From: Picochlorum sp. SENEW3
Taxonomy: Eukaryota
Assembly (NCBI GenBank): GCA_034226945.1
Contig: CP120459.1
Span: 1-64,000 of the forward strand
Reading direction: 5' to 3'
DNA length: 64,000 nt
The notes below the pieces were generated by a model. That model saw nothing but the letters and a program-made list of their open reading frames with translations. It had not been told where the DNA came from and did no database searches. Below are positions 1 to 64,000 of this stretch, piece after piece; positions within the stretch are counted from its first letter, which is position 1, and each line of letters starts with the position of its first letter. The position numbers and the translations under genes were made by a program.

Positions 1-1510
1 CTTCGTTCAGTTACGTATTGCTCCCTATACCCTATACCCTGTGCATACCGTCGTTCCTTGGTAGGAGGGTAATGAGGGTATATAACAACATATTGCACCC
101 ACTTCCCACCACACAAACAAAAAATAAACACGATTTCTAAATAAAACAAACACAAAACTACCCAAAAATAAGAAAATATCCAAAAAATCAAAAATAAAGC
201 CAAGAAAAAACACCACCAACAAGACCAAAATACCCTAACCAAAAAAACACACCAACCAAAAAAACATCCAAAAACACCACCAAAAGAACGAGAATATACA
301 ATACAATATCAACAAGAAGAATAAGTAGTATAATAAGCACCTACTATACTATATATACAACGACAACAACAACAACAAAAGACACGGCACACCACAAGCT
401 CTGCTACGACTACTGCTCCTCCTCCTCCTCCTACTACTACTACTACTACAACAAGAGAAGACAACAACAACAGCAACCAACACAAAAATTAGCAAAGCAA
501 AACCAAAATCAAAAGATACAAATCTCATAATAATCATAATGACACAACAACAATCTATACTATACTATACTATGCTATGCATGAATGAAAAGAATCTCTG
601 TCTTCTTCTTCACAACAGCAACAACAGAAGGACACAATATTAAGTAAGTAAGAAGAAGAATACCAATATAAATAATAATGATAATAATACACACCCATCA
701 TTAAAAAAAACGTCGCACAACCAGGGCAAAACAACAAACAGGTCTGCTGCCACATGTCTGAAGAAGAGGGAGCATCTCGGAACAACAAGAATGGCGATCT
801 TCCCGTCATCATCACCACCCCTTGACTTCTTAAAGGACTTGACTGGGACCACCACCAAAAAATACCAACCAAACCAAGCAAGGGTGTCTAAAACAGCCAC
901 CCCACACAACAACAATACAATAAATCCTTTACAATAAATCAACAACCATCCAGCATTCACACCACCACCACTACCACTACTACTACTGCTGCTGCTATAA
1001 TAACACGAGACAACACACCAACAAACAAAGAAGCAAAGCAATCAAAAGAAGAAGAAAGTAAATATCTCATAATAGTAGTAATAATGTAATAATGATTATA
1101 ACATGCACAACAACAATCGACATGAGCAATAATAGCAACCAATAATAACAGAACACAACAAAGCACACAAGTCTCATGCACACAAGAAGAACAACCTGGA
1201 GCTCGACTCACAGACAACATGTGAGATAGAGAAAGAGTTTATTATATAAGAGTTAGAATAATAACTGTGAAATGAATATATAAGGAAAAGACATCATGGA
1301 ACAAGAATGAAATGAAAACAAATCGTCGTCTTCACAACAAGGTGGTGCCATGAAGTCTGTCTCCACAAAGAACAACAGCGACAAGAAGACCAGAGAGAGG
1401 TATAATAAGAAGTATATGAAAAGAATAAATAAACAAGAGACAGGAAAGGAGAAAAAGAATGAAAGGAAATCGTCTTCTTCACAACAACAACAACAAGAAC
1501 CAAGCTGTGG
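1..1510. repeat. Subtelomere-like low-complexity region, strongly C/A-rich on + (CAA, CTA, CAC microsatellites)
   Basis: Runs of (caa)n, (cta)n, (cct)n; only spurious ORFs; heptamers ccctata-ccctata-ccctgtg at 23-43 resemble degenerate CCCTAAA telomere units. Confidence 0.6.
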
Positions 1511-2249
1511 CAAGCACTATAGTACCGTTGCAGCAGTTACAATGCTGGAGCAACTATCAGTATCATCATCATGCATGGAACGCTTACTTAATTACTTAGA
1601 CTTCATGAGTTGCAATGAGGATAGGATAGTAGGATATAATTATATATATACAATTGCGACGCTTCTTTGGGGAAGATCTCGTCGTGTTTAAAGACTGTTC
1701 CACAGCTCTCTCTTCCTCCACCTGTGTGTGCTCCGTATCCAGGCTCCCATCAGAAGAGGTGTTTGATGGAGGAGAGAACTACACTGCCGGTCAAACGTCC
1801 CTTGTGATGGGAGATGAAAAAAGCCACAAAAAGCACGCTGAGTGTGGCCGAGCGGGATAAAGCGTGTGGTTTCATGGTCGTCCTTTTTTATTGTCCTCAT
1901 TTACGGATGGACACGCCTCGCGAGAAAAGAAAAGAGGCCGACCTTACTGATCGGTCCAATACTCTGTCGGACCGATGCCTTCAGTCTATCTACCCCTCCC
2001 GATGGAGACAAGACCTTTGACGAGATACCTCTTCTGCTACCACACCTTTTGTTCTTCTTCTTCTCTACAACTATTACTATTACTGTCGGTTTACTAAAAA
2101 CAAACAACAATAGTTACTGCTGTTGCTGCTCTAGAGGTAGAAACAACGAAACAACGAAGAGAGTAGTAGTAATAGCAATAGCACACAATGTGTGCTCACC
2201 CACCATCCACAGACTCAACCCAATTAAACAGCTTCAAACATATCTCCAC

Positions 2250-3100
2250 ACACACTGATTCGTGGATTCAGAAAACACAAGAATAACACGAATGATGAAA
2301 AAATATGTTCTAATCGATCTATTCTATCGTATGGTAAGTAGGACAACGTGTGAATATAAGGATGGATGTGGACACACACACTTATGCTGCACAGGGATCT
2401 GTTGGGAATCATGCAACACACCCTGCTGTCCTGACACGCGACTGCTTTTTGAGCAGTGTTTCTAGTAGTATGTCGTATCCTTGTACATCAACAATACAAG
2501 AACAAAAGATATATAACAGAATCAATCTGGTTTGGATGGAAATGATAAGTGTTGTCTGTCCACCACACACTATTAGGGAATCTGGCCACCACAGGAGCTG
2601 CTCTGACCTGGATGAATGAATGTAGGATCTACAACTACTACAGAAGAAAAAAAAGAAAGGCTTCTCTGCTACACAACGATCAACATTCAAAAGTAAAACA
2701 TCGAGAACAAAGAAAATTTATTATCATGCGTTTGTATACCAGTCAACAACATTGAACGGAATGTAATAGAACAACAATACAAAAAGAGCCTGTGACAAGA
2801 AAGGAGGTGAGCTCACCCTCAATAGGTTGGTTGTTGAATGGGGCTCTACTAGTATTTGACACCGTGTCGAATAGTCGAAATTCAAAAGGCTGCCAAGCAA
2901 CAAGAACAAGAAAAGGAGTTGAGAAGATTGGAAGAGCAGGCACAGCCTCAAACCGAGGCAAGAAAAAAAAAGAATAAGAAGCCACGAGCCAGGCTCGCAG
3001 GACAAATCGATCCATCTGTTCGAAAAAGAAAAGAAAAATTAAGAGCGGAAAGCACACAGGGAAAGTGCAACGTTCGACGACAAACAAAGGGGCAGTTTCA
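2250..3100 (+). pseudogene. Possible heavily decayed pogo/DDE_1-type transposase
   Basis: Frame-broken fragments in the expected order: KKYVLID.., NHATH-LL..DCF (cf. HTTHLLQPLD..F), HTIR..LATTG, then a K/E-rich tail (IVEIQKAAKQQEQEKELRRLEEQ). Confidence 0.3.
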
Positions 3101-3419
3101 CCACAAGAGGCCCAGAGGTGCATCCCACAACCACCCGCTGGCTTGGTTTTCTTTCGTCTGTCGTTTCCTTGACTTGATTCGATACTATTTTTAAATGTTG
3201 GATTGACACGTGTAATGTACAATCAATACTGCGCAGAGAAATGGTGGGACTCAGGGTCGGTCCACATGAGAGTCCACATGAGAATGGATGGATGTCCACA
3301 TGCTACACAACACAATGGTCCATCTGCCCCTCAGATGGACCGTCCATCCATAGCCTTAGAATGTATGCGTACATTGCCAAACCACCACAATGACACACGA
3401 TGATTGCATACATACCACT

Positions 3420-3570
3420 AGCAGTGGTACTTACTTACTACTAAAGGTGGTAGAAAAGACCTTGGCCATATCAACCCGACCTAGAGCCATGGGCCATGAC
3501 ACCTCAGTGACCGAGGTAGTGCAACGAGTAGAAAAAAGTCAGAGCACCATATTTGGCATTAAATATGACC
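3420..3570 (+). pseudogene. Possible transposase N-terminal HTH remnant (CENP-B/pogo-like)
   Basis: VEKTLAI...MGHDTSVTEVVQRVEKSQSTIFGIK resembles a G.S..E.A......STI..IK helix-turn-helix. Confidence 0.3.
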
Positions 3571-3642
3571 CTCATGATGTATGTAGTGAAATGATACAGG
3601 GGTATTCCCGTTTGTCAATGAGTTGAATGTCCTATCAACACG

Positions 3643-5187
3643 AATTCCGTTCGCGTCAAGGCTGTTGAGACAAGGAAGCCTGCAGTTGTCACGAAGGGCC
3701 ACGCTGATTATTTGTATATATTCACAATGAACCAAATCTATCACCACCGTAATATGACCACCACGTCCACAGAGTGAGAGAGAGAGTGAGAAAGGGGTCC
3801 CCAACAGGTTCACGGGAATGCCATTGACAGGTCTGGAGAGCCAAGACGAAGTTCTCCTCCGGGTGGGTTTCTGTACGAATCACTCGTTGATTGTTATTTC
3901 ACAATATCGCTGAATCAAATTAAGGAGACGGCAGACTACTCCAAACCTCAAGAAAGCGAATGGTTGTGAGTGTTGCCAAGAATGCCAACGAAAGCCAAAG
4001 CTGCTAATTGCGAGCATCTGTCGTCGCCACGCAAAACTGTGGACACATAAACCATGTAACATTTAATACATGTTAATGGTGGTGTTTATTACTCTTCAAG
4101 AGGAGGAGGAGTACTTGATGGGAGCGGAGTAGAGGAGAGTCTGTGTGTTGGTCTCACTGACAGTGTCCGCTCCTGGCATCCATTCGACCGGAGATATCAC
4201 GCCTGGCACGCTCGTCGTCTCTGTCCGTAAAAGACACAATAAAAAAGGTAACCACGCGACAAAAGTGGACAGTTCTGACACCAGCGTGGAAATTTTTGAT
4301 AGCACAATGGTCCGGTCCGTCGACCCGTTGGATGGTAGTAGAATAAGTCACTTTGACTCAACTCTACTCGTTTCTCTCCGTAAATGGGAACAATAAAAAA
4401 GAGCGACGGTGGTCCAGGGTTCGAGCCCAATTTTTTGGTCACAATTTTTTATTGTGTTCAATTACAACAAAAACACTGGGGTGAAATCGTTAAAATTGTC
4501 GTTAAAGTTGTCGTTAAAATTGAAAGGTCACGATTTTTTATTGTGTTCAATTACAGCAGAAAAACACTTGGGTACTTGGGAATGTGTATTTATCAGTCTG
4601 GTGTACAATTGTTGAATATGGGTTATTATACTTGCAAAAACGTCCTGCCGACACCGCAACGAATGCAAGTCCCCATTCAAAACACAGCTGGTCGTCGTCA
4701 ATTCCGTTCGCGTCACATTGGTTGGGACGAGGAGGGGGCCTGCAGAGCTGTCACCCATGGGCAGGAAGGGCCATTAATATGATTCATAGACTCATAACAA
4801 GTCCATCATACGACCCACGTATGGCCACATTCACAGAGAGGGGCCCGTAGCTGTTCCACGGGAATGCCTTGGCAATTACAGTGGACAGAGCCACGACTTC
4901 CAGGACCTCTGTTTCTCCTGATGGGTTTCTGCACGAATCGTTGATTGATATTGCAATACTTTTGAATCAAATCAATGAGACGGCAGAAAGAAACAAAACC
5001 AAGCTCAAGCAGGCGGGTGGCAGCGAGTGTGTCGCGCCAAGAGCACGCTAACTTGTTCAACCCCGTGGGTCTCACTGAACTATGTCCGCTCCTGTCATCC
5101 ATTCGACCGGAGACACAATGTCAACAACGCTCGTCGTGATATTAGTCTGTAAAAAGACACAATAAAAAAAGACGACCACGCGACAAA
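3643..5187 (+). repeat. Diverged direct duplication, 3643-4263 vs 4700-5187
   Basis: Shared blocks in the same order: aattccgttcgcgtca, cacgggaatgcc, tgggtttctg.acgaatc, tgaatcaaat.aa.gagacggcaga, ggtctcactga, tgtccgctcctg.catccattcgaccggaga, gacacaataaaaaa, accacgcgacaaa. Confidence 0.9.
4487..4522 (+). repeat. 3 x 12-bp tandem repeat TCGTTAAARTTG
   Basis: tcgttaaaattg tcgttaaagttg tcgttaaaattg. Confidence 0.95.
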
Positions 5188-5527
5188 TGTGCAAATGGCC
5201 AAATGGCCAAATGGGCATGGTCACAATTTTTTATTGTGTTCAATTACAGCAGAAAAACACTCTCTGGACGTAGCCATACATGGGTGGTATAATTATTTTA
5301 GTATGAATATGAATCATATTACTGGCCCTTCCTGCCCATGGGTGACAGCTCTGCAGGCCCCTCCTCCTCGTCCCAACTTATGTGAACGGAACTGACGACG
5401 ACCACCTGTGTTTTTCATGGGGATTTTCATTCCTCGCGGTGTCAGCAGGACGTTTTTGCAAGTATAATGGCATGTTCAATGCAATTGGACACTCTAGTAG
5501 ACTGATCGACACACATACCCAAGTACC
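4571..5527. repeat. ~270-bp diverged inverted repeat, 4571-4839 vs 5261-5527
   Basis: Reverse complement of 5261-5527 aligns to 4571-4839 (ggtacttggg...attatacttgcaaaaacgtcctgc...gcctgcagagctgtcacccatgggcaggaagggcca...cagaga). Confidence 0.92.
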
Positions 5528-5968
5528 AGAACTGTTTCCGAAGGCAAAGGTTCTCTGTTTACACAAAGGCGTAACGAATGCTGGACTCCATGGTTGAAAG
5601 GACCTGTGTGACAAAGAACAGGGAGACTCAGAGCAGGACTGTAGTTGTGTTTGGGAACGCCTTGATTAATTCAGGAAAACACGGTACAGAGAGGATATGC
5701 CTTCGAGCCCTGAAGGACCTGCTTCGGCAGAGGTGTTGTTTTGTCGAGATTGATGAATTCCAAAGTAGCCAATCCTGCAGCGGCTGTCATGCCAAAAATG
5801 CCCCCAGCAGTCGGGCTTCACAAGCGCTGGAAAGTACGCCGTTGTACGAACAATGGATGTGAGCGTGCTTTCTGGCAACTCTGAGATGTGAATGCAGCCA
5901 TCAATCTTGCCAAGTTTTTCCTGTGGCAAGCCAATGGTGAGGAGAAAGCAAAAGACCTCAGAAACTAG
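5521..5968 (+). pseudogene. Fanzor1 (eukaryotic TnpB-like) nuclease C-terminal fragment, inactivated
   Basis: FRRQRFSVYTKA*RMLD..VVVFGNA..LKDLLRQRCCFVEIDEFQSSQSCSGCH; +1 shift in the A-run 5794-5798; then WKVRRCTNNGCERAFWQL*DVNAAINL (RuvC-II Glu, C4 Zn finger, RuvC-III). Confidence 0.85.
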
Positions 5969-6033
5969 AAAAGGAGGATATCCCTGTTATTGCTACATGT
6001 GTATGATGTACAAAAGATTATACGGTATAGATA

Positions 6034-8294
6034 TTAAAATCCAGATGGGGAGCCATCTTTCCTGGGATCCGAGGCCGCATGCAGGACCCTACTAGAGGGT
6101 CCTCTGTCTATTTTGATAGCCTGAACGACAGCCCCCCAATTTGTTGCATCCCATCTATGTCCTCTTCTCTCGAGAGCCTGTAGGAGATCGTCACTGTATT
6201 CAAACGAGATGCCACCCGAACCCCAACGCTCTGCTTGCAGCGAGTCTGGCACCAACTGGTGGTGCAGTCGGGGCTGCCTCACTGCATCAAACAAGTCCTC
6301 CCCGTAGGCCACGGTTCTCAAAATTGTCTGCAAGACGGCAGAAATGATTCGAGGTCCCCAGAGAACCAATGATAAGGCGAGGTTGATTGTCTTGGAGCAA
6401 AATCATGGGGCTCATACTGCTGAGAGGTTTCTTCCCTGGATAGATGAAATTTGACTCTGATGGGGGAATGCCATACACGTTGCTCTGGCTTGGTGTCGAA
6501 AAGTCATCCATCTGATTATTCAATAAGATTCCAGTGGATGCGGAGATGACTTTACTGCCAAAGCCAGTGTTGATCGTGGAGGTGAGGGAAACAGCCATGC
6601 CAGATTGGTCCACAATGCTCATATGGGAGGTTCCATGGTCGTCTGGCGACATTCCCCGTTCGACCACATTCCATTTCCCACCATACTCTGTCACATTACG
6701 AACATTATTATCCTGAATCACAGACCGCAGTTCCTCCGCAAAAGCACGATCCAGCACATCCTCCATAATGTGCTCACTGGTTGGCCACGAGCTGCCGCTC
6801 CCTGGATCACCGAGAGACATGCGTATTGCAAAAGCGTGTTTCATGGATTCGATTATTCTATGAAATCCGAGAGTCGATATACCTGCAAGTGGAAGGCTGT
6901 AGCCCTCCAAAATCCGAAGTGCCAACAAAACTGCTGCACTGCTGCTTGGAGGTGGAGGCATGAGAAACTCCAAACCAAAGGCCTTCCCCCGAACAGGCTC
7001 CCTCAGCGTCGCATCAGCTTTCTCAAAATCCTTTTTTGTAATGATACCACCATGTTGCCGAATATCGTTCACTAAAGAGTCGGTGTACTTCCCCTTGTAG
7101 AGGGCCTCAGGACCATGGTTGGCAACTGCACAGCATGATTCATCCATGGTTCATCCTCAAATCAGCAGCGTAAATTCAGCGAATCAATCAACCGTACCAT
7201 CTTCCAGAACCTGGGCAAGCATTCCTCGCCTGCAGCAAGTCTCGTTTATTTTTGGTATCCTGTAGGAATTCAGTTTCTTGTCAAACACAAAAAATGTCCT
7301 CTTGAGATCATCTTCGGATGCCTGCACAACGAATGTACGGTGAGATTAGACAACTCATCTCTTCAAAATTATTACGGTTCAATGCATACCTTGAAATTAG
7401 CGTTCTGGAGTGAGGATACCAGATACGGATGGGCTGGAAAACCGTCCCTGGCAAGTTTAATGGCTGGCTGCAGGAGCTCTTTCCAAGGCTTTACACCATG
7501 CATAGAGTGCAGCAAGTATAGTCCTTGAAGCTCTAAAGGCACCGCAATCGCCTTTCCACCCGTCAACGAAAGGTCTGGCTTGCCCTTGAACATATTTTTC
7601 CTTGCCTTTTGGGGGGCAATCTCTCGAGCATCAATCACTTGTGCAGTGCTGTTTGGCAGTCTGCAAGTATGCATCTTGCGCGTCTGTCATTGATACGCCT
7701 TGAAGACAAAAGACAATATATGAAAACGTACCTCACCACCATAATATGCCCTCCACCAATGCCGCTGGCCATCGGATTGTATAAACCCTGACACAGGGCC
7801 GTCACCACTGCAGCATCTGCTGCATTCCCTCCGCCTCTCATCACCTCAACGCCTTGATCGGCACACCTACCATGATCTGATGCTACAGCGGCTCTTTCTG
7901 ATTCGATAAACCTGGGCCTCCCACGAAAATCGTGAAGCATGTCGTAGCTGCCGAGAATGCGTCCCTCTGGACTCACCTGGTCCTTGCCACTCCCTTGCCC
8001 ACTGCTGTAGCAAGGTGAACTGCTCCTCCCGATGTAAAAGGATCCAGCGATTCCAATAAAAGCCAGCACTGCGTGATACCATTCTATGTGTGACACGAAA
8101 TACGAGGGGACAAGAAGTAAAGGCCAACAGAACACATACCAGTCCCCACGACTCCCAGTTGCCATTGCCTGCTCCGCCCTGTCACCTGGTGCCTGCAAAT
8201 ACATTCGTATCCTATTGGTCTACTGTATCCCGAAGCCTGCAGACGAATGACATGCACATCTTACTTGTCGAGCAAACTCACGCCCTCCTGCCAT
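6034..8294 (-). CDS. GGT: Gamma-glutamyltranspeptidase (multi-exon; apparent frameshift near 6360)
   Basis: GGNAADAAV, SGIGGG, IDARE, DHGTSHMSIVD (catalytic Thr), NNQMDDFS, KPLSSMSP, SDPRKDG; N-terminal TM; start codon inferred. Confidence 0.92.
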
Positions 8295-8607
8295 GGCGAG
8301 TCTACACTCTCCACCTCCAAAGGGGCGGAAGAAGGTCCGGCCATAAATTTCTTCAATTGATTCCGCAGAGGCAACGTCTGGACCTCCTAGTAGGACGAAC
8401 GGCGATCCTGGCGGTGCAACCCTCCCTGATTCGCAACATGGAGAGTGGCCACTCGCACAACGATTGTAGGAGAGAGAGAAAGAGAGAGATCTCCAGAGAA
8501 CACGCAGTGTCGATGGCAATTGGAATCTCGAATCACATTGCAAGGGTATAATTATTTCCCGATATTCGTTCGCAAAATGCAGTCCCTGTAGGGTGTTGAG
8601 CAAGGAC

Positions 8608-9275
8608 ATGCAGGTCTGTCGAGCACTCTCGGCTCCGCAGCAGCAACGGCAACTGTCCGGTACAGGCCACCTCGAGTATCTTAAAAGTCACGTAGGAAAA
8701 GCCGTGCTGGCGTTCGGGGGGCAGCATAGACCGAGATGCATCGTCGCAGACGCAGGAAAACCTTCCAGGCCAGTCGAGCATGTTCTTCCTCCTGCCCCCG
8801 ATTTAGGCGAGAGGAAGGCCGAGCAGTCTTGGAATGCATCATCACTAGCATTTTTGGGTGATAGCGTGTGGGAGGTACGTGGAAGACATGTGTGGCACTG
8901 TTGTTGTTGCCAAGGTAGTTTGCTCAGTGCGTCTGTATTGCCACGGTGCAGCTGTATGCAAGGAGGCGTCATTTTAGCCCGCCCTCGCACGCATCTCGGT
9001 ATCGCCAGGCAGTTATTGATCAAGTTCGGGCCGAGGCTCAGTCTGAGGCGTATCAAAAATTGCTCCATGGTGAGATACTCACAGCAAAGGAGGAGCAGGT
9101 GCTGCAGTGGGGGAAGAATGCGCCTGGAACACTACCCAAAAGATTGAGTGCAGGCAAAGTGACACGATCGGTGTATCGGGAGGCGACTGCCCTAGAGTGC
9201 TTGGTGGGGTTCTTGTACGCTTCAAATGAGATGACAAGATTACACAGTATTATGAAATTTCTAGAGCTAGCATGA
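8608..9275 (+). CDS. Mini-ribonuclease III, plastid-targeted
   Basis: [35 protein letters not shown]; intron 8875-8951. Confidence 0.9.
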
Positions 9276-9289
9276 CCAAGGTTTTCAAT

Positions 9290-10400
9290 TCATGGATCTC
9301 GGAGTCTTTTTCCGTTGGTGTGAGGATGAGCAAGTCTGCAACAGGACAAGTACATTGGTTGAATACATTGGTTGACAGGGGAATCACCCGCACATGGACA
9401 AGAATAAAGGCGTACCCTGCTGTGATATCCGCTGCCATCTTGTCCATCATATCGATGGCCCCTCGATGCGATTCAGCAAATTCTTCTGCAGCATTCTGTT
9501 GGGCCTGGACAGGCACCAGGCAAGGGCCAGCACTCTGTGGTTTGAAGACCACTCGTGAGGCATTCTTGGCAATGTCACTCTGTTTTTTCTGCATCATTCT
9601 GTCTGGTGCCGAATCCAAATGTCTAGCACTATTACAACTGTACTTGAAAGCAGGGGCTGCTAGAAGCGACGCTTCCAACAGGGCAGATTGGGCTAATGGA
9701 GGGAGTGATTTGAGCATGCCCACGGCAGCATCCACAGATACCTTTGCAATGCCGCTGGGAAGCTTTGTCTCATCATCTAAAGGCTTTCTATGCTGTTCTA
9801 AAGGTAAGAGAGGGGCCCTCGCTGCGTGCTGTCCCGAAAGAGGAGCTCGATTGCTCTGCTGCAGGGGCATGTGTAGTTCCTGATTGGCCTGACTGACAGC
9901 CCTGTGACGAGAGCTTTCCTTCGGGGGATTCTCCAACAGCCACTCCAAGGTATAATTGCCGCTCACATATTTATTATCAAGCTGTTCTGTGGCGTATTTG
10001 CGTTTAAGAGTGGAGTTCCAATGATTCTTGACAGCGTTGTCTGTCCTGCCCGGGAGCAACTTGGCAATGACCGCCCACTTATTTCCGTGAGCTCGGTGGG
10101 CATATATCACCACCGCGTCTTCCCACTCCGAAAACGGCTCTTTTTTAACCTCTGGGTTCAACTGATTGCACCATCTGAGCCTGCAACTCTTCCCCGAGCG
10201 TCCCGGGATACCACCAGCAATCACCGACCAGTTTTTTGGGCCGTGTTGCATGATAAGTCTACGTAGCAAATCATCTTCCTGCACTCGTCATACACACACA
10301 ATATGATAATGATACCAAGTTTGTGGAGGAGAATGTGCCGCACTGTGCATACCTCGGCGGTCCAAGCGCCTTTTTTGAAATCGTCCAGCGGTTGCGACAT
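9290..10400 (-). CDS. R2R3-MYB transcription factor
   Basis: [56 protein letters not shown]; 5' intron and a probable 3' intron giving stop at 9290. Confidence 0.9.
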
Positions 10401-10765
10401 GACAGCGTGATTCTGTGTTCACCACATGCGTTCAATTTCGTGACACACAACAATTTTTACCATTGTAGATATGGGCAGCACAGGTCCTCGCCTCGCACCT
10501 TGTCGAAACCAACCGACGATGGCAGTTAACAACGGGCACGAAGAGACATTTCTTCCTTAATTCGATAATAGGCTTTGCAAATTTGCGCTTTAAACCTCGA
10601 TTGACCAGGCGATTGGATCGTTGACCGGCCTTCTCCCACGGAGGCGAGAGGAGGTGACTACCAAAGAAAACGCTGTTCAGCCGAGTACAGAGTTTAATAT
10701 CCTGCAAAGTAAGTTGAGGCACGTTTCAAGGACCTGTCGCTGGCGTTGATCCGTCTGTTCGAGAA

Positions 10766-12484
10766 ATGTCTTGGAATGGCGCAGAGCAGCTGCTGCAGGC
10801 CGCAAAGGACCATGGCATCACCGTTTGTTTTGCAAATCCAGGTTGGTTCGAGTGAATAATGCTATAAAAGTGGCGGGGGAGCGTGTTCGCTCAATTTGGT
10901 TGGATTCCTCTGTCGTTTGCAGGGACATCAGAGATGCACTTTGTGTCAGCCATGGACTCGGTGAAAGGGATACGGGCCATTCTGGGTCTGCATGAAACAG
11001 TGTGTACAGGTGCAGCAGATGGATACGGTAGAATGGCTAGGAGACCGGCCATGTCACTGTTGCATCTGGGCCCTGGCCTAGCAAATGGTCTGTGCAATCT
11101 CCACAATGCCCGTAGAGCAGGGACCCCCCTCGTGAATCTTGTGGGAGAGATGGCCACGTGGCACAAAGGCGCTGATCCTCTCTTGAATATGGATGTTGAG
11201 GGTATCGCGGTAAAGGTGTCAAAGGAGGTTTGGACCTGCAGGGATGGCGAGGATTTGTATCGTGCTATGGCTACTGCGTGCCTGCAAGCTCAAGCACCAC
11301 AGAAGGCCATAGGTGGCTCGAACATCTGCACTCTGATCGTTCCACATAATCTCTCGTGGGAAAAGTCACCGAAGAAGTACGATAGCCGCGGGTTTGCCCT
11401 GGAAGGAGGGTCTGGGAAAGAGGCAGCAGGGTCCCCAGAAGTTGATCTGTTTGTGCAAGACTGCGCCAAAGCTCTCTCGTCTATGCCTGACGGGAAGGTC
11501 GCACTTTATATTGGAGGTGCTGCAGCTATACAGGACGACGACGCTCTCCTCCATGTCGGAAAGATAGCATCAAAGCTAGGGGCGCCGATATATTGCGAGA
11601 ATGCATTTGGTAGACTGGACAGGGGGGCTGGTTTACCCCGCCTCACGAGGTTGCCATACTTTCCGGATGATGCTTTAAATACTTTGAAAGCATACGGGAG
11701 TATTCTGGTCGTCGATGCCCGGCGGCCGGTGGCCAATTTTGGCTATGAGAATGGCCCTTCTCATGTGATGACGCTGCCGGATGAGGATATTTGGGAGATA
11801 GACTCGGCAGATGTGCACGTGCCCACTGTTCTACGAAAGCTTTCCAAAGCGTTGGGCGCTGAAGACATCGTGCCGTCAGTAAATTGTAGAGGCAAATTCT
11901 GTGACAGAAAAGTTCCGTCCCTCCCTGCCGGCAGATTGAATGCAGCCAAATTGTGCCAGACTCTGGCAGCACTGCAGCCAAAGGAAACGATTTTGGTCGA
12001 CGAGTCACTGACGAGCGGAAATGGGTACTGGGATCTGTCACATGGCTGTGCGGCATTCTCGCACTTGGCTCTGACTGGCGGCGCTATTGGATGTGGGCCA
12101 CCACTCGCAGTGGGTGCGGCGATTGCGTGCCCTGACAGGCAAGTTATCAATTTGCAGGCGGATGGTTCTTGTATGTATAGCCTGCAGGCGCTGTGGACTC
12201 AGGCTCGAGAAAATCTCAGAGTCATCACGATTGTGTGTGCCAATAGGTCGTACCAAATTCTAAAGGTGGAGCTGGCAAAGCAGCAAATAAGCCCTAGCAA
12301 TGGCCCTTGTGCTCGAGCACTGACAGATATTGGACATCCAGCCATCGACTGGGTGGCCGTGGGGCAGGGGCTCGGTGTTCCATCACACAGGGCTGAGACA
12401 GTTGAGCAACTGGCATCCCAGCTGACGGAAGCTCTGAGTCAGCGAGAAGCGGGACCTTTCTTGATCGAGGCATGCCTCGCCTGA
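10766..12484 (+). CDS. ThDP-dependent enzyme, bacterial acetolactate-synthase-large-subunit-like / decarboxylase family
   Basis: NGAE..VCFANP|GTSEMHFV, LGLHE..CTGAADGYGRM, LHLGPGLANG, ThDP motif ADGSCMYSLQALWTQARE..CANRSY; one intron 10842-10922. Confidence 0.9.
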
Positions 12485-12862
12485 ACCCCCAAATTCAATG
12501 ATAAATAAACAATTTATATAACCTGTTATAGATTCAAGCGATTGAAAAATGGGACTGGTGGCAAAATATCTGTTGGAAAGAAACGGTCTCGGTAATGCCG
12601 ACACCGCGACTCCTGCGAGTGAGCAAAATTACTTCAGGTTTCACATGAAGGCAATGGGGTCTTTGCACTGCATATCAAATAGTTGCGATAACTTGTTGGG
12701 TTTGGACGAGGTGTCGGATGGAGGCGTTCAAAATAGCGTCGTGGAGGCGCAGCCTAATCTAGTTTCGTCGTCCGGCGCCGCTCGTTCCCGCGGGTGAGAC
12801 ATACAATTCAGTTCAAGCATTTACAACGAATGAAGTAGAGTTTAATGATACTCATGATGATA

Positions 12863-13876
12863 CTAGATGCACTTGCTTTTCCCGTGCCCTTGCAAGGCCC
12901 GGGCTGGTCTGAGCAACCTCACTAGGTTCGCCAGCCCTGCCCCATGATTGTGGACACGTACGTTCATACCTCGCATTTTTATAGATTCATATGTTGTGAT
13001 TCCTGAAATCACTTGATATAGCTGTAAGACAAGGAACGTCAAGGTGAATAGAGCACAAACTGTCAAGAATGATACCAGGGCTGCAAGGTTCCTGTATTTG
13101 TTTGCTACGAGGCGAACAAGGAGAGCAATGTAGGATGGGCATCCTGAGCACCGAGTCCGCGAAGATAGGGCGTCTAAAAACCCCTTTCGCGCTGCATCCT
13201 CCCTGATGACGAGTAGCCCAACCACTGCACCATGTGTGCATGCTAGTCCTGTGACGAGTAGAAAGAGCATGAAGAGCCTCATGTTATAGAACCCGATCGA
13301 GTTTCTAACCCAAATACAGTAGTGGTCGTACAGTGCCACGCAGGATCCCACCATGTTGCAATGCTTTGCCCTGCACGGTCTCAACCTTTTGCACGTCTCA
13401 CAGTGCTTTTCTGCTCGCACGCGACCGTCAGGAGGGAACATGTCCCGGAACTGTTCAAGGGTGGAATCTGTGATAATGCCGGGATCGCTGTAGCAAACAA
13501 GTCCATAGAGGAGCAGAACCAAAAGTGGCCAAGCACCACCTGCCACAGCATGGAAAGACAGGGACTGCGACGCTCCCAAACGAGGTACGAGCTCGTACTG
13601 TACACCCCAAACGCATCCCGCGTACAGGAACAAAAATGTTAGTTGTCCAAGAGGGTTCTTCGGCGAGGAACAAGCCGATTGGAGCGCCTCCAGAGCCTGC
13701 CCACCTCGTGGACCACAGAACGTCACGACGGTTCTCTCAAAACGGTCCCATAATCCATAGGTGAGATAGTAACTCGCATGATCTAAGAAGGTGTCTTCAA
13801 AATATTCCAAATCTCCGATAAGAACGATCGCCGCGTAGAGAACGGAAGTTATCAAGACCGTTCCACAGAGGAGCAT
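12863..13876 (-). CDS. DHHC-family palmitoyltransferase (DHYC variant)
   Basis: SDPG, CETCKRLRPCRAKHC..CV..YDHYCIWVRNSIG..N, TTYE motif, several TM helices. Confidence 0.9.
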   Translation of the reverse strand: MLLCGTVLITSVLYAAIVLIGDLEYFEDTFLDHASYYLTYGLWDRFERTVVTFCGPRGGQALEALQSACSSPKNPLGQLTFLFLYAGCVWGVQYELVPRLGASQSLSFHAVAGGAWPLLVLLLYGLVCYSDPGIITDSTLEQFRDMFPPDGRVRAEKHCETCKRLRPCRAKHCNMVGSCVALYDHYCIWVRNSIGFYNMRLFMLFLLVTGLACTHGAVVGLLVIREDAARKGFLDALSSRTRCSGCPSYIALLVRLVANKYRNLAALVSFLTVCALFTLTFLVLQLYQVISGITTYESIKMRGMNVRVHNHGAGLANLVRLLRPARALQGHGKSKCI

Positions 13877-14074
13877 CCTTGACTGATATGTGCATATCCT
13901 TCTGGCATTGGAACTTGATCGTGAATCTCGACATGTAACAAAGAAAAAAGAAAGAAAGAAGAGAAAAGAAACAAAGAAAAGTTATTCCGTAACTAAAATC
14001 CTTGGTAGTCCCATGCATAAGATTCCAAGTCCCAGTCCGGGTACAAGGTATGGACGCAATCAAATAAAATTCAA

Positions 14075-14824
14075 TCAATCTGTTTGTCGATCAAGTAAGG
14101 GTTGAATAACCTTCCTGAGACATCTCTGGAGCCTGGCCTGACCAGCGACGTTGGGGTGTAAAATGTCAGCCATGTACTTCCTGTTGTTTTTCCTCATGTC
14201 TTGCATACAGTGACTCACCGTCGCATTATGCTTCCTTGCCAATAGAATATAATCGATATTCACTCCAATTGCAGGCGATAAGCTTGGGAGAAGAAGTTGA
14301 ACGACGAGCTCTGAACGAGGCATGTGAGACCTCAGCCAGCCAAGCAAAAAGTCCATCCTCTCTGGTATGTTTGGTGTCTTATGCACAACATCATTGATTC
14401 CCACGAAGATGACAATGACCTTGGGATCCAACCGAGGCCTTTCTTTGCCAACTGCCAATCTCCAGACGACAGTGCTGATTCGATCCCCTGGTATTCCATT
14501 AGGTTCAGCCAACAAGTCTCCAAAATTGTCCTCCCATACGTCACGGCTACCAGGCACCTTTGACAAATCCACTGGTTTGTTCCAAGCTGTGATGCTGTCA
14601 CCAAGAAGCAGCATGTCGCCGCGTTTGCCACTATCATCAATCGATTTTATCTGTTCTTTATTTCTAGCGAACTCCCTCCAAAACATGGAGTTGTCCCGAC
14701 CTTGCACCCACTCAGGGAGAGTGGAAGAATTGTAATCGTGATTGAATTCAGGCATCACTGCCTCTGTTGCGGCATCTATCCGCGCGAGATGGGCCAGGAG
14801 AACCAGGCTGAGCAGGCACCACAT
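14075..14824 (-). CDS. Secreted SGNH/GDSL hydrolase (PAF-acetylhydrolase-like)
   Basis: Signal peptide; LLGDSIT, GIPGD, GIND, DILHPN blocks; intronless. Confidence 0.88.
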   Translation of the reverse strand: MWCLLSLVLLAHLARIDAATEAVMPEFNHDYNSSTLPEWVQGRDNSMFWREFARNKEQIKSIDDSGKRGDMLLLGDSITAWNKPVDLSKVPGSRDVWEDNFGDLLAEPNGIPGDRISTVVWRLAVGKERPRLDPKVIVIFVGINDVVHKTPNIPERMDFLLGWLRSHMPRSELVVQLLLPSLSPAIGVNIDYILLARKHNATVSHCMQDMRKNNRKYMADILHPNVAGQARLQRCLRKVIQPLLDRQTD

Positions 14825-15399
14825 GGCTGGGAAACTCGTCCTGAGCTCGGTGATGCAGAGTTAAAGATTGATTCTTTGGATTTTATGCAAAAAGAATTGA
14901 TTAATAGCGGTATGCATCTTTGAAATCGTCAAAATGTCTTGGCGGGAAGTGGATGCGATGTGGCGCCTTGATCAAGGGTCATGCATGACCTCAGTGAGGG
15001 CGCGGTGGTTGGCACGAATTCCGACTCCGGCATTCCCCGACAAATAGGCATGCGTATAAAGTAACCAGAGGGCAATGTCCAAAGGCATACACATATAATC
15101 TCAAATTGACTGAATGACGTGCGATTTGAGCTGAATCGCACACCATGCCTTGTCCAGTTGACGGATAGATCTAACGTGCCCGAGCAGGAAAGAAAAAACA
15201 AGATTCTTGATTCTGAGTCAAAGAATATTGCGAGAGCGTCGCTATATTATCAATAAAAGGTATGAAGCATTGGAGACTATGGCATTGCGCGGTCATTGGG
15301 AGGGAATGCAGAGGGAGACAGAAAGGTGTCTCACCCAAGGTCAACCTGTTTTGTCCTTGTCAACAAGTAGCATGCAAACTCGTAACAAACTGATTCGAA

Positions 15400-17461
15400 A
15401 TGCAGATGGGAATATTCTCAGGTTTCGGAGCTTCCAAGAGGGGAAAGGATAAGCGACTGAAGCAGGTGCAAGGTCCAAACTCTATCGATGACCCACTGGA
15501 CACCGAGCTTCCAAACCCATCGCTTGTAAGGGAAATGAGTTCCAAAGAGGCTTCTGAAGAAGATTCTCAGGGTTCGAGGGGTCAAGAAATCGTTGAAAAC
15601 TTCGAATATCCTCGTGTAATGCCTCCCAAAGATAGGAAGGATGCTGGTGATGGTTCTCCAAATGTCCTCCATCAAGAGTTTACGTTACCGTCCCCAGAAG
15701 TCTGTCAAATACAGACAATGACCCAAAATATGTCGCAACAGGCTCGCGGGGGCTTCGAGAGAATTGCAGGCAAGATCCCAGACCTTGGCTGTTTACTGGT
15801 TGAATTGTTCGAGCATTTCAAAGCCTTTGAGGCAAGCGCCCTGATTTGTCATGGCCAGCACGAAAATATGTCAGCTTTGGTAGAATTCCTGGGTCGCTGT
15901 TTGGAAGAGTATGGCTGCAGAGGTAGGTGTATATTGTTTGGCGCCCATATGGCGGAGGCTTGAAAAAAAATGTGATTTCATCCTGCTTGCAGATCCACTC
16001 AAGAGATTGTCAAACACTGAAGAGCGATCTATCCATCGTGAGATTGAATCGATAATTTCCACTCTACAAAATTTGACCGGGATTGCGGTGTCATACTGCC
16101 AACCAGGATGGGTATATCGACTCTGCATCGACACAGGCTTGCATGAGGGGCTTGTGAATGGAGCATCAGCCCTCGCCAAGTCTTTCCAAGTTTTGGGCCT
16201 AGAGTCAGCCAAGGTACCTATCCTACAAAACACGCACAGATTGGTGGTCGCGGAACTGAGGTCGATTGGCAGCGGTTCATGGACAGCAGGCCTAAGAGCC
16301 ATCAGGAAAGACCCTGGTTCCTTGGCGAGGCTGGCGAAAATATTGAGATCTTCCGAAAATGTGCTCACCAGAGAATCATATTTGAACCAAAGTCTTCCAT
16401 GGGCGATCGAGTCGATTAGCAACAACGGCAGAGAAGAAGAATGCAAGGCAGTGTTTTTGGAGTACTGTGCCGCGGGCGGGAGCAGTCTCTTGTCAGCACA
16501 AGGTTTTCAAAGGTACATCACTGATTCTAATCATCTCGACAAATTGGATGACGAAGTCAAGATTCTTCATGCCTGTACAAAATTGTTCGTCGACATTGAC
16601 CGGGACTTTGATGGATACTTGTCGCCAGAGGAATTCCAGGACTTCTATTTGCAGAAAAGGGTTCCAGCTATTCGATCTCTTGTGCGCTTGGTCACAAGTA
16701 TATCTGTTGAAAGATCTATACGAGATACTTTCGAGGCCTTTGCTGCCTTTGGATCCAGTGGACGGAGCTCGAAACACCATGACATGCATAGCAAGCACTT
16801 TCTGGATGGCTTCAGGTTTTCCAAGCTGTGCAAAGATTCGAACATCATCACTAGCAGAGAGAATCAAAAAGAACATGCAGATATTGTATTTTCCAAGTGC
16901 GTCCCTGCGAATTCAAAAAAGATGGATTTTGATCACTTGTTGGTGGCAGTCACACGCCTGAGTGTTGCAGTCAGACTGAGCCTCCCTGAAGTTTACAAGA
17001 GAGTGGCGACCTGCCCGGGTCCCTCATCCACTTGTACCAAAGCTTCGTACGTAAAATTGCATGACGATAAGACCCTATTCACCGGAATATACGCAAGGGG
17101 TGGACCAGACATTGGACCAACTGTTGTTCACATGGAGAAGTATGTGAACAGAAAAGAAAAGCAATACCATGCCAGAACGACTGCGCAGAATATGGAAATT
17201 ACGTTGCCAGAGTCTCCCAAGATGGCAACAACGTCTCGAATTGCTTCTCCCGGACCGAAAACGCCAGGTAGGGGGGCCTCCCTCGAGGCCTGCCAGGCCA
17301 GAAAGGAGAGGGAAAAGGAGAGAGAGCAGGGGGAATCCCTCAAGCAACCAAGCGTCGCGTTTGGACGATCTGGATCTGCTGCTAGTCCACAGGCAAACAA
17401 AAAATCACCCCCATCTGCCGCTGTGGTGTCTGTTGCTGCGTCAACACATGGCCACGCATGA
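15400..17461 (+). CDS. EF-hand plus p25-alpha (TPPP-like) domain protein
   Basis: DRDFDGYLSPEEF EF-hand; F.KLCKD, ADIVFSK, KLHDDKTLFTGIYARGGP; intron ~15922-15992 joins the two ORFs. Confidence 0.8.
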
Positions 17462-17766
17462 CGTCGCTCCATGGGCATGGCCATGCATGGAAGGCGCCCT
17501 GTGTGGTAGTTGCTGTCATTTGTAAGAATTTGTATGTGGAGCCCTCCTCCCCAATATTGATCTGAAAAGATAATTTGTAAGAATTTTAAAAAGTTAGATG
17601 ACCGACTGTGGAGGTCGATGAGATGAATCCTTAACGTAGTCGTTCCAAATTACTTAGGCACGGTTCTGCAAAGGGTCTGCAGACGATTGAGGCATTAGAT
17701 TTGTTGGGCACACGTCTATCAAGCGTTTGATAATAGAGTTGAAATATTATATCGCTCGAGGCCGTT

Positions 17767-18634
17767 ATGCAAGAGGGTCTGCTAGCCAACGGAGGCGAGG
17801 CTTCGGCGTCAACCCCTGGTGCGCCACCCACGAATAGCAGCACCGACAGCGTGGCGTGCGAGAGCGGTTCGCAGAGTATGAGCGGATTTTTAGTATCATG
17901 GAGAGCAAATATACGGCCTAAATTTGTTCCATTGCTTTCTTCCTTGGCAGGGACTCCAGCTGCTCGCAACTTGCTGCTGTGTCAGGTAGGTAAAAAACTG
18001 CATCCAAGGAGGGCCGACCGCTTTTGTTTGCGACCACGTGTGTTACCTGTTCATCTTTGTTTTGTAGATTTACACGTATCTTCCAGTGCTGACGCTGGGA
18101 AAACAGATGCTGCAGTCAGAAGATGTGTGCCTGCTAGGTACTCAGACACTGGATGAGTTTCACAAGGCTTGCCACAGAGATGGGATCGCCTTGGATCGTG
18201 TCGGACCAATGGGTAAGGTTTGGGAAAATGGAGACGTTCAGGTCGTCCAATACGCATCGAATCTCTCGAAGAATGCGTATCCAATGGACAGATTGCCAAT
18301 GGAGGCCATTGCAATGATTGGGGAAATTGTCTTCCTGCCAGTGTATGATGCCGCTATCAACAGCCCAACTCAAGGCATTGTGGCAGTGATTGAATTAATC
18401 CTATCTAGAAATACAAACGATGGAATGATCGTCGCAACCATGATCAGCACTCTGGGGGAGATCATGCAGGAACTTGGGCTGTCGCTGAGCGCACCCATTA
18501 GTGAAAAACAGGGTAACAATAGTAACGAGTTAAACAAGAGCAACTCGTATGTATGCAATAATAATGCGGAATGGAACACATCGATACCAGGGAAAGGAAT
18601 GAGTAGAACAGTGTCGAAGCAATTTCTCCACTGA
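17767..18634 (+). CDS. Stand-alone NIN/NLP-type GAF-like domain protein (~261 aa)
   Basis: LLLCQ|IYTYLP...LDEFHKAC...GPMGKVWENG...IVFLPVYD...VAVIELI; intron 17986-18067; no RWP-RK or PB1. Confidence 0.55.
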
Positions 18635-18651
18635 ACAATGGATGAAAAAAA

Positions 18652-19689
18652 TCATTGTAAGAGATCACTCACAAAAAGTTCTTCCAATGGAATGGCAGCT
18701 TTGTCAACTTTTTCTCCCGCATCGCCCTGCCGCAAACCATCGAGGGTAGTTTCGTGCTCTTTCTGCGGATTCCTGGACTGCATTTTGTTGGTAAGGAAGC
18801 CATTCTCTGATAGCCAGACCAGAAACGAGTCCCACCTGTCTGCTGTCATCGTCCCCCACTTTTCTTGACCATCCAGAAATGTACTGCTAGCTGCAGCAAC
18901 ACTACGGCGAACAAGTTCCTCATCCATTGGGAATTCTGGGAACAGCCGCTGCCATTCGGCAATCATGAGAGCAGCAGCTTCGTCCTTATTGGACACAGCA
19001 AATTCATACCCTCTCGCGGTTTCTCTGAGAAAAGACGCAATGTTTTCTCGGGCTTCAGATCGGACCTTATCTGGCTTTGCAAACATGACCAATGGATAAC
19101 CGTAATGCACTCCATAGTCCTTGAGCGGGAAAACGTTCAAATCGATTCCCTTCATTTTGGCCTCCTCTCCTTCCCACGACATGAAAATCCATGTAGCGTC
19201 CGTGGTGCCGTTTACCACCGTGTTCCATAAACCCAACTTCTCAGGGGTGACTTCCTCATACTCTCCAGTTCCACCGTCGTTCTGGATCATTTGCTTCACT
19301 ATCCTCCCCTCATACCGAGCACCATAACTGCCATACCTCTTGTTCTGCAACTTTTTCATCGAGTCGATCCCAGAACTTTTCAGTGTCACAATCGCAGAGT
19401 CATCTTGCTGCAACAAGGCAGCCACTGACACGAGGTCGACACCTTCTCCACCAGCTGGTCGACATGCATGGTGGTGTGAAATGACTGTTTCTGAAGGACC
19501 GATAGCCACATCCGCGACCCCTGACAGAACCTTGGACGCAGGTGTTTGGGAGTAGTTGTCCTGATGAGGGCTCAGGAGCTCGATGTCTAGCCCAGCACCT
19601 TTGTACCAACCCTTGGCCAAAGCCACGAAGATTCCAACGTGGTTTCCATTGGGTGTCCAATCGAGAGCGATTCGCATCATGCACGGCAT
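18652..19689 (-). CDS. NMT1/THI5-like (ThiY-type binding-protein fold) protein
   Basis: IALDWTPNGNHVGIFVALAKGWYKGAGLDIE; DATWIFMSWEG; intronless. Confidence 0.85.
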   Translation of the reverse strand: MPCMMRIALDWTPNGNHVGIFVALAKGWYKGAGLDIELLSPHQDNYSQTPASKVLSGVADVAIGPSETVISHHHACRPAGGEGVDLVSVAALLQQDDSAIVTLKSSGIDSMKKLQNKRYGSYGARYEGRIVKQMIQNDGGTGEYEEVTPEKLGLWNTVVNGTTDATWIFMSWEGEEAKMKGIDLNVFPLKDYGVHYGYPLVMFAKPDKVRSEARENIASFLRETARGYEFAVSNKDEAAALMIAEWQRLFPEFPMDEELVRRSVAAASSTFLDGQEKWGTMTADRWDSFLVWLSENGFLTNKMQSRNPQKEHETTLDGLRQGDAGEKVDKAAIPLEELFVSDLLQ

Positions 19690-19998
19690 ATATATTTTGA
19701 TATAATGAGAACGTGTCGTGGTAGGCGTTGTGGGCGAAAGAATCGTCGACGGTATGACTTGTCACAATTCTCTGCGATGTCCAGCTGGCTCCATGGCCCA
19801 TGGAGTTGCGCCCAACGATGGTATGGCCCATCCTGGCCTTGGCTTCATGACGTTGGATACCGTCAAACCAAACAGTCAGGGAAAACGAATATAAAATTAG
19901 GGTCATTAGAAGTCAGGGAAGGATATGGAAATGGCAGTAGTCCTCTCTCAGTCAAGCAGGCGTTAAATACACAAGACCCAGGTCGTAGAGGACACAGA

Positions 19999-22388
19999 AT
20001 GCCTGTGCAGCCTCTTCTTCTCGGCCTCAAGTTTAAAAGAACAGAACCTATTAAATACAGCGAGTGCCTTGGCCAGTATATAACACAGCACTATGGCGAA
20101 AAGGTGCGATCAGTCAAACTCGTGTCTAGCGGAAGAGTCCGATGCAGCAACCGCGATAGCTTTGATTGAAAAACCCATGATTATTTCGGTTCTTTATTAT
20201 GGATTGCTTGTCGATGTAGGCTTGTCGCAACTCTGTGGACGACCTGGGGGAGTTGGATGACCTCCGCAGGCAGCTCACCGAGGACATCGAAGTGACAGAG
20301 CACACGGAAGAACTGTTCGCTCAATATTATGGGAACTTGTGCCTGATAGAGAGGAGGTTTCCTGTCACTCAATATGAAGGGGGTGTCAATGCCTGCTTCG
20401 TCTGGGCAGACGCGTTTCAACCGGAGCAGGTTCTGGAGTTGCACAAAATTGGGTTGGAGAAGGCAGCAACCTTGTTCAATCTTGCCGCATACTTCAGCCA
20501 AATGGGAATAAACTGTAATAAGGAGACAGCGAACGACTTTTCCCTGGCTGGGAAGTATTTTATGAAGGCTGCGAGTGCGTTGCACTTTGTCAGGCTGACA
20601 GTCATGCCCAGTCTCATGAGGACAGCCAATGCCATCGAGCCAGTGGATATGTCCTCAATCTGCTTGGAGATGTTGGAGAGCATCATGGTTGGTCAGGCGA
20701 TTGAATGCGTCTTTGAGAAGAGTGTCAAGTCAGGTGCTGGACATAGACCTTTGGCTGAGATTGCTCAACAACTGGCCGTCATGTACGCTGATACATACGC
20801 GGTATTGTGCGAGAAGGCCATGAAAAAGCATTTTGAGAGGCCATGGAGATATACATTCAAGATTAAAGGCTTATATTACGAAGCAGCGGCGTGTTTGCAT
20901 CAGGCCAGCCACCTCAAGGAGAAGCTGGGGCGTGATGACATACGCAGTGCCATCAAGAGTCAAATTGGTTACGTGCAAGAATCCGCAAATTTGATTGAAG
21001 AAGCAATGCGCTTGTGCTCGAATGTGAAGTATAATGCGCTGATGAAGGCCGAGATCGAGAGCGCAAGAAAAGAAATCTGCGAGACACTTTCTGATCTTCA
21101 GACGGAGAACATGTCGGTATCCATGGTGAGGGTGCCTCCAATTGAAGAGCTGGAGCAGATACAGACTCTTTCTCCCCAAGCTCTCCCGAAAATAGGCGCT
21201 CTTGAATATCTCGAGAAGCCCTTAGCAAGTGTTCGGTTCAACAGCATTGTTCCTGAGGAGATCACCAGGGACTGGAGCAAATACACAGATATGTTGGATA
21301 GAATGCTCCGTGATCAAACGGATCTGATAGATAGATCTAGTGATGATGCGAGAGTGCGCCTTCGAGAAATGGAGTTGCCCGAGCGACTCCATTGTTTGGA
21401 AAAGGGGAATGCTTCCAATGTGCCAGACTCGATCCAAGTGGAGCTGGAATCCATAGAGCAGTCTGGGGGAATGGAAAATATTAGGTGCACCTCGCAGCAA
21501 GTACTTGACATGAATTTGGCGGTTACAGCCGACCTAGACGATTGTAGAAACATGCTCAGGCAATTGGAAGCAAGAGGAGCCTCCACCGAGTTGCTGCAGT
21601 CGTACCACCGCAAGATAGATGGGTACAAGGAGAATTTGAACGTAGCCAGTAAGACAGACTCGTATACTAGAGAGACTATAGAGAAGAATCGAGAAGATTT
21701 TGAAAGATTGACTCTCGCAAAAGCTGCCTTTGAGGCACCAGTGCTGGAATCGCCAATGCTCCTCGTGGACAGTACAGAGCCTGCCGAGGCCGTGCAGGCA
21801 CTCCGCCTTGGTCTCGATGGCCTGGAAGCAATTGCACATCAACGAAACTCACTGGAGGACGAACTGCAAAAAACGAAGAGGAGTGATGACATTGTGGAGA
21901 GTTTGATGGCCATGCCCTCTGGTAGCCGACAGAATGACATCTTTCAAGATCACCTGGCACAATACAGCACGATACGAGAATCGATTGCGAAAAATATCGA
22001 AAAGCAAAAGGATATTCTGGACGCGATGGGACATGCGAATGACGTTTTCATCAAATCATACGACTTTGTTGATTGGGAGAGGAAGAGAAGGGCCATGGCC
22101 ACAAGGTGGAAGGGAAGGATAGAAGCATACAAGAACATCATTCACAGCCTCCAGGAGGGCATCGAGTTCTATCTGACCTTGTCAGATGCTGTTGGATCTA
22201 TGAAACATGATCTTTCGTCAAAGTTAAATAATAGGAATGAGCGGGCCGTCTCCTCACCTGCACAGTACCAACAGCCAGCTCAGGGGGACCCATCACATCA
22301 ATTCTCCAGTCTCTTGCACCTGGGCAACCAGGCAGTCGAAGAGGAAGAATACACGGGAGTCAATCCTCTTTTTAGCAGGAGAAAATGA
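19999..22388 (+). CDS. BRO1/ALIX-like ESCRT adaptor
   Basis: FVWADAF, EKAATLFNLAA, MVGQAIECVFEK; V-domain ending EGIEFYLTL; intron ~20104-20219. Confidence 0.88.
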
Positions 22389-22398
22389 ATTTATTTAA

Positions 22399-23522
<1,124 letters not shown>

Positions 23523-23637
23523 GATTTCTCGGATACTGTTACTCGATGCAACGTCAATAATAAATTATGGCAAACTTTCCTCCAGATTTCCGCTGATAAC
23601 GATGCCCCGCGGACAGGCTCCATCATGCATGATCTGA

Positions 23638-24195
23638 TCAGAGCAGTTTCAAGGTGCCGGTCAGCGCATCGATGGCATCAGTATCATCAGGTCCAACAGC
23701 AAGGACTGTCTTTGATCCGGGCGCAATCTGCGTCCTTCCGGCATCGGCCACCAAGCAATGGTTCAAACCCATCCTGTGTGCCAGTTGGGCGAGCTCCAGC
23801 ATTTGAACCTGTGTTGCTTGGAGACAGACCTTTGCCTGGCCTTGTTGCTTCCATGCCCGTACTTTCGCTTCTGAGGCAGTCTCCAAGGCTCCACAGGCTC
23901 CATGTGCGCATTGCGCTCCTGCATCGATCCATGTGGTCGAACAGACGGACGGATTGAGTTGAAGAAAGTCAGCTTATGCCACCTCTATGTTCTCGAGCAA
24001 CTCACCTATCTTGCCTTTGCCCATCTTCAGCGTCGTATTGACAACTATAACCATTTTGAAATTTTTGCGTGAATCGATCGCTGAAGGCCTCGCACCTCGT
24101 CGAGGTTTCTTTGAAACAAGAGCAATGCCACACAAAACTCCCAGGACATAAACCGTCACGGAATTAGCCATGCTTACGAGAGCTGTTGGACCCAT
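23638..24195 (-). CDS. PTH2: Peptidyl-tRNA hydrolase 2
   Basis: KMVIVV..LKMGKGKI, AQCAH, GQAKVCL, DAGRTQIAPGSKTVLAVGP; N-terminal TM; one intron. Confidence 0.92.
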
Positions 24196-24460
24196 AATGG
24201 CTCTTTGTGCAAAAGAATAACTCAGAAATTGAAATGCATGGGTGGAGTATCCCTCTTGATCAATCTCATGAGATGAAAGCAGTTTCTTGCAATTGTTGAT
24301 CACCAGTCATGAATGTTACCTGCCTTGATTTGAATTGAATGCGCATCGCTTCCTTGAATGTAATGAGCATGTGATTTTATATTAATCTGATTTGGTTCGA
24401 AAGGGAGAGACGAAGCCCAGAATGTTGGATTAATCCGCCCAGTTGTGTCAATTTGAAGGC

Positions 24461-25649
24461 ATGCTCCGTCTTGCAAGCACGCTACCATTGACCGATCGTG
24501 TGGGGGAGCGGCACTATGTTCTTCAGCTCTGCTCTGTATCAGATCAAGGCAATATATTCGTCGCATCCCTTTCCACCGGGGGCTTCAGGCTTGTCCAGTT
24601 GGTGTACGTGTGTATCTGGGCAGTGCTTGTGTTCGGTCATCATGGATTAAATTAAATGGGTGTTGCATATGTTTAGGGAGTCTGGCATCCGCTTCTTGTC
24701 GAACGGCGCTGTATGCACCGGTGTAGAGCAGATCACAGATATAGGGGCTTCGCCGTTGCTTGGAGACCCCAACGTGTTTCAGACCTCTTCTACTGATGGG
24801 TTCGTGCGATCATGGGACCTTCGAGTGAGAAATTCTGTAGAATCGTACTCGTCTCAGTTCTCAAAGCCGATATATAGCTGCTCCTCAAACTCAACCCACG
24901 TTGCGGGAGGAGTAGGGGAAGATCTTGTTTTGTGGGATCGACGGACTCGGAAAACGGCAGCAACATTTGGGGAAACCCATGCCATGGACATTGTCCAGAC
25001 GCATTTCAATCCATCATATTCCTCTGCACTGATTAGTGGCTCCGAGGACGGCAATATATCGGTGTTTGACTTGTCCGGTGGGATTCATGAAGAGGACAGT
25101 TTTGTTGGCGCTCTGGCAATTGGCACATCTGTGTCCAGGATGGGCTTTTTCGGGCCCGACTTGTCCAACCTGTGGTCCACGACAGGGACCGAATCCATTC
25201 ATTGGTGGAACTGGAAGGAAAATTGCGATCCAAACTCTCCAGTTGGTGCTGGGGTGACCGCAGAGGCTCTCACGCCCAGAGAGGTTTTGACATTAGGACA
25301 GGACCCAAGCGACTACATCATAAAATGCTTTTACGATGCCGAAGAGGATTCGATGTTTGCTATTTCTGGAAATATTTCTGGATCTCTGGTTATATATTCA
25401 TGCCATGCAGCTGGTGGGAATATTATCTTTGGAGCACAACCCACCCAAGTTTTGACTGGAGGACACAATGACATTGTGCGAGATGTCCTGGTTCTCCCGA
25501 ATGGCCACATGACCACGCAGCACTCTTCGTCCACTGTTGTTCTGTCAGGAGGAGAGGATGGCAAACTTTGTCTGTGGACCAATGCCGGTGCTGGTGAGAG
25601 ATCAGGTAAGAATAAGCACCACCACGGAAAACCGTACAGCCCATATTGA
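24461..25649 (+). CDS. WD40 repeat protein (WDR89-like)
   Basis: STDGFVRSWDLR, LWDRR, H..DI..F.P..LISGSEDG, GGHNDIVRD, SGGEDGKLCLW. Confidence 0.8.
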
Positions 25650-25813
25650 TGGCCAGCGCCGTCCATTCCAAGACCGGATGCGATGGGAAACCCTTGGACA
25701 TGACAACGCGAGTTCTCCGGAGCAATTCTCCCATGACACAATTTTTAAACTACGTCACACTCAAATAACATTAAAAAAAGCATTGTGGTGTACAAGTACG
25801 AACCTCAAGCAAG

Positions 25814-26533
25814 ATGGTCGAGCACGAAATGGAAGAGCCTCAGAGTTTTAACAACGCCCACGACCTTGTGCAACTCTGCGACACTGTCACGTATTTTATG
25901 CACCTGAAAATGGCAGCTATGGACAAAAATGCAAATTTTCGAGTGCCTGCAGGCGTCGATAAGATCATTGAGCTTGCCAAACAGCTCCCCGTCCCCCGTC
26001 CGGAAGAATGGGGCTCCTTGGCAGTTGGAAGGATCTCGACCAAGAGGAAATACAAAGCATCCACTGCTGGAGAAGATTTTAAATCAAAAGCGAGGGCAAA
26101 GTGGAGCGATGAGGCCAAGAAGGAGTTGGTGGAGCTCGTGGACAACGAGGACAAGAGGAAGGAAAAGTTGGGCGACAAGGCAAACCACGCAGGGCACATC
26201 AATTGGACAGCCCTGGCACGACGATATGGTTTTGCTGGAGCTGGTCCACTGTATCGTCAGTATGAATTGATGACGGGGAAAACTCCCCCAGGAATCAGGC
26301 CAAAAATGGAGGGACAAAAGCCCATGCTGGAGCCAGAAGATGCCTCCTCTTTGGCGTGGACTGCCGAAAAGTGTGACCAGCTCATGAGACTGGTGGAGAA
26401 TGAGCAGTATCGAAAAGATACCTTTGGGAAGAAGAGCTTGAAATGGCACAAAATTGGGGACCTTTTGGGATTTTCAAAGAAGGACTGCAAAAAGAAGTAC
26501 TCTGACCTGACAGGCAAAACGCTAGATGACTAA
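25814..26533 (+). CDS. Protein with two Myb/SANT-like repeats
   Basis: KWSDEAKKELVELV...NWTALARRYG and AWTAEKCDQLMRLV...KWHKIGDLLG..KDCKKKY. Confidence 0.7.
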   Translation: MVEHEMEEPQSFNNAHDLVQLCDTVTYFMHLKMAAMDKNANFRVPAGVDKIIELAKQLPVPRPEEWGSLAVGRISTKRKYKASTAGEDFKSKARAKWSDEAKKELVELVDNEDKRKEKLGDKANHAGHINWTALARRYGFAGAGPLYRQYELMTGKTPPGIRPKMEGQKPMLEPEDASSLAWTAEKCDQLMRLVENEQYRKDTFGKKSLKWHKIGDLLGFSKKDCKKKYSDLTGKTLDD

Positions 26534-26566
26534 TAATTTCTTGTAAATGTATTTCTGTTCATTTTA

Positions 26567-27201
26567 GGCCGCTTTTACTTGATTCCTTGGTTCCCGTCTA
26601 TCGAGTGATTGAGTTTTCGACGAGATGGACCAAAAAAAAATAGAAATGGCTGTAAGTCACCAATGACAGAGAATTTACAACTTGTCATGAAACTGTAAGA
26701 TAGATCTCTCCAAAAGGAATCGATTGGCACCACTTTCGGTCCAAATGGTGAACATGATGCATCGCTTGCCCCAAGAGTGAGCCTCTGGCCGATGGGCCAG
26801 TCGGCAAAATTTAAATTTGATTGAGTCACGCCTGACCATCTCTGACGACAACGGATAGTTGAAGAAGGTGTTTCAGTACTGGTATAAGATAATCGATGAG
26901 AAATAATGGGGAAAAGCCTCACAACAGTGCCAGCCTGATGGATGCATCCATATGAGCCAGGAGAGGCCTCAGAGACTGGTCCATTTGGCCACCAATCACC
27001 ATGCTCCAGCTCAGATTAGATTCTGAACAGATTATACATCATTTATATTGTTGTAAAGCACTCTATTTGACGATATACACCCAACTACATGCTTGTATGA
27101 CCAAGTTTATTTTTTTGAGGAAATCTACTTTTTTGCCGAGTCACCGACCCGATTTGAGATTTGGTGATAGACGGGAACCAAGGAATCAAGTAAAAGCGGC
27201 C
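26567..27201. mobile_element. Non-autonomous PIF/Harbinger-type MITE, 635 bp
   Basis: Perfect 36-bp TIR GGCCGCTTTTACTTGATTCCTTGGTTCCCGTCTATC (26567-26602 and 27166-27201); TTA duplicated at 26564-26566 and 27202-27204. Confidence 0.9.
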
Positions 27202-27507
27202 TTAACAGAAAAGAAAACGATTCAACACAAACCACATTTCATCAGAAACCATGGTTTGACCTGGCCAGGTCCCCCATCGCGGCATGCGGTCGATGGGAGC
27301 CACAGCTACGCTGACGAAATCAAATCGTCCGAGGATGCATCCTTGTGTTGGTCTACTACAGAAGTCGGAAACAATGAAATAAAATTTTCGATTTTGGAGC
27401 ACCGTATCTGCATACATGCCTGGTAAATCGATTGGGTGCGCTCCAGAGAGGGCACTCGGGGGATTCCCAACGGCACAGCAAAAGTGCCTGATGCCAATGA
27501 TATAGTC

Positions 27508-29597
27508 ATGCGGATATTGCTAATCATCTTATTTCTTGCTCTAGCTGTCGTCCCTTCCTCGCAGGGAGGGACAGACGTCCGAGACCAGGGACGGCTAATA
27601 GAAGTAGACCGCGAACAGGGCCTTTTCGCACGCCGAGGACAGCGCAAAATATCCACCGGACGAATGTACAAAGAGGTAGATGGCAAGAGCGATAAAGATG
27701 ACGAGGATTACGCCACGGAGGAGGATTCGGAACACAAGGAGACAATTGCTCAAGTAGGTGGACCGTCTCTTATAGCAGTGTACTGGCTGTTCATTGACAG
27801 GATAACATTTCCCTTTGCAGATGCTGGATGACGCCCTCAAGGAAGAATTTCGTGATGAAGCAGAAGAGCAGGATTCCGTAGGGAAACAGTTCAACGAGAC
27901 CGTTTCCAGAGATGAGGTAGGTCCTTTCATATGTGTCACCTCCTTTTGCATGCCAGAATTGCTGAGCACCGTGATACTCCAGGGTACGCAAGAAACTGTT
28001 GTCCGAATCAGTCAGAAGAAAGATGAGGAGAAGGAAAAAGATGGAGATGGCGACGCCGAGGGCACTGATGCCACAAAGGAGCAGGGAAGTACAGCGTCCG
28101 ATGTCGAAGAAAAAGAGGAGGACAAACATCTTGATATAGCCGTCGAGTCCGACGTGGATAGAATCATTGACTCCCACGACAATGAATATGTTCTTTCCAA
28201 GCCGAATACCGAGGGCTCGTTGGGTCTTACGCTGGATCCGCAGCTGATTAGGGATATGAGTTTACTGATTGTCATGTCTGCTGCTGCTGGACAATTTATG
28301 GCAGCCATTGGGCAACCCACAATCAATGGTTATTTTCTGGCAGGGTCTGTCATGGGACCAGGAGGGTTGGGGCTCGCCAAAGAAATTGTCCAGCTTCAGA
28401 GCATATCACAGTTGGGGGTGCAGTTTTTGCTCTTCACGCTGGGCCTAGAATTGAATTTGTCAAAATTAAAAGCTGTGCGCAATGTAGCCCTTTTTGGGGG
28501 CTTACTCCAGGTAGCGTTGATGTCTCTCATGGGAACTCTGGCAGCTTTTGTCATCGGTGCAGGGGCGTATCATGGCGCATTCATCGGGGCCCTGTTAGCC
28601 ATGAGTTCAACGTCCATTGTCGTGAAATGCATCCAAGAAGGACGAGCTTCTCATCAGCCGCATGCTCAGATAACAATAGGAACGCTGGTTCTTCAAGATT
28701 GCGTTGTGGGTCTCATATTTGCGTTCATGCCTGTTTTGGCCTCTGCCAGCTCACACGGCTCCCTCTCTCTTGGCGAGATCTTGACCGTCCTGGGAAGGGT
28801 GTTTGGCACGTTGAGTATTGCAATCATCATCACAGTGCTATTTGCTGCTCTACTTGCGGCAAAGTTTGTACAATATATTATGAAATCGTCTGCAGAAACA
28901 TTTCAGCTCTCTGTCCTCGGTTTTGGTTTGGCTGTTGCCCTTTTGACAACGAGACTTGGGATATCTGCCGAGCTTGGGGCTTTCATGGCTGGAGCTGCTC
29001 TATCTGCTACAGAGCACCAGGATTCAACTCTCCATGCAGTGGAGCCAACATCTAACTTATTTTTAGCCCTGTTCGTATCGTCAACCGGGCTGACGATCCC
29101 GCCTGCATTTTTAGCAGAGCATATATTGGTGCTCGCGTCTGGTGTCGCCCTCATCATTGCAGCAAAAACGCTCCTGATTGCATCAGTCGTGTTGTTGTTT
29201 GGTTTTCCACCTCATACAGCGTTAGGAGTTGGTATCAATTTAGCCCAAGTGGGAGAATTTGGGTTTGTCCTGCTTTCGATTGCTAGCAGATATGGAATGA
29301 TCCCGCACGAGGTCTCATTGTTATTGATTGGTACGTTTCCACCAGTGTCCACGCCATAAAGTGATGTCGTCTGCTATAACTATTCGTATTTGTGTAGGTA
29401 TCACGGCACTATCACTGCTGCTGACGCCTTTCCTCATGCAAGTGTCTCTCAGGTTCTTGCCCAAAATGTCAAAGTCCAGGTATGACGACGATGTCGAACT
29501 AGCATCACTTGTGGTACGTATGGCATGACGAATTCGTACATACCGGAAGATCGTATTTTTGGCTGTTATGTGTATCTCACATTTCGTACAGGACTGA
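27508..29597 (+). CDS. K+ efflux antiporter, CPA2 family (KEA4-6-like)
   Basis: Signal peptide; IIDSHDNEYVLSKP, GQPTINGYFLAGS, SSTSIVVK, GTLVLQD, LAQVGEFGFVLLS; several introns. Confidence 0.92.
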
Positions 29598-29755
29598 CGA
29601 CAAACACAATGTGCATTTAGGAAACAGATGCCCAATCATAATGTAATGTGGGGGTACAACTCAGATTGATCATTGCTACAGTAGATAAATATACATACAT
29701 GTAAATAAATACATACATATACCTATGTTATGACGGCTCAGTCAATCCATGCATA

Positions 29756-30982
29756 TCACCACTCGGCCAAATTGGTCAAGTTGTTCTTAATTCTGGTCCA
29801 AAAAGAATGGTGCTCTTTTGGTGCAATGCTGGGGACGTCAATCACCTCGTGGCAGTGGAAGGCTTGCTCCTTTTTTATTGCGTATTGTTTCGCATAGTAC
29901 TGCTGCATTGTAGGGTCATCAACATTCATCTGCGTTTCTCTGTTCTGCAGAGACTGTAGGACTGGTAGCATGTAAAATTCATCCTCACTCTTATCTGATG
30001 CATCCCCAGAAGGAGGTGATCCGACCTTGGGAGGTATCTGAGGAGCATTTGCGACCATGTTTTCAACTTTAGAATTGTCATGGCACATGTCCATGGACAA
30101 TATGTCATCCTTTGTGCCGCCGGAGAAGGGCATGTGGGTGTCTACAACCTTCCCAAGGTAGACTCCATCGTGTGCTTGACGAGTCCTTGGCTGACACACA
30201 AAAGGCGACTGCAGCATATATGGTTTTTGCTGTATAGATATTCCTGGTGGTTTTAATGCGTTGTTTGATCCCAACAAGGAGACCTGCTGCCCATGGGTAT
30301 CACGCTTTCTGTCCTCCCATGGGAATGTCTCGTTTGATACGCATCGCCTCTTTGGATTGATGGAGAACGGCGCCTGCTGATCTGGGGCAACATAATGACT
30401 CTCTGGAACTCGAGATATTTGAATAGTCTTCACCCCTGTCAAAACCACTCCCGGCGTTCTATATGCTACGTTCGTATGGGTGATGGGTACCAGCAGTGGA
30501 CGCAGAGAGAGGCCCCTGCGAGCACACATGCCATGTGCTGCGCATACCATGTCATGTTGCTTTCTCCATATTTTGCTGTCACTAGTAACCGTCCTTGCAT
30601 GGTGTTCTAGTTGCCTGCTTCGGAGGCTAAAATACACTACAGGGGAAAAAATGTTACCTGGCCACCAATGGTTCTTCTCGTGTGGCCTCGTGCGTGACGA
30701 CTCGCTGTGGACATGCTCTCGCATGCCCGCGCAAGATATGCATTTGTTACACCCTCTCTTCTTCTTCAGCGCGATAGAAGAATCCAAAGTCTCAGACTTC
30801 TGCCGATACATTGAGGAAGAAGACACTCTTGAAAGCCTTGAACTCCCTGACATCTGAGATCCGAAAGACAGAGCTCTATTGAATGACATCACACCGGTGA
30901 AAGAATCCGAATGCTTCACTGGCGCGTGCGTTGTCTGTCCGCATGCGACGGCATACTGGCGATCTGCCGTGCTGCTGTCCAT
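29756..30982 (-). CDS. Hypothetical Ser-rich protein
   Basis: Long ORF (~408 aa) with no recognisable motif. Confidence 0.55.
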   Translation of the reverse strand: MDSSTADRQYAVACGQTTHAPVKHSDSFTGVMSFNRALSFGSQMSGSSRLSRVSSSSMYRQKSETLDSSIALKKKRGCNKCISCAGMREHVHSESSRTRPHEKNHWWPGNIFSPVVYFSLRSRQLEHHARTVTSDSKIWRKQHDMVCAAHGMCARRGLSLRPLLVPITHTNVAYRTPGVVLTGVKTIQISRVPESHYVAPDQQAPFSINPKRRCVSNETFPWEDRKRDTHGQQVSLLGSNNALKPPGISIQQKPYMLQSPFVCQPRTRQAHDGVYLGKVVDTHMPFSGGTKDDILSMDMCHDNSKVENMVANAPQIPPKVGSPPSGDASDKSEDEFYMLPVLQSLQNRETQMNVDDPTMQQYYAKQYAIKKEQAFHCHEVIDVPSIAPKEHHSFWTRIKNNLTNLAEW

Positions 30983-31469
30983 GGGAGAGAGGCCGCGGTG
31001 GTTGGGGAAGAGCAACGAAGCCTCAGCAATGCTCCCTACTCGATCGTGTTGCTAAGCAAGCTTTTGAGTTCCTCAAAAATCTCAAGAAGGAACGCCTATG
31101 TACGAGTTTTGCTGACCATCACCCGTGGGTCTCACGAGAGGCACCTCTTGCAACCACGTTCTTTACGCCGAGGTCACTACCGCGAACATGATGCCGTCTT
31201 CTAATATATCGCAACAATGCCGGTTGAGAAGTCGCTATTGAAAATTTAAGTAATTTTTCTGCCGCATTGCATCGGGGATCGTTCATCTTTTGCGTCATCA
31301 CCATTGGAACCCATCGGCAGCTCCAAGACTGTGTGGGTGGGTTTGGCACACACATGGGCTTTATGCGGCCGTCGCAGGGATGGTTTGATGGGAAAGGTGG
31401 CAAAGCTGGGCGGGGATGCCCACGTGGCCTAGTTGCATGGGCGGTCTTCCGAGGTTGAAATCAATTACA

Positions 31470-32775
31470 TCAAAGGTTTTGGGTTGCAGGGTTCAGTAAT
31501 CCGTAATCCGTATCTACCCACGTTTCGATGTCTCGCAGGAAGCAACCGTAGGCAACTGCTTCGAGCACTGCGCGACGTTGGGTTGCCACGGTCATGGTTA
31601 CGCTCTCAACCTTGTCCGAGGCAACCGCCTCTTGGACCCGCTGCATGAGCTCCTCCATGCTCGCTGCGTCCAGTCCCACTGCTTCTTGCATCTCCGCCTG
31701 CAATTTCTTGGCGTCGCCGAACAAGGCCTCTGTTTGGCGTTCTACCAAAGCTGCACCCTCCCTCGTCACGAGTCGTGCAGTAGCCATCATGGCCTCCTCA
31801 TCGAAACTCTCCACATATCGTCGCAGAGCCCCCTTTTCGCTCGACTTTGATTCTTCAGTACTCTGGTCATTGGAGCTTCCTTCCACGTCCTCATCCTCCA
31901 CACTGGCAAACAGCCTCTCCAGCCTTGCGACGGCATCCTCTTTGCTCTCAGGCAGCACACCAACCTGCTTCGAGAGCTGATATCTCGAGTCCACACGCCG
32001 TAAAAAGTATCCAAACATGATGGAAGCAGCATACACCTGAGCGGACTGCAATTTACTCATTTTGATGACGGTGTCACCATAGGCCATACTTGCTGGCCCA
32101 AGTGCTCCAAGCATGTGCTCTTTCACCATCTCAATGGCCTCTTTTGTGTGAACACCCTCCGTTAATGCCCGTAATGTGTCCATATCCTCATGTATTGGTC
32201 CTAAGTTGGCCATCATATTGACCCCTATCTGCCTAAATTTATCAAGAATGCAAATATACATCAAGTCCTCAATTGCCATGGCTGCTTCTGCTTCCTTCAC
32301 CTCCTGAATTCGCCGAGAAAGAACCAAGTCTACAGAGTCAGAGGAAGGCTCTGCTCCTTGCGCCGACTCAGACTCTTCCTTCAACTGCTCAAAGGCGTTC
32401 TCGACAGTCGTCTGGAAAAGGTGTGGTTGCATTTCCAGGTAATACGCGGCCATTTCGCCCAGAGGCGAGTTTGGTTTCGAAGGAACCTGCAGAATTCATA
32501 TATAGTCACTATATTTGATGGATCCGTTTAGGGAATTTGGGCGAATTCCAAGGCTGCGGAAGTCTCGAGAATCCTCTCTCACGTACCAGCGCAGAAGCAT
32601 CCTTTCTTTCATCCTGTGGAGAAGCTCCTTCATCCCCAGAGCTCTGTGCTTGTACTGCGGTGTGCCCCGCATGCTGATGTTTCATGCGAGGATGGAGCAG
32701 TACCCTTCCATGTGGAACTCGTACGCCAATTCCACCGTGGCTACCACACACTGCTTTGACTGAAAATGCCTGCAT
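31470..32775 (-). CDS. DUF760 protein (UV-B-induced At3g17800-like), plastid
   Basis: AIEDLMYICILDKF, VYAASIMFGYFLRRVDSRYQL, LVERQTEALFG, LEAVAYGCFLRDIE; transit-peptide exon. Confidence 0.85.
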
Positions 32776-33061
32776 TCCGCGATTTATTCTGCAACAAATA
32801 AGGAATAGTTATTGGTAATGTAGAATGCATCGCCAATGCTGCTATTATCCCCGGCAATGGTCTCTTCGTGACTTGGGTGATGCAAGTTGCATCAGGAAGT
32901 GGAAATGGGTCACATAGCATGTGGGTCAGATCCGCTGCCATCAATCGACATGCATGGGACATTGTATCAGTGGACACAATATTAAATACATTTAGAAGAA
33001 GTAGAAGCGCATAGCATTAGGAAAAGTCGAGGTTTTCATTCTTGAAGGTTGCAGAGCAGGC

Positions 33062-34745
33062 ATGATATCTGCTCTGAGTTGGATTCCGCGGGGGGCTGCG
33101 AAACTTAAGCCAGAGCTGGCTGAAATAGACGACGATGACACACATGGGATAGATAGTCTTAGCGAGGAGGGCGATCAGGTACTGGTGCTGTCCCTATGCA
33201 TGAGGAAGAGTTGGTCGCGTGCATGGAATGCTTCGGTTTCTGTTCCTAACAATGTGTCCTTGTACTTGCAGGAAGATGTTGAGGAAATGAGTACAAGTGA
33301 TGACGACGAAGCCCAGGGTGAGGTGGAGCAAGCGAAGCGTTTCGCTGCTTTGCTGAAAGAGCAGCAACAGTCTGGCGGAGACCATGCCAAGGGGGGGGAT
33401 CACGGTGGGATTTCGGACTCCCTCGCTGAACTCAATATGGATGCATACGATGATGAGGATGAAGACGACGATATGAAAAGGATTCTGGGTGGTGGTCACC
33501 CTGGAATGGCATATTATAAGAATCCAGAGGACGATCCCTATGTGGAAGCGGGGGATTCCGAATCAGAGGACATGGAATTCAGGGATACCGATTTGCTGAT
33601 TGCTGCTGCTAGAAACGACGAAGATATAAGTTATCTGGAGGTTTGGGTGTACGAAGAAGGGGACGGGAAGAGCCCTGAGGGGAATATCTATGTGCACCAT
33701 TCGCTGCTGCTGCCAGCATTTCCTCTCTGCCTGGCATGGGGATCCTGTGACCCAGCTTCAGGGAATGTCCATGGTAATTTTATTGCAGTTGGGTCATTTG
33801 AACCAGGTATCGAAGTATGGAATCTCGATATCATTGATGCTGTCGAACCTGTGACGACATTGGGTGGAGCAAATTATGAGGAAGCCCGGCGATTGGCAGA
33901 GGCTCGTTTGAAAGGGAAAAAGAAGAAGAAGAAAATTCCAGAGGTTCCTGTAAAATCAGGAAGTCATGCTGACGCAGTGCTTGGTTTGGCATGGAATCAG
34001 GAGTTTTGTAATGTGCTGGCTTCTGGATCTGGTAGGTTGCTTGATCCTCTGGATGTTGTGCTCAGTTGATCGACTGACGCGTTCATTATCCGATTGCAGC
34101 TGACACGAGTATAAAAATATGGGATGTTGTGACTCAGCAAGCTACACAAACTTTGTCAATGCACCGAGACAAGGTCCAGGCAGTGAAATGGAGGCCCACA
34201 GATGCTTCTGTCTTGCTCTCGGGAGGATTTGATAGGAACATTTTCTTGGTTCGTTTGCTATTCAGCGTATAGGTGCACGATTCGATCACTCTCAATTATT
34301 CTGAATGTTTTTCTTTCGTGTGCAGACGGATTTGAGGCAGCCAGAACAGAAACCTGTGGCATTTACCGTTGGTGCTGATGTGGAAGCCTTGGCATGGGAT
34401 CCTCACAATCCTCACTCATTTGCAGTATCTGCTGAGGATGGCTCGGTCACTATATTTGACGAAAGAAAGGGAAATGAACCGATCGAAACCTTGATGGCGC
34501 ACTCCAAAGCCACGACATCTGTGAGCTATAGTCCCTGCCACAAAGGAGTTCTGGTGACAGGGTCTACAGACGCAACTGTCAAATTATGGAAAGGTGACGA
34601 CGGGGCACACGAAGAAGTGTCTTGTCAAAAGATGGGAGTTGGAGCCGTGTTTTCTGCAGAATACTGCAGAGACTCGCCGATACTGGTTGCTGCTGGAGGC
34701 GCCAATGGAACAGTCACTGTGTGGGATACAAGCGTTGTTGGCTGA
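33062..34745 (+). CDS. PWP1: Periodic tryptophan protein 1 homolog
   Basis: MISALSWIPRG, LEVWVYE, YVHH..LPAFPLCLAW, H.DAVLGLAWN, WD40 repeats; introns. Confidence 0.92.
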
Positions 34746-34805
34746 TTACAGCGAGTATGATATGACGCAAAGCAGTGAAATAAAACAATGTGAAAATGGT
34801 GAGAA

Positions 34806-35425
34806 TTACCTTTCCGATCTGAAAATCTGTTCCCAGGATTTGACGAATGATTTAGCCATGTATGTTGCATTGGCCTGCATCTTGTCTATCATTCGCCTCG
34901 ATATTCTTTCAAACCTCTCTTGAAATCCACTCCAGTCCGTATCCCCTAATGGATTAGTCAAGGGAATCGATTCTCGTTTATCCATCCTATGTCTCCGGAG
35001 ACTTTCGTCCCTCCCGCTCGGTGACTCTCTAGCAGCAACATCTGGTGCCCCATGTGACAACAGCTCTCTATTGCTCGACACAGCAGCAGCAGAAATAACC
35101 TCCAAACCCTCGCAATACGGTACTTCCACAGGCTCATCGTGCCTTGTTCTATTCTTAGATTCATCTCTGAGGTGCTGCTGGTCATACGACGAGTAACCAA
35201 CGCACACATAACGAAAATCCCCACCTCCAGGCATTTGCTCTGAAGACGTAGGAGGACGCAGCGAACCACCCTGTGACAGCTTCTTGGAGAGCCCAGCGCA
35301 TATCTGCATCCATTCAACACATTTATAAGGGATAAGAGACCAGTATGAGCGGTGTTCAATTCAAACGCACCGGTGGTTTCTCGTTGTCGAATCGCCTTTG
35401 GCTGAAATACAGGACACCCAGGCAT
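34806..35425 (-). CDS. Uncharacterised green-lineage protein
   Basis: ICAGLS, FRYVCVGYS, PYCEGLEVI motifs; one probable intron. Confidence 0.55.
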
Positions 35426-35853
35426 GCCTTTGCCTTTCCACTGCAGCAGATTGACTAAAGTTCGTTAATATTGAGTGAAAATCACAAGACACATCCTATA
35501 CGGACCTTGGTCGCTCGCGTCTTCCCGGAAAAGGGTGGCTGTGGTCTCTATTGTCACCCATCTCAAGAGTTATCACTCATTCTGCATACGCAACAATGTT
35601 ACATGGAAGAATCAATTAGAAAGATATCCTGCATGTATGTACGACATGTTACAAAGTAGTACTAACAAACAAATATGTATGTATGGAAAATGTACAGCAA
35701 CTTGGGGCCTTCCTCTCTCTTCATGTAGAGGCTGGATATCTCCCATCTATTCGGTAAATATATGTACTAATCACAGTGCTGATCGAATAGGTCGATCTGT
35801 CGACTCTATTTAAATCTACATGCATGACGCATCTATTTCTGATCAGATGAGTA

Positions 35854-36915
35854 TCATCGCATGTGTGCTGAAGGATCCTTTGTCAGGATTGCCATCCTGG
35901 CCTTGAGAATCAAGAGATTGAATATTCGGCTCTTCCTCAGCTTTGGAAGGTACTTGAAACAAAGAACAGTGACAGCGATCAAAAGGGAAACTTGAGAGAG
36001 ACTGGGCATGGCACCTGCATGGGCATCAGCTGTGATTGACCTTCGATAATCAAAGTCAAAGTCTTCATCGTCCAAATCAAATATCAGGGGGTCATACTCA
36101 ATCCCATCTTCTGCAAACGAGATGCAACGCTCCACCTGGTTCGATGTCCAAGCGGGAAACGTGGAGCATCTTGCTTTCAGTTCTGGAATGATTTTTGTAT
36201 TGAGTATGTGCTCAAAGTTCATTTCCTCCTCCTTTTGTGCTTGTTCCTCTTCTTCTTGCTTCTTCTTCTTGGCAGCCTCTGCTGCTGCTTCCTCCTCTTG
36301 CTTCTTCTTCTTGGCAGCCTCTGCTGCTGCTTCCTCCTCTTGTTTCTTCTTCTTGGCAGCCTCTGCTGCTGCTGCTGCGTCCTCTTCCTGCTTCTTCTTC
36401 TTGGCAGCCTCTGCTGCTGCTGCTGCTTCCTCTTCCTGCTTCTTCTTCTTGGCAGCCTCTGCTGCTGCTGCTGCGTCCTCTTCCTGCTTCTTCTTCTTGG
36501 CAGCCTCTGCTGCTGCTGCTGCGTCCTCTTCCTGCTTCTTCTTCTTGGCAGCCTCTGCTGCTGCTGCCGCTTCCTCTTCCTGCTTCTTCTTCTTGGCAGC
36601 CTCTGCTGCTGCTGCTGCTTCCTCCTCTTGTTTCTTCTTCTTGGCAGCCTCTGCTGCTGCCGCTTCCTCTTCTTCTTGCTTCTTCTTCTCGGCAGCCTGT
36701 TCCCCTTCCTCTTGATTCTTCAACCTCCTTCCTCCATATCGCTCTGAAGCAATCTTCTCTCCCAATCTATCCCCTTGTTCTTCCAACACAGTTTTGATCG
36801 AATCTCCATTTGCTGGAAACTGTACAGAAGCTGCGTCAGACCCTTCGACCTGAGCTAGTATCAGAAGCAGACCACAAACGAGAAGAAAAACCCAGGGAAT
36901 AATCCGTCCTCCCAT
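35854..36915 (-). CDS. Signal peptide plus KKKKQEEEAAAAAEAA repeat plus C-terminal TM protein
   Basis: Hydrophobic N-terminus, ~10 charged helical repeats, TM LLIAVTVLCF followed by a basic tail. Confidence 0.8.
   Translation of the reverse strand: MGGRIIPWVFLLVCGLLLILAQVEGSDAASVQFPANGDSIKTVLEEQGDRLGEKIASERYGGRRLKNQEEGEQAAEKKKQEEEEAAAAEAAKKKKQEEEAAAAAEAAKKKKQEEEAAAAAEAAKKKKQEEDAAAAAEAAKKKKQEEDAAAAAEAAKKKKQEEEAAAAAEAAKKKKQEEDAAAAAEAAKKKKQEEEAAAEAAKKKKQEEEAAAEAAKKKKQEEEEQAQKEEEMNFEHILNTKIIPELKARCSTFPAWTSNQVERCISFAEDGIEYDPLIFDLDDEDFDFDYRRSITADAHAGAMPSLSQVSLLIAVTVLCFKYLPKLRKSRIFNLLILKARMAILTKDPSAHMR
36245..36697. repeat. Coding tandem repeat, 48-bp unit (two 42-bp variants), ~10 copies
   Basis: cttcttcttcttggcagcctctgctgctgctgctgc(g/t)tcctcttcctg repeated near-identically. 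Confidence 0.95.
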
Positions 36916-37572
36916 GATGCAACATGCAATTGGTGTATATAGGTAAGGGCCGTCCGCTCCCTCGATACGTTTCCAAGAGAGAAATCCAACAATCAAATGG
37001 TCACACGTGTCCTCTTCCTGATAGACTACACTAGGCGGCTACTCACCCTCAACCCTGTGATACTATCCGAATATTCTGAACAAATTTGACAAATACCTGA
37101 ATGAATTTGGTAAAGAAGATATTGAACACTTTCTCAGGACAGGATGACGGAATCTTAGTGAGAAAGGCGTACAAGGGTATTCGTCAGGTCCAAGAACCAG
37201 CATGCACATATGTGCTTTTACTAAACTCATGGAGTTGCATGTGTCTGCCGCATGCAAAGGTCATGCGTTTGAAACCTCGTTTCGCTTCTGCTTCGCCTGT
37301 AAAACAACAGCATCTCGCAGCTGTGCATGATGTATGAATTCTCATTTGCGAACTCGAATATTGGCATGTGTGAATTCAAGTTTGGCAGCTGCTCGATTGG
37401 GAATCTGCAGATTCCGCTCTTTCCAGATTCAGTGGACTGATCAGAACAGAGCAAAGAATTCATGTTTCAGTATGTAGCAAAATACTGATGTTTCAGTTTC
37501 TTTTTGAGAATAATAATAGGAAATTCTTGTGAGACAGGACATTGAATTCTCTCTTTGAGGCAAGAAGCAGCA

Positions 37573-39040
37573 ATGGCCAGCAGTGCTGGGCAAAATACGT
37601 CAAAAATTCTCACCCTAAACGCTGGAAGCTCTTCTTTGAAATTTAAGATATATGAATTTGTTTCCCAATCATTGAATCCATTGGCATGGGGTGTTTGTGA
37701 GCGTGTTGGTGAACCCAAAGAGTCTACGTTCAAGGTTGGTTGTCTCTCCTTGTATTTTTTGGCACGTGGTCGTCGCCTCATTGAAGAATGGTTCCGTGTA
37801 GGCGTTTTGCAGGGATGGGAGTGAGGATGGAGGTCAGCGACCTTTCGGAGATCACGCTGCTGCCCTTGATGCTGTATCAGACTATCTGCAGGGCAAATTT
37901 AGCAAGAGTATCGCATGGGAAGTGGCTGGCGTTGGTCATCGGGTGGTTCATGGGAAAACTATCAGTGATCCACTAATGGTAACGTACGATCTGGTATTTT
38001 TCCTTCGACACGGGATGGGAACTGTTTTTGTGCATGTCAACAGCGTGGATGCTATGCAGGGCAGATGTCAAAAAACTGATACAGGACGCATCAGACCTGG
38101 CTCCGCTGCATAATCCAGCCAATGTAAAAGGTATCGATGCTGCAGAAAAGACATTTCCCAAAGCTGTGCAGGTAGCGGTGTTTGACACGGCATTCCACCA
38201 GACCATGCCACCAGAGGCGTACACGTATGCTCTTCCGAAGGAGATTTGTGATTCCTACCATCTCAGAAAGTATGGATTTCACGGAACGAGTTACAAATAT
38301 CTATGTGGAAGGGCAGCTGCTATGGTGGGAAAATCTGTGGAGAATTTCAACGGAATCATGTGCCACCTTGGCGCAGGTGCATCCGTCTGTGTTGTTCAAA
38401 ATGGAAAATCTATCGACACGACAATGGGATTGACGCCTCTTCAAGGACTTATGATGGCTACTCGTTGTGGTGCGTGTATTCAAATAAGTCTGTTGTATCT
38501 TTCCAGTGATGTTTCCTGATCCACTCTCAATGTATGTATGCAGGCGATGTGGACCCCTCCATTGTTGCCTTTCTAGATTCCAAAGGTATTGACGCTCAAC
38601 ATGTAGAGGTCATGATGAACAAAAAGAGTGGATTTTTAGGTCTTACTGGGCAAACAGATATCAGGGAGGTGCACAAGAAGGCTGATGCTGGAGATGAAGA
38701 TGCTTGTCTAGCCCTGAAACTGTTTGCTCGCCGGGTAAAAAATTACATCGGCGCATATATGTTCCAATTGAATGGAGATCTTGATGCTATTGTCTTCACG
38801 GCGGGTATAGGCGAGCATGACTCGGCGATGAGGACAATGATTTGTGACAGCATGGGTTGGGCTGGTGTTGTCCTCGACACAGATTTGAATGCTAGTAAAG
38901 AAGCAACTTCGGGCGAGAACTCGGTTGCGATTCATCATTCAACTTCTAAAGTATCAATTTTAGTGATGCCCACTGATGAAGAGGGCTCTATTGCCGAGCA
39001 AACTTTGGCTGTGATGAAGCAGGAGCACTGTGCCATGTGA
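37573..39040 (+). CDS. ACK: Acetate kinase
   Basis: LNAGSSSLKF, GHRVVHG, APLHNP, VFDTAFHQT, YGFHGTSY, CHLGAGAS, VFTAGIGE, PTDEE; introns. Confidence 0.97.
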
Positions 39041-39386
39041 CCTGGATTGGCGACATGGTTCTGATCGATCGAGGCCTCGGTGCGACCGTCACGTCAACGC
39101 ATGCATACGGTAACAATCCGATTTCCCAGGTCCTTGAAAATTTTAATTCCGGCACATCTCGGCCGTGTATTTTGAAATATTTGTAATCTAGTCGCTACCT
39201 TTCAAGAAGAGAGCCGTGTAGTGGTAGTCCTGAGACGACTCCCTTCTACCGACGACCTTCTCGTGCAGGCTGTGCGGTTTCGGGCGTCGAAGCAGTGAAA
39301 AGTACTGTCGGTCATAGAATTGAGTAGAACTGTTATTATTGGTTGATTGGAGGCGTGTCGTTGGCGAGGGCTGATTTTATTGCGCC

Positions 39387-40685
39387 ATGAAAACCCCCGG
39401 GGAAGACAACCCCGACCACCAGAATGATGCCCAGCTGCTTGATTTAGAGTACTGGCCACAGTTGGATCTCGCCCCAGAACTGTTTAATTTGGAATGGATA
39501 GGCGGGGAGCAAGAGCACCACCATATCAACGGGCCACTTCCGGGCAGCCCGCATCAGGGCAAGCTCGGAATTTCACTGGATGGAAGCCGTTTGGTCAGCA
39601 GAGGAAGCCCGAAAGAGCATAATGATGAAGTAAAACGGGACGTGGAACCAATGCATGTGGTAAGTTTGCATTCTTGGAGCTCTGCTTCCACGATGGTCCA
39701 GAGTAATACCTTTTTTTTCTTGCAGGTGGATGATATCGCAATATTTCAGGACGTTGATCGTGGGATGGATTTACAATTGGACTGCGGCGAAGATCGGAGT
39801 TTTATGGAGAACATGGATTCCGGTCTTGAAGAGAGAAAGCAGAGAAGACGGGTGCAAAGCAGTTCCAAAGCCAGGTTGAGATGGACTCCAGAGTTGCATC
39901 AAAGATTTGTGGGTGCCGTGCACTCGTTGGGTGGACCAGAAAAAGCAACACCAAAAGGAATTCTGAATCTCATGAATGTTGAAGACTTGACGATATATCA
40001 CATCAAAAGCCATCTCCAAAAATACAGGCTAAATATCAAAGTACCTGGAGAGGAAAAACACCGCAGGGAAGAGGAAAAAGAGTCTGTGCAGAAATCGAAA
40101 AGACGCATTTCAAGAAAGAAGAGTACTCAGCCAGGACTGGATCATCAGGGAAGTCTTGACAGAGAAGGTTCCCTGCCCCACAAGGCTAGCACCTCTGTGC
40201 AACAAACAACATCAATCGATTCGTTGACCCAGCGGGGAAGCGTAGAGGAGCATCGGATACAGTTAGAGCGAGCTTTACTCGTGCAGATGGAAATGCAAAA
40301 GAAACTTCACGAGCAACTAGAGGCACAGAGGAAGCTGCAGATGAATCTCGAACAGCATGGCAGGTATATATCTTCATTGCTCGAGAGCACTGGCCTGGCT
40401 GGTACAGTACATGGGTCCCAGATCGATGAAAATGGAAATAAAAAAGCAGTTCCAGGTGATGATTTCGGGAACCTTAAGACAAGTCTGAACAGCATGGGTA
40501 TGAGTGCTGAAAAACTGAAAAACTTGTACATAAAAAATATTGGCAGCAACATATCTGCAGCACCATCGTCAGATCACTTCTCCCACAGTATCTTGATGAA
40601 CGGGGAACTTGCTGGAGCTCCTGGAGCGCAGAAAGGAGGAGATTATTACATTCAGGAAGAGCCTGGAGGGAGGGATGGCAAATAG
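39387..40685 (+). CDS. PSR1: MYB-CC phosphate-starvation regulator (PSR1/PHR1-type)
   Basis: RLRWTPELHQRFV..LGGPEKATPKGIL..HIKSHLQKYRLN and QMEMQKKLHEQLEAQRKLQ. Confidence 0.85.
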   Translation: MKTPGEDNPDHQNDAQLLDLEYWPQLDLAPELFNLEWIGGEQEHHHINGPLPGSPHQGKLGISLDGSRLVSRGSPKEHNDEVKRDVEPMHVVSLHSWSSASTMVQSNTFFFLQVDDIAIFQDVDRGMDLQLDCGEDRSFMENMDSGLEERKQRRRVQSSSKARLRWTPELHQRFVGAVHSLGGPEKATPKGILNLMNVEDLTIYHIKSHLQKYRLNIKVPGEEKHRREEEKESVQKSKRRISRKKSTQPGLDHQGSLDREGSLPHKASTSVQQTTSIDSLTQRGSVEEHRIQLERALLVQMEMQKKLHEQLEAQRKLQMNLEQHGRYISSLLESTGLAGTVHGSQIDENGNKKAVPGDDFGNLKTSLNSMGMSAEKLKNLYIKNIGSNISAAPSSDHFSHSILMNGELAGAPGAQKGGDYYIQEEPGGRDGK

Positions 40686-40939
40686 GCATTTCCAAACGTC
40701 AACTCAATTTTTTCATGTATCTTTTGTGCTTTTGAGCAATGTTTGGATCCATTATGATATAGTATATAAATATTTTCATTCGATGGATGCAATTCTACAA
40801 CATCCCGACGATGGGGTATGACGATTAGATCATCCAGTTGTTGGAAGGTGAACAAGTTTCATCTACGTCTTTGGATGCAACGACACATCCCAAACATGTA
40901 TTTAATCTTTATTTTTTTGAATTGCAAGGGTCGAAACTC

Positions 40940-43484
40940 ATGAGACACACTGTCTCGTGTCTAAGAAGGTATGTGACCGGTTGATGCAGCATGAGAGGCT
41001 TGGGTCCAATTTATTTCGTCACGGTTGCGGTTTGCAGGTTACAAGGATCACTGTTTGGCACCGTATCGAGATCAGGCTTCATCCCCACATCGCGACATCT
41101 TTGCATCGACGAGTCTGCTGGCAGAATGTCAGATTCGATCATTGTGACAAACATATCTGGGACTGGTGGAATATCACCAATCATCCTTGGATTGTTTGAA
41201 TATTTTCAGGTGTGTTCATTTTGATCGGTATCGTGACTACCCGTGTGCATGAGCCTAACGGTTTGCTGTTTTTTTCTAACTCAGAGGCATACACCTAGCG
41301 TTGGGTATTTTTTACCAATCGCCAAGCCCAAGAGCGACCGAGACCCTTATTCTGAGAGACTGCACCTCATCAGGTCAGAATTTAAATTGGAGGATGATCC
41401 CGACAGCATGCAAGGCATTCTGGAGAGCGAGGCAGAAGATATGCTTGCAAATGGGCAGAGTGATGAGTTGGTAGAGAGGATATGGTCCAAATTTTCAGAG
41501 TATAAACGAAAGAAAGGGATTGTGATCATTGAAGGCATTTCTGTGTCTGGGGTGAGTAACGAGATAGAAATCAATGGACGGCTAGCAGCAGACTTGGGCT
41601 CTCCTGTACTCATGGTCTTTGATGCCATGGACGACGAAAGCCTGACCTCTACAGAGATACTCACGAAAGTTCAGATTGCGAAAAAGAAATTTATGGACTG
41701 TCATGCAGACCTTGTGGGTTTGGTATTAAATCGCGTTCCAAAGAAAAACGTGCACAAATTGACGGCAGAGATGGAAGAACTTGCTGCCAGAGAGCACAGT
41801 TGTGCATTTGCAGGGGCCATACCGTCTGACTACATCCTGCAAAGCCCGAGGTTGAACGAAGTTGTGACGCATCTCAAGGCAAAGTGGTTATTTGGCGACT
41901 TGGAGGATTCTGACGTGGATGCGAGTCAGATGATGGTCGCCGCCCAAGACGTATCTCATCTGTTCAAAAAGATTGAACATCTCACAGAGATTCGGCGAAA
42001 GGAGGGCCTGCCCTCTGTCAGACCACTGTTGCTCACGACGCCTGATAGGACGGATATTCTCTTGAAGCTAGCTGCAGCGCATGGAAGTTCAACAGGACCA
42101 AACGTATCTGGTGTGCTGCTGTGTGACGCCGACCAAACGGCTCTCGATAGCCATGTGAAACGAATTTTTGCTGCATTCCCACACATATTTCCTGTGTTTG
42201 CTGCAAAGACAGGCCTATATGAGACAGCAAATCGTGTATCACATGCTCATACTCGTATCATACCAACCTCTACAGCAAAAATTAACAGATCCAAAAGGCT
42301 ATTCAACGAGTACATCAACACAAAGTTGATTGGAAAACGTCTTGTACTTCCCAAGTCAAGCAAAATCACTCCAAAACAGTTTATCCATGAAATTCACGGT
42401 GCATGCAGGGATAATAAGAAACATATTGTTTTACCAGAGGTATGAAACTGTCCAGGGCGTGATAACAATGCCCTTTGGTCTGGCGTCCTAAACTGAAAAA
42501 GATGTGTTCCATTTGCAGGGCCAAGATCGACGAATTTTGCAGGCAGCAGCTGAAATCACCACAAAAGGTTTGGCAGACATAACATTGCTCGGTGATCCAG
42601 TTGAAATTGTTGCATCAGCTCGCAAATTTAATGTGGACATTTCAAAGTGTGCCATCATTGACTATCTAAATTCTCCGTTGAAAGAAAGGTTTGCAAAACT
42701 CTGGAGTGAAGAGAGGAAAGAGAAAGGAGCAACGTATGAGACCTCTCTGAACCTGATGGATGATTTGAATGTATTTGGAACTATGATGGTAAAAGATGGC
42801 ATGGCAGATGGCATGGTCAGCGGTGCAATGTGTACGACAGCAAACACAATTCGCCCTGCACTCTCAATACTGAAACAACCGGAGAAAACGCTCGTTTCTT
42901 CGGTGTTTTTGATGTGCCTGCCTGATACGGTGCTGGTATACGGAGATTGTGCAATCAACGTGGATCCGACCGCAGAGCAACTAGCACAGATTGCCGCTAC
43001 TTCTGCAGAAACTGCGACCAGTTTTGGTGTGGATGCCAAAGTTGCCATGCTGTCATATTCCACCCTGGGATCAGGTGCTGGCCCAGCCGTAGAGAAGGTC
43101 AAGCGTGCAACAGAAATTCTGAAGAAGGATTATCCAAACCTGAAAGTGGACGGTCCCATACAGTACGATGCTGCGATAGATCCACAAGTGGCCTCCACCA
43201 AGGTGAAGGAGAAGAGCGATGTGGCAGGGAAGGCGACAGTCTTCATTTTCCCTGATTTAAACACAGGAAACAACACTTACAAGGCAGTACAGCAATCTAC
43301 AGGAGCACTTGCCATCGGGCCACTTATCCAAGGCCTGGCGAAACCTGTGAATGACCTGTCAAGGGGCTGCACTGTGGCAGACATTGTAAATACTGTAAGC
43401 TGCACAGCCATCCAAGCAATGTCATCTTCTGTCGTGATGAACAGGTTCTTGTCGCGTGTCAGCACATTTAGATTAGTCGACTAA
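40940..43484 (+). CDS. PAT: Phosphate acetyltransferase, long form (BioD-like/DRTGG plus PTA domains)
   Basis: KHIVLPE|GQDRRIL, GMVSGA..TTANTIRPAL, DGPIQYDAA, FPDLNTGNNTYKAVQ, KPVNDLSRG; start exon inferred. Confidence 0.95.
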
Positions 43485-43538
43485 TTCACTGCTATATTTG
43501 TTGTGCTTCATTTTGTTACATACGAAAAAATGGTAGAG

Positions 43539-44041
43539 CTACTCAGCTGGGGTATACAGTCCAGCTTCAACAAGGACATACTGGCGGGCCTTTGCTAGAC
43601 GAGCCTTACGGCGTGCAGCGGTATTCCTGTGCAAAATCCCTTTGACTACAGCTTTATCAATCACCTGGTAAGCCTCACTCATCAGTGTGCTGACAGGTTC
43701 GAGATCACTCTCACTCTTTGGTGGGTTGCCTTTGAACTCCTCCAGAGCTGTAAAGACCTTCTTCATACGGGTAGCAATCTCAGATTTCCTGGACTTGTTA
43801 TACATGCGATTTCTTTCGGTTGTTCTCTGTCTTTTGAGGGAATTCTGCTTGGCCTCGATAGTCAGGCGCCCCGTAGCGGCCACAGGAGAGACTCGAGAAA
43901 CAGCTGCACACATCAATGCAGGCGGTTGATTAGTATTTTGACAGCATGTATATCACATCAGGGGCTACCATCCCACAATGCATCGACGAGAATCCGATAA
44001 ACTGCCCTCCGCATGGACGGCAAGGTTGCATAGGCGGACAT
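43539..44041 (-). CDS. rps20: Plastid 30S ribosomal protein S20
   Basis: KRQR..RNRMYNKSRKSEIATRMKK, IDKAVVKGILHRNTAARRKARL; 5' exon uncertain. Confidence 0.92.
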
Positions 44042-44493
44042 GGCTATTCTGTCCATGTTTCAATCAATTGACAATTTTATGGACGTACCATTTATTTTCT
44101 GTCCAGCCAAAGCAGAAGAAAATCCACCAGACACAACCTGGGGACGAGGAGTCCCGGCCTGTGGTCGTGACAGCCGCAGGGTGCCGAAAGAAGAAATCAC
44201 ACTCGCCACAGCCATGTTGTAGATATTCTTCGCTATTCAATATACGATTAATGTAAAATGTGCTATGTGGCAGCGATGCTTTCCATAGATTCAGGACAAT
44301 GCGCGACATGGCAGCAGACAGAGACGGATACCGAAAGTTATCTCCCATCCAACAATCTATTGGATGGGAAGAAAAGTCGTATCCTATGGGTTGTAGTAGA
44401 GATGCCATGTCTTGATTTCATATCAGGATGGCAGCCCAATTGATATGTCGGTAATTTATTATAGAAAAGTATCTGTATTCATCGACGATAGAT

Positions 44494-45355
44494 ATGATGA
44501 TGCTCGCAACTCTTCCAAGTGTCGGTGGCGTTGCAGTGCGACCCCCTGTTCAGCATGGCAGTAATACTCGCGTGACTGCCTGTCGCATTAATACAATGTC
44601 AGGTAAATCTAATGGAAGAAAACCATCGGTCCGAGCCAATGCAGCAGCCTGGGTACGAGTTTGTGATTCTTGGGTACTACAATACGACAGAGTGCCCTTG
44701 CGGTCCTTGAGCAATCGTCTAATATCGATTCTTCGACATGCAGGATCCCGAGGGGCTGTACAAAAAGACTCCTGAGATGTCAGGTATTATTGATCGCAAG
44801 CTGATGGGTAATAGGGCAGATGAAGACAAGAAATCAAAGAGTGTGATGGAGACGTTCATGGCTGCACACAAGGAAGAGGTCAACATGCGAAGGGAGTCCA
44901 GAATAGTCCCAGAAGATCCCTACGAACTTGTCGAGTTTTTCCTAGAGACTGAAGCGACAGATATGAACTTTGAAGTTGCACGTTGTCGGCCCAAGTTGGA
45001 TGAGGACTTTTTTGCCATGCTGAACAAACAAATTGGCATTGAGAAAATCTCACCAACTCCCGATGAAGAGCGTGTGACAGAACTCGAGATGCTGAGGGAC
45101 TACTTGACAGAGGCAGTTGAAGCAGTGGATACCGCGACTCAGCAGGTATCTGCTGCCCCAGAGAGGCTGAAGAGCCTCTTGGAGGCTGCAAACAAGAAGG
45201 AAAAGCTCAGAGAAATGGCCTCGAACGGGGAGATTGACCAAGCCTTCATGGATCTGTTGGAGCAAAACATCGAAGGCGCGCAGGAAGCTGGACGAGAAGA
45301 TGTTGCCGAATTCATGACAAAAGTACGCCAAGCTGCTGGCAAATTTATGATTTAA
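44494..45355 (+). CDS. Uncharacterised plastid-targeted helical protein
   Basis: Transit-peptide exon; LVEFFLETEATDMNFEVARCRPKLDEDFF. Confidence 0.65.
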
Positions 45356-45366
45356 ATAGATGTAAA

Positions 45367-45882
45367 CTACTCGATATCTGAGCTCGCGCTCTGCGAACTG
45401 TATGATGACCTTGAGTACGATGAATACGAGCTATACGAAGCAGATGATCCACTGGGATACGAGCTATACGAACTTGAAGAATACGAACTCTTGCTCGTGC
45501 TCCTAGACGAATAACTCCTACTACTTCTGCTTTTGCTCCTACTTCTGCTCCTGCTTCTAGATGTAACCTTGTTCGTACCGCCCTTGTTCGTCGCACCCTT
45601 CACCTCCTCCCTTCCACGTGGTGCACCATGCCCCGATTTAAACTCATCCGGCACCTCTGACGGATCCAAATACGCCTTCCTCTTATTGGGACGCAACAAC
45701 TGCTTCGTCCTTGTCGGTCTACTCGTATATGCAGCCTCATTTTTGCATTGATATGTCCAATGGCCTTTCTGCAAACATTTTTGGCACACAACACTCTGGT
45801 TATCGAACGGCCTTCTCCGCCTGCTGCTGTCCCGTTTAAAACGACCAGTGTTATGGGAGCTTCCAGTCCCCAGTAAAGGCAT
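45367..45882 (-). CDS. ZCCHC10-like zinc knuckle with RS/Ser-rich tail
   Basis: CQKCLQKGHWTYQCK..YTSRPTRTKQL; SRSRSRS. Confidence 0.85.
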   Translation of the reverse strand: MPLLGTGSSHNTGRFKRDSSRRRRPFDNQSVVCQKCLQKGHWTYQCKNEAAYTSRPTRTKQLLRPNKRKAYLDPSEVPDEFKSGHGAPRGREEVKGATNKGGTNKVTSRSRSRSRSKSRSSRSYSSRSTSKSSYSSSSYSSYPSGSSASYSSYSSYSRSSYSSQSASSDIE

Positions 45883-46144
45883 GAGAGACTTGATTGATTC
45901 ATATGATAATAACACTAAAAAAACAGCAATTGCCCATGGATGTGTCTCTGTGGAAGTTCAGAATTTGGTTTATTCCTTCCTTCAAATGAAACGAAATCGT
46001 TCCTTTCGAAAGGACCCGGCGCCGGGTCCGGACCGAAATGATGGATCAAGCCAATATTGGTTCATTCATGAATTGGCTTGCAATGATCTTGATCCAAATC
46101 GTATGGATGAGAGTTCTCATTCGAATGAACTACAAGGGAAATTA

Positions 46145-47053
46145 ATGAATACGTTAGGAAGTATGAAATCAGTCACTAGCCACAAGGTATCGATAACGCC
46201 AACACATGGCACTCGTTGTCAATTTGGAAGGATGCGGGCGATTCCTCACCATCCACTCTCCTGTGGATCTAATGCAATAGTTCATCACTGGGTGAGGAGG
46301 GATCGCATTGTCATCCATCGGATGGCGTCGGTAAAGTGTTCTGCGGAGTCAGTTGGTGGGGTTGCACAGAACTCTGTGAGTGTCGTCCTCCTCGCAGGGG
46401 GCGTGGGAAAGAGGATGGGAGCCCCTATTCCCAAGCAATACTTGGAACTGCGTGGGAAACCAATCGCAACCTATAGCTTGGAGACGTTTTCAAAAATGCC
46501 CTGCGTGGGAGAGGTGGTTGTTGTGTGTGAGGATGAATGGAAGTCTGTCTTTGAAGAATGTCACGAACGAATCGGAAAGGTCAAGCCTTTAAAATTTGCT
46601 TCCCCTGGTGCTGAGAGGCAGGACAGCGTGTTCAATGGGTTGCAGGAGGTTTCTCCAAGTGCAGATTTGGTAGCAATTCATGACTCGGCCAGGCCCCTGG
46701 TACGAGAGAGCGACGTCATGAACTGCATTGTGGATGCCACAGAGGTGGGTGCAGCTGTCCTGGGGGTTCCAGTCAAGCCCACCATCAAAGAGGCAGATGA
46801 GCATGGGATGGTGGTGAAGACTCTGAAGAGGTCTGTTCTGTGGGAGGTGCAGACTCCCCAGGTTATACGGCCGGCTATGCTTGCCCAAGGATTTGATCTG
46901 GTGAAGAAGGAGAATTTGGAGGTGACTGACGATGTGTCCATCATAGAGGCCATGGGTAATCCGGTGCGGATTACAAAGGGCTGCTACACAAATATCAAAG
47001 TAACCACACCAGAGGATATGGCCGTAGCAGAGGGATTTTTGGATGAAGAATAA
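46145..47053 (+). CDS. ispD: 2-C-methyl-D-erythritol 4-phosphate cytidylyltransferase (MEP pathway)
   Basis: LLAGGVGKRMGAPIPKQYL, ERQDSV, IHDSARP, VQTPQ, NIKVTTPED; start approximate. Confidence 0.96.
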   Translation: MNTLGSMKSVTSHKVSITPTHGTRCQFGRMRAIPHHPLSCGSNAIVHHWVRRDRIVIHRMASVKCSAESVGGVAQNSVSVVLLAGGVGKRMGAPIPKQYLELRGKPIATYSLETFSKMPCVGEVVVVCEDEWKSVFEECHERIGKVKPLKFASPGAERQDSVFNGLQEVSPSADLVAIHDSARPLVRESDVMNCIVDATEVGAAVLGVPVKPTIKEADEHGMVVKTLKRSVLWEVQTPQVIRPAMLAQGFDLVKKENLEVTDDVSIIEAMGNPVRITKGCYTNIKVTTPEDMAVAEGFLDEE

Positions 47054-47373
47054 TAATGTTATACTATGTTTCGGTGTCTGTAATGTATTATTTCATGATG
47101 AAGACCCGATGTGGTGGGTGGGAGTGTGTGTAGGTTGGTTGTCATGAAGAAACACCCACGCGCATCCTTGCCTGTTACCAAGGCTCCACATTATCGAAAA
47201 TATTCAAAGTCGTCGCCTTTTTTGATCCATGTGCGTGTGTCTTGAGTGCGATGGTTGGTTTGTTGGCAGTCTCGTTGGACATACCTGTGGTCCGTCGTGG
47301 GCTCGGCGGACATACCCTCCCTTGATGTCATGACATTATATAAAGTCTTGTGCTAAATATTTGTTGCACGGGG

Positions 47374-49559
47374 ATGCAGAGAAAGGGTGGCAGCGGTTCG
47401 AAATATGTTTGGTATTGGCTTGCAGTGCTTGTGTGCTACCTCGGTCTGACACTAGTTTTGTGGAAGTGTATCACGCATGAGTGGGGCCAGATGAATGCTT
47501 TCGATGGGGTCAGGTCTGGGAAGATGGGTTCCACAGAGTATCAGGGCAAGGCATTGTCTCAGATCATCACACATGTTGGATCCAGTGGCACTGGTTTGAT
47601 GAACAAGTACTTCTACCGATTCAAAAATGTGCATATTATTGATAATAGGATCAAGTTTTACTATGATCCGAGGACATTTGACCCGCCTGTGGATGAGCAC
47701 TGGGTTGATATTGTGTCGTGCAATGCAACCTCTCCTCGGCACCCCACCATGTTTGTGATCAAAGGGGATGCACAGCCAATCCGGTGGTATGTGACCACTT
47801 TAAAGAATGCGCTTTTTTTTGGGTCATCATTACGGACTTATACGCGTCTTTTACACTGTGCAGGCACTACATGCCAATCGACTACATTCCTGTTTCTGAT
47901 GTTGAAGAATTTCTGCCAAAATGCTCTGGCACGGTGTCTGATATTGCCTATCTATTACAAGTGAGGTACTCGTACAACATATGGCATACGTGGAATGAAG
48001 GCATCATGGGAATATTTCAAACTCTTCGAGAAGTAGGAAGGCTCCCTTTGGCTCTTGTGGAGAAGGATGGACAGTTGTCAGAGCTTTTGGATGGGATGGG
48101 TGGCTCCGAGTCATGCCCTTGGATCTACGACCACGCGATCAATAAGAGTGTGCGCCCTGAGATGTGTGATAGGATGCCTCAGATTCTTAAAAAAGGGGCG
48201 ACATGTGACGTTGGCAGGGATGTATGGTGCCGCGAGGGATCAGTCTTCAGTTATGCACGGAGCAACCCAGACTACAGTCCCCTCATCCTGACATTTACCC
48301 CAGAGTCCACGAAAAATGTTTGGTCACATTTGTATGACTCTATATCTCAGAAACAGAAATCTTTGTCAGATGTTATGGGGTATTGCTTCTCAGATCTGAT
48401 CATCGGGAAAACCTCGACGTTGAATTTTTATCAAACCCTGAACATGACACCCCCAGACCCAGCTGTCTTGGCCAAGGTGGCGAGGATCGATAATGTGGAG
48501 GCGCGCGTGGAAGCGATGGCTGTCTTCAAAGCCTTCATTACTTCCTCTCAAAGGGAGTGGGTGTATAAAACCCAGGGAGAATCGCGTACATCTTGGAAGG
48601 GATACGATGATGCAGGGTTGGAGAGGCTCCGTGGAGGTGTGGGACCAGAGGATTTGGAGGCTGGTGTTTTGGATGCCATCAACCCAGGATCTGTGGCTGG
48701 ATCTCTCCGTGAAGAAATAGAAGAGCTTCATAAACAATACGTTAAGCACAAGGAGCTGATTGAACCAGGAGTCAAGCAGTTTGAGGAGGAGATTGGGTAT
48801 CAGGTACCAGAGGGCCTTGACAAGGAGCACTTGCTTGACTTGTTCGATGAAGAAGCCAGCGCGGCATCGCATCGACTTGGGAACGGTGTGAAACGTACGA
48901 TGCATTACAGGGAGCGACATACGGGGCGACAGCTTTTGCAGTCTGAGACTCCTCTAAATGCATGGTTTTTGAAATCAACGACGTACAAACACGAGACGCC
49001 TCGACCTGTGGTCACATACATGTCCCGGAATTTCTTTTCCAGAGGAATCGCGAATGAGAAAGATATTCTGACGTATATATTAGAGACGTATGATGTTACT
49101 TTGCGCGTCACAACATTCCAAGAACCCTTGTTGGAGGTGATGGATTTGTTGGCACACTCTGATGTTCTGTTTGGGATGCATGGCGCTGGTTGGACAAATG
49201 CACTGTTCATGAAGAGGGGAGCGACTACAATGCAGATGTATCCCTATGGTTGGAGACTGCCTAATAACTCTACAGTCAGAGGGTACAACTATAGAGAAAT
49301 TATTTATGCTAGTGAAGGAAAATACATTGAATGGGTAAACCCTTCGAGAGTCAATGCATATTTCAGGCGAATCGATTTCAAGAAGCGTAAAGATATGAAG
49401 TTTCAGCTTCACCCAGATCCAAAAGATCCTTTGCCTCAAGATAGCTGGCCTGGGAATCAATGGATTTATCAAAATACATACATTGAAATGAATATTTTCA
49501 GGGACGAAATTGATGCCATGATGAAAAGAGCCGGCATCAAACCAAAGAAAACAAATTGA
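47374..49559 (+). CDS. Type II membrane glycosyltransferase, GT61-like
   Basis: N-terminal TM; NIWHTWNE; DVLFGMHGAGWTNALFM; one intron. Confidence 0.8.
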
Positions 49560-49615
49560 TACTACTACTATTACTGCTACTGTCTAAAATAAAATTCAAA
49601 GATGAAAATTATCCT

Positions 49616-52600
49616 CTAGAAACCTGGAAGTTCTGTGAGATTCAGAATGCCGGATGGGAGGGATGCAATATCCCTCATGAGGGCCAACCTGCTCTGCCGA
49701 ACCTTCTCATCCTCTGACATGACAAAGACATTCTCAAAGTATGATTCCAGTGGCATCACGAGTTTCTCTGCAGCCTTGGTAAAGTCCGAAACCGACGAAT
49801 CTTCTGTCAAATTGGAAGATACTGTCTGATATGCTTCATACAGCTTCCTTTCATCATCACTCTCAAAGAGTGCTGGATCAACGTGCCACTCTGGGGAGAT
49901 ATCCTTGCCACGTGTCAATCGAATAGACCTTGCCATTGCGGTCATGACCTCATGCAATTGGCTTGCTTCACCTTGCTCCAGTTGTTGACCTATATCCTTG
50001 GCAGTTTTCGCTGCAAGTGAGGGATTTTCGCCTCTTTCAGAAAGGGATGCTCTCACAGCCTCAACAGGGATGCCATCATCCACAAGAATTTGCTCCAAGC
50101 GTTTCGAGATGAACTCGTACAGGGATTCCTTGGATTCTTCGGTAACCTCAACTGGCTGAACGCTAGCTGCTACATTGATTGCACTCCTCAAATCGAATGC
50201 AACATCGCTATTGATCAGGATGAGAAGCAATCCAACTGCCGACCGTCGCAAACCGTATGGATCTGCATTTGCAGTTGGTCCACAATTGCAGGCAAACAGG
50301 CCAACAAGAGAATCCAACTTATCTGCAATAGAAACAATGACACCAGCATCTGTGGCGGGCAGGAGGTCACCAGCATGTCGAGGCAAAACAGATTCGAAAA
50401 TTGCTTCAGCAACCTCAGGCTTCTTTCCCTCCAGCAATGCATAGTGTTTGCCCATGACACCTGCAAGGGCTGTCATTTCAGTGACAGTAAACGTAGCAAG
50501 ATCTGACCTATAAATATGAGCAGCCTCTTGGGCCACGTCCTTTGCTGCACTCAAATCAAGTAACTCAGCAACTCTTGGCACTGTATTTTCGATTCGAACA
50601 GTCTTGTCTAAAAGAGATCCGAGCTCCTTTTGGAAAGTTGTGCCACTCAGTTTAGGGCGCACATCTTCCAGTGTACATTTTCTATCCATCTCGTAGAAAA
50701 ACTGCGCGTCTTCAAATCTTGCTCGTATGACAGCCTCGTTTCCACTCTTGACCAATGCCTCATCAATAGCTCCATTTGCTACTGTGATAAAGTATGGCAA
50801 CAGGGTATCTGACTCTGGCTTGTACACCGGGAAATATCTCTGATGTTTCCTCATCACCATGACTAAAATATCTTTTGGTAGATCTAGAAACTTCTTCTCG
50901 TATTCCCCAACCACAACAGTGGGACTCTCCACGAGATTGGACACCTCATTGAGAAGAGAGCCTCGGCAACCATCTGGGACCACACCACCAAGGCTCTTTG
51001 CAGCTGCTGTCACATCCTGCCAGATCTTCTCCTTCCTATCCTTTGTATCCACAACAATGTTCTCACGCAATAAAGTGTGGTGATACTCATCCGCATGGTC
51101 CACAGTCACAACTGGACTGTTGCTGTTGCGCAAGAGCCTTGTAGAGTCTCCTCCAATCAGTCCAGCAAATGGTACAGGCAACACGTGATTGCCATGCATG
51201 GCAAATATCCATCGAATCGGCCTGCTAAAGTGCTGCTCGCTCCTCCACTTCATACTCTTCTTGAACGAGATCTGTTTCAATATACGTGGCAGTTCCTCCA
51301 TGAGGACTTCTGATGCCTTGCGTCCTTTTCTCTGAACCGTCACCCACACGTAACCAGTGCCCTTTTTATCCTCCTCTACACGGCAGTCTTCCACTGTCAC
51401 TCCATTCTTTTTGCAGAATCCCATCAATGCTGGAGTCGGAACACCCTCCTCATCATATGCAACTTTGACTGGAGGACCCCGAACATCCTCTGTAGACGAC
51501 ATCTGCCCTGGCACCAATTCATGCACCGTGACTGCCATCCTTCTTGGGGTACCTTCTACAGCAACGCCCCCGTGGCCGAGCTTACATGCATCAAGCATCT
51601 CCGGGATAGAGTTTGATAACTGCTCCAATGCAAAATCCAGGTCCTCCGGGGGTATTTCTTCACATCCAATCTCCAAGACAAATGTGCTTGGAGCTGTTGG
51701 GGAATCACAGCCCGACACCTTTCCCGCAACAACCGGTTCAACAACCCCCAGTGGAAACTCTTGCTCCTCTCTTCTAGCAACCCACAATGCTGTAACTTCT
51801 CTTGCCAATGATCGCAACGTCGCAAAACATTCCGCACGCTCCGTGACCCCCACAGCTCCACGGGCATCCATGATGTTGAATGTATGAGACAGTTTCAGCA
51901 AGTGATCATAGGCCGGCACAGGGAGGCGCTGATCCAGCATTTTCCTCGCTTCCTTTTCATATAGATCGAATCTCGCCCTCTGACCATGCACATCCGCCTC
52001 ATCCAAATTGTACACGCTCATCTCGTACTCATTCTGCAGAAACATCTCCCCATACGTCACCCCTGGCGCATACACAATATCCTTGAAGTGATCCACCCCC
52101 TGAAGAGACATGATAATCCTCTCTAGACCATACGTAATCTCAACAGCAGGAACAGGAAGAGGCTTGCCTCCCGCTTGCTGGAAATACGTAAACTGTGTCA
52201 CTTCCATCCCATCCAGCCACACCTCCCACCCAAGCCCCCAGGCCCCAAGCACAGGACTTTCCCAATTATCCTCCACGAATCTCACATCATGAGAACTGGT
52301 GTCAATTCCGATAGCTTCTAAAGACTTGAGGTACAACTCCTGCGGATTCCCAGGATCTGGCTTGAGTATCACCTGAAACTGCGTGTGCCTCTGCACCCTG
52401 TTTGGGTTATCCCCATATCTGGAATCATCAGGCCTGATCGAAGGCTCGGCGTATGCCACATTCCAAGGCTCTGGCCCCAACACTCTCAAAAACGTCGCCG
52501 GATTCATCGTCCCAGCCCCCACCTCTGTATTATGAGGCAGCCACATGGCGCACCCCACAGAAGCCCAGTACTCTTGCAACCTCGCAATGGCATCCTGGAA

Positions 52601-52915
52601 TGTCAGACACGTCATCGCATTCCCTTTTGTATTCTTACCAACAGCAACACTATCACCTGGCTGCTGCATCACCGCATTCACAGCACGACCTGAGGAATGG
52701 CACCTCCGACGCAGAACCACATTCGCACTCCATGACACTGATGACGACAGATGCTCACGATATGACACCAGAGAAAGATTTCGTACAGAACAAGCACTAC
52801 CGGATGGGGAATAGGACACACACCGTGCCATCAACCCACCACGACGACCAAGCAACATTCCCTTCATTCCTTTCCGGGTGACACAAAACCCACGAATGAA
52901 TGCAGGGTGGTTCAT
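49616..52915 (-). CDS. glyQS: Organellar glycyl-tRNA synthetase, fused alpha+beta (bacterial glyQS type)
   Basis: [49 protein letters not shown]. Confidence 0.97.
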
Positions 52916-53086
52916 CGATTACTAATTATATACTATTTTCGACTGCAACAGCACAAATGTGCCACAGTCTACCAATCACATCTGAAACAAGGGATTACTG
53001 CTGCCCCTGATATTGTGGCATTCATGCCAAAAAATCATTATTACTAGTGTCATTCAGAACAGTATTACACATTCATCGTATGTCAT

Positions 53087-53533
53087 CTATACAGTATACC
53101 CATTGTTATCATGATCCAAAATAGAGCGGAACTGCCCCCATCGATGTGGTGTCCCAGCAGCAGCACGTGCCTGCTCCTTGCCCCCCTCACTCATCTTCCA
53201 TTCCTTCCTCTCTACCTTCTTGCTTCCACCAGGAAGCTCCGCTCTCCTTGTATCACGAGGATAATACCTCACATCATAGACTCGATCAGGTTCTGCGTAC
53301 GGAATAGCTGCCTTCACTGGGTGTGACCTGCACAACACACATACTCACACTCGGGGCACAGGACATGCTCAATCTCCACCGGTGCTATAATACACGTACG
53401 TTGGACATATAGATCTATACTCTGTAGCTTTGGGAAGGTGAGACAAGTATTCTGGAGAAGAGACTGGTCCGGTGAATTCCCACGGTGCTCTAATTCCCAG
53501 TCTCTTCAGAAACTGTCCAACAGAACGACTCAT
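53087..53533 (-). CDS. NDUFA7: Complex I subunit NDUFA7/B14.5a, plant type
   Basis: PWEFTGPVSSPEYLSHLPKATEYR..CP|..PDRVYDVRYYPRDTRR; one intron. Confidence 0.8.
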
Positions 53534-53975
53534 ATCTGTCGAATATATATATTACTAATTCATACTATAGAAAGTCGGGTATTGTGTACTGCCAAAGTAG
53601 AAGAAGAAGGATCCCTTTGGAACCGGTCCGGGTTTGATGATGATGGATAGTCGTACTATCAATGGGTTTGTTTGATGGGAGGTGCTAAGTACCAAGTGGA
53701 GGGATGGTGTTTTGGAGGGTCACAAGACATGTGTGTTGCATTCTGTACAGCCATGTAAAAAACAATCATCTTATAATTATACGAGTATGATGGTTGCAAT
53801 GATCAATCAGGCGTGATTGATTGATAGCAATACACGTGATTGTAACAGTTTTTTCCTCTTTTGCTTCTGTGTCGAAGAACTCTTGTGAGGAGCGATCGAT
53901 TGGTTCCTTGATTCGATTATAGTGGAAAGAAATTATACGAGAGTGGTATTGCGTGGAAAAGACTACCTGATCATC

Positions 53976-54721
53976 ATGGTGTGACTTTTTTTTAGTGTCT
54001 GGTACAACAGAGTGTGTGCTCAGGGTTTACTTATCCGATGGTGTGGGTGCAGGGTGTGTGGTTGTCAAAGCTCATGTCGTATTTTGGAGATAAGGAGGCT
54101 AGGATATTGGTGCTAGGGTTGGACAATGCCGGGAAGACGACGATTCTGTGTGCGTGCTTGTGTGTTCTTCGAGTGGCGCTCCATGTTTCTGGTGATGTTT
54201 TTGCTGTGGTGCAGATCGGTTGCATGTCGGAGAGGTGGTCCAGACTATTCCAAGTATGTGTGGTGTTGATTTTGATCTTGTTCTTCTGCTGTTCAAACCT
54301 TTGTTGGTGACGGTGTGCAGCGATTGGGTTTAATGTGGAGACTGTGACCTACAAGAATATCAAGTTCCAGGTGTGGGATCTTGGTGGTCAGACTAGCATT
54401 CGGCCGTATTGGAGGTGTTATTATCCGAATACCCAGGCCATCATCTATGTTGTGGATAGCTGTGATAAGGACAGATTATCTACAAGCAGGGCAGAGTTTC
54501 AAGCTATTTTAGGGGAGGAGGAGCTGCAAAAGGCTGTGATTTTGGTGTATGCAAACAAGCAGGATTTGCCTGGTGCACTGAGTGAGTCTGAGGTTGCAGA
54601 GGGATTGGGGTTGACGGATATAAAAAACAGAGCATGGTCAATATACAAGACAAGTGCTATCAAGGGAGAGGGGTTATTCGAGGGCCTGGAGTGGCTTTCT
54701 GGGGCTCTGAAAAGTGCGTAA
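53976..54721 (+). CDS. ARL1: ARF-like GTPase ARL1
   Basis: ATG-only first coding exon; [38 protein letters not shown]. Confidence 0.95.
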
Positions 54722-54857
54722 TTTACAAACATACAGTAGAAGTATATAATGATAGACTGCGTAATGATCATGTGTGTGCTCGGTCATTCATTCATTCATG
54801 AAGTTTGCTGTATCATCAATCCATTCATGTGTGCACTCTTTGCTTCTCTAAAGGGCT

Positions 54858-55400
54858 TTAGACGCCAGAGGATTCGCTTTTGGAGTATTTTTGTGCATTT
54901 GTTTTCGATCTCTTCTTCCTCTTGGTCCTTGTCGTATCCTGTTGGATTGATTTGGACATGAGTTCCTGGAGTCTTAGGACTTCAGCTTCCGCCTTCTTCG
55001 TTGCCTTCGTCGCACTTTCCAGTTTATCTTCTAGTTCTCGCACCTTTGTTGTAGTTTTGGTTGCCCAATCATGCATTGATACCAGGTGCTGCACCGAACG
55101 TTGAAATTTGGCATCAGTCTCATCATTCTTCCTTCTCAATTCATCAATCTGACCCAAAATATCCCTCAGCACCTCGGTATGAATGCTATATTTTGGATCT
55201 TCATTTACTCTTTGCATTGGGTTTATCGTAGACTTCCCCACAAGATCTGGCTTTTTCTGCTTGGTCATCATAGATGCCCCTGCTGGGTGAAAGGGTGTGT
55301 GAAGAAAGTCATCCATATCGTCTGCTCCGTGGTTGTTATAATCAAACCCCTCATGCGGCGAAGCCTGAGGAGTTTTGCGTATCTGCTGTGTCGTGTTCAT
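54858..55400 (-). CDS. Hypothetical coiled-coil protein
   Basis: Heptad-rich ORF with basic C-terminus. Confidence 0.55.
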   Translation of the reverse strand: MNTTQQIRKTPQASPHEGFDYNNHGADDMDDFLHTPFHPAGASMMTKQKKPDLVGKSTINPMQRVNEDPKYSIHTEVLRDILGQIDELRRKNDETDAKFQRSVQHLVSMHDWATKTTTKVRELEDKLESATKATKKAEAEVLRLQELMSKSIQQDTTRTKRKKRSKTNAQKYSKSESSGV

Positions 55401-56027
55401 AACGCTCGCGAAGACAAGCGCACGTGCATGTCTTCTCTTTTGAAATGCCTGGTCAAACTCTCTCAAATAAGTACACAGCAGTCACTCTCAAGGCGCGTTC
55501 CTCCTCACTATAGGTGTTACCTGCTTTCAAAAGATAAACCACGTAAGTCAAAGTATTCTTGTTCCAATACACGCCCAAGATGTACATGAGAGGTTGTTCC
55601 CATAGGGACTACCCTACTACCAACCTACTACTATGAGATACTTCGAAGTAACCCTATATAATTCCGCCCAAAAACGCCTTTGTACATGTCAACATGTGTG
55701 TAATAGTATTTTACTCGCTCCCCTTTGGCCAAGGCTGTGAGACACGGGATGTGCCTTTCTGGCATTCCAATGCACACAACCAAAGAGGGAGAGGGAAGAC
55801 TACTACTGTTGTGACGAGCACAGAGCCAGGAATCCGAGAGTATCAGACCGTTCTACATACCTTTTATATATCAGAAACGTATTTTCATTCTGTGGAGCAA
55901 CCACTGTCGAAACGGTTTAAGGAATCTCCAACCATCACAGAGCTTGTATCCTACCATCAATCAACCTCTCTGATGGGCTCCTTCCGAACATGCTCCAATG
56001 AATTCTGTCCTGAAGCTTATGCTTAAG

Positions 56028-57245
56028 TTATGCAACATGATGAATGCCACAGTGCCTCAGGATGGATACGAATCTGTCCAGTTCTTGCTCTGAATTGTAG
56101 ACATGCACGCTCGCTCGAACAACCTGCTCCAAATGCCTCTTCTCAAAGTCCAGTCTGGACGATGTTATTCGAGAAACTGAAACAGAGACTTGCTCAGACT
56201 GCAACAATGCATACAGTTCGTCTGCAGTGATGCCTTGTACAGTGAATGAGACGATGCCACATAGCCTTGTCCCTTTGTCTCTCAACAGTAAACCTGGGAC
56301 ATTGTGTTCCAGTGCATTCCTCAGATATTCTGCCAGATGCAGTATTCTTTTCTCAATAATATGTATTCCAAGGTTGTTGCACTCCCGAAGAGCCACAGCA
56401 AGGCCAACACGAGCAGCATAACTCATCTCATATTTTTCAAACCTCCGGCATGTGCCTACAAGTTTGTAATCGCTGCTATTTGTCCATGAAGCACTTGCCA
56501 CGTCGATTGAAGCAGGTTCAAATGCATCCAAATAGTCTTTGGAGCAATATAGAAACCCAGTTCCTCGGGGAGCTCGGAGGAATTTTCTTCCTGTGCCAGA
56601 CAAAAAGTCACACTGTATTTCTTTCACATCAGTGCAAATTTGCCCCACGCTCTGGCACGCATCCAACAAGAACGGCACACGGTACTTTTTGGCCAAGCGG
56701 CCAACACCAGCCGCGTCATACACCCTTCCAGAACTCGTGGGAATATGCGTGATGGAAATCAAGACTGGCTTTTTGGAGTTGCCATCACCTTCAGACATCA
56801 AGACTCGCTCCAGATGCACCAGATCAATGTCATACTCTTCAGTCTCAGGCACCACCACGATGCCCACTCCAATCCTCTTCTGTATCTGTAGATATGTTAG
56901 ATAATTAGTCCCATATTCGGACTCTGACGTCACAATGCAATCATCCTTCGTCCATCCCCAAGACAGTCCCTGAATGATCTGAAGCCAAGCTTCTGTGGCA
57001 CTTGATACAATGGCAATCTCTTCTTCGCGACAATTTAATAACGTCGACAACTCTTTGTACGGCGCATTCAAATCTTCTTGGCAATCCAGAGCGTGTTCGT
57101 ATCCACCCCTGGACTGTTCCTTTTCCAAATACGCCAAAACCCTCTCCTTGGTCTGCTCACTCTGCAAAGAGCACCCAGCCGCATTCAAATGGATCCTGTC
57201 CGGAACACCAGGCGTCGAATACCGAACATGCTGCCAGATCGACAT
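56028..57245 (-). CDS. Class V PLP-dependent enzyme (cysteine desulfurase / C-S lyase-like, bacterial type)
   Basis: HLNAAG, LDACQSVGQ, SGTGRKFLRAPRGTGFLY (PLP Lys), VRASVHVYN; intronless. Confidence 0.88.
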   Translation of the reverse strand: MSIWQHVRYSTPGVPDRIHLNAAGCSLQSEQTKERVLAYLEKEQSRGGYEHALDCQEDLNAPYKELSTLLNCREEEIAIVSSATEAWLQIIQGLSWGWTKDDCIVTSESEYGTNYLTYLQIQKRIGVGIVVVPETEEYDIDLVHLERVLMSEGDGNSKKPVLISITHIPTSSGRVYDAAGVGRLAKKYRVPFLLDACQSVGQICTDVKEIQCDFLSGTGRKFLRAPRGTGFLYCSKDYLDAFEPASIDVASASWTNSSDYKLVGTCRRFEKYEMSYAARVGLAVALRECNNLGIHIIEKRILHLAEYLRNALEHNVPGLLLRDKGTRLCGIVSFTVQGITADELYALLQSEQVSVSVSRITSSRLDFEKRHLEQVVRASVHVYNSEQELDRFVSILRHCGIHHVA

Positions 57246-57434
57246 TGTCTGTATTTGAAACTGTATTATCAACAACGGATGGCCGGCCATTCTACATGTC
57301 GAGATCCGGATCCGCAGTGGGATCCTTAAATAGAATACGTCGCCTTTCCCTGGAGTACAACATCCCATTCTCTGTATCTATAGAGTCATAGATATTAGTA
57401 TTTAATTATATGCCTCGCTCGCGGTGTCGCAGAC

Positions 57435-59767
57435 ATGTCTGACTACTGCATTGTCTGTGCTGAACACCTTGAGTTTACAGCATATGGGCCTTGTGGGCAC
57501 AAAGACACGTGCTCCAAGTGTGTCTTGCGACTCAGAACTGTTCTGAAGGATAATCGCTGCGTGTACTGTCAGCAGCCGTGCTCACGGGTGTTTGTGACGC
57601 GATTCGCTGGGGATTACACCAAGACTCTTTCCAAGGCTGCTTTTGACACTCTCGACGTACGTGTACACATGCATGTTGGAATTATGCGTATATACATATG
57701 AAATTGTGCTCGAAGAGCCTCTCCGTGGGGGAACAAGGATTGTGGACAACCGACTTTTTTTCTCAACAAACTGCTTTCCGTGTGTGTGTGCAGGAGGACG
57801 TGCGACAGGGAGACTATGTGCTTTTGAAAAGCGCCAATGCGTATTTCGACGACGCATCTCATCATGATGAGCTGAAAGGGCTGTGCAGCTTTTCTCACCC
57901 GCTCGTGGACAATGGCAGGAGGTTTCCTTCTCTGAAAGCACTGAAGCAGGAACTGAAGAACACGCGCAATGCACAATTTTGCAATATTTGTTTGGAGGGA
58001 AGAAAGGTATTTTTATCGGAACAATTGGCTTACACAAAATCTCAGTTAAACAAGCATTTGAAGCAGGGCGACGATGAGGGGCCAATGTCGACGTTCAGTG
58101 GATTCAAGGGGCACCCCGAGTGTGTCTATTGTTCTAAGAGGTTTTACGGAGAGAATGAGCAGTATGAGCACATGCATAGATTTCACGAGGAGTGTTTTCT
58201 GTGCAAAAGGACAAGCCCTCATAATCATATATATTATGCCAACTATGCGGCTCTGGAAGGTATGTGTGATTCACTGATGCATTCTTCATCTGCACGTTTC
58301 TGATTGAATGAGTACGTGATGCAGATCACTTCCGGCAAGATCACCACATTTGCACGAATAGTTCATGTTTAGAGAAAAAGTTCGTGGTGTTTGCGTCAGA
58401 ACAGGAACTCAAGACACATATGGCTCGAGAGCATGGGCAGGAAATGACAAAGGCAGAAAGGAAACAGGCCTTTTCAGTTCCTGTTGGATTCAACGTATGT
58501 GTCCTTTTGTTTTTTCACTCATGTTTGATATGAATTTAATTTCATTCGGTGGATTGTGCAGTACGATCGATCAAGTCGTAATTCTAGTACGTCTTCATTG
58601 CCAGCAATGGCAACCAGGAGACCTGCCGTGATTATTGGAGGGGATGCAAACATGCCTTCGAGGTCTCGAGGTAGTAGCAGGTCCAATCTAGCATTAGAGG
58701 ATCAGGTTGCAGCTATTGAAATTTCAAGGGCGCATGATGGGCCTGTCCAACAGACCTCATTTTCTGAGACTGATTTCCCATCCATGGCAGCAAGTTCCAG
58801 TGCTGCTCCAGCCGTGGGTGGAAGATGGGCTGGTTCGACAGGGCATCAGCAATCAGCTCCTAAAATAGAAGATTTTCCTGCACTTCCAGGGACGTCAAAG
58901 TCCGCAAAGCGCCGCGCAGCGAAAAAGAAGAATCTTGCATCTGTTGTGGGTGGTCAACAGGCACCTCGTGTCATCCATTCTAATGGAGAGGCATTTCCCG
59001 CCTTGGGGCCCAAACCCAATGGAACAGAAAGCCATCAGAAAGGAATAGAAATGAAGCAGTCTCGTGTATCCGAATCTCTTAGGAAGGCCAATGCCGCTCT
59101 GGCCGACAAGATTCAGAAACGCCTAGGCAATGGAACCAAGTATGAGGAATTTAGAAATTCCAGTGCCTCATGGGCTGATGGAGGCCTGAAAACGTCTCAG
59201 TATCATAAACTAGCCGTCTCATTGGGACTGGCAAACCTCATTCCAGATATTGCAGCCACATGCACGAGTGCAGAGAAGCGAGAGGAACTGCTCCAGGTTC
59301 ATTCGGTATCATTTGCAAATGATGCCTCTCGAGCCTCTGCAGGTAATTGGGTTCCCCCAGAAGTAGCCGCATTATACACCGCTCAAGACAAAGGTCCTTG
59401 GCAATGCTCAGTGTGCTCACTGGTGAATTCACAATCTGCCAGTCTGTGCGAAGCATGTGGCTCCTTGAAGCCATCAGCAGGGACACATACTGCTGGGACC
59501 AGCATCAAAATGGACGAATTTCCCTCCCTAGGGGGCCCATCGTCGTCCAAGAATAACAGTCAGAACCCTTCGTCTTCATCTGCATCTGGATCTTCAAAGA
59601 AGGCCAAGTCGAAGAAAGGAAAACAGTCTCTCTCAGACTTTTACAAGAACACAAAGATTGAAAAGAATGCGTGGCAGTCACCTCAGCTCAAAGGCCAGTG
59701 GGCCAGTCAAGGGGCCGGGCAACTAGCGCAAAGAGAAAGAGCTCTAAACGATGCGTATCGGAAATGA
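57435..59767 (+). CDS. ZNF598/Hel2-like RING E3 ligase
   Basis: CIVCAE..GPCGH..CSKCVLRLR..CVYC; C2H2 fingers (GHPEC..C..FY); (D)FP(S/A)L repeats; RanBP2-type finger. Confidence 0.9.
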
Positions 59768-59941
59768 GTCAAAGTTCAATGTTGAACACAATGATGTGTA
59801 ACAGCTGATCCCTCAGGATTCTGCATCATGTTGTACCATGATTCTTCATCCATCCTTCCTTACAAACCAAATTCAAAAGATATTATATATCTTGATGATA
59901 TTGTATGCGCCATACGTGTATCAGCGTATCGAAACTTTGAC

Positions 59942-61569
59942 ATGACAGCGACTTTTTCTCCGATTTCACTTTCTGGAATACAGAATAGAACGCAGGATGA
60001 TCACGGTCTCGAGGGTGTTATTGGAGCATTAGAATCAATATGTGAACTAGAATCGCGCCTGAGACAGGCGATTCAGCAGACACACCCATTGTCAACGTCG
60101 TTGGATTGGGATTTTGAAGCTGCCGATCGCGAGCGGAAGGCACTGTTGTCCATCAGGTGCGTTTGGATATTTCAATACCACGATTAGTGTTTTTATTGCA
60201 TGGAATATGGTCAAGGGTGGTCGATTTATATTGCCAAGCCTTGTGTATGTTGGGCTCATAGTTTTCAAACTCGTCTGCAGCCAACAATTGGAGTATTTGG
60301 AAGACAAATTGAGAGAACTGCGATTCGTTGCATCGGGAGATGGAGAGCAGAAGGTATGTCTGTGTGTGGTGGTGCCTCGATGATGTTTTGTACGGTGATT
60401 GACCAGTTTGCATCCATCTTGGGCAGGGTATTCTGTTGGGTCAGCTGGATTCTGTCAGACGAGAACTGCTTGAAATTACCCGTGCAAATGTTGACAGAGT
60501 ATTGTATGCCAAAGATTTGGTGAAAGATATCCTGCTATTCGCTGCTGGAGAGGAGGAAGCAGACATGCTGGCAACTCCTGGCCGTCGAACCAATTTCTCC
60601 TCTGCTCAGGAGACTCCAAAAGGAAAGAGAACCCCAGTTGTGCCAGAATCTCTTGAAACAGATGACAAACGGTGGAATGGAAGGTTTACCGGAGATGCAG
60701 CACGGACGAGGCTGGACACAAAGGGAAGTTCTCCTTCCAAATGGTCTGAGGAGGAAATGAGGACAAGTCAGAGAAAGTATAGTACATTTTCTCGAACTTT
60801 GATGGTGACTGATGAAGATATATACGGACCAAAGCCTACAAACAGCACGCCAAACTCTCAGCGCTATGGGGGTACAGTCAAGGTAAAAGAGCTTCTTGCC
60901 AAGGCTGAAGAGGGGCTTTCTACTGTTGTAGAGGCCCAGTCTCAGCGTCGAACGGCGCCTCGCGTTTTGGATGAGGATACGGCGATGGGTGGGTCTTTTG
61001 CCAATGAATGGGACGAGATTGAATCGTTTGAAGGTCCAACAATAGCTCTTCCTTCTGGAGGGGTCCAAAGAGACGTGACCTCGTGGTCACAGCCTCGAGG
61101 TCTCATTTCAATCAGCCCAGAATCAAAGGACAAACGATCGACTCCTCTGAGGTCAGGGGGCTATGACGAGGCGAGAAGAAGAATAGAACCTCATTTACAT
61201 AGTGGTAGCTCGAATGGAATTGTCGTGACAGTGACCAAAATTGCTGGCCTTGCCATGATGTTGGGGGGCGTGGCAGCAGCAATCGTTGCAGTCTCCATTG
61301 CAGCGAATTCCAACCACACAGCTCCTAGAAAGAGAAAGACAACGAAAAAGACACGACAAAAAAAACGTTATACAAAAAAGTCACATGCCTTCCGAGGTGA
61401 GGCTGATGTTCCAACTCTTCAGGATCCAGAGGATGCAGTTGTTTTTGAGGAACGGGTTGAATGGAGTGATGACCACGATGACCAGCCTCCAGTCATGAAT
61501 GTGCACAGACCACCGTCTTCTCAAAATTTCCCTGCCAATCCTCCGGATGTATCAGTAGCTATGGGTTGA
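59942..61569 (+). CDS. PDV1/PDV2-like plastid-division outer-envelope protein (476 aa, 3 exons)
   Basis: Exons 59942-60156, 60281-60353, 60427-61569; coiled coil ERKALLSISQQLEYLEDKL..EQKGILLGQLDSVRRELLE..KDILLFAAGE; one TM; C-terminus PDVSVAMG*. Confidence 0.65.
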
Positions 61570-61570
61570 A

Positions 61571-62719
61571 TTAAATGTAATCAAATTCAATCTCTTTGCC
61601 ATAGACTCTAAATCTGTTCACATACATATCACGTAGGTATTTGTTGGAAGAATACTGTGATATGACAGTGGGCGTTGGGCCTCGACGAACGCCTCCTTTC
61701 GGTATCATTCTCCTCAAAAAGCCTTTGGAATCAATTTTAGCTGGCAAACCGTACAGAGCACCATACACTGTGGAGGTGACATGGTCCCTCAGCGAGAAGG
61801 CAAAATCTATATTCCTGGGATCTCTCCCGAATTCTCCGACAGAATATTGAATGGCTGCCAGATCAGCCCTATAGTGGGTCAAGCAGCGTTCTCTTGTCCG
61901 CGTGGCAAGAACGTCGGTGACAAGCAGCAGCAGGTCCACAATGCCCTTTTGGGCTCCAATCACTACATTCCCATTGATCAGCCCCAAATGACGCATTTTC
62001 TCTGCCATTGTGGAGCCAAAACAATCATGCAACATATCCATCATATCTGAAGACTGAGATACTTTGACTGCGCCCAGCTGGGGCCCTCCTTGCAGGGCCA
62101 ACACGATGCCTTGCCGAGGAATATATTGCTTCACAGATGTGTCTTGGAACGGATCACCCTGAAGAACCACATCACCCGCTGTTAGTACCAAAGCCACCCC
62201 AGTGTATTTCTCATTCATTTTTTCCATATACTTGAGCACACGCTGCAACGACTGAAGAGCCAATCGACCCGGCTTGGGCACCTCTTCATCATCATCCACA
62301 TCATCAACCAATGCGGGTCTCTCCACCTCGACAACTCTGACTTTATAATCCTTCAGGAGCTGCCCCACCTGACTATCTTTCGCAATATCATGCTCTGTAA
62401 ACAAAATGATGCTGTGGTCTGGTGCATAGGTTGCCCAGGACTGCACAAACACAGCCACCCTCTCTGCAGTTGTATTTGTAGCCACAGCAAACACTGCACG
62501 CCCTCCTGATCCACCCTGAAGGAAACCTGGCTTCTCTTCGTTCGAACGCACCATGCGGATCATATACAGACTGAGAGCGCACATCACCACCAGAGCGATC
62601 GCTGTCAACCATTGAGACGCCACCGACCACCGAGTTCCGTACCACAAGTCCCTCTCGGGGCGAGAATTCTGTCGACTAATTGCGGGCAACAGGCCCTGCC
62701 GACCCGTTCTTAATTTCAT
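61571..62719 (-). CDS. Type II membrane glycosyltransferase-like (GT-A) protein
   Basis: N-terminal TM; LTAGDVVLQGDPF, INGNVVIG. Confidence 0.6.
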   Translation of the reverse strand: MKLRTGRQGLLPAISRQNSRPERDLWYGTRWSVASQWLTAIALVVMCALSLYMIRMVRSNEEKPGFLQGGSGGRAVFAVATNTTAERVAVFVQSWATYAPDHSIILFTEHDIAKDSQVGQLLKDYKVRVVEVERPALVDDVDDDEEVPKPGRLALQSLQRVLKYMEKMNEKYTGVALVLTAGDVVLQGDPFQDTSVKQYIPRQGIVLALQGGPQLGAVKVSQSSDMMDMLHDCFGSTMAEKMRHLGLINGNVVIGAQKGIVDLLLLVTDVLATRTRERCLTHYRADLAAIQYSVGEFGRDPRNIDFAFSLRDHVTSTVYGALYGLPAKIDSKGFLRRMIPKGGVRRGPTPTVISQYSSNKYLRDMYVNRFRVYGKEIEFDYI

Positions 62720-63260
62720 ACGAATTTCTTACTCAAGAAAACAATCCCCGAAAAGGCGATTCCGTCCGAATATCGTGTGCCTTCCCTAACACACCACAGA
62801 CCGGTTGCAACAACCTCCAAGCGACGTCATATACGGATTCTACCGCATCACAATCATCCGATCTAGTACCCAATCAATGAAAGATTGCATCTTATTCATA
62901 TTATGAAAATAAATAGTAGTCCCGCACCCAACAGGCATCAAGACAAATGACTTGCAAGTACCAATTGGTTTGGGATGCAGCTAGCTGCAATTTAATTGCC
63001 ATGCCAGACTGGTACTGGTGAATACCAATCAAACCCACACCTGCAGGCTGCATTCAATAGCCAGAGATATTCTCTGAATGATAAATGCAAGGTCCTGTAT
63101 TCTATCAAGGGGTGGTTTGTCAGCAGCCATCAATTGATGTTCACTTTGCAATGTGAAGATTCCTAGTCTTTTTACAGAGCATGCATTGCATTCTACAAAC
63201 TCACTGGCTCTCAATGGGGGTGGCATCTATTCAAATGTTATATTCATTAGATTGACTGTA

Positions 63261-63508
63261 ATGATTCAACGGAAGCCAACGAGGATTGAATTGAAACCCC
63301 AGGATAAAGACGAGGTATAATTACATCTGCTTTTTCCCCGTTTCCCGTGCGATTTGTTCACATTGGGGTCTTTTATATGCAGTTTATTGCCAAGAGGCGT
63401 AAAGAAGAGAAAGAAAAAGAGGCTGCAATCGTTCCTGGAGGGGCAAAACCATCGAACGTCGCACAGAGAATTGGGTATACTGGACAGCGTGGTCGTCAGG
63501 AGTTTTGA
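63261..63508 (+). CDS. CDC26: APC/C subunit CDC26 (59 aa, 2 exons; absent from the ORF track)
   Basis: MIQRKPTRIELKPQDKDE|FIAKRR...AQRIGY; intron 63315-63382. Confidence 0.88.
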
Positions 63509-63602
63509 TAGGATTTGAATGCACCGGACTGTGAGATCAAAGTATATTACATCTCATTCACGGGATCTGTGTCGATATTTACCAAACAGGCGTGTCACGA
63601 GG

Positions 63603-64000
63603 ATGGCTGGAGAAAAGCAGGGTGAGGAGGCAGAGAAGAAGAAGAATGTCATTTCAGGGGAGGAGGTCGAGGTGAAATTACGCATACCAGATTCTGCATC
63701 ATTTGCTGCTGTGCAGTCTCTCTTGTTGCCTTCATTCAAGGCTATTCATGAGCAAGAGAATCACTTTTTTGATGGTGCCAAGGGGGAATTGTCAGCTGAA
63801 AAGGTTGTTCTGCGTGTGAGGTTTTATGGTGGTGATAGAAGGGCTGTGATCACGTGTAAAGGGAAGCAAGTGTTGGAAAACGGTGTTGGAAGAGCTCCGG
63901 AAGAGGAGGAAGAGATAGAGGTGGCGGTGGCAAGGGAGTTTTTGAAAGATCCTAGTACGCTTGTCAACCACGAGTCAACATTGATGAACAAGCTCAAAGA
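63603..64000 (+). CDS. TTM3: Triphosphate tunnel metalloenzyme 3 (CYTH), runs off window end
   Basis: EVEVKLR (ExExK), QENHFFDG..EL, VLRVRFY, K..LENGVGR..EEEE. Confidence 0.9.
   Translation, partial: MAGEKQGEEAEKKKNVISGEEVEVKLRIPDSASFAAVQSLLLPSFKAIHEQENHFFDGAKGELSAEKVVLRVRFYGGDRRAVITCKGKQVLENGVGRAPEEEEEIEVAVAREFLKDPSTLVNHESTLMNKLK

Follow-up and report, generated by a model that had tools for sequence, protein, structure and literature searches.

In this work we have analyzed a short segment on the + strand of the genome of a Picochlorum-like green alga, at positions 5524 to 5988 of a window of 64 kb (the whole stretch of DNA considered here), and conclude with high confidence that it is a dead, 5′-truncated fragment of a Fanzor1 pseudogene. 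A gene adjacent to the segment assigns the window to Picochlorum or its vicinity, and the nearest housekeeping matches of the window belong to that genus. Fanzor1 proteins are eukaryotic, transposon-borne homologs of TnpB that act as DNA endonucleases guided by omega-RNA. As delimited by tblastn and by homology of its tail to the relatives P0025 and P0135, the remnant comprises the last ~155 codons of the gene, distributed over three reading frames, and the C-terminal sixth to quarter of a Fanzor1 protein is all that remains. Given the 5′ truncation, a premature TAA, two frameshifts and a TGA, no intact ORF capable of specifying a nuclease is present, and a nuclease cannot be made from the remnant.

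Frame 1, read from 5521, gives KYQNCFRRQRFSVYTKA up to the TAA at 5572-5574 and continues as RMLDS...CSGCHAK, whereas frame 2 from 5798 gives MPPAVGLHKRWKVRRCTNNGCERAFWQL up to the TGA at 5882-5884 and then DVNAAINLAKFFLWQANGEEKAKDLRN up to the TAG at 5966-5968. The two stops at 5572 and 5882 and the order of motifs reported in the first-pass annotation were all recovered in these two frames. The remnant opens with the end of a long arginine-rich helix preceding RuvC-II, YQNCFRRQRFSVYTKA (5524..5571), with QNCFRRQRFSVY shared unchanged by P0007 and P0135; this segment is equivalent to helix H256-281 in the AlphaFold model of P0135, and its position is presumably that labelled as the bridge helix. 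The RuvC-II β-strand TVVVFGN (5638..5658), equivalent to strand E293-298 of the P0135 model, carries the Fanzor-type G(N/D) in place of the canonical TnpB Glu, and its Gly is invariant in alignment A4 of the relatives. The alternative catalytic Glu (5755..5757) lies in the motif IDEF within IDEFQSSQSCSGC, six residues ahead of the first CxxC, is invariant in alignments A1, A3 and A4 and fits the ExxxxxxCxxC pattern (Yoon et al. 2023). The rearranged RuvC-II is present (VVVFGN at 5641-5658, Glu at 5755-5757), with G and E 34 codons apart and both columns invariant in the relatives' alignments; such a rearrangement, with Gly replacing the canonical RuvC-II Glu and another Glu six residues ahead of the first CxxC, is described by Jiang 2023 and Yoon 2023, and Bao & Jurka (2013) give a spacing of 36 residues for the conserved Gly and Glu of Fanzor1.

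Downstream of the alternative Glu lies the C4 zinc ribbon (5776..5860), formed by CSGC at 5776-5787 and CTNNGC at 5843-5860; it is covered by the PF07282 match to residues 52-111 of P0001, the read-through of the remnant with X at two breaks, and its Cys columns are invariant across the relatives' alignments. It is followed by the RuvC-III Asp and the helix after it, DVNAAINLAKFFLWQANGEEK, with the motif DVNAAINL (5885..5947), whose D, N and A columns vary little or not at all among the relatives. The last part (5948..5988) contains, after the second frameshift and in the third frame, the C-terminal tail KRPQKLEKEDIPV at 5950-5988, the counterparts of which are ...EEKPTVFQRPRTRAEEDIPDV in P0025 and ...DKDKVFRRPCRLDEDDVPDV in P0135. 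The Fanzor1 C-terminal motif, given by Bao & Jurka (2013) as [TS]-[TS]-x-x-C4 zinc finger-x(5,50)-RD, is present in the remnant in damaged form, SS-QS-CSGC ... CTNNGC-ERAFWQ-(L*)D, the first frameshift falling between the Cys pairs and a 3-nt insertion splitting the Arg codon.

Full-length relatives match the window at 5527-5944 only, corresponding to residues 769-911 of the 948 of P0004, and residues 1-768 of P0004 have no counterpart anywhere in the 64 kb (tblastn). When 12 relatives were used as tblastn queries the widest match spanned 5521-5962, and elsewhere in the 64 kb only chance matches with E of at least 0.1 were obtained. Neither a start codon nor the WED/REC lobe nor the RuvC-I Asp was found anywhere in the window. 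The RuvC-I Asp, which in P0004, P0135 and P0137 is part of a DPG motif, has no match upstream of 5524, and we read the absence of DPG from the window as truncation and not as a sign of another family. The TDG motif of the WED domain, which shows little or no variation in the relatives' alignments, is missing from the window through truncation of the gene (tblastn), as is the extended REC lobe.

The 5′ break adjoins a repeat. Positions 5260..5528 hold, on the - strand, part of a high-copy repeat in inverted orientation, with its natural start next to the break (blastn of 5260-5537 against 4840-4562, 81%), and the copy in direct orientation at 4562..4840 (+ strand, blastn) forms the left arm of the inverted repeat. 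Identity of the arms is solid as far as 5527/5528, in agreement with the earlier proposal that the 5′ break abuts the inverted-repeat arm ending at 5527. Among the contigs of the three other runs used for comparison (X1, X3 and X9), 10 loose ends of X1 at 5261 run on with the start of the repeat, TGGGTACTTGGG... The upstream repeat terminates in a short hairpin motif, CACAAT-TTTTT-ATTGTG; Helitron2-type ends on it were considered and were unconvincing by eye. We infer that the parent element would once have inserted beside the 3′ end of a γ-glutamyltranspeptidase (GGT) gene, that the upstream part of the Fanzor gene would have been lost at a breakpoint coinciding with the terminus of the inverted high-copy repeat, and that the remaining piece would have drifted neutrally afterwards.

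The foremost alternative, which we regard as unlikely but not negligible, is that the 5′ truncation is original, the copy having arrived truncated through one-ended, rolling-circle-like transposition of the kind described for the Helitron2-borne Fanzor1 elements CRe-1/2/3 of Chlamydomonas, with no later repeat insertion or deletion. Green-algal Fanzor1 elements with 5′-truncated, 3′-intact copies are described by Bao & Jurka (2013), the upstream repeat ends in the hairpin motif, and the summed contig depth of X1, X3 and X9, which does not equal copy number, is highest at 5816-5917 and lower at 5663-5815. However, the break lies within a few bases of the point where the inverted repeat copy naturally begins, as expected if the repeat inserted into the gene; neither Helitron-type ends at the locus nor a Rep/helicase ORF among the scanned ORFs were found, and similarity to the paralogs stops near 5950-5990, so that an intact 3′ end of the element is not evident. 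We favour loss of the upstream part at the terminus of the repeat as the probable origin of the break.

The inactivating lesions were judged against P0007, P0009, P0025 and P0135, the relatives' alignment and the contigs of the three other runs. The premature TAA (5572..5574) stands where the relatives have Gln (CAA; Q in P0007 and P0135), and a C at 5572 is found in the other runs' contigs at 632 of 632 depth in X3, 247 of 247 in X9 and 1395 of 2274 in X1. At the first frameshift (5794..5800) the remnant has AATG against 9 nt in the paralogs (..AKLED/AKLEP.. in P0009 and P0135), and 5 nt net have been lost. In X3 contigs the sequence at the loose end preceding 5801 is ...GCCAAATTGGAGGAC. The first-pass annotation had postulated one +1 frameshift in the A5 run at 5794-5798: the run is there, but the single extra A has to be replaced by the net 5-nt loss. 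The CTC TGA at 5879..5884 reflects a 3-nt insertion into CGA, the Arg codon of RD (WQ-RDVN in relatives vs WQL*DVN). Contigs lacking these 3 nt at 5880 number one in X3 (multi-copy, 1404 of 1793 depth), two in X1 and one in X9, and the X3 contig continuing into GGT retains the insertion. The second frameshift (5948..5952), defined by comparison with P0025 and P0135, involves the loss of about 10 nt, and in X3 contigs the loose end after 5951 reads CAGTTTTCCAAAGGC. The 5527 junction is spanned by X3 record 16, while X3 record 19 and X9 record 27 (29.8 kb) continue from the remnant into GGT. On these sequence comparisons the truncation, the first frameshift and the TGA insertion appear to be common to the same locus in related organisms and the TAA appears to be younger. 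An alternative genetic code (TAA = Gln, as in ciliates) was rejected, with the TAA of GGT standing at the exact end of its profile and CAA found at 5572 in other copies; introns were likewise rejected as the cause of the frame changes, since homology continues across every lesion, where either 0-10 nt are missing or 3 nt have been added.

It is very improbable that the A5 frameshift is a homopolymer error of a long-read assembly and the piece is less broken than it appears. The window starts with what we take to be a nanopore adapter sequence, the GGT gene switches frame at a short run of C where an intron would not fit, an acetate kinase gene switches frame in a 7-nt ORF overlap, and one A at 5794 is missing in five X1 contigs. 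On the other hand, X3 record 17 (5573-5877) and X9 record 24 (5573-5886) span the A5 site with 0 gaps, which argues that the run is not an assembly error, and X1 shows one-base losses also at 5164, 5227, 5411, 5969, 6111 and 6132, which makes its indels suspect. Even with A4 instead of A5 the first three quarters of the gene are still missing, and the TAA, the TGA and the second frameshift remain.

On its 3′ side the remnant faces the convergent GGT gene (6034..8219, - strand; TAA stop at 6034-6036), recognized by PF01019 on three ORFs, the last of them reaching profile position 512 of 512. The distance of ~65 bp between the remnant's stop and GGT stated previously is correct when counted from the TAG at 5966-5968; as a true gap it is too large, since homology extends to 5988 in the third frame and leaves 45 bp. 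Of an omega/fRNA, a TAM and a partner transposase, to which the first-pass annotation had also pointed, there was no sign at the locus. No Rfam family and no tRNA were found in the window, the segment 5880-6040 folds no better than its shuffles (z=-0.61; 53 of 200 shuffles fold equally well), and none of the 36 long ORFs scanned in the window contains a transposase domain. Around the remnant no TIRs/TSDs or other ends of a carrier element were detected; an unclassified high-copy repeat adjoins the 5′ break. Two oligo-dT metatranscriptome contigs are identical to 5852-6015 and 6033-6185, so that the 3′ part does occur in RNA; they are strandless and + strand RNA is possible, and in the RNA run (X18) the uncovered parts of the stretch are uninformative either way. 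Most simply, the RNA over the remnant is the 3′ UTR of GGT, antisense to the remnant, and nothing suggests that a guide RNA is still made from it.

We consider it hardly credible that the locus is a standalone "ghost" guide-RNA locus, in which the protein gene is dead and the 3′ omega/fRNA is used in trans by intact Fanzor1 copies. Such loci are mentioned for S. punctatus by Saito et al., the RNA contigs named above cover the area, and contig matches in the three runs are most numerous over the 3′ part of the remnant. Yet coding homology ends only 45 bp short of the stop codon of GGT, 5880-6040 folds no better than its shuffles and there is no Rfam match, the tail of the remnant is itself damaged by the loss of about 10 nt and the 3-nt insertion, and the RNA contigs extend into the GGT coding region, as its 3′ UTR would.

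The zinc-ribbon family PF07282 (TnpB/Fanzor zinc ribbon; Cas12f1-like TNB / OrfB) matches P0001 with 24.9 bits (E=2.3e-5), just below its gathering threshold of 26.3, so that the failure against Fanzor/TnpB profiles by which the first-pass annotation would have been refuted did not occur. Of the unjoined pieces, the first gave 14.3-14.5 bits with PF07282 and the second no match; NCBIfam had no match on either piece, and an FtsK_gamma match on them (E=0.0053, under its cut-off) was taken as chance. Searches of PDB sequences with phmmer returned chance matches only, both for P0001 (best E=4.1, a cytochrome c) and for P0135 (best E=0.88, a methylase). With the read-through below the Pfam threshold and no PDB match, membership in Fanzor1 rests on the relatives, their profile and the fold.

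Among 1.84 billion representatives, P0001 matched 128 proteins at E<=1e-3, 17 of which reach E<=1e-10; the long ones match in their C-terminal part. P0001 is 68% identical to P0135 over 130 residues (BLASTP, E=1e-59); judged by sequence comparison, the match of the remnant to its relatives is far beyond chance. PF07282 was found at E<=0.01 in 16 of the 18 relatives scanned, nine of which pass the gathering threshold. In the long relatives, of 948-1003 aa, the motifs TDG, DPG, G(D/N)A, DEF..S..CxxC and RD.NAA.N are present. The profile of 21 of them (A1) found in the PDB, at E<=0.01, three distinct sequences and no others, each of them a Fanzor1: SpuFz1 (5e-24), GtFz1 (2e-20) and PpFz1 (8e-20). 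The AlphaFold model of P0135 (pLDDT 81.9, pTM 0.71) retrieved Fanzor1 at Foldseek ranks 1-7, with TnpB following at 17 and Fanzor2 at 27. All features surviving in the remnant itself are common to Fanzor1 and Fanzor2; Fanzor1 is distinguished from Fanzor2 and TnpB by its TDG motif in the WED domain and by its extended REC lobe (Yoon 2023). As assessed on the relatives, by profile and predicted fold, a closer relationship of the remnant to Fanzor1 than to Fanzor2, TnpB or Cas12 is supported, and the decayed Fanzor1 proposed from the letters is upheld. That the fragment is a bacterial TnpB or a Fanzor2 (IS607-type) can practically be dismissed: although the alternative Glu, the C4 ribbon and RD also occur in Fanzor2 and some TnpBs (Yoon et al. 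2023) and PF07282 spans Fanzor1, Fanzor2 and TnpB alike, the nearest relatives have 617-1003 aa and the Fanzor1 TDG motif, the relatives' profile and the fold ranking point to Fanzor1, and eukaryotic genes flank the remnant.

A close comparison is offered by Picochlorum renovo, whose NNA_004002.t2 (EukProt EP00889 P001571, "hypothetical protein") falls in one 90%-identity cluster with P0135, the cluster representative. It shares the motifs and the C-terminal end ...DVPDV but, unlike the remnant, runs through 617 aa without a break and retains intact TDG, DPG, E and RD; it spans residues 385-927 of the 948 of P0004, and the N-terminus may be missing from the gene model. The expectation that intact copies exist elsewhere is partly borne out by this ORF. 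The solved Fanzor1 proteins SpuFz1 of Spizellomyces punctatus (8GKH, 9CEU-9CEZ), GtFz1 of Guillardia theta (9CER) and PpFz1 of Parasitella parasitica (9CF0) have a layout in common with the remnant's relatives (TDG, DPG, G(D/N), alternative Glu, C4 ribbon, RD), although they are only 12-17% identical to the P0135 model in structural alignments and the long relatives, with 948-1003 aa, are longer. Four Fanzor HMM matches have been published for Picochlorum sp. BPE23, of the same genus as the window's nearest housekeeping matches (KAI8106033.1, KAI8102625.1, KAI8107949.1 and KAI8112075.1; Yoon et al. 2023, Nucleic Acids Res 51:12414, Table S2). These proteins of 731-803 aa have the TDG motif, were not among the recovered relatives of the remnant by three short motifs, and probably represent another subfamily. 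Another green-algal case is provided by CRe-1/2/3 of Chlamydomonas reinhardtii, which Bao & Jurka (2013, Mob DNA 4:12) present as Fanzor1-bearing non-autonomous Helitron2 elements with many 5′-truncated copies; unlike them, the remnant locus has no detectable Helitron ends, TSDs or Rep/helicase. In searches of contigs, alignment A3 gave 278 pattern matches and 0 confirmed ones in metagenome contigs, one distant locus in viral contigs (L001, 37%) and one in genome contigs (L002, 30%, a MAG), and a degenerate DNA pattern for DVNAAINLAKFF had 0 matches in metagenome, genome and viral contigs.

The remnant is an ordinary pseudogene relic of a known kind, from a widespread family. Fanzor1 occurs widely in eukaryotes, and a single genome may contain as many as 122 copies (Jiang et al. 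2023); with its genes and wrecks so widespread and with Picochlorum Fanzor matches already published, the remnant alone is of little import. It shows that this Picochlorum lineage was once host to a second, large Fanzor1 family, of which several decayed copies are found in related organisms and one P. renovo ORF looks intact over 617 residues. By a genome-wide census in Picochlorum, this family's carrier transposon and guide RNA could be delimited. We raise only tentatively, as an idea with more against it than for it, that the relic marks a still-active, undescribed Picochlorum subfamily of Fanzor1, with the uninterrupted 617-aa P. renovo ORF and the metagenome proteins of 948-1003 aa as its members, carried by an uncharacterised element that spreads as 5′-truncated copies. 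If this were true, an RNA-guided nuclease together with its guide RNA would be native to a biotechnology alga that grows fast and has a very compact genome.

The Fanzor1 sequence on the forward strand is an ordinary, dead, 5′-truncated pseudogene fragment with limits at 5524-5988 instead of 5521-5968, since its 5′ break lies at 5524-5528 and a tail in the third frame reaches 5988. The first-pass annotation had located the remnant correctly but closed it too early at the 3′ end, the coding homology extending to 5988; the frames, the TAA at 5572, the TGA at 5882 and the A5 run (5794-5798) that it listed are all present in the sequence. The frame from 5521 reads KYQNCFRRQRFSVYTKA, is interrupted by TAA (5572-5574) and goes on as RMLDSMVERTCVTKNRETQSRTVVVFGNALINSGKHGTERICLRALKDLLRQRCCFVEIDEFQSSQSCSGCHAK; the frame from 5798, one base on, reads MPPAVGLHKRWKVRRCTNNGCERAFWQL, TGA (5882-5884) and DVNAAINLAKFFLWQANGEEKAKDLRN up to TAG (5966-5968). 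A read-through peptide of 130 residues (P0001) was built by reference, X marking both the frameshift and the TGA. In tblastn of 12 relatives against the window the matches were confined to 5521-5962 at most, with no further match at E<0.1 across the 64 kb, and residues 769-911 of the long relative P0004 aligned to 5527-5944. The WED lobe, the REC lobe and RuvC-I are missing from the remnant.

The family assignment was approached through Pfam, relatives and structure. The unjoined first piece gave a weak match to PF07282 (E=0.04-0.05), the Cas12f1-like TNB domain that represents the zinc ribbon of TnpB/Fanzor, the second piece alone gave no Pfam match, and NCBIfam returned no match. The read-through matched PF07282 over residues 52-111 (profile positions 15-60 of 60) with E=2.3e-5 and 24.9 bits, below the gathering score of 26.3. 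A HMMER search of 1.84 billion representative proteins yielded 128 matches at E<=1e-3, 17 at E<=1e-10 and two at E<=1e-30. The best long matches (P0004, P0005, P0006 and P0008; 948-1003 aa, 45-56% identity) align by their C-terminal ends, e.g. residues 786-911 of 948, and among the 18 top relatives scanned 16 carried PF07282 at E<=0.01 and none showed another family above the cut-off. Alignment of 21 long relatives (A1) revealed invariant or nearly invariant columns at T-D-G, characteristic of the Fanzor1 WED domain (Yoon et al.), at D-P-G (RuvC-I), the Gly of ..VVxxG(D/N)A, the Glu of DEF, four Cys and R-D-x-N-A.

The remnant belongs to the Fanzor1 family, because the A1 profile met only Fanzor1 in the PDB and Fanzor1 structures headed the fold search. 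At E<=0.01 the profile found three distinct PDB sequences, SpuFz1 (5.2e-24), GtFz1 (2.2e-20) and PpFz1 (8.2e-20); among single-sequence searches P0004 reached SpuFz1 weakly (E=0.12), and P0001 and P0135 gave no PDB match. P0135, a 413-aa protein with 68% identity over 98% of the read-through found in a word-indexed search for longer proteins, was folded with a 40-sequence alignment (A4; mean pLDDT 81.9, pTM 0.71), and Foldseek of this model against the PDB placed Fanzor1 structures at ranks 1-7 (3e-10 to 4e-7), followed by Cas12 variants and then by ISDra2 TnpB at rank 17 and mimivirus Fanzor2 at rank 27. The Fanzor1 reading of the first-pass annotation is thereby upheld by the relatives' profile and the fold search. 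The motifs left in the remnant itself are only those common to Fanzor1, Fanzor2 and the ‘alternative-Glu’ TnpBs: a G ... E pair 34 codons apart, ExxxxxxCxxC (the pattern of Yoon et al.), the C4 ribbon and RD. The corresponding G500-E536 spacing given by Bao & Jurka is 36.

Saito et al. (2023) describe Fanzor1 proteins as omega-RNA-guided DNA endonucleases of fungi, protists, arthropods, plants and giant viruses. In Jiang et al. (2023) the putative nucleases number 3655; they show the rearranged catalytic Glu, occur with many families of transposons and reach as many as 122 copies in one genome. The Fanzor1 motif was defined by Bao & Jurka (2013), who also described 5′-truncated copies of Helitron2-borne Fanzor1 elements in Chlamydomonas; for the trebouxiophyte Auxenochlorella a Fanzor-encoding element is reported as the most abundant repeat. 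The passages pairing Picochlorum with Fanzor or TnpB describe no Picochlorum Fanzor, and the word Picochlorum is absent from the supplementary files searched for Jiang 2023 (two) and Saito 2023 (nine); Table S2 of Yoon et al. 2023 contains four Fanzor HMM matches of 731-803 aa from Picochlorum sp. BPE23. A bacterial MAG labelled Nocardiopsaceae harbours on a 2282-nt contig a stretch (1208-1552) encoding a relative with 30% identity to read-through residues 16-123; this may be a bacterial TnpB, or the contig may be eukaryotic and mis-binned.

Five lesions on the forward strand were defined by comparison with the related proteins P0007, P0009, P0025 and P0135, the alignment and contigs of sequencing runs of related organisms (X1, X3 and X9). 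The 5′ break (5524-5528) coincides with the point at which a high-copy repeat, present here as an inverted copy, naturally begins; this start, TGGGTACTTGGG..., is preceded by a 43-nt motif in other repeat copies (10 loose ends at 5261, X1). The premature TAA at 5572 replaces Gln of P0007 and P0135, other contigs having C at this position (depth 632/632 in X3, 247/247 in X9 and 1395/2274 in X1). At 5794-5800 AATG stands against 9 nt (AKLED or AKLEP) in other copies, the X3 loose end before 5801 being ...GCCAAATTGGAGGAC. The +1 frame change annotated at the A5 run comes from a net loss of 5 nt, with the same frame effect as one extra base, and not from one extra A. The TGA at 5882 belongs to CTC TGA (5879-5884), occupying the place of a single Arg codon in relatives. 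Contigs that leave out three nucleotides at 5880 occur in all three runs: one multi-copy contig of X3 (1404/1793 depth), two of X1 and one of X9. A second frameshift at 5948-5952 lacks about 10 nt in comparison with P0025 (EEK-PTVFQ-RP), the X3 loose end after 5951 being CAGTTTTCCAAAGGC, and the tail KRPQKLEKEDIPV runs in the third frame up to 5988 in agreement with ...RPRTRAEEDIPDV, the end of P0025.

Introns were rejected as the source of the frame changes, since homology passes unbroken across each of them, and an alternative genetic code was discarded because the TAA of the convergent gamma-glutamyltranspeptidase (GGT) gene sits exactly at Pfam profile position 512/512. In this minus-strand gene two ORFs in different frames meet at 6347-6357, with overlapping profile matches (169-422 and 420-512), no room for an intron and a C4 run at 6356-6359; the gene may be truly frameshifted here, or the assembly may carry a homopolymer indel. 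The acetate kinase gene (37983-39037, plus strand), upstream of the phosphate acetyltransferase gene (41237-43481), likewise consists of two ORFs in different frames with a 7-nt overlap (profile 102-252 and 240-392), explicable by a frameshift, an intron of very small size or an indel in the assembly. The gene-dense window encodes eukaryotic housekeeping functions (GGT, Myb, DHHC, ALIX, IspD, fused GlyRS, acetate kinase/PTA), and its TPP-enzyme ORF (10868-12481) clusters at 90% identity with proteins from Picochlorum sp. BPE23, Picochlorum sp. SENEW3 and P. renovo; Chlorellales come next among the named matches, at 56-61%. The probable host is thus a Picochlorum or a closely allied trebouxiophyte.

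The remnant lies in a repeat-rich region (1-6289; GC 34-47% vs about 50% further on) without any ORF of at least 170 aa, the gene-free end of the otherwise very gene-dense window. An unclassified high-copy repeat family occupies 3600-5537 as two direct copies of about 1 kb (3600-4568 and 4562-5261), each ending in the 43-nt motif, which includes a small CACAAT-TTTTT-ATTGTG hairpin and recurs at 4437-4479, and as an inverted partial copy (5260-5528). The inverted repeat (4562-4840 vs 5260-5537, 81%) has solid identity as far as 5527/5528, the arm end annotated earlier, and 2965 X1 contigs match 5000-6500, most heavily over the repeat part. The first ~22 bases of the window resemble a nanopore sequencing adapter; CCCTATA-like repeats (within 1-60) come next, followed by low-complexity sequence rich in A and C over about 1.5 kb. 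The start of the window is probably a contig end from which the adapter was not trimmed. Downstream, the GGT stop codon (6034-6036) lies just 45 bp beyond the last coding homology; the ~65 bp annotated earlier were counted from the TAG.

No sign of a guide RNA or partner transposase was met at the locus: the window contains no Rfam family and no tRNA, the fold of 5880-6040 is ordinary (-32.1 kcal/mol vs a shuffle mean of -30.0, z=-0.61), and the 36 long ORFs scanned in the window have no transposase domain. Two contigs of an oligo-dT metatranscriptome (X18; depth 2-3) are identical to 5852-6015 and 6033-6185; they carry no strand and are most simply read as the GGT 3′ UTR. They end at 6015 and resume at 6033 after ten unmatched letters, pointing to a small indel by which that population differs immediately past the stop codon of GGT.

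Related organisms share the truncation, the first frameshift and the TGA insertion at the same locus, as X3 and X9 contigs show: X3 record 16 (5434-5598; 5 differences, 0 gaps) crosses the 5′ junction, the first frameshift is traversed with 0 gaps by X3 record 17 and X9 record 24, the 3-nt insertion is retained in the X3 contig running on into GGT, and the remnant is joined to GGT in both X3 record 19 (774 nt) and X9 record 27 (29,767 nt). The TAA has no counterpart in the junction-spanning X3 contig and is thus younger. Another letter stands at 5572 in 12 X1 and 5 X9 contigs, and the many distinct variant contigs overlapping the remnant indicate that the Fanzor1 family is multi-copy in these organisms. 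The closest protein records (P0002, P0007 at 91% and P0025 at 88% identity) are without exception short fragments (51-171 aa), and P0002 shares the frameshift read-through. The expectation that more intact copies exist is partly borne out, in the congener P. renovo: the 90% cluster of P0135 includes NNA_004002.t2 (P0137), an uninterrupted 617-aa ORF that aligns to P0004 residues 385-927 and preserves TDG, DPG, RD and the alternative Glu. The relic is of value only in pointing to a second Fanzor1 family of Picochlorum, one that may still be intact.
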